NCBI RefSeq assembly: GCF_009914755.1
Contig: NC_060941.1
Direction: 5' to 3' (one strand)
From: the human T2T-CHM13v2.0 reference genome, Homo sapiens
DNA: 64,000 bases
In this document: positions 1 to 64,000 of the stretch, in pieces
How the letters are laid out: every line of letters begins with the position of its first letter
Numbering within the stretch: position 1 is the stretch's first letter
Position numbers and translations under genes: made by a program
Notes under the pieces: model-generated
What the model was told of the DNA's origin: nothing
What the model saw: only the letters and a program-made list of their open reading frames with translations
Databases searched by the model: none

Positions 1-12704
<12,704 letters not shown>

Positions 12705-13039
12705 GAGGGTGCAGCTTTTGAGGCAACTGAGAGCCTCTTTGACCTGAGAATCACAGCAACATACTTGTGGGCAGCAGAAACACCCAGGCCAGGAGATACA
12801 TTGGGAGGAATCTTTATCCCTTCCTGCTTCTCTTGTGGCCAGAGACCTGCACACTCTGTCCCACCCCCACACCTCCCATACCAATTTCTCAGCTTACCCA
12901 AGGCAGGTCCCAGGAGAAGGCTGTGGGGCAGGAAGGATTTGGGCTCTGAGATAGGTACTGCGGACACATGTTCCCATGGGAGAATGTTGCACGTGGCAGC
13001 TGATTTCTGTCCAAATCACAGCTGAATGGCAGAGTGGAG

Positions 13040-13215
13040 GAAAAAGAACCCAGGTGTGAGGCCAGACAGGCCCGTCTGATCCCAGCCCTGCCCCTAATTA
13101 GCCCTGTGACTTCTGAATAACACACCACAAAGGCCCCTTGGATTTGAGGTAAATTAAGTGACATGGCGCATATAAAAGGCCTGGTACCTAGTAGGTGCTC
13201 AAGAAATGTTAGCCG
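13040..13215 (+). mobile_element. MIR fragment
   Basis: ...CTGTGACTT...GCCTGGTACCTAGTAGGTGCTCAAGAAATGTTAGC resembles the MIR core and 3' end. Confidence 0.6.
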
Positions 13216-13782
13216 GTGCCCACTCCAGTTCTTCCCTGGCCTTTCCAGCTGTAGTTGGAGTACGTTAGGAACAAAATCGGCTTCTGCAGCTAATGATCAC
13301 TGCTTAGAAATGTGTTCTGAGTTCTGATCAATTTATCCAGAACCCGTGGAACCCCTCACCTCCTCTTATCTGCCCCCAAACAGTCCTGAGTCATTGACAG
13401 CATCTTGAACCTCCTGGCCCCTGGACTCACCCAGTGAGGCCATTCGTGAAGATCAAAGAAACGAAATCACCAGGCAGTGATACCAGGGCTGGATAGTCAC
13501 CTTCTGGCACCTTTTAGACATCTCTCTGCATCTTGGTCTTTCCTTCTGCAAGGACAACAATATTACAGCCCCCCAACCCTCCCCAGGCACTCACTACAGG
13601 AGATTAGCGTTACAAAGGCTCAGAACGGTGCCGGGAACATGGTGGCCCCAGGAGGGATTCTGCTGGTTCTGCAAACCCCACCGCAGGAAGACTTCCTGGC
13701 TTGTAAAATGAAGGAAAAGCAACCCATCAGGCGCTTGCCACTCACTGCCTGGCTGTCCTAGGCCATGGCCCCTTATCTGCGC

Positions 13783-13830
13783 CACACACACACACACACA
13801 CACACACTACACACACACACACCACACACA

Positions 13831-13873
<43 letters not shown>
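13783..13873. repeat. Interrupted (CA)n microsatellite
   Basis: About 90 bp of CA dinucleotides with a few interruptions. Confidence 0.95.
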
Positions 13874-13876
<3 letters not shown>

Positions 13877-13949
13877 CTCCCCCTCTCCCTCACCCCTCCT
13901 GGCTCGACAGGGGAGGAGCTGGGAGGGCCTGTCCCCTGTCCCCCTAGCC

Positions 13950-15250
13950 CAGCCTTAGCCCCTATTACCGGAGGCCTCCGCTTTCTAGAACCCCGGGAGG
14001 GGCTTCGTGGACGTGGCTGTGCCGCAGGGGGGCGCCCTCCTCCCGCCGTGCTCGGGGGTCGAACCCCGAGCGCTCCGGGAGGGCTTAAGCAGGCGGGGAG
14101 GTGAGGCGAGCCCGGGCCGGGCCGGGCCAGGCCGGGCCGCGAGGGGGCGCCCCACACCACCCTTGGCCTCCACCGCGCTCGCGCAGCTGGAACCTCCGAG
14201 AAGGCCCAGGGTGCAGAGGAAGGGAGAGGCCCAGGGGCCAGGGTCATGGGTGGGGACAGAACGGGGGCAGGAGGGGGCGCTGAAGAGGGAGGGAACGTGG
14301 AGATGGAGGGGAGGCAAACAACGAGGGGACATCCAGAGGGTCCCGGGAACGCGACCTGGGGGTTGGACAGGAAACCAGGGGTCGGGGCAGCCTGCTGGGG
14401 GCGTCTCGTGCCCCCCACCCTCCATTCCTCTGAACCAGTCCGGAAGGGGGGTTCGGCTGGCAAGCCGCGGTGGCGTCAGCCTCTGGCACCCGCTGCTGCC
14501 CGGCCCGTGGCTCCAGGCAACCGGGGACGCTGCGGGGGCTGCGCTGGGCAGCGGGTGCGGGTGCGGGCGCCCCCCATCGCGGGCCCAGGCGTTCCCCCAG
14601 CAGGCCCAGGAGCCCCCACGGGTCCAGGTGCGCCCCTGAGGCCTGGCTCCCCTGGGGCCGCGTGCCCGGAACGTGACTCAGCGCTTTCTCCGTGCCGGGC
14701 TGCGGTGGGGAGCGGGACGGAGGCGAGTGGCGCTGTCCCCAGGAAGGGCCCCGCACAGGCCCCCGCCAGGCGGGATCTTTCCCGGGTCGGGCAGGTTCGT
14801 TCATTTGTTCACGAACTCAGCGTCAGCGAGGCAGGAAGCGGGAAGAGAGAGGAGACCCCGGATAAGAAGATGGTGCTGTTGGAAACATTTGGGAATTTGG
14901 GGTGCGCTGCAGGCCTGGGTCATCCAGGCCACAGGAGAGGCACAGGGCTGCGGCCTGGGTTGGGGGAACAGCCACAGCTGTGGGGCGTTTCAAGGAGGCC
15001 GAGGCACAGGCGTATGGACTGGATTTTGAAGGATGGGAGAAGGGGGCCTCAGGACAGGAACCGGCCTTATGGAAAGAAAGCTGGGAAGTAGGGAGGGGGC
15101 CGGGGGTGTCGGAGAGGACAGCTGAGTGTGGCGGGAGCGGAGGCAGAGCGGCCCTGGGGCCCCGGCGTCAGCTGAGGTTGCACTGTGTTTGGAGAGGAGC
15201 CTCGGAGGGGTGGGCTGCCTGGCAGCAGTGGCCTGGGGGCCGCAAATGAG
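13950..15250. promoter_or_regulatory. CpG island with no recognisable adjacent coding gene; CTCF-like motifs and an AP-1/ARE site
   Basis: Dense CpG; CCGCGAGGGGGCGC 14137-14150; TGACTCAGC 14674-14682. Confidence 0.75.
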
Positions 15251-15742
15251 GAGGGTGCAGTGCCTTGGGCAGTAAATTAGAAGACACAGGCTGCTGGCTG
15301 GGGGCGGGAGGGCACAGGGAAGCCCTGCCCGGGAGCAGGCCGAGAGCTAGGTTTCCACCGTTCCCCGCCAACCCCAAACTGAGGACCGATGGATCCTGCC
15401 CCTGCGGTGGGAAACCAGGAGGCCTCTTTCCCTGACTGGATAGCTGCCCTGAGGCAGGGGATTGAGTGAGATGACCCTGAAGGGAGTCCCCAGTGTGCTC
15501 TTGTTCTGTGGGCTTGCCTGTCGTTCACACTCACGGAAGGGTCCTCCTGGCTGCCTGAAATGAATGAATGAATGAGCAGAGATATCTCAGCGTGTATTCC
15601 CTGGGGGGACACCACACACACTTCCTTCTTCAATAAGGGCTTTTTAATGAGGCCAGGGAGGAGACTGGGCTGGAGGTGAGGCCTGGGCCCCTGAGGGCAG
15701 AGGGACAGGCGGGACAGGCCTGAGTTGCCTTGCTTTGCTTGC

Positions 15743-15926
15743 CTTCCTTCCTTCCTTTCTTTCTCTCTCTCTCTCCTTCCTTCCTTCCTTCTTTCCTTCC
15801 TTCCTTCTTTGCTTCCTTCCTTCTTTCCTTCCTTCTCTGTCTCTTTCTTCTTTCTCTCTCCCTTCTCTTTCTCGCTTTCTTTCACTCTCTCCCTCCCTCC
15901 CTCCTTCCTTCCTTCTTTTTCTTTTT
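15743..15926. repeat. Polypyrimidine (CCTT/CT)n low-complexity tract at the tail of a minus-strand Alu
   Basis: Direct reading; abuts Alu 15927-16214. Confidence 0.9.
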
Positions 15927-16214
15927 CAGAGTTTCACTCTTGTAGCCCAGCCTGGAGTGCAGTGAGCTGAGATTGCGCCACTGCACTCACTGCAACCTCC
16001 ACCTCTCGGGTTCAAGCGATTCTCCTGCCTCAGCCTCCCAAGTAGCTGGGACTACAGGTGTGCACCACCACGCACGGTTAATTTTTTTATTTTTAGTAGA
16101 GATGGGATTTCACCGCGTTGGTCAGGCTGATCTCGAACTCCTGACCTCAGGTGATTCTCCCCGCCTCAGCCTCCGAAAGTGCTGGGATTACAGGCGTGAG
16201 CCACCATGCCCAGC
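15927..16214 (-). mobile_element. Alu with an internal micro-inversion
   Basis: Alu consensus reversed, with the segment 15965-15988 inverted. Confidence 0.9.
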
Positions 16215-18080
16215 CTCCTGAGCTGCCTTTCTGATAGTTCCCCACTATCTGCCCAGCTGAAAACTCTGGCTTTTGGATCTGGCTCTGCCAGTAAGTCATT
16301 GTGAGAATTAGGGTGCATCCTGCCACCCCCTATCCATGCCACCATGCTCTGCTGAGCACCAAGCATGTGCCATACCTGACTCCGACCAGGTGCCACAGAG
16401 AACTGCACACTGCCCTCCCGGAGCTCCCAGTCCAGCAGGGGAGACACAGATGCTGCTGTGGTGAGTGGAGAGGTGGCAGACATCCACACAGGTCCCCCAG
16501 CAGGCGGTGCCCACGAGAAGCCAGCCTCACCTGTGCCACCGTCCTCAGAGCTGTGTCCTCTCTGTGCCTCGTTTTCTTCAGCTATAGGTGACACTAGATG
16601 GCTCCTGAGGCCTCCTGCAGATGACAGGTGCTTGCTGCTGTCATTGAGGGGTACTCCAGCTGCTCCTGCCTCCCACAAAAGGGCAAACAGACAAACCCCA
16701 CCTCCAGCTAGCACCCCTCAAGGAATCTGGGCCTGCAGCTCCTCAGGACCAGACTTGGAGCTGGGGTCTGCCAGAGGCCCAGCCAGCTGATGTGGTGTCT
16801 CCCAGAGCTCAGGGCCCAGCCAAGGTGCTTCCCCCAACAAACTTGAACCCCAGCCAGCAGCCAGGAGCCCCACAGTGGGCAGTCTGTGCTGGCAGCAGGC
16901 GAGGGGCACGGGTCCTGGGCAGGCAGGAACAGAGGCCCCCTGCACTTGTCTTCTGCCCTGGAGGCACTCACCAGGCTGCAGGGGTGAAGCAGGGAAAGGG
17001 ATTGTGGTGGAGGTCATCCCCCAAACTGAGTTCTAGACCCACCAGCTCAAAGGGCTCAGGGTCAAGGGTGGACCATGGGATGTGGGCTTTCTGGAACTCT
17101 GGCCAGCTAGGGGCAGAGCGAGTGTCCGGGGACCCCCAGCCCCAACTCTGCTCCAGCCAGGCCCGCTCTTCTGTGAGAGAGGTGGCATTGCCAGAGCTGA
17201 TGTTGGTTCAGGTACCAGCCTGGGGATCCCGATGTGTCTTACCAACCGCCTGCTCAAACAGAAGAACCAAAAAGGCTGGCACAAGTTCTGCCAGGATGGC
17301 GATGCAGGGAGGACCCTCCCTCTGCAGGTGTCACCAGCCGCACTGAGAGAAAAGGCTCGCGCCTGAGTTTTAAGACCTGGGCTTGGATGGCACGGTGACA
17401 CGCACCCCGCGGGCTGGTTTATTTTCCTCCTTCCCACCTCTTCACATCTCCTTCAGGTGCTAGACACGGAGAGGGCCAAGAGAACCACTTGGGAAGGGGA
17501 CTGACAACCTCGCTGGCCATTGTATGGTCGTCAATACCATGCGCCTGCTGTCCCGGGCTCTGGCAGGTGGGGTGTGTTGAGGATGCTGTGGGGGCCCAGA
17601 GCCCACACCTAACCCAGGTGGAGACCAGGACTGGGGACTCTGGAACTAAGTCCTGAAGGGCGTTACCCAGGTGAAGCGGGAGAGCGGGAGGGTGCTCATT
17701 CAAGGCAGAAGGCAGGGATTGGGACAGGAAGAGTGGAAATAGTGATTCTCAGTGGTGCATTAGTGTGACTGGTCACAGAGGGGAGGGGAGGGGAGAAGAT
17801 GAGGGATGAGCAGGAGTCAGATCTTGATGGAGCTTAGGGGGCCCGAAGCTCCTCCTGTAGGCGAAGGAACTCATTGCAGTTAGCTGAGGAGTGGCCAGAG
17901 CTGCACTTGAAAAGGGTCACCCTGGCCCCTCATCTTCCCTAGCACTGAGAGGCTAGCAGCCCCTGGGCACACTGGTGGGGGTCCCACCTCCATGCCTTTG
18001 CTCACTCCCCGCCTTCTGCCTGAAACTCTTTTCCTCCCTGCACTCCTGCTGGATACCTGGGCCATCTGTTTGAAGAATCA

Positions 18081-22817
<4,737 letters not shown>

Positions 22818-25598
22818 CTAGGAGACTCAGCTTGGAAAAGGAACCATACCTCATGAGCAAAGCTCCGAGAACAGGATTCTTGCCTTGAAGCTGCAATGCC
22901 CAAACATTTTAGCCTCAGAGTCTGTGAGTCCTATGGGTAAGGCTGTGGGCTTCCCAGCTCGGTGGGTTAGAAAGGCTCCCCAAGACGAGGTCTCATTCCT
23001 TGTTGCCCCTCCCTGACTCAGCTCAAAGGTCTAAGGAACCAGGTCACCAGGTGAGTGACTGACCAGTATCCAGCAGCACCTGGGACCCTGGCCTTCCTCT
23101 CCTGCAGCTGAGAATCTCCGGCCTCCAGCTGCGTCCTGCGAGCTGGGTGCAGGTCAGCTACCCTGACCTCCCGGGGCCCCTGCCCCTCTCGGGGCTCCTG
23201 TCCCTCCTCTCTGCTCCTCTTGCTCCTGAGTGCCCTTCCAAGTTACTGCAGACCTGCTCCTCCACCGTTCCGCCCCTTACACCCCATAGTTCCGCACATT
23301 AGCCAGAGCTCCCCACACCCTCCGGTTCACCCTGGCGCGGCCCCACCACCTCCCCATCCTCTTCCTCTTCCCTCTCCAAGAAAGGGGCCGGCGCTTACCC
23401 TTCCTGCCTCCTCTGAGACCCTCTTCCTCCTGCTCTCACCAGGAGCTCTCTCAGCACTGCCAACCCCTCGGGGTCACCCGTACCCCTTCTTTCCTTCAAA
23501 CACCCCCAGGCCTCCCATCTTAAAGCTCTCCTTGGGTCTGCCCTCACCCCTGTCCGCACCCCTCTCCTTTCTTTCTCCCCATTTGGAGCTGGAGTTTGCT
23601 GCCTGCTCTCACTCTCCCCGCACCCCACCAACTGCACTAAGGACACAGCCCCATGGGAGGCCGCCGGGACCTCCAGGGCCAATGCCGGCTTCCGCTGCCC
23701 CCACTCAGGCTGCCCTGCGGCGCTCAGCACTGTGGGCGCTCCCTTCAGGGGGTGGGGAACAGGTGTGTGAGCGCAGTGGCTCCCCCTGCCCGAGTTCCCA
23801 GGCGTCCTCCCGCTCCCTCTCGGCTTTGCCTCCTCCTCCCTGGTCCCCTGGTTTCCTAGTGGTGGTCCTCGTTCTCCGCTACCCTCCCTCTGTTCTCACT
23901 TCCACACGAGAGGCCCCCAAATCCACAGGGTCAACAGCCTGCCCCCCTCGCTCAATTCCAGAACGGGGCAGCAATGGGGCTTTCCTCCAAGTTCTCCCTG
24001 GGCTGCAATGCCTTCTACCTCTGCACACCCTTGGGTCAAACCACTGCCTCCAGAGGCCTCGGGAATGTTCCCAGCCCAGGGACTGGAGAACCCCTGGGTG
24101 TTGACTATCTGGCTTCTCGGCTGCTTTTCTATCTTGTGTTGATCTGCCAGCCAGCACATATATTCATTCATCTATTCAAAAAATACTTAACACGTTGGGG
24201 GCTGTGATGCTTCAAAGGTAGGAATCACCAAGACAGGCCATCTTCCCACAGGGGTCTGCAGACCTGTGGGCTTAGTAGGTAGGGTCTGTATCCCAGTCCA
24301 CCCCTCCTTTTCCCCTGCCCAACTCATGGGCACAGTTCACTCGAAGGAAATTGAAGGCACTCTGTTGCTCAGTGGGGATGGGGACAGGGCTTGGTACCCA
24401 GGGTTAGGCAGGAAGAGAGGCAGGGCAGCTGGTAGGGGTGTGCGGGGCTGTAGACGGAGCCTGTGGGTGGCTGGGCAAGGGGAGAGCTGTGGGCAGCTGC
24501 CCCACCTCAACTTAATTCCCTGGGCAAACAGCAGCATTGGGAGGCCTGCCCACCGCAATCCCGCTGCGGTTCTGGCTTCAAAGGGCCCTGGGGGCTGTGG
24601 GCGGGGTGGGCTTCGTGGAGGTATGCACACCCTCTCCAATTCCTGGAACTCCTACTTTCCTGGGAGCGCGGGTCCTGGGGCTCAGACCTCTCTGTCCTCA
24701 GAACAGGGTGGTGCGGCCCAAGGGCAGGTGAGGGGCTGGTGGGAGTCAGTTCAGGGCTGTACTGGAAGGCTATCAGGGGCCAGTAGGGAGACCCTCATCC
24801 CCGACAGCCCCTTCCGTTACGGTCCCCCAACCTCTCCTTGCCCTGCCAGCTCAGGCTGTCTGGCTTCTGGGGGACAATGTCCTTCCAGTTGGCCCCTGCC
24901 AACTTCTGACGCAGGCAGGGAAGGTTCAAGCCCCAGCATGCCCAGAAGCTTTGACCTGCTCACCTGGGAGCCACAGAGTGGGGCAGACACAGGTGCCCCG
25001 GGAAGAATGCAGCCCCTGAGGGCCTTCTGCGCTTCACCTGCTCCTCAGCTCACACCAGTCAGCGAGGCTTTGGCATGCGGGGGCCCATAAAGCCCCCTCC
25101 CCTGCCCGAGGTGCCGCCCCCATCCTCCCCCCCCGCCCGCCCCGGTCACCTGTGTTTTCCTCCTCACCAAACAAGAATGTGTCAGCAGGGCCCGGGCTCC
25201 TCCCCCACCCCATTGTTAACAAGGCCGGCTCGGCGGCCCCTTCCCACATCCCCACCCCCGACAGGCCCAGGCCTGCCCCAAGGGACCAGCCCACTGCCCC
25301 CTGCCGGGAGCGCACCTACACCTATTTACCTTTGGGCCTCAGCCCAGGAGGGAGCTGCACCTGACCCTCCACCGCCCCGCCTTCTTTCCTGCCCTCCAGC
25401 TCACCCTCTTCCGGCAAGTCTGGGTCCTGGGGCGGGGGAGGAGGTGGAGAACCATTCCTGACTCCTGCCCCAGATGGAGCTCAGCTCTGCAGGGGGCCTG
25501 GTCAGTTTGTCCCAGCGGAGCATAAAGTGCAGGGTTGAGGGGGATCCCTGGGGACCTTCCAGACCTGAGAGTCACTGGGCCCTGGGTGGCCTGTCCTA

Positions 25599-27337
<1,739 letters not shown>

Positions 27338-27469
27338 GAGGTAAATGAACATCTTTTTACGAAAAAGCCACCCCACTGAGGGGCAAGGCAGGGGTGAATA
27401 GGAGTGAGGAGCTCCTAGCCCACACTCTCGCCACTCCCCAGCTTGGCCTGCTGAAAGTCATGCCCTCTC

Positions 27470-27630
27470 CAGGGCCCCCTCTCGGTTTTGCCGCACATTG
27501 GAAACATCTGGGGACCTTACAAATGCTGATGCCTGGGTCCCACCCCGGAAATTCTGGTCTAATTGGTCCAGGGTGCAGCCCAGCAGTGGGATTTTTCAGG
27601 AGCCTCCAGGTGACTGTCAAGCTGGGGCAA
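27470..27630. mobile_element. MER5A-like hAT DNA transposon remnant
   Basis: CACATTGGAAACATCTGGGGA...ATGCCTGGGTCCCACCCC..AAATTCTG.TCTAATTGGTC.AGGGTG...CCAGGTGA. Confidence 0.65.
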
Positions 27631-28892
27631 ACCTCGATCTGCTTCTCAGGCCTGGTGCTCCCCCAGTGGGGTGTCCTGCCTGCCCCAGACATTGCCCCCC
27701 TTCCCCCCAGCACAGGCCTGGGGCACACAGCTACACGCCCAGCCTGTCAGTCCAAAGCTGGAGGCTGATCCTGTGGGGAGAAGGCTGGAGCCCAGCTTGT
27801 TCCCCCATTGCTGGGGTCCATGGAGAGGAAGGGGGCGGACAGTGGGGAAAAGGAGAGGGGAGTTGCTTGCGGGGTGAAGGGAATTGGGGCAGCCCTCAGC
27901 CTGCCTTCCTGGACCCTGCAGGCTGCGTGCCCTCCTGCAGTATTTAGAATAATTAGCAAGTGAAAGCAGCCGGTTAGCAGGGGAATGCCAGGTTGGCCTA
28001 GAGCCAACCCCGAGGACGAAGAAAGAAAGGGGCTTTGGGAGAAAGGGGTCCGTGGAGGCTGGGCAGGAATGCTTGGGACGTTGCCTGTTTGTGCCCCTGT
28101 GTGTGTGCGCCCGTGTGCGAGGAAGTGGCTTTCTGGAGGCGTCGTGCACCCATGAGGGTGTATATGTGGCGGGGACTGAGTTGGAAGGTGGCTCCCGGGC
28201 AAAGCAAGGGGGGCGGGGGATTGAAAGGTGCTGGCTGAGTGTCACCCAGACACAAATTTCCCATGCCTCAGTTTCCCCATCAGAACTCCGGTAGTCTGGT
28301 TCCTGCCAGTGTAGGTGGGAGGGGTGGGTCTGAGCTCACTCCCTTCCCTGGTGGCCTTCCTCCTCTCCAAACCTGCATTGGGCCAGGTTGTGTGGCAAGT
28401 GGGGGCCCTGGAGCTGGGTCCCTCCAGGAGAGGACCAAGCGAGGGAGGTGCTGGAGACCAGCCCAGGCCGGGGATGGCTGACTGGGGCAGGCGGGCCCGG
28501 GCAGGCCCTCGCAGTAGGGGACAGCAGGGGCCGAGCCCAGGGCACACTTAGCCTTTGAGATTCCCTGGGTCTGGGGACTGAGGCCACTCCTCCTCCCTTT
28601 GTCTCCTGATCCCCCAGGGCTGTGGACCCCAGTCTCCCCATTGCACAGATGGAGGCACTGAGGCCTAGGCTGCAGGGGACAACCGAGAGCCACCCCTCAG
28701 CCCCTTCCTCCCCGGGGATGCTGAGGTCATGGGGAGTTGGTTAGTGCTCTTTGCAGGCCGTAAGTGCCCCCGCATCTTCCTCTCAGCCATCCCTCCCTCC
28801 AGCAAAGAGAAGCGCTGCCTCTCCAGAACACTGAGCCCTCACCTGTTCCCAAAGAAAGTTTTGAGCAGGTCCATATTTAGATTTTTAAAAAT

Positions 28893-28898
28893 TTTATT
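28893..28898 (-). terminator. FOXJ1: FOXJ1 polyadenylation signal AATAAA (3' UTR about 28875-29895)
   Basis: TTTATT on + strand in an AT-rich patch about 1 kb past the stop codon. Confidence 0.85.
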
Positions 28899-29895
28899 TT
28901 TAAAAACTTTTCATTGTAAATAACTTTCATGAAAAAGGTTAAATTGCCCCACGGGGCAGGAGGGTGGATGTGGGACGCAGCCCAGGGAGTCCGGGTGGAG
29001 CAAGGCACGCCCCACGCCCCCGAGGAGTGCAGGCAGGGGCGTGGGGTACCCCGCTTCTTGGTCCCAGTAGTTCCAGCAAGCTCGGCATCCCTCCCAGTTA
29101 AGCCTCAGCTACAGCTACACTCACTACATTAGTCTGTCTGTCCTGCCCCATACAGCTTGGCTGCCCCGGCCCCCAAACCACCAAACCCAAACTTCCAGCT
29201 GCTCTCAGCCTCAAGTCGGGCTTAAAGATTAGGGATTTACGTCCCCTCCCCGCCCCCTAGGGATGGGGCCAGGCAAAGACCCCAGAGGCCTTAGAGAGGA
29301 TCTCCTTGCCCCACCCTGTGCCACCACCTCATTTTGGTCTCCTCTCTCTGCCCCCTCCCCCAGTCCATCTTCTGCCCTGCTCCGCCCCATCCACAGCCTG
29401 CCCCGGCCCCAGGGAGGCTCTGCCAGGAGAAGCCTCCAGGGGGTTAATTTGCTGTCATCTAATTAGCATTTGTTGTACCTGGGGACTCTCTCTGGATAGA
29501 GACCTGGGGAAGCAGGGGGGAAGCGGAGGTGCTCTGGGAGGGCCCAGTTCTGTTCCTCCCCAGCCTGACCCGGGCTCCTCCAGGCCTCGGCTCTCATGGT
29601 GCAGGGTCCTTTAGCCGGTTTCTGGGGCTGGGAAGACGCGGAGCAATGAAACACTGTGTGTACAAGGTGGGGCTGGGGAGAGGAGGCAGCGATTCTGGTC
29701 CTGGGCCCTCGTTTTCAGCCTCCTGGGCTTGAATCTGATGGCAGCTGGGGCTGGTGGCCATGTGGCCTCTGGGGCAAGCCTTGGAGCCCTGGCCCAGCCC
29801 CTGCCTAGGTGGTGGGGTGTCTGTGGACCTGTGTTGGGGGGCAGTTCTGGACCCTGACTTGGGCACTGTCCAGAGGTGGGGCAGGGCCTGGCCTC

Positions 29896-30699
<804 letters not shown>

Positions 30700-32440
30700 C
30701 TAGGTCAGTGGGGACGGGGAGATGAAATGGCACCTGGCGCTGCTGCGCACCCCCCATCTTTTCTCTGGCAGGGGAGAGGAGGGGGGGACAGACACACTGG
30801 TCTGCCCAGGCGGCTGCAGCTCTGGGACACCAGCCACAGGGCACTGGGAGCCCGGAGTGCTGTCGGAGGCTTTTGTTCCCTGTTGCCGGGATATCTGCCT
30901 GCTCAGTCATCCGAGCTCTGAGCCGCAGGGTGGCTCTCGGTGCCACCCCCGTCGCCTGCCCTCCCTCCCTCACCCTGCCGCTGACAGCCTCTGGCCAAAG
31001 CCCTCGGCTCCCCCAGGGCCTGGACCACCGTCTCCCTTTGCCTGGGCCTGGCTGGCCCTCTCTGTGAGTGAGTGGGTCCAGGGAGGGGGCTGGGCAGCCG
31101 AGAGTGGAGAGGAAGGGGGAGAGAGAGAGAGAGCGCGCAGGGATGAGAGGTGGGGGATCTGATGACTTTCCTTGTTTGTTGAGCCGGCTGCTGGCCTGGG
31201 CCTTCACCCCCCACGGCCCCCTCCCCCCACTCCAGGCTCAGTTGATTATTACCCAGCCAAGAGCTAAGAGCATAGCACTCATTCCTGGGGCCCGTTTCTC
31301 GAAGCGCAGCTGCACAGGCTTAGGGTAGGGTGGGGCTGAGGGTCTCTGCTTTTTCGGTGCAGCTGCAAATGACCCTGCTCTAGGGTCAGGGGCATTGGAA
31401 ATGGCTTGGGACTGCGGTCCTGTGGCCTGCCCGCTTTGGGTGCTTCAGGGAAGAGTCTGGGCGTCCTTGGGGGGCCCCTGACTCCAACTAGCCCTTGATG
31501 GTGATGGCTGAAGACTCTTAGGGCACTGCCTACCCAGCCTCAAATCCACCATCCTCCTGCCTTGTCCATTCTTAGGTGCTTAATCTTGTCCAAAGCCTGC
31601 TGGGGGACAGGGGTCCTGGGCTGGGACGGCAGGGCAGGTGGGTGGATAATGCCCGGCAGCAAGGCTGGGATGTTTACATGGTGGCCTGGGCCCCTTGGCT
31701 GCTCAGTGCCTGGTTCCAGAGACGTGGAACACGAAGTGAGTGTGGTAGGCAGAGCCCCAGTGGAAGGCACCTGGCTCAGGTAATTGTCCCCCCAGGGAGG
31801 TTGGCTGACAGCGGGGGTTGGAGGCAGGAAACTGAGCAGAGGTTGAGGTGGGGGGCTGGGACAGCAGCTTTAGGAAGGCCCCTTACCCCCTCCACCCTCC
31901 ATTGGGACACACCTGGCCCTCACATGCTAAGGCACCCCTTCCATTCCACCCTCCCCAAGCCAACTGCAAAAGGGCAGGACGTAGAGCCTGGCAGGGAGGC
32001 CACGTTCCAGTTTCCGTTTCTGACTCCCGGCCCCGACAAACCATCCCGGGGCAGGGCAGTGTCTAGGAATTCTAGGACTTGGGACAAGAATGCGCCTTCA
32101 GTTCATCGCTCTCCCCAAGGAGATTCTGTCCACGCAGAGTCTAGCCCTGGTCTTTGGCCTGGGCCTGCTGGATGAATGGCAGGTTATTTCCCCTTGAATC
32201 TCAGCCTCTGCACCCCTAAAGCCCTCCACCTCTGGACATTCTCCCTTCTCTCTCTCTCTCTCTCTGGAAGTCAAAGGAGGGGCAGTTGCAAGAACTGGGC
32301 TCCTTTGCAGGGCTCCCTTCTGGGGCGCTGGCCGCACCGCAGAGCCTACTTGGCCTGCAGATTTGGGATATGAATCCAGTGCAGCGTGGGGAGCGAGGAG
32401 GGAATGGGGAGGGAGCGGCCGCCGCCCGTGCCTCCTCTAC

Positions 32441-32938
32441 CTGCCAGGTGGGATCTGCGTGGCGGAAGTAGCAGAAGTTGTCCGTGATCCACTTGTAGAT
32501 GGCCGACAGGGTGATCTTGGTGGCCTTGCTGGCCTGCATGGCCATGCAGATGAGCGTGGCATACGAGTAGGGAGGCTTCACGTGCGGATTGGTGGCGTAG
32601 TCCACGTCGTCGGGGGGTGGGGCCTGCAGCCCCGGGGGCGCGCTCCGCGACGTGCACGACGACGTGGGCTTGCCCGGCGTGTGTGGCTGCCCCAGGCAGG
32701 CGGGGTCGGCCGCCAGGGGGGACCCGGGCGCCGCTGAACCTGGCACCTGGTGGTAGCCGTGGGGGTCGGTGCCCCCCGGGGGCAGGGCGGGGGCCTTGGC
32801 GTTGAGAATGGAGAATTCCTGCAGCCACTGCAGGCTGGTCAGGCTGTCATCCAGGGCGTCGGGCTCCTCCAGGCCGCCCTCCGGCCCGGCCTCCTCCGCC
32901 GGCCCGGCTCCCGAGAGGCGCAGCCAGCTCTCCGCCAT
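32441..32938 (-). CDS. FOXJ1: Forkhead box protein J1, first coding exon (aa 1-166, N-terminal half of the forkhead domain)
   Basis: ORF MAESWLRLSG...KPPYSYATLICMAMQASKATKITLSAIYKWITDNFCYFRHADPTWQ; ATG in GACATGG context; donor CAG|GTAGAG at 32441/32440; 498 nt, phase 0. Confidence 0.98.
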
Positions 32939-33107
32939 GTCTGCGGGGACTCTCCGAGGGGGCGGTCAGCATCCACGGGCTGAGCCGGGGGTGGCCCGCC
33001 GCGCTCTCTGGCCCGCTGAGTCCCGCAGCTCCCGTTACACGGCCTCCCGGACGCGCGCTTCCATCTCGCGACCCCGGGGGCGCCTCCTCCGAATAAGTAT
33101 GTGGTGC
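32939..33107 (-). other. FOXJ1: FOXJ1 exon 2, 5' UTR portion (169 nt)
   Basis: Acceptor GTCCTCGCAG|GCACC at 33108/33107 upstream of the start codon. Confidence 0.75.
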
Positions 33108-33656
33108 CTGCGAGGACCACGGTGGGAGCTGAGCACTACCCCACCCCCGAGGGGACAGTGTGTGTACGGGGACGCCCTCTCTAACATCATCCCCGCAGCT
33201 GGGGAGGATCTTTTAGTGCCGAGGTATGGGAAACAGAAGCAAGGCCCTGGGGTCCCACCCCCATCAGATCTGCCTCCCTCTTCCTTTCCTCTTCGAGGTT
33301 TTATTAGCCAAATGAAGAGGGTAGGGGCATCCGAGGCTATCCTTTTCTCCCGAAGAGCAGGAAATCAGGACCCCCTTCCTCCTCGCAACAAATGGAAGTG
33401 GGGCGAGAAGTTTGGGAGGGCGGTACGACGGGGCGGGGGCGGTGGAGGTCCTCTGATCCTTGAAAAGGAATATTATGATAGGGGATCATTGGGAAGGAAG
33501 GGGACGGAACAGTAACGGGGGGCAGGAGGCGAGTTTCCCCCAGACTTCTCCGATGTCAGTCCCTGGGCCCACCACTTCCGTTAAGGACGAATGAGAGAGC
33601 GGGTTGGTACCGTTGCCCACCCTTCCCCCTGGCCTGCAGCCCTCCCCATCCCTTAC

Positions 33657-33790
33657 CTGGCTCAGAGCGCAGCCCGGGCCAGAGGAAGGTTCTGGAAGAA
33701 GTTGCTCCCACCCCCTGCGGCTCTCTGCCCCCAGCTCGGGGGCCCTGCCAGCGCCTCTTGCCGCCCCCCCGCCCGACGGCGCTTCTCTGA
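33657..33790 (-). other. FOXJ1: FOXJ1 non-coding exon 1 (TSS approximate)
   Basis: Consensus donor CAG|GTAAGG at 33657/33656 inside the CpG island, just downstream of X-box motifs. Confidence 0.75.
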
Positions 33791-33842
33791 GCTACCGCGG
33801 CCCCGGGACCGGCATTAAGTAGCCGCTCCAAAGGCTTCTCCT

Positions 33843-33947
33843 GCTGCCATGGCGACGCTCCGCCCCCATAAACAGCTTCCGCCTCTGCCATTGGCCAGCA
33901 CGTCTCCAAGGAGACCGCGGGCACTTGCCACTCTCCCTGGCGGCAAC
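33843..33947. promoter_or_regulatory. Cluster of RFX X-box-like motifs in the FOXJ1 proximal promoter
   Basis: GCTGCCATGGCGAC (33843-33856), GTCTCCAAGGAGAC (33902-33915) and a GGCAAC half-site (33942-33947), against the X-box GTTGCCATGGCAAC. Confidence 0.7.
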
Positions 33948-35032
33948 TCTCTTCGAACTCCCTCCTTCTGCCGCCCTCTCCCGCGCCACCCAACCCCCTA
34001 CCCGCCGCTAAGTCCCGGCTCGGCTCATTCCCGCCCGAGGGCCCCGCGCTGGGGTCGGAGAAGCGCGCGGCCTGCGGCACCGGGAACCGCTATGGATCCG
34101 TTCGTTCTGGGGAACCAAGACTCTCGCCCCCACCCCCTTCCTGTCCCGTACGCTTTGAGGCGTCGACTGCTCCTGGGACGGAGCCTGGGGTTGGGGGGCT
34201 AAGGCTGGGAGCGGGCTCAGGCTCGGGAACCGTATCCTTGAGGTTTTCTTTCCTCTCCGCTACGAGTGGCACTTTCTCATGTTTCTGCAGCCTTTCCCTC
34301 TCCCCCGACTCTTAGGGTCTTTCTCTGGTGTCCCAGGCAGGTCTGACTTTCCGATGCCACCTGCCGCTTACATCCACAGAGGCGGCAGACACACCAAGGG
34401 GGTAGGGTAATCCAGTGTGTCCCAGTAAGCAGCTCCTTCCCCACCCGTATCCTCGAGGTTCCAGGAAGCTGACATTCCAGAGGCTTCTGCAGAAGCGCAC
34501 TCACTCCTCTGGAGACAGCTGATGAAGCAGAGCCCGTGGGTAAAACTCTGAAGTCATGGACTTGTCAAATTCTCCTAGCGGGGTCATTTGCCCAATTAAT
34601 TTCACCAACCTTTAAGTCACAGGGATTAAGAGTAGAGGGACTCTGGGGACTGTGTCCCTTCCTCCTCCCTTCCCCTGGCCTCCCTCCTGTCACCAGCTTT
34701 CCTGCTCTTTAATTATTGAGGAGCTGCAGGGTTGGACGTTCTCCGGTTTAAGGCGGCTGCAGAGGCAGTGGTGGGGGCTGGGTTGATTACCCCACCTCTG
34801 CCCAGGAGCTGGAGAGCCGGGGTCGGGGAGGCTGGTGCCCAGACCATGAAGAAGGCCCGGCTATGGCGCATCACTCCCCCGCCAACATGCCTTTCCCTAG
34901 CCCTTGCCTCTCCCACTCCTCCAACTCCAGATCCTCTTGAGTAAAAGTATTAAAGAGTGCTGGCGAAAGTCAGACAGAAACTTTCACAGATAAGCTCACT
35001 TTGCAGTTAGCTCTCCTTCCCTTGTAAACAGT

Positions 35033-35038
35033 TTTATT
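35033..35038 (-). terminator. RNF157: RNF157 polyadenylation signal AATAAA
   Basis: TTTATT on + strand, the canonical hexamer I found between the stop codon and the FOXJ1 promoter. Confidence 0.8.
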
Positions 35039-36280
35039 CATTTTTAAGAATCATGCAGCAATCCATAAATATTGCATTCTTGATGTCCCCACTGTAGTGT
35101 GACCACAAGTGTACTCCAGGGAGAGGGGTACACAGATGGCACAAGCAGTATACACATGCACACACCAGGTGTGCAGACCAAAGCAAAGTGAGCGACCAGC
35201 GTGCTAAACTCCAGGTGGGCAGGACCCCAACTCCCAGGTGAGGTGGGCAGGACCCTAACTCCCAGGCCAGCCGGCTTAGAGTGTGGTGGTCTGTGCCCAG
35301 GAGATGCCTCAGCGGGGGTAGAAACTCTGGTGGGATGGAGCTGGGCAGAAGGAAAAAAGGGCTCTGTGAGGAAGCCGGGATCACACCACCTGAAGGCAAT
35401 AGGGAGAGCACAGGCCTAGTGCAGCAGGAAGGAGCCCTGGGTCTCCATAGTTAGGCTGTGCCCTGTGGGAGAAGCCAGGCCCCACCTCTTCTCTTTGGGT
35501 GAACTGTTGACGTGACTATGTGACTGTCTCCAGATGAAGGACTGGGGCAAAAGGGTTGGCCACTGACCTGTCCTCATCAGGCTGACTGAGGACCAGCTCC
35601 TTGGATGGAGTATTTCTGTGGGCCAGAGAGCTAAATGACAGCCAAGAGAAGGCAGGGGGAGGGAGGAAGAGGAGAAATAGTAACTGAGAAACAAGTAAAG
35701 GACATTTCTAACCTAGGTATGCCTTGGACATGGGACTGAGGCCTTGAGGAATCTTTCCGTGCTTCTCCCTAGGAGAGGACTAAGCACCTGCTGCGAGGAA
35801 GGACAGGGATCCTCAGGAAGGGGGTCCTGGCCACTGTGGCTACTGTTTACCTGAATCTCCTTCATCTCAGCTCCTTCCTCCCTCCTCCCAGGTAACACCA
35901 CACTGTGAATACTACCTGCAGGGGACAGGACAGGAGGTGGTCTGTGTGCCACCACCCCAGGGTAAGGGAAGCTCCCTGTCACCTGCTGCTTCTGGGCTCA
36001 TATTTCAGGGAAATCAGGAAGTGGGGTTATTGCTCAGCTTATGCATCTTAACTATGAAAGGGGCGGGAAGAATGTAGGGGGAAGGAAGGAAAGAACATTA
36101 GGTGGGGCCTGAAATGGTAAAGTCTACTGCAGTTTTTCAGAGAGGGTTGGACGACAGGCCCCCCTCTCCATCAGGGCAGGATGTGAGCCACAACCACTAG
36201 GCAGTGAGACAGTCACTGCACTCCTGGCCTCTGCAGCCACACAGAAACGAAGGACCCCCTGGGCACCAGGCTCTTTTTGA

Positions 36281-37149
<869 letters not shown>

Positions 37150-37777
37150 AAGAGCTCCTTCTTAACCGCACAGGCATGTGAGGCCCAGAAGACTGGCTCT
37201 GCCACCAGAAGGAAGGATTGTTTCCTTCAACCAACCTTTTGGTTGCTACCATTTCTTGTCCTTGAGAAAGGTGCTCCTAGTGCTTGTAGAGGGAAACGCT
37301 ACGTCCGTGCAGTATGGCTCTCCCTTTCCACAGGAGCGATCCTCCAGCCCTACCCCAAACTGCAGGTTTCCAATTGGTTATGATGTGCCAGAGACCAGGA
37401 AATGCCAGAGGGATGTTTGTAACAAAGCTGCCAAACTCTAAGCCTTCTTGTTCTACCCCCTAAGGAGAAAAAAGATGTGTAAGAAATTAGCCCATGGACC
37501 CCAGCTCCACCTGAACATCAATATACCGTGAGGACATTCCAGAGTCCCTGCAAAAGGTCTCGTGAGCTGCAGTTCATTGAGTGGCTTTAGGTCACACGGA
37601 GAAAGGAGGGTTCCAGTTCCCTCTGAGAGGTGAGGGATTGTGGTTACAGGTTGTAACAGCTGTCACAGGAGGGTAAAAAGTCTCCAGCATCTTGCTGAGG
37701 ATGCCCAGTAGGCAGCAGCTGAGTGAGGATGGATGGAATGCAGGGCAGGAGGGGAGCCCAAGTGCAGAGGCTGGGGC

Positions 37778-37896
37778 TCAGACAGCCAAAGGGCCCCACA
37801 CACAGGGCCTCGTCTCAGAGTCCTCCAGGCTGCTGGATGACAAGCGCCGGCGCTGGGCATTCCGACTGACGGCATTGTCATCAGCCTGCCAGGCAC
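37778..37896 (-). CDS. RNF157: RNF157 terminal coding exon (19): AWQADDNAVSRNAQRRRLSSSSLEDSETRPCVWGPLAV*
   Basis: TTTTCTCTTCCCCAG|GT acceptor; TGA at 37780-37778; 119 nt. Confidence 0.92.
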
Positions 37897-39923
37897 CTGG
37901 GGAAGAGAAAATGAACATTACAGGAGCCAGACCTTTGGCCAAATCCAGATGGTGTCTCCAGCAGGGCAGCCCAGGAGCCGGCACGGAAGGAGCAGGATGC
38001 GTGTCACCTGAGACTCCGATGACGGTGCGAGCCACAGCACTCGTGTGTGAGAACGGAGAGAAGCAGGTGCTGACAGGTGCAGAGCCTGCTCCTGCCCCCT
38101 GGGCTAGGTACAGTCACTGCCACTGTGGCTCCCGGACAGGGAGGGACATGAAAGATGTTCCTTGTTTTGCGAACTTACCCTGGGATCCACTTTTGTATTT
38201 TAATTACTTGGTTTTAAAGTTTGCCTATATGTTACAATAGACAGGAAAAGGAAATTGGGCCTTGCTGAGCTATTTTCATTGGGGCAGGAAGAGGTGGGGG
38301 GAAGTGAGAAGACTGTTCGTTCTGGCCGAGTGTTAATGTTTTCTGTGGGGGCCCAGGCGGGGCAGGAAAGGACTGGCCACCCAGCAGGGTTCCTGGGATG
38401 GAAGGCTGCCTGGAGGGAGGACAGTGTGAGGCTCCAGTCCCCGTCACCTGCCGTTTTCCTCTCCTCCTGCACCTACGCAGCTGTTGAGGTTTGCTACTAG
38501 CTGGTGCCATCAGCCCAGCAGACACCAGCCCAAGAGCCTCGGGGTCCCACAGATACCATCACTAAACGCATCCGCTCCCCAAATCTGCTGCTGCCCCCAC
38601 ATGAGGAGTGCCAGCGCCTGTCTGGAAACCCATTCTTGGTGCTTCTCTTTCCCTTGTGCTGTGGATCCAATCCTCCACAGCCTCCTGTGGGCTCACTTCC
38701 TGGCCGTGTTGTGACTCCATCTGTAGTCACGCTAACCTGGGCTCCACTCCCAGTTTACAGCAGTGTGACCTTGGGCACATCAGTTTACTGTGGGCCTTGG
38801 TTTTCTCACCCATCAGATGGGACATGCGTACTGACCTCACGGGCTTGCTGTGAGGACTAGATGAGAGAATGCGAGCGTTGGTGAGTATCTGACTCCTAGA
38901 ATAGCCTGTGCTCAGGCTCCTCCAGGCCATCTCGCCTCTCCCCTGGGAGTCCTCTTCATCTCCTGCCCACAGATGAGCTCCTCCCTCCAGTGCCCTCCCT
39001 CCAGTGAGGCTAGGGCGCTCCTGCCTTGGGCCTCGGCTGCCTCCACTCTCAGGGTCCCCTGGCTCCCTGGGGTAGGGAAGGCATGTCGTCCTCCGGACCC
39101 TGTGGGCCTCCCCAGCCGTGTCTCCCAGTGGCCTCCCCTCACGAGGCATCTCTGGCCGGGGGAGGCCCAGTGTGCTCCTAAGTGCTCCCTGCAGCCTGAA
39201 CTACTGCTCCACGCACACGTCACATGGCAGAAACCGCTAGGTCCTGGAGCTCCTCCATGGGACAAAGCTCCTCCTGGGCAGGGGCCGTGACTTCTTCACT
39301 GTTGCAGTCCAGAGCCCAGCACAACACCTGACCCATAGGAGGACCTGTTCAGCGGACAAGGCCGACCAACTGTAGAGTGTGGCCGTGAGGTTGAGAGAGG
39401 CCACTCACAAGTGTCCAGGGTCAGCCTCAGGCCAGCCCAGGACATGAAACCCTTTAATGGCATGTAGAGTCAACAGGTATAAATGGCTTATTTCCATCAA
39501 TGCCTTGGTGTGCTAATCCACCTCAGGCTCTAGTAACAGTCTCTGGTGCTTGACCCCAGGGGAACAGTGAGAACAGGAGAGTCTTGGATCTCTCTCTCAT
39601 ATCCAAACTGAATTTGGGATCTTTACTCCCTGGGGGTGGGTACTGGAGCCTGGGACATGAGTCAAGGTGTTTTTTTTCACCTCTAATGGTGGCACTATGT
39701 GTCTAAGTGTGGCAGGATAAATATAAGGCAATATTAATATTGCCTTTAAAGTGAAGAACCCAAAATAAAATGAGCTGTTTGTTCATTTATATAATTTGGT
39801 AGATCTCATACCTATTCCTCAATGTTTATGGGGCAGGACTCCGGAGCTGCGGCTGTTCAGTAGGAAAGACCAAAAGCAAATGGTAAACAAGAGAGAAGAC
39901 ACACATGCATGCACAAATAAAAA

Positions 39924-39963
39924 CAGCAGCACCACCACCACCACCGCCGCCGCCACCACCAGC
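39924..39963. repeat. Compound CAG/CAC/CGC trinucleotide repeat
   Basis: CAGCAGCACCACCACCACCACCGCCGCCGCCACCACCAGC. Confidence 0.85.
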
Positions 39964-40804
39964 AAGCCATGGAATGCTGGGCCGGAGAGGCTGCCCAGAG
40001 AGCTGTCCTGACTCTGAATTCACAGAAGTCCTTGCTACAAACTCCAACCTTCTATTCTATAGAAGCCTTAGCCAGGGCAGAACATCGGTTACTTGTGGAA
40101 GACTCAAGAATCAGATCTGAAGTCTGCTCTCCTGGCCTCTTGGTATGCTCTGTGGTGAGGGAGATCCGGCAGCAAGCGGGGGGCACCTTCCCCTGGCAAG
40201 GACCCTGAGGGGCCCACGGCAAAGCCCTGCTGCTGCTCCCTCCTCAGCCTCATTCTCACAGTAAGCCTGTCTGCGGAAAGTCAGTGTGGGTGCTGAGGGG
40301 CCTTCCAGAGCAGGTGCCGCCATTTTGTCTGGCTGAATCCAGGCCCCTCCAGCCAAAAAATGGAGCACAGAGATTCAAAATCCTTAGAGGGAAATGGATA
40401 AAGGTGCTTTCCGTTCATGTCTCAGTTTTTGGGATATCAAAAATGGGAGTATGAAGAGACCTCTAGAGGTAGATTTTGGGAGTACATTCAGGAAAATTTC
40501 ACAAGCCCCTTTCCTGCCTCTACAAAGCCACTTATTAAATATAAGGACTGTAATAGTTCAACTGTCTTTGTAGAGTTGCTCTCCAGGGGAAGGAGAAACT
40601 TAGTTTGAAATTTTCCTTAGTGCCCACAAAGTGCAAGTAGCATCTTAGTCTTGAGTTTTGAGGCCTCTCAAAAAGAGGAGAGAATTCAATTTCAGGTCTC
40701 CACAAACCTTTTTAGATTTCACTGGATATGCTCATTCCAGTGGAATGCAGTCATTTAAAAATTGTATTGGTATTTCCACTAAAAAGATCCAAATTATCTT
40801 TGCC

Positions 40805-41412
40805 TTTTTTTTTTTTTTTTTTTTTGAGACAGGGTCTCTTGCTCTGTCGCCCAGGCTGGAGTGCAGTGGCGTGACCTCGGCTCACTGCAAGCTCCGCCTC
40901 CCGGGTTCACGCCATTCTACTGTCGCAGCCTCCTGAGTAGCTGGGACTACAGGCACTCGCCACCACGCCTGGCTAATTTTTTTGTATTTTTGGTAGAGAT
41001 GAGGTTTCACCGTGTTAGCCAGGATGGTCTCGATCTCCTGATCTTGTGATCCGCCCATCTCGGCCTCCCAAAGTGCTGGGATTACAGGCGGGAGCCACCG
41101 TGCCCCGCCTTTTTTTTTTTTTTTTAAGATGGAGTCTCACTCCATCTCAGCCTCCCAGGCTGGAGTGCAGTGGTGTGATCTTGACTCCCTGCAACCTCCG
41201 GTTCCCAGGCTCAATTGATCCTCCTGCCTCAGCCTCTCGAGTATCTGGGACCACAGGCGTACGCCACCAAGCCTGGCTAATTTTTGTATTTTCTGTAGAG
41301 ATGGGGTTTCACTGCATTGCCCAGGCTGGTCTCCAGCTCCTGGGCTCAAGTGATCACTTGCCTCAGCCTCTCAAAATGCTGGGATTACAGGCGTGAGCCA
41401 CTGTGCCCGGCC
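40805..41412 (-). mobile_element. Two tandem Alus in RNF157 intron 18
   Basis: 40805-41108 and 41109-41412; flanked by TATCTTTGCCTTTTT repeats. Confidence 0.92.
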
Positions 41413-42239
41413 TATCTTTGCCTTTTTCCATCACTGACTACCCCAGGGCCTTCATAGAACTATCACTTGCCACGATGACTTTCCTGCCACCTATGTAACA
41501 GTCTGCCAAACTCCTCAGAGCCACATCTGCTTAGCGTGGTCTCGCAATTCTAGTCTTACTACAACCTGTCACACCCATCAACTGAGATCTCCTTCCTTTA
41601 TTCCTTTCAGAAGGAATCTCAGAACACACTACTCCCCAGTGAAAAACCAAAAATCCACCCTTGGTCTTGGGGCCCTGGAAGACCCAGAAGCTTCTTAGGG
41701 GGAGAGGGCTAGAATGACAAAAGTGCCTCTAAGCCCCTCACCAGTGTTATCAGAGTGGTGAGGACGGGAACCAACAAGGTTCGCAGTCCTTGCCACCAGC
41801 CAGGTCTCCTGGCAGAGCCCGTGAGCAAGGTGCAGGGCACAGGGACAACATGGGATGCAGCCCGGGCTCCATTTCCCACTGGCCCTCCATGAAGGGAGTG
41901 GCACCCACTTGAAGAGGGAAATAGACTCAAGCAGAGACCAGGCGCATGTGCAGCTGTTCTGACGGGAGAGAGCTGGCCACAGGAGCAATGAGGCGCCAAG
42001 ACGGCCAGTGGTATCTCAGCCCCAGGATAGAAAGCTGAACTTACAGCTGAGTGTGAAGACGCCTATTTATTCCACGGGACCTACCAAAGTGGATATTCCT
42101 GTCTGTAACCTAGCAGACACTTCCAGAGAGTTCTCCAGCAAATTTTCTGCCAGTGTGATGCTAACAGTGGAAGCAGAGACACATTCTGCCTAGAGAGACG
42201 TGCTTTTCCCTCTCAAGTAAAAAGGCAACCAGAGGTTTT

Positions 42240-43328
42240 GAGACATCACTTTCACCCAACTACTGACCAAGGATGCCAATTAAAAACAAATCATGGCTGG
42301 GCGCAGTGGCTCACACCTGTAATCTCAGCACTTTGGGGGGCCGAGGTGGGCAGATCACCTGAGGTCAGGAGTTCAAGACCACCCTGACCAACATGGTAAA
42401 ACTCCGTCTCTGCTAAAAATACAAAAATTAGCCGGGCGTGGTGGCGGGCGCCTGTAATCCCAGCTACTCAGGAGGCTGAGGCAGAGAATCACTTGACCCC
42501 AGGAGGTGGAGGTTGCAGTGAGCCGAGATCGCGCCACTGCACTCCAGGCTGGGCGACAGAGCGAGACTCTGTCTCAAAAAAAACAAAAAACAAAAACAAA
42601 AAAACTCAAATCCTTTCCATTGTCCTTGCCACAGAAGCGTTCCCATTTTTACTGAACAGAAATCCATATAGTCTCACACATATTTTTTTTCTTGGAAAAT
42701 CTTAGTATATTGAATACAGCCCCTCATCTTGAGGCCTCTGGTGAGGATATAATGGGACACTTAACATGCCTATACCTGAGGCCCTCTCCCGAGAGCCAAC
42801 ACAGGCATTTGATTTCGTGTCTGGCACAAACTGTGAGCCCACCATAATCTCTAAATAGCTGGCTCCACAAGTCACCCTAGGGAACCCCAGGGCTTCTCTC
42901 TTCCTCCCAGTCCTCACTCTCCTCCCATGATTCCATGGAGTAACTATCAACAAGCAGGTTAGCTGGAGGGAGTCAGGAAGAGGAGGAATAAGCTGTTTCC
43001 ACTAGCACTGTTGGCTAAAACAACTCCCAGCAGCTCCCTCTGCCAAAAAAATAGGGGTGGGTAAGGGAGTCCCTTGAGGGAGGCAGGAACCTAAATTTCT
43101 CTCCTAAAGCCAAGTAAGGGGTTGACCAGGGTAGAGCTGCCTCAGACACAGGGCACAGCTAAGAAAGAGACATCATCTTCACCCAACTACTGACAGAGGA
43201 TGCCAGTTAAAACCAAATCCTTTCCATAGCCCTTGCCACAGAAGCATTCCCATTTTTGTAAAGCAGAAATTAATACAGTCTCACAAATATTTTTTCTCAT
43301 AAGCTCTTAGTACCCTGGATACAGGCCC
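42240..43328. repeat. Old direct duplication of about 165 bp (42240-42723, split by an Alu; 43167-43328)
   Basis: Shared GAGACATCA..TTCACCCAACTACTGAC..AGGATGCCA.TTAAAA.CAAATC|CTTTCCAT...CCTTGCCACAGAAGC.TTCCCATTTTT...AGTCTCACA. Confidence 0.85.
42295..42604 (+). mobile_element. Alu antisense to RNF157, inserted into one copy of an older duplication
   Basis: Full dimeric Alu; imperfect TSD AAAAACAAATC / AAACTCAAATC. Confidence 0.93.
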
Positions 43329-44897
43329 TTGCCAATTAGGAATGGGAGCCTTGCTCACAGCCCCACGCGAGCGCCTCCCAGGTGTGTGCGTGCCCAGCAA
43401 GCTTGGACGGGGTGAAGCATTGGCAGGGAGGACAGTGCTGGCACGGAGTGAACACGAACTTTCATACCAAGTCTAGAGAACATACATGAGTTTAGAAAAT
43501 AAACAAACCAGACAGACAGATTTACATTTGGCAAAATGATGTGAAACACAAATGGACAGATGGAAGCCAGGCCAGGAGCGGGAAGGCAGGGAGTGAAGCA
43601 GCCCCTGGGCCCCAGCAGCTCCAGTCCAGGCCTAACTGGCAGGAGGCTGGCCCCGTGGTCAACGCTCCCTCCTCCACGCTCAGGCAGGAAGGGGGTCTTC
43701 CCTGGGCCTGCGCAGGAGAAGCAGGGGAACTGATACTGCCTCTTTTGGTCTCACTGAAAATGAAGAGGCCTGGGCAGTGTCTTTAGAACAAACTAAATAG
43801 AAAATGACTCAAGAAAGCCCTTTGAAGGGCTGGAGAAAGTATCTCTAGAGAATTCCAGCTTCCCCTGCCACAAGCTTGTGTGGGGCCAGAGTGTGCTTGG
43901 ACTGTGTCTTGCACAGGCTGATGGAGAGTGGCAACCACAGAGGTCGTGTGGCTCCAACGCCTCCAGCCACGTCGCTGAGCGAGTAAAGCACTGGACCCGT
44001 GATGTGGCTGTTCTGAAGCTGAAGTGAGTCTTCGTTCAGGGAATGTTTAAGAGGATTCAAACAACACGATGTGAAGGACAATTTCTGTCGTGAAACCCGG
44101 AGGGGACATTTGACTCAGTCCGCTTGGGCAAGATGTGGATTTTAGAAAAGCAGTTTTTGGAGCCCTTGAACGGGCACACTAACTAAAAAGGCACTCGGTG
44201 CTTAAAGTGTGATTAACATGATCCTGTGTAAGGCATTACCTAGATTTGGTTTAGCATCATGAGGAGGAATAAGGGGCACTCTGACAACCTGATCACCTGT
44301 GAAGTTACAGCTCCAGGGAGCATAGAGGAGCCCTAACTCGACCTCTCCGTTGGGATCCAAATCCAGTAGTATGTACAATGCAACTGGTAACCCAAAGCTC
44401 ACTGGATCACAGAGCCATTCCCTAGCCTCTGAAACGCTGGCTTTCACATTCCTCTCTGATCCTAGCTGAAACACATTTCTTCTGAGGAGCTACAGCTTCA
44501 CTTTTAAAGGGCGCAGGCAATCCTTCCAAGACCTTCGTAGAGAGGTGGTGTCTGTCTGCTCAAACTTCCTGTTGATGAAAACAAGACTGGGCCACCTGAC
44601 ATGGTACCTGCAAGGCCGTGATGTGGGGTGGAGAGTGGTTAGGCCAAATCGTTAAGTTTTGCTTCTTTCTTCCTATCCTAATACTCTCACTCAGAGCAAG
44701 GCTGGCTCATTGCAAAAAGCTCAAGGACTCTCCCAGGCCTTCTTACTTCCTTCAGCAACTGGTCTCCAGCACTAGCACACCCCAGGCCTTCTTGGCAGGA
44801 ACTGCAGGGCAGGAGATGGGTGTACCAGGGTGAGAGCAGGGGTAAGAGCACAGGGATCGTCTCCCACCAAGTTCATGTTCAGCAGACTGACACTCAC

Positions 44898-45008
44898 CAG
44901 GTAAGCAGACCTCAGAGCACAGCTTATTGTCCAGTGCTTTCACGCTTGCGATGTCAAAGTCATTGTTATTGTCACACTCCATACCTAGAAATGCGCACGT
45001 CCTCTGGC
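44898..45008 (-). CDS. RNF157: RNF157 coding exon (18): QRTCAFLGMECDNNNDFDIASVKALDNKLCSEVCLP
   Basis: CCGTTACAG|GC acceptor; CTG|GTGAGT donor; 111 nt, phase 1-1. Confidence 0.9.
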
Positions 45009-46825
45009 CTGTAACGGAGTTAATGCAGTTAGAGAGGGGCTGGCTGTGTTTTTCTCTGCGTTGCTGTCCTTAAAATAAAAATCTTAAGGATGGAGACAAA
45101 AAAAATCAAATCATATGTTAAAAAAAAGACAATAATTAAGCGGATAAAGAGTGGACAAGAAAGGAATCACGTTGTGTGGGCATGTCTGTGTTCTCGCGCT
45201 TTCCTGCTGTTTCCCTAGAGCCCTTTCTGTCTGCTGCTCCCTAACAAGTCAGATCACTGAGGAGGGCTGTGGGACACAGGCTCAACAGAGAATACTAGAG
45301 CGAGCAGAGCTGGGCAGAGGCCAGGCTGGTGAGGCTGCGACCAACCAGCAGAAGCTAGGGAGCGCCAGTGGGGAGGTCATCCTGCTCATGCCTGCATCTG
45401 CCTTGGGTGTGAGCTGGGTGTGTTTAGGACCACATGGCTCTGCAAAATAAGTACATGAAACAACAACTAAAGGTCTTAGGGTCCATAATTTTGCATATCA
45501 AATCAGAATGACTACATTCACAAAATTATGATTTCCTTCTTTATGAGACCTGAGTTGTTATTTTCAGTGTGTTTTAAGTGGCTAACCAGAAATCTACAGA
45601 CATGTAAGAAGGGAAGGGAAAAGTTTTAAAAGTTGTTTTTTATCAAGCTCCCCTCTTTTTTTCTCAGTGAAACAGAGAGAAGAAAACAAATCCATTCCAC
45701 GGGCTAGGGAATGTCGGTGAAACAACCTGGCCACACCGCACTTCTTAGAAGCAAATATTCTATGGGAGAAACAATCACAAGGGGTAACTCTAGAGCCTCA
45801 AGCACTGAAGTCATCAACTGAGTTGGTGACACTCCAAACCCCCTTGGGCTGGGGTGCAAGAGCTGACGGACGCAGCCTTGGCGGCCACCTTCTCCTTCAA
45901 GCTCCTTGGCCAGGTGGGAGCCGTCAGGTCCACATGCACACCTCCAACACTTCCCAAGCGATGGCCAGCGCTAAAGCAGAAGCAATAGGATGACATCTGC
46001 TGGTGCGTCTGTATCCAGGCCGGGCATACGTGTGCTCTGGAGGTGCCCCTGAGGGAGGGGCCTCAGAGCAGCAGGGGGAAGAGTCTGGCTCCTGGAACAC
46101 ATAGTGTTCCCTGCTTGGGGGAGACTTTCCTGCCCTCCTTCTTCCTCCTACGTCCTTGCTCTGTGGGCCATTCCTTCTCTTCTAGCCTTACTGGAAACAA
46201 CATTCTTCCAACTGAAGATGTAACTGAGGCCTGAATTATGGTAAAGGAAGATTATTACAACAGCCTTTAAAATACTTGCCTAAGCTGAGCTCCTGAAGAA
46301 ACTTGGACCTGTCTCCTTGACCACGCCTTTAGTACGTCTGCCGGCCCGAGAGTCCTCTTTTACAGTAATGTTGACCATATTCCTAACTAAAGCAAGACCT
46401 GACCAGCTGCCAAATAGTCCTCCCCCTCCCCCCAGTGGAAGAAATGGCTACTGCTATTCAACACTGAGAATGCCAGAACAGCTCTGTGGGGCTCCACTGA
46501 AAACCTGCAGCAGGGAGGCTGATGATGGGAGCTGCTTAGAGAGCTTCCGAATCTACTTCAGGTAAATATGGACCTGTATGTATCTCCTGCAGCACCCGCA
46601 CCTGACATCCATGGCTCTGAGGCCCAGAAAGAGCTGAGGAGGTCATAGAGATCATCAATGCTCTGCTTGCTTTGATGTACCATTAAGAAGACGATCTTTC
46701 CTCTAACAGCCCCATACAACTGAGCAGCGCCACCACGTCATACCGGTACCCTTTTCTTTACCCCTTAAAGAATACCCAGGAAAGAAAGATAACTAAAGGA
46801 AGTAAAGGACCAGATCTTTTACCAC

Positions 46826-46871
46826 CTTCCTGCGTGGGTGATCCATCCTCTTCCTCTATAACATCATTTCC
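46826..46871 (-). CDS. RNF157: RNF157 coding exon (17): GNDVIEEEDGSPTQE
   Basis: CCTTCCTTCTGTCCTAG|GGA acceptor; donor AAG|GTGGTA, with an alternative GT 3 nt further; 46 nt. Confidence 0.87.
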
Positions 46872-47794
46872 CTAGGACAGAAGGAAGGCCCTGTGAGTCT
46901 ATGAAGCGGCAAAATGAGTAAACTGATTGGCTGAAGACAGAACTAATCATCCTACTGGTATCTAACTCCAGGGCCTACGTTAATAGCATATATTTCCATC
47001 TGTGTTTAATATGCCTCAGAGGCTGAGTAGAGGCAGATCTTGCTTGGAGAGGCACCATCTGCCTACAGGGATTAGATCCGAGCCACATTACCCATATATG
47101 CTCAGAATGGTCTGTCAGGAACACCCTTGTTAATAGTTTAGCTGATACTGTTTCTCTAAGGTGGAAGTAAAAATTACTAAATGAAAGAGCAAATTGTGAG
47201 ATCATAAGACTTTCAGAAATCCCTTAAGATCCCAAACCCCATCCAGATCCTCCATTGACAGGAGTTGGCTCAAGAAGAGTTCTAGGGCTCTCACTGTGAG
47301 CTGGCGTTCCACAGCACACCATGGTCAGGGCACGTCTCACACTGAACTGTGGTCCTGTCTGCCTGCTAGACTGGGCTCCTAGATGGGTGCAGTGGGCTGG
47401 GGGTAGGCAGAAACCTCACCACACAGGTCTGTATAGGTCTATATGTGCCCTAGCACCAGTAGAGCACCTGTGACACAGTCCTCCATGTAAATACTAGTGG
47501 AATGAAGGACAATATATTCTCAAGGCCAGGGGCTGGCCAGAAAAGTTCCCTCTTGAACTCACTCCACACCAGTGACCCTGGGAACCAGTGGCCCCACTCA
47601 CTGGACAGTCCACAGGCCCGGGAGCAGCTGCTCTCATCTCTACCCACATTCCACTTCTCACTGATCTAGGCATGTCCCCTAGGAAGGCTTCGTCAGCGCA
47701 GCCTCCTGGCCCTGGTCCTTACTGGCATCCCCAGCCAAGGCCAGCACTCCTCTGGTTGTGGGAAGGGGGCACCACTCCGTGCTGTTGGGGTTAC

Positions 47795-47860
47795 CTCTGC
47801 ATCCTGCTCTCCAGCTGGGAGGCCAGCAAAGTTGCTGTCTGGAGACTCCGCTGGCAGCCC
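47795..47860 (-). CDS. RNF157: RNF157 coding exon (16): GLPAESPDSNFAGLPAGEQDAE
   Basis: CTCTTCTGCAG|GGG acceptor; GAG|GTAACC donor; 66 nt, phase 0-0. Confidence 0.88.
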
Positions 47861-48104
47861 CTGCAGAAGAGCACAGTTTTTACAGGCTCTTCCATAAAGG
47901 TCTCGTGACAGCAAACCCAAACCTTCTTCAGAACAAAATTGGTGTCAAATAGGAGGGTCAGACCTAAGGGAATGCCTTGTTTTCTGCAGCACTCCTGGCA
48001 TTTTGGGGGCTTTGCAGCCATGCATGGCAGACCTTTGGTTATGCTACTTTGGACATGTGCACAAAGAACAGAGAAGCCAGGGCGGTTCCCGTCCCTTCCC
48101 TTAC

Positions 48105-48277
48105 CTCTCCTTCTTCTGAGGGGGCCCTGCTGGCAGGCTGGGGGGAAGAGAGAGCCTCTCCCTCCTCTTCAGTGCCAGGGGCGATGTAGGAGCCAGACAT
48201 GGAGGAGACGGTGTCAGTGCTGATCTGGGAGGATGCCATGGACATGACAGACTGGGCCAAGCTGCTGCTGGCAGGGC
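48105..48277 (-). CDS. RNF157: RNF157 coding exon (15): PASSSLAQSVMSMASSQISTDTVSSMSGSYIAPG...SEEGE
   Basis: CTGTCTCCAAAG|GC acceptor (AAG type); GAG|GTAAGG donor; 173 nt. Confidence 0.9.
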
Positions 48278-48752
48278 CTTTGGAGACAGGGGATGGGGAA
48301 AGGAGCCTGGAGGTCAGGCAGGGCTTCTGCAAGCTTTCTGGGGAGCAGAGCCCTCTCCCTGCATTCAGGCATTGAGGAGTGAAGTGGCCGTATCTTGCCC
48401 TCCCCTAAAAGTGGTTTTAGGTTTATGGTTTTCCAAAATTCTGCTCCTTTATATTTTAGAGCTCAGAACTCAGCCTTGGGGACAAGACATTTGCTTTTCC
48501 CTGTCATAATGCTAAAGGAAACCTCATTACAGGAGGACTGGGGCTGAGAGAATTAACACCCCACTAGCTACAGGCAAGCCTGCTATCCCATGGTAGGAAA
48601 GCAAGTCCTCTTCCCTCTCAAGCCAGGGCCTACTTGTCATGCAGTACAGGTATTAGCTTGCCACTCCCATGTCCCTTCCCGGAAGAAGCACCAGGACACT
48701 GTGGGCTGGGTAAGGGGGAAGGACATGCAGCCACTCCCCGCTCCTTATGTAC

Positions 48753-48864
48753 CTTCTGGGGAGGAAATAGTGGATGACAGAGGCGTCCCTGTGCAAGACG
48801 ACTGGTCAATAGCTCCAGATGACGACAAGGTGAGATTCTCACTTTCTGGAGTCACACCACATTC
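48753..48864 (-). CDS. RNF157: RNF157 coding exon (14): ECGVTPESENLTLSSSGAIDQSSCTGTPLSSTISSPE
   Basis: CCCCAG|GAA acceptor; AAG|GTACAT donor; 112 nt. Confidence 0.9.
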
Positions 48865-49483
48865 CTGGGGGTTGTGGGGGGACACAACAGGACATGGAGC
48901 AAGCGCCAGTCACCTGTGCTGGAGGAAGGGGTCAGGGCGGAGGTCTGGGTAGAGATGAGGAGGAAAGGCGACACTGGGAGGGACTGAGTGGCATGCAGAG
49001 GCCGCAGCTTCTCTCTTCCGTCCTCACTTCAGCCCAAGCCTGGAATGACTGCCTCCCAGGGGAGGCGCACACTTCAGTCAACACCTCCTGCCCAGGGCAC
49101 AGCATCTGCTGCGGCCATACAAAGACTGCAGCTCGGGTGACACAGGTCACCCTGCAGCTGTGACATGGGGACACCCCAGGTTTCCCCAGGATTATGATCA
49201 GCTTTCCTTCTGCGGCAAAAGCATACAAAGCCAGCAGAGGACTTCCTGCCTGCAGGGTATCTCCACGTGGACCCCAGTTAATTCCTGCCCAGCTGCTTTC
49301 TGATACAAACACCACCTTGCTCCCCAGCCTGCTGCTCCTCCCACACCCCCACCTCCGATCCCAGCCCCGACCTGTCAGGCATCTGGGTGCACAGCCTCAC
49401 CCGTCCAAGATGGATGCAAAGTTCTACGAACTGTATCTCCATAATCCCTTCCCTTCCCTCCAGGCGCTCCTCTTTTGTCTTAG

Positions 49484-50790
<1,307 letters not shown>

Positions 50791-50935
50791 CCAGTGAAAC
50801 CTTTGCCACTGCCTCAGAGGGTGCTGACAAGGTGTTTGATGAGTGAATGAGAGCAGAGGGACCTGATGAGGCATGCAGGTAGGAGGGAAGTCCCTGGAGT
50901 ACAACACCCAAGAAGAGGAGAGGAATGTCAATTAC

Positions 50936-51044
50936 CTCTCCGAGATGCTGAACCGACAGTCTCTGAGAGAGCTGTGTCTCCGACTCGCTGCAGGAATGCT
51001 CATCTTCCTCTTCATGCAGCACGGAAGAGTTTTGGGAAGTGGAT
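50936..51044 (-). CDS. RNF157: RNF157 coding exon (13): STSQNSSVLHEEEDEHSCSESETQLSQRLSVQHLGE
   Basis: CTCCTACAG|A acceptor; GAG|GTAATT donor; 109 nt. Confidence 0.9.
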
Positions 51045-51877
51045 CTGTAGGAGTCCAGTGGAAAAGCAGCTATATCCAACGTCCATTTAAAGAACAGAAC
51101 TTACTGCAAGGGGAGCTGAGGGGAAAACCCAAATATTTTTTGCTTGTTTATTTTTTGAGACAGCATCTCATTATGTTTCCCAGGCTGGGCTGGGACTCCT
51201 GGGCTTCAGCGATCCTCTTGTTGACGCTTTAACAGAGGAGGAGTACAGCCTCCTGAGTAGCCGAGTAGGTCTGGGCTAACTTGCCTGGCTCGAAACCCAA
51301 ATCTTAAGTAGGACTAGGGAAATAGAACCAGAGAGGGATGGAGACCTCTTTTGGGTGTCAGAAGCGCTAAGTTTTACTTTTAGCTCCTCTGATGACTTGC
51401 TATCTAAACTTGGGAAAAACCACTGCCATTTACAGGGTCTCAATATTTTCATCTGTAAAATACCCTCCCCTTTACTCTGCCACAGAAACCTTGTCATGAT
51501 TTGTGCCTAGCTGGATTTAGATGTTTAAGAGATACGGATCACAAGGTTCCTTCAGTCTTCGGACTAAGCAATGCTCCCAGGGGCCTAGAAGGCCCTATCC
51601 ACAGTGTTCAACATCCTCTTCCCTATATCCCATCCCCTATCCTTGAAAGAAAAAAAGAATACATAAGAGATTTGTCTCATCAGAGTTTTCTTAAGTACCT
51701 ACATACCATCTTATTTTCATCTCTTAATGGATGGGATAACCTTCACGCAAGCAGCTCTGGGAACAGCCCAGAGGGTTACTCTGCCCTAAGTCCCCAGGAT
51801 GTGGGCCAGCACCAAGGAGGGATGAAGCATTTCATCAAGGATTCCGGGGGCAACAGTGTGGAGCACTGGCTACTCAC

Positions 51878-52116
51878 TTGGAGAGACTCTTTTTGAGTTT
51901 GAGTCCCTGACTGCTGCTGTCAGACAGGCGGTCAAGAGGCGAGATCGTCCTGACGGGGGGCAGGTGGCCATCACTGCCATATGAAGGGAGCATTCCTGAG
52001 AGGTGGCCATCTCCAAGCACGTGAAGTGGAGGAACTGCTGGGGACGGGGTGAGGGGCCCGTTGAGGGCCTCCAGAAGAGATACTACTTCATAGCCTGGTG
52101 GAATATTCTCTGAGGA
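51878..52116 (-). CDS. RNF157: RNF157 coding exon (12): SSENIPPGYEVVSLLEALNG...KLKKSLS
   Basis: TTCCCCTAG|TCC acceptor; CAA|GTGAGT donor; 239 nt, open frame. Confidence 0.92.
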
Positions 52117-52299
52117 CTAGGGGAATCAGAGACAGGTTGAAAAATTAATTAGGTCCTTTTTGTTTTATGACGTGATCATGCTACTTCTCTACACTGAAAA
52201 AAATGTTTTATATCTGTTCTTGGGGGGGTCTGGTAAGAACAACTGTACTAGAGGCAGAGATAAAATATCAAAGAATCACACACTGTAGATCCTGCTTAT

Positions 52300-53560
<1,261 letters not shown>

Positions 53561-54077
53561 CAGTGCGTTAGTCTAAAGAAAGACAGTATCTGCTGCTCTC
53601 TAACTGCAAAGCTTTGAGGTTTCACCCTAATATCAGCACTTACACTAGGAAACTGAAGTCAGTTACTTTATCTCAGGCACTGAGGCCACAAAACAGGATA
53701 AAGAAAAACAGTTACTTTCTTCGAGGATTCAAATAAAGATAATAAATTGTATTTAAATCCAAAATAATCGTCCCATTGTTTCTGCCTGGGGGAGTTCAAG
53801 TTGAACCTCACTGGAGTGAAACTGCAAGCAGATGGCTCTAGGAATGGTAAACATTAACTGGACACCAAGTTCCCAAGGAGGAAAAGGGAGGTTTTCAGTA
53901 TTCAATTTTCCACAGTAATAAGTTGGTTTTAACGCATGCTCTCAGCCGGCTTGCTAAATACTGCAGCATGCCCTGGTCTAATTCCTTGCTGCAATGCCAC
54001 GTAGAGAAGCATGAAAAGTTTAAAAAAGCCAATGAGGCATTTGCTTCAGAGGGGCCGTGGTTCCGAGCCCAACTTAC

Positions 54078-54190
54078 TGGATGCTCTTCAGAGTCAGATG
54101 TCTGGGATGAGATGATGGGGTTAAAGCTGGTTGGGGACAAGGGGCCCAATTTTTTCCTCATGGCTCGGATCTGAAGCAGTGCCCGGAAGG
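54078..54190 (-). CDS. RNF157: RNF157 coding exon (11): FRALLQIRAMRKKLGPLSPTSFNPIISSQTSDSEEHP
   Basis: TCTCCTTCACAG|CC acceptor; CCA|GTAAGT donor; 113 nt. Confidence 0.94.
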
Positions 54191-54385
54191 CTGTGAAGGA
54201 GAAAACAGGCAATCAGGACATCCTGATACAGGATTAAGAATGAACAAGAGCCCAGACAGAAACCATGATCCCTCCCAGCGCGCATCCGTTTGTCAGATCC
54301 AGCAGCAGCACATGCTTCAGTGTTTTGTAAATGTCCTCTTGTCCCCTCTCCCACCCACCAGTCCCCCTGCCGCTCTGGGGCTTAC

Positions 54386-54545
54386 GCAGTCGGCAGATGG
54401 GGCAGTTGTTGGCCTGGTAGCGCAGCGTGTCTGCACAGGTGTTACAGAGGCAGAGGTGGCGACAGGGCAGAATCAAGGTGTCCCGGACATCCGAGAGACA
54501 CACCACACACTCGGCACTGTTATCACTCACTTCGTCTTCAGCCAC
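54386..54545 (-). CDS. RNF157: RNF157 coding exon (10) encoding the RING finger CVVC...CRHLCLCNTC...CPIC
   Basis: RING-HC Cys/His spacing; CAG|GTG acceptor; TGC|GTAAGC donor; 160 nt. Confidence 0.96.
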
Positions 54546-55094
54546 CTGGCCAAGGAGAAAGAAATGTAGCCAATGGCACAAAGCCCTTCCTGTCCCATAC
54601 TTTACTGACAAGGCAGCGTGGCTGAAGAGCTAAGATAAGTAATAATTACGAACAAAATCTGCATTGACATTGGACTTTGTCATTTTCCCAGTGCGTCCAC
54701 ACACTTAGCTTCACTTCTTCTGGGAAGTGTTTATCTAAAATTGAGAGGACGAGACTAACCACTCGAGCTCCTCCTATAAGGCCCAGAGCTGGGCCTCTCA
54801 AATCTCAGCTGAAGGGACTTAGGGGATCACACAGATAAAGGAAAAGGAGCAAAGAAAGGGCCCTGGTGGAAACCGAGTTGGACAGAGCTCTGTGGCAGAA
54901 CAAAGCCAAACCAGCCTACTTTTCTCATTTCCAAAGTGGTAAAAGCGTAATGATCTGAAATGAGGAACAAGAAAATACCCTTCTAAGACCTAACTGATTT
55001 CAGAGTTTGGCACGCTAAATTTCTGGACGCTGGCTTACGATTTCTCACTTGGCCTCCTGGAAAGAGTACATTCAGAATTTTGGGTAAAACTTAC

Positions 55095-55166
55095 CTTAGA
55101 ATCTTGTGTGTTGTACTTGTTTTCAATTCCATAGATCTCCTGAAGGAGGTAGCTGACCCCGTCTAC
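55095..55166 (-). CDS. RNF157: RNF157 coding exon (9): VDGVSYLLQEIYGIENKYNTQDSK
   Basis: TGCTGTTCAG|GTA acceptor; AAG|GTAAGT donor; 72 nt; family motif YLLQEIYGIE. Confidence 0.94.
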
Positions 55167-55681
55167 CTGAACAGCAAACAGAAAGGTTCAAGGACAGGCT
55201 GTCTCTACTGAGAGACAAGAGTGGGAACTCCCTCCAATCTTACCTCTTTTGGTAACCAAGGACTACCGATTCATAATGAGAAAAAAAATCAAAGGCCTGG
55301 ATAAGTAAAAGATGCTTTTATTTACTTATGTTTTCTCTTTGAGAGAAGAAAGAAAATCAAATATTTAATTCACCCATCATTATATACAACAGGGAACATA
55401 AAATTTCACAAATACAATAATAATACTTGCACTGCAGCATACTATTATGGACAATTAAGAAGGCACAGACTAGAAAAAGGATGGAAGGGCATGCATTAAA
55501 ATCTAGGCATTTGCTATATAATCCAATTTGAGTTCAGACATTATACAAATAAAGGAATGGAAAAGAGAAAGAAAAAGAAGAAGAAGTTGGCAAGGAAAAA
55601 GATGGGAAGGGAAAATATGGATGCAAAGGGCGATAGCAAGACCTTGAGGGAGAGGCTAATGGTGTGTACCCCACACCATGA

Positions 55682-55900
<219 letters not shown>

Positions 55901-57290
55901 TAATTTTTGTATTTTGTGGTAGAGACGGGGTTTCACCATGTTGACCAGGCTGGTCTCAAACTCCTGACCTCAAGTGATCCACCTGCCTCAGGCTCCCGAA
56001 CTGCTAGGATAACAGAGATGAGCCATCAAGCCCGGCCAGCCCTGTTTCTTAAAACCCCAACTACCAAGGCCCAATCCCACTCCCATTAACCTGGGCCATG
56101 TCAGTGTCTAAGTTGGCCCTGCCCCATTTACTTTTAGGAGCACACTCTTCTGCCTCACCTCTGTTTCTTAGCCATCCCTTCCCCTAAGACATAGCCTGTC
56201 GCTGATTTTATATCCCACTCTCCGTTTTAACAGTCTGTTGCTAATGCCAATCTAACAAGAGGAAAATGGACAAACCATCTTCCTCTAGCTACACGAGCCT
56301 TTCCATCCCATCCAGGCCTCCTGGAGAACCAGGCCTTCCCCCATGAGGCAACTCACCAAGGCCTGGCCTGCCCAGGTAGTGCCCTGGGCCTGAGCCCAGG
56401 ATCTGTTTCCTCCTCTGCTGCTCTTAAAACTTGTTTTCATGCAGTGATTATATTGGAAAACTAATTTATCCTAAGATATTCTTATTATTGACCTCATTAA
56501 AAGAGAGGCGAGTAATTAACCTAAAAGAACGAACAGTGTAGAATTTCAGGTATCTATCACCCATCTACAGGAAGGCTTTTCTTTGCATCTCGAGGAAGCC
56601 CAACCCTGCCTCCTACCCAGCTGCTCTACACCCTCCGTGAGATGACCTGCCCCTCACCCACCCTCCCTTGCCAATGCCACTGGCACCACTCTCTCTCCTC
56701 CCAGTGATGTCTCCTCCTACCTCTACAAGAGTGGAAAGAAAAGTGCTGGCACATGGTAGGGGCTGGGACTTTCTAGCAGACATATGCACAAGGTGCTGAT
56801 CATTCTGGAAGAGGGAGAATGGATGGCTAACTTTGAATTTTAGAAAAGGAATGGATAAATTAAGCCAATGACTCTAATTACACTAAATTGGACCCTAATG
56901 CTTTATCCTTTCGCTTGAAATGTTTCTCACTCTGGCATTTTAAATAAAAAGAGTTCTCCCTAAACCCAATGTTGGGAAATAAATCTTGTTCTTTCATTTC
57001 TCAAGTCCTTTGCTCAGATAAAGGCTCCCTCAACACCAACACTTCTGGAACAATGAAGACCTCAAAAATCAGCATTCCTTTCAGGCCACCCAAGTCGTTT
57101 GTAATAGCTTGTAACATTCAAAAGCACTCCCTTTTTTTCTTTTCTTCTTTGATTAAAAAAAAAAAAAGAGGAAAAGGAGAGAGCAAAAAGTAAAACAAAA
57201 ATAAAAAAAGAGGGAGAGAGAAGAAGAAAGGAAAGAATAAAAGGAAGGAAGGACCCTAATACTAACAGTCTGTGGTCTTCAAATACTTAC

Positions 57291-57338
57291 TACTTGTTTC
57301 TGTTTGAGGGGCTTGACACAGAAAGTTCCATCTGTGTG
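57291..57338 (-). CDS. RNF157: RNF157 coding exon (8): HTDGTFCVKPLKQKQV
   Basis: TTTTCATTCCAG|CAC acceptor; GTA|GTAAGT donor; 48 nt. Confidence 0.92.
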
Positions 57339-57419
57339 CTGGAATGAAAATATGAAAGTTATGACAAGGAAGGGAGGGTAATAAAGCACCAGGTATTCTT
57401 CTGTTACATCTCCCAGTTA

Positions 57420-57739
57420 CAGTCGCCCTCCCTGATCTGCAGTTTCATTTTCCATGGTTTCAATTACCCGCCATCAACCACTGTCTGAAAATATTACATA
57501 CAATATTTTGAGAGAGAAAGATCACATTCAGACTTCTATTACCTTATAGTTATAATTGTTTTAGTTTACTATTATTCTTAGTCTCTTACTGTGCCTAACT
57601 TATGAATTAAACTTTATCATAGGTGTGGATGTAGTATGGGAAAAACCACAGTGTATATGAGGGTTCTGTACGATCTGCAGTTTCAGGCATCCACTGGGGG
57701 TCTTGGAACTTATCTCCTGAGGATAAGGGGGGACTACTG
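57420..57739 (+). mobile_element. MER44A-like (Tigger/TcMar) MITE
   Basis: Terminal inverted repeats CAGTCGCCCTCCCTGATC ... GATAAGGGGGGACTACTG flanked by TA duplications at 57418-57419 and 57740-57741. Confidence 0.85.
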
Positions 57740-58044
57740 TACACATGTTCCTGGACACTCTCAGAGCAGAATTATACAATCCTAATTCTTTAAAGGTCTT
57801 ATAATTATCCAGTCTAGCCTTTCTTTCTTTTATTTATTTATTTTTTTTGAGACAGAGCCTCACTCTATCGCCCAGGCTGGAGTGCGGTGGTGCCATCTCA
57901 GCTCACTGCAACCTCTTTCACCATTATAGCCTCTAAAGCCAGACCCATTCTGCTGAGCTCAGGCACCCAGCAAACGGGTTACATGTGTCTCACACGAAAG
58001 AAAGGGCTAAAGGCAATAAAGCGAGGCCCTCTAAAGTCACTCAC

Positions 58045-58088
58045 CTTCTCAAAAGTACCCAGCAGTACATGGCAATGGCCAAAATACT
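58045..58088 (-). CDS. RNF157: RNF157 coding exon (7): YFGHCHVLLGTFEK
   Basis: TTTCTTTCAG|AG acceptor; AAG|GTGAGT donor; 44 nt. Confidence 0.92.
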
Positions 58089-58368
58089 CTGAAAGAAACA
58101 AAGGCACGTGAGTGAAGAAGCCCAAACAGCACATCTTGATGCCCATGACTTTCTCCAGTTCCCTGCAATCTGGCAAACCAAATGTGCCAGTCTGTCTCTA
58201 GAAGGGGCACGTTATATAACCCATACTTTTTTTTTTTTGAGACAGAGTCTGGCTCTGTTGCCTGGGCTGGAGTGCGGTGGCATGATCTTGGCTCACTGTG
58301 GCCTCCGCCTCCCGGTTCCAGCAATTCTCCTGCCTCAGCCTCCCAAGTATCTGGGATTATACGCATGA

Positions 58369-58725
<357 letters not shown>

Positions 58726-58728
58726 TAG

Positions 58729-58863
<135 letters not shown>

Positions 58864-59003
58864 TGAGAGGATGCAGAGACTGCCTGACTCACAGTCACAA
58901 ACACCCACAAAGAAGGCATGTTGTTCTGGGGCCACAGCTGCTGCCAGGAATATGCCACAAAAGAGCAGTGTGCACAGCCAAAGAGGACAGAAATCGCCCC
59001 TAC

Positions 59004-59070
59004 CGTCTCCTTCATCCACCACGGCATGTACCACTAGAGGGTAAACTTCTCGGTCTAAATCAAAGCCAAG
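59004..59070 (-). CDS. RNF157: RNF157 coding exon (6): LGFDLDREVYPLVVHAVVDEGD
   Basis: Long pyrimidine tract + CAG; ACG|GTAGGG donor; 67 nt. Confidence 0.92.
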
Positions 59071-59551
59071 CTGAAGGGAAAGAAAAGGAAAGGAAAAAAA
59101 AAGAGGACTTAACACATTTACATGGCACAGCTAATCTCAGAAAGGGCGATACTGTCAAGAAGCATTAATCTCATCTCTGCTCCTCATTCTTTAGCCTTGT
59201 TAATTACCCAAGTTTGTTAACTGAGGGCCATCAGCTGCTTTTTAAAAATGTCATAGATGTAAATAAGAACCTCTAACCTATAGATTTTTTTTTTCTTTGA
59301 GCATGGCTTTCTCAAAGTATCCTAGGCTAATGGGCTATTTCCATTCCTAGGGAATGGAAAAATTAACAAAGTTAGGTATATCCTTGATGCAAAATAAGCA
59401 GAGCTTTAAAAGGACATGATGAAGTCACAAGGCTGAAAGGTAAGCATGGCCTTCAAGCATCCGAGCAGCCCCTTTGCTGTCAGACCGAGTCCTAAGTAGC
59501 CCCTAGGCCCTTCTGAGTGGATGTGGGAAACCCTCCCCAGAGGCAGCTCAC

Positions 59552-59669
59552 CTCCTCTTCGGCCCACTCGGAGGGATCCACGGTGTGGGAGGGCAGGCAG
59601 AACTGCTGACACACTCCTCGCTTGTACTGCACAGTCTCCGACTGGAGGCTGTTGTCTTTGGGAATGTAG
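59552..59669 (-). CDS. RNF157: RNF157 coding exon (5): YIPKDNSLQSETVQYKRGVCQQFCLPSHTVDPSEWAEEE
   Basis: CAATAG|C acceptor, GAG|GTGAGC donor; 118 nt; phase fits neighbours. Confidence 0.93.
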
Positions 59670-60072
59670 CTATTGATACAAGTGGGAGGCAAAGCAAAAG
59701 TCAGTATCCGGCACAGATGGGTCTGACAACTTCCTCTGCTCATGCCTGTTCTCAATTATCAACAGGGTCTAGCGAAGAGAAGAAAGGGTCCTTTATAATC
59801 CATTTCCTTTGCTCTTGCTTGGCAACGTTAAACTTTTCTATTCAACCCACACATCCAAAGAAAGGTAGCTTACTAGATTTTTAACAGCATGTTAAGGACC
59901 TGAAGGACTATACCACCATTTGTCACTATACCAAGATGGCACAATTTGAAGGGAAAAGGTAAAGGGTAGGGCTTTGTAGAAGAAAGTCTAAATTCAGGAA
60001 CCAGATCTCATCTGGCTGCAGAAAAAGAATGTTTTCCGCCCTTGCTGAGTGGATAAGACATGGACTCTCCCT

Positions 60073-60234
60073 ATCTGGGAAGGAAGTGGCTCGCCTGGTC
60101 TCCTGATCTTACCTGGTAATACCATTCTGGAACTCTTCCGTGGCCTGGTAATAATCTGGGAAGGAAGTGGCTCTCCTGGTCTCCTGATCTTACCTGGCAA
60201 TACCATTCTGGAACTCTTCCGTGGCCTGGTAATA
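60073..60234. repeat. Tandem duplication, 2 x 81 bp, spanning an RNF157 exon/intron boundary
   Basis: 60073-60153 vs 60154-60234 differ at 2 positions (60093/60174 and 60117/60198). Confidence 0.97.
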
Positions 60235-60340
60235 GATGGTGATGGCTACCCGAGCATCTGTGTCAAAGGTGAACTCAACATTGTAGTGGACTTTAGCTTT
60301 ACTGGCCTCTTCTCCAGGGCTCTTCACTTCCTCAGCACAT
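60194..60340 (-). CDS. RNF157: RNF157 coding exon (inferred exon 4): CAEEVKSPGEEASKAKVHYNVEFTFDTDARVAITIYYQATEEFQNGIA
   Basis: Acceptor TTTTCTAG|A, donor CAG|GTAAGA; 147 nt, phase 2-2; MGRN1/RNF157-family N-terminal domain. Confidence 0.93.
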
Positions 60341-60479
60341 CTAGAAAACCAGAGACTCAGCATTTGCAGAGTAGCATATCAATATTTTAAAATTTACCTT
60401 TAAAAAAATTAGCAATATATTGTGGGCTTCTCTGAATGATCATAAGCATAGGTCTACCTCTTCATTCTGAATGATCACA

Positions 60480-64000
<3,521 letters not shown>

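What the first reader, a model, noticed from the sequence alone, without database searches (positions are those of the whole stretch)
60073..60234. Recent 81-bp duplication gives an RNF157 exon two identical splice donors, the second one a poison choice
Seen: the last 41 nt of the 147-nt exon plus the first 40 nt of intron are tandemly duplicated with 2 mismatches in 81 bp, so the event looks young. The donor CAG|GTAAGA occurs at 60194/60193 and again at 60113/60112, each preceded by near-identical exonic sequence including GAAGAG. Using the second donor adds 81 nt, but the frame reads GCC AGG TAA (stop at 60192-60190), upstream of the RING exon and many junctions. Established: with duplicated 5' splice sites, SR proteins favour the intron-proximal site and hnRNP A1 the distal one, and such stops trigger NMD. 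Inference: this may be a lineage-specific switch linking RNF157 dose to SR/hnRNP balance.
Basis: partly seen in the sequence, partly recalled or inferred. Interest (0 to 1): 0.8.

Follow-up and report, generated by a model that had tools for sequence, protein, structure and literature searches.

The report
Duplicated splice donor in RNF157 exon
An 81-base stretch spanning the end of one RNF157 coding exon is present twice in a row, giving the gene a spare, identical splice donor whose use would yield a truncated, degradable message; whether cells ever use it cannot be told from sequence.

Summary
Window 60073-60234 is a head-to-tail 81-bp duplication, 79 of 81 identical. It covers the last 41 nt of the 147-nt RNF157 exon and the first 40 nt of the intron. 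Two identical donors CAG|GTAAGA result, at 60194|60193 and 60113|60112. Splicing at the second reads ...NGIAR-stop (TAA 60192-60190). That stop lies 77 nt before the new exon end, with 15 junctions and the RING exon downstream, so NMD is predicted.

The upstream donor is the ancestral junction: the paralogue MGRN1 ends its exon in the same codon phase with one donor.

"Recent" is relative. Two differences suggest about 12-30 My, with a 95% range of 1.5-108 My (rates recalled).

This is a two-copy member of a known class, tandem repeats spanning an exon-intron boundary (F7, LMNB2, PDGF, IFI6, CBS; PMC1557585). Published rules conflict. F7 uses only the upstream site. Globin and adenovirus constructs with identical strong sites use the intron-proximal one almost exclusively at 45 nt separation or more (PMC3413131).

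The SR/hnRNP "dose switch" is untested speculation. No RNA, population or primate data were within reach.

The parts
60194..60340 (-). 147-nt RNF157 coding exon (…CAEEVKSPGEE…YYQATEEFQNGIA, ending in codon phase 2: AG|C = Ser)
   Evidence: hub annotation; translation and junction read-through; paralogous MGRN1 exon ends in the same phase
60154..60234 (-). Copy 1 of the 81-bp unit: last 41 nt of the exon plus first 40 nt of the intron
60073..60153 (-). Copy 2 of the 81-bp unit, wholly intronic under the annotated splicing; 79 of 81 identical to copy 1
60188..60196 (-). Donor 1, CAG|GTAAGA (cut between 60194 and 60193): the annotated, productive, ancestral donor; 8 of 9 matches to the U1-complementary consensus
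   Evidence: hub annotation; MGRN1 comparison
60107..60115 (-). Donor 2, an identical CAG|GTAAGA (cut between 60113 and 60112): a duplicated pseudo-donor 81 nt downstream
60190..60192 (-). In-frame TAA, read only if donor 2 is used; it is made of bases +2 to +4 of donor 1
   Evidence: …NGIAR*; 77 nt before the extended exon's end, 15 junctions downstream
60068..60073 (-). Single TAGGGA (hnRNP A1-type motif; the motif's identity is recalled) straddling the distal edge of the duplication. It lies at +40 to +45 of donor 2 and +121 of donor 1, and is absent from the copy 1 / copy 2 joint
59552..59669 (-). Next coding exon. Its acceptor …CACTTGTATCAATAG| has an interrupted pyrimidine tract. The intron is 524 nt from donor 1 and 443 nt from donor 2
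54386..54545 (-). RING-finger exon, downstream of the premature stop
   Evidence: PF13920 zf-C3HC4_3, E 3.4e-15, 56 bits

Best explanation
A real 81-bp tandem duplication of the exon/intron junction arose in the lineage leading to this human haplotype, probably millions to tens of millions of years ago. The upstream donor (60194|60193) remains the authentic, productive one. The downstream copy (60113|60112) is a sequence-competent pseudo-donor inside the intron. The exon is defined from its 3' splice site to the first good donor met in the 5'-to-3' direction, so donor 1 is taken and copy 2 is removed with the intron. Any splicing at donor 2 adds 81 nt carrying TAA and is cleared by NMD as unproductive by-product. 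I judge donor 2 to be silent or a minor leak, and the duplication to be a tolerated, near-neutral accident and not an evolved switch. Shown: the anatomy, the stop, the ancestral status of donor 1, and the strength and identity of the donors. Inferred: the choice of donor, NMD, neutrality and age.
For: Anatomy. Donor 1 is the junction shared with the paralogue MGRN1 (…NGRAV|Y vs …NGIAS|Y, same codon phase, single donor, no repeat). The shared Ala codon makes G at 60198 ancestral and A at 60117 a later change in the unconstrained copy. The hub's RefSeq table lists 8 RNF157 transcripts and no exon ending at 60113. Natural precedents come from PMC1557585 (Introduction, one Results subsection and Discussion read). 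In F7 IVS7 (37-bp unit, 5-9 identical donors) only the most upstream donor is used although all are functional. The same paper reports use of the authentic donor only in LAMIN B2 (100-bp unit) and PDGF intron 4 (81-bp unit). The PTC lies 77 nt before the extended exon's end with 15 downstream junctions. Two differences in 81 bp give about 12-30 My, so the allele has been tolerated for a long time if fixed.
Against: The opposite rule is well documented. With two identical high-complementarity 5' splice sites, globin and adenovirus constructs splice almost wholly at the intron-proximal site. In HeLa cells and in vitro, proximal use reaches about 100% at separations of 45 nt or more (PMC3413131, passages). 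Here the sites are strong (8 of 9) and 81 nt apart, which by that rule favours the poison donor. Predicted folding does not hide donor 2: mean unpaired probability is 0.41 vs 0.14 in a 471-nt fold, and 0.31 vs 0.25 in local 120-nt windows. Purine-rich GGAGA and GAAGA words lie between the donors, that is, upstream of donor 2. IFI6 and CBS use one or two downstream repeat donors (PMC1557585). A 403-bp junction duplication in FGG wrecks splicing (PMC9052919). NMD would hide a donor-2 isoform from annotation, so its absence from RefSeq is weak evidence. F7's donors are weak (UGG/gugggu), unlike these.
Confidence: 0.55

Rival explanations
1. Donor 2 is used for a substantial share of RNF157 pre-mRNA, following the intron-proximal preference for identical strong sites. 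These transcripts are destroyed by NMD. The duplication therefore lowers RNF157 output in carriers and makes it sensitive to the SRSF1 / hnRNP A1 balance.
For: PMC3413131 reports near-exclusive intron-proximal use for identical strong sites 45 nt or more apart, increased by SRSF1. The donors are identical from -4 to +19 and strong. Donor 2 is not predicted to be less accessible. GGAGA and GAAGA words lie upstream of donor 2. A single TAGGGA sits at +40 of donor 2 only; it could give hnRNP A1 a handle to shift choice to donor 1 (motif recalled, role inferred). PTC and NMD geometry is met.
Against: No exon ending at 60113 appears among the 8 RefSeq transcripts (hub table). Natural boundary-spanning repeats mostly leave downstream copies silent (PMC1557585). 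Nothing on RNF157 splicing at this exon turned up in five searches. There is no evidence of selection on copy 2, and two substitutions give no power. A regulated switch needs more than leaky use.
Confidence: 0.22
2. The second U1-binding site acts as an intronic helper and not as a competitor. U1 bound at donor 2 strengthens definition of the exon or the rate of splicing of this short intron, whose acceptor is weak, while the cut is still made at donor 1.
For: The intron is short (524 nt) and its acceptor has a poor pyrimidine tract, …CACTTGTATCAATAG. Two U1 snRNPs can sit on two alternative sites in complex E, and the surplus one is purged later (PMC3413131). A downstream 5' splice site recruits SRSF1 and U2 components to the upstream 3' splice site (PMC8724738).
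Against: In the cited experiments the site that is kept is the proximal one, not the distal one. Nothing specific to this locus supports a helper role. This is inference only.
Confidence: 0.1
3. The two-copy state is not the general human state. It would be an allele private to, or rare outside, this haploid assembly, a copy-number polymorphism, or an assembly error.
For: I could examine only one genome. Tandem units of this size are prone to unequal exchange. F7's repeat is polymorphic, with 5-9 copies (PMC1557585).
Against: Two substitutions between the copies imply a lower age bound of about 1.5-3.6 My, older than a private mutation. An assembly stutter would give identical copies. RefSeq transcripts map cleanly onto it (hub table).
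Confidence: 0.08

Closest known systems
F7 (coagulation factor VII) intron 7 37-bp minisatellite (PMC1557585)
   Same: The first repeat unit spans the exon-intron boundary. The authentic donor is followed by copies identical in sequence. The downstream copies are competent, and the annotated mRNA uses the most upstream one.
   Different: F7 has 5-9 copies of 37 bp with only 4 exonic nt and a weak donor (UGG/gugggu), and is known to be polymorphic. RNF157 has 2 copies of 81 bp with 41 exonic nt and a strong donor (CAG/GUAAGA). Here donor usage is known from annotation only.
PDGF intron 4 (81-bp unit, 16-18 copies) and LAMIN B2 (100-bp unit, 10-15 copies), as listed in the Introduction of PMC1557585
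   Same: Long units spanning a donor junction; only the authentic donor is reported as used.
   Different: These are many-copy minisatellites. I saw only the summary sentence in PMC1557585, not the primary papers.
IFI6 (6-16) intron 2 and CBS intron 13 repeats, as listed in PMC1557585
   Same: Reiterated donors at an exon end. Here the first one or two downstream copies are really used, which shows that leakage can happen.
   Different: Many-copy repeats in which only the first downstream copies are used. I saw only the summary sentences in PMC1557585, so the coding outcome of the extended forms is unknown to me; in RNF157 every extended product carries a stop.
FGG exon 8-intron 8 403-bp duplication causing afibrinogenemia (PMC9052919)
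   Same: A two-copy tandem duplication of a donor junction in a human gene.
   Different: It is pathogenic. The major product retains the intron, and normal splicing is rare in minigenes. The unit is larger and includes a cryptic acceptor.
Experimental duplicated 5' splice sites (globin C174C, adenovirus Ad1CC; PMC3413131 and work cited there)
   Same: Two identical, strong donors competing for one acceptor at a separation of 45 nt or more.
   Different: These are artificial single-intron substrates in vitro or transfected. The result is the opposite of the annotated RNF157 choice, since the intron-proximal site wins.

Membership tests
Tandem repeat spanning an exon-intron boundary with reiterated donor pseudo-sites (F7 IVS7 type) | First repeat unit contains the exon end and the intron start | tested here: met
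   Copy 1 is 41 exonic plus 40 intronic nt
Tandem repeat spanning an exon-intron boundary with reiterated donor pseudo-sites (F7 IVS7 type) | Downstream unit(s) carry a donor identical to the authentic one | tested here: met
   Both 9-mers are CAG|GTAAGA, and the copies are identical from -4 to +19
Tandem repeat spanning an exon-intron boundary with reiterated donor pseudo-sites (F7 IVS7 type) | Multi-copy, length-polymorphic minisatellite | tested here: not met
   2.0 copies in this genome. Polymorphism could not be tested, as only one genome is held. It is therefore a two-copy duplication of the same architecture, not a minisatellite.
Tandem repeat spanning an exon-intron boundary with reiterated donor pseudo-sites (F7 IVS7 type) | Only the most upstream donor is used physiologically | not testable with these tools
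   The only evidence is indirect: RefSeq models in the hub table all end the exon at 60194. No RNA data are held.
Unproductive splicing coupled to NMD (poison splice site) | The alternative site introduces a stop more than 50-55 nt upstream of a downstream exon junction | tested here: met
   TAA 60192-60190 lies 77 nt before the extended exon's end, with 15 later junctions in the window. The rule itself is recalled.
Unproductive splicing coupled to NMD (poison splice site) | The isoform exists and rises when NMD is blocked | not testable with these tools
   No transcript data. Searches for RNF157 with nonsense-mediated, UPF1 and A5SS found nothing relevant.
Unproductive splicing coupled to NMD (poison splice site) | Choice responds to a splicing regulator, and the element is conserved or selected | not testable with these tools
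   No primate or population sequence is held. Motif content is only suggestive.
RNF157/MGRN1 gene structure | Exon end at the same codon and phase in the paralogue | tested here: met
   The MGRN1 exon on contig C16 matches at 61% identity (E 7.8e-10). It ends …GCA GT|GTGAGT, phase 2, with a single donor.

The most novel reading that the evidence does not exclude
In humans, and perhaps other apes, a considerable part of RNF157 pre-mRNA is spliced at the duplicated intron-proximal donor and destroyed by NMD. A junction duplication would thus have turned a constitutive exon into a dose valve. The single TAGGGA just past copy 2 and the purine-rich words between the donors would let hnRNP A1 and SRSF1 set the ratio. 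RNF157 would then be a natural, endogenous two-identical-donor reporter of that balance, in a gene reported to act mainly in neurons (recalled, no call).
Probability: 0.12. Interest if true: 0.7.

Novelty: new member of a known kind. Interest (0 to 1): 0.4.

Why it matters
Two published rules for choosing between identical 5' splice sites make opposite predictions at this locus. One says the most upstream site wins (F7 'oriented scanning'). The other says the intron-proximal site wins when both are strong and 45 nt or more apart. Here an endogenous human gene carries exactly two identical strong donors 81 nt apart, including 41 nt of duplicated exon context. The losing outcome is marked by a stop codon. 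A simple count of junction reads would show which rule holds in vivo at this locus. If the second donor is used, RNF157 dosage in the carrier lineage is partly set by unproductive splicing. Variant interpretation also changes: a mutation of donor 1 would probably activate donor 2, as in F7, and give a null allele instead of exon skipping. If the second donor is silent, this is one more tolerated junction duplication.

Tried and rejected
1. Other copies of the unit: a search of the window's own genome found only this place, so it is not a dispersed repeat.

2. Other genomes: one exact-pattern scan of the prokaryote genome collection, in case of stray primate DNA, found 0 matches. No primate, GRCh38 or pangenome sequence is held, so dating by phylogeny and testing polymorphism were impossible.

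4. Literature on RNF157 itself used five searches.
- RNF157 + splice: 58 papers, of which I saw only titles and abstract starts of 20.
- RNF157 + nonsense-mediated: 3 papers.
- RNF157 + VNTR: 1 paper.
- RNF157 + UPF1: 3 papers.
- RNF157 + A5SS: 2 papers.
By title or abstract none concerns this exon. The one I opened (PMC12528612) merely lists mouse Rnf157 in a chromatin table. Supplementary tables of splicing and NMD studies were not searched and could hold junction counts.

5. Structural masking of donor 2: rejected. Predicted unpaired probability is, if anything, higher for donor 2. This is weak evidence either way.

6. A non-coding RNA or an antisense gene under the repeat: Rfam gave only one far-below-threshold match elsewhere (mir-1545 at 59771-59821, 19.5 vs 78 bits). 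Stop-to-stop frames are unremarkable.

7. Mini-intron between donor 1 and the CCCAG at the end of copy 1: rejected by eye, since 38 nt is too short for a human intron (recalled limit).

8. Primary papers Eperon 1993 and 2000 and the 2013 review on competing 5' splice sites were not held. The rule is cited from passages of PMC3413131 and PMC8724738 instead.

9. The large protein-homologue searches were not spent. The paralogue in the same genome answered the question of the ancestral junction.

Full report
**1. What is in the sequence**

On the gene's strand (minus), the 147-nt RNF157 exon (60340-60194) ends …TAT TAC CAG GCC ACG GAA GAG TTC CAG AAT GGT ATT GCC AG|GTAAGA.

- Tandem Repeats Finder reports one array at 60073-60234: period 81, 2.0 copies, 97% matches, no indels, score 310. 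The repeat finder gives the same two 81-nt copies.
- Copy 1 is 60234-60154 and copy 2 is 60153-60073. They are 79 of 81 identical.
- The differences are 60198 G vs 60117 A (exon position -5; Ala GCC in copy 1, Thr ACC in copy 2) and 60174 A vs 60093 C (intron +20).
- The repeat does not run on at either end, and the two edges share no base, so there is no microhomology to suggest a mechanism.
- The chance of 79 or more matches of 81 between unrelated neighbours is about 5e-45.
- The unit is unique in the window's own genome: 1 candidate, 1 match.
- Among the 10 rows TRF reports in the whole window at score 100 or more, the only other units over 50 bp are four of about 300 bp, which I read as Alu-like from their consensus.
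- Two substitutions between the copies speak against an assembly stutter.

**2. Consequences for reading the gene**

Both donors are CAG|GTAAGA (60196-60188 and 60115-60107). They match the U1-complementary consensus at 8 of 9 positions, contiguously from -3 to +5. They are identical over at least -4 to +19.

- Joined at donor 1, the exon reads through into the next exon (59669-59552) as …EEFQNGIAS YIPKDNSLQSETVQYKRG….
- Joined at donor 2, the 81 extra bases keep the frame (27 codons). But the second codon of the extension is TAA (60192-60190), made of bases +2 to +4 of donor 1, so the product reads …NGIAR-stop.
- The stop lies 77 nt before the end of the extended exon, with 15 further exon junctions inside the window.
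- The RING finger is encoded six exons further on, at 54386-54545 (PF13920, E 3.4e-15).
- By the 50-55-nt rule (established knowledge, recalled) such a message is an NMD substrate.

**3. Which donor is the original**

A search of the same genome with the exon's peptide finds the paralogue MGRN1 on contig C16 (61% identity, E 7.8e-10).

- Its exon ends …AAC GGC AGG GCA GT|GTGAGT, that is …NGRAV|Y. This is the same codon and phase as RNF157 …NGIAS|Y.
- It has a single donor and no repeat behind it.
- Donor 1 is therefore the ancestral junction and copy 2 is the added material.
- The shared Ala codon makes G at 60198 ancestral, and the A at 60117 a later change in the copy that is free to drift.

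**4. How old**

Two differences in 81 bp is 2.5%. With recalled human-lineage rates of 0.5-1.0e-9 per site per year, the point estimates are 12-30 My. The Poisson 95% range is 1.5-108 My. Gene conversion between the copies would make this an underestimate.

"Young" is therefore fair only on a mammalian scale. The event is unlikely to be a private mutation and may well be shared with other apes or Old World monkeys. I could not test this. No primate, GRCh38 or pangenome sequence is held, and a long-shot scan of the prokaryote genome collection for stray copies found none.

**5. Which donor is used**

Direct evidence is limited to the hub's RefSeq table. It lists 8 RNF157 transcripts and no exon ending at 60113. 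NMD would deplete such an isoform, so this is weak evidence.

Published rules disagree.

(a) Natural repeats that span a donor junction are a known class. They are summarised in PMC1557585 (abstract, Introduction, one Results subsection and Discussion read).
- In F7 intron 7, 5-9 identical donors 37 bp apart are all competent, yet only the most upstream is used in three cell types. The next one takes over only when the first is mutated.
- LAMIN B2 (100-bp unit) and PDGF intron 4 (81-bp unit) are reported there to use only the authentic donor.
- IFI6 and CBS also use the next one or two copies.

(b) Globin and adenovirus substrates with two identical consensus donors behave the opposite way.
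[quoted passage not shown] In HeLa cells and in vitro, proximal use is about 100% once the sites are 45 nt or more apart.
- The bias is explained by double U1 occupancy and is raised by SRSF1 (PMC3413131, passages).
- The antagonism with hnRNP A1 is named in PMC8724738 (passages).

RNF157's donors are strong and 81 nt apart, so rule (b) predicts the poison donor, while rule (a) and the annotation say donor 1.

(c) A 403-bp junction duplication in FGG mostly causes intron retention and disease (PMC9052919, abstract and two sections). This shows that such duplications are not always harmless.

**6. Local features that might tip the balance**

- Predicted folding does not mask donor 2. Mean unpaired probability of the 9-mer is 0.14 (donor 1) vs 0.41 (donor 2) in a 471-nt fold, and 0.25 vs 0.31 averaged over nine 120-nt windows.
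- Between the donors lie GGAGA at +10 and +18 of donor 1 and the duplicated GAAGA at -26 of donor 2. Purine-rich words upstream of a donor usually help it (recalled), which would favour donor 2. The A-to-C difference at 60093 removes the second GGAGA behind donor 2.
- A single TAGGGA, the recalled hnRNP A1 high-affinity word, straddles the distal edge of the duplication at 60073-60068. That is +40 of donor 2 and +121 of donor 1, and it has no counterpart at the copy 1 / copy 2 joint.
- Before the duplication this word sat +40 of the only donor. Now it is close to the pseudo-donor alone.
- It could either damp donor 2 (hnRNP A1) or, as a G-triplet, help it (hnRNP H/F; recalled).

None of this decides the matter.

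**7. Verdict**

The most likely reading (0.55) is a tolerated junction duplication. The ancestral upstream donor does the work, and the downstream copy is silent or leaks a little NMD-bound product.

I give about 0.22 to substantial donor-2 use and about 0.12 to a genuinely regulated valve.

It is a new, two-copy member of a known kind. I found nothing on it in print: five RNF157 searches, judged from titles and abstract starts of the listed papers only, with supplements not searched.

Its value is as a clean endogenous test case for two conflicting rules of 5' splice-site choice. Junction counts in existing RNA-seq would settle it.

**8. Other strand and surroundings**

No RNA family reaches threshold in 59400-60900. 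No notable open frame lies on the plus strand. The annotated antisense RNA ends far away, at 47191 (hub table).

Noticed in passing
window 35213-35266: A 28-bp unit repeated 1.9 times at 96% identity (TRF score 101). It lies in the last RNF157 exon (35017-37896), downstream of the coding end at 37778, and so in the 3' UTR.
   Followed up: no
window 59670-59689 (minus strand): The acceptor that both donors must pair with, …CCTCCCACTTGTATCAATAG|, has a pyrimidine tract broken by purines. It looks weaker than most other RNF157 acceptors in the window (by-eye comparison of 15 acceptors). A weak acceptor on a short 524-nt intron may matter for how the two U1 sites are resolved.
   Followed up: partly
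window 60172-60190 and 60091-60109: Inside each unit is a small 8-nt direct repeat, CAGGAGAC CAGGAGAG (TRF period 8). It is intact in copy 1 and broken in copy 2 by the A-to-C difference at 60093, which hints that A is the older state there.
   Followed up: no
window 57286-57294 (donor of the 48-nt exon 57291-57338) and 54073-54081, 51873-51881, 50931-50939: Several RNF157 donors lack G at position -1: GTA|GTAAGT, TGC|GTAAGC, CCA|GTAAGT and CAA|GTGAGT. By contrast the duplicated donor is among the best matches to consensus in the gene.
   Followed up: no
window 4046-4661, 6521-7459, 21944-22581, 58232-58831, 63436-64000: Head-to-tail pairs or triplets of units about 300 bp long show up as 'tandem repeats' of period 296-316. 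I read them as Alu elements from their consensus. One pair (58232-58831) lies in the RNF157 intron two exons downstream of the duplication.
   Followed up: no
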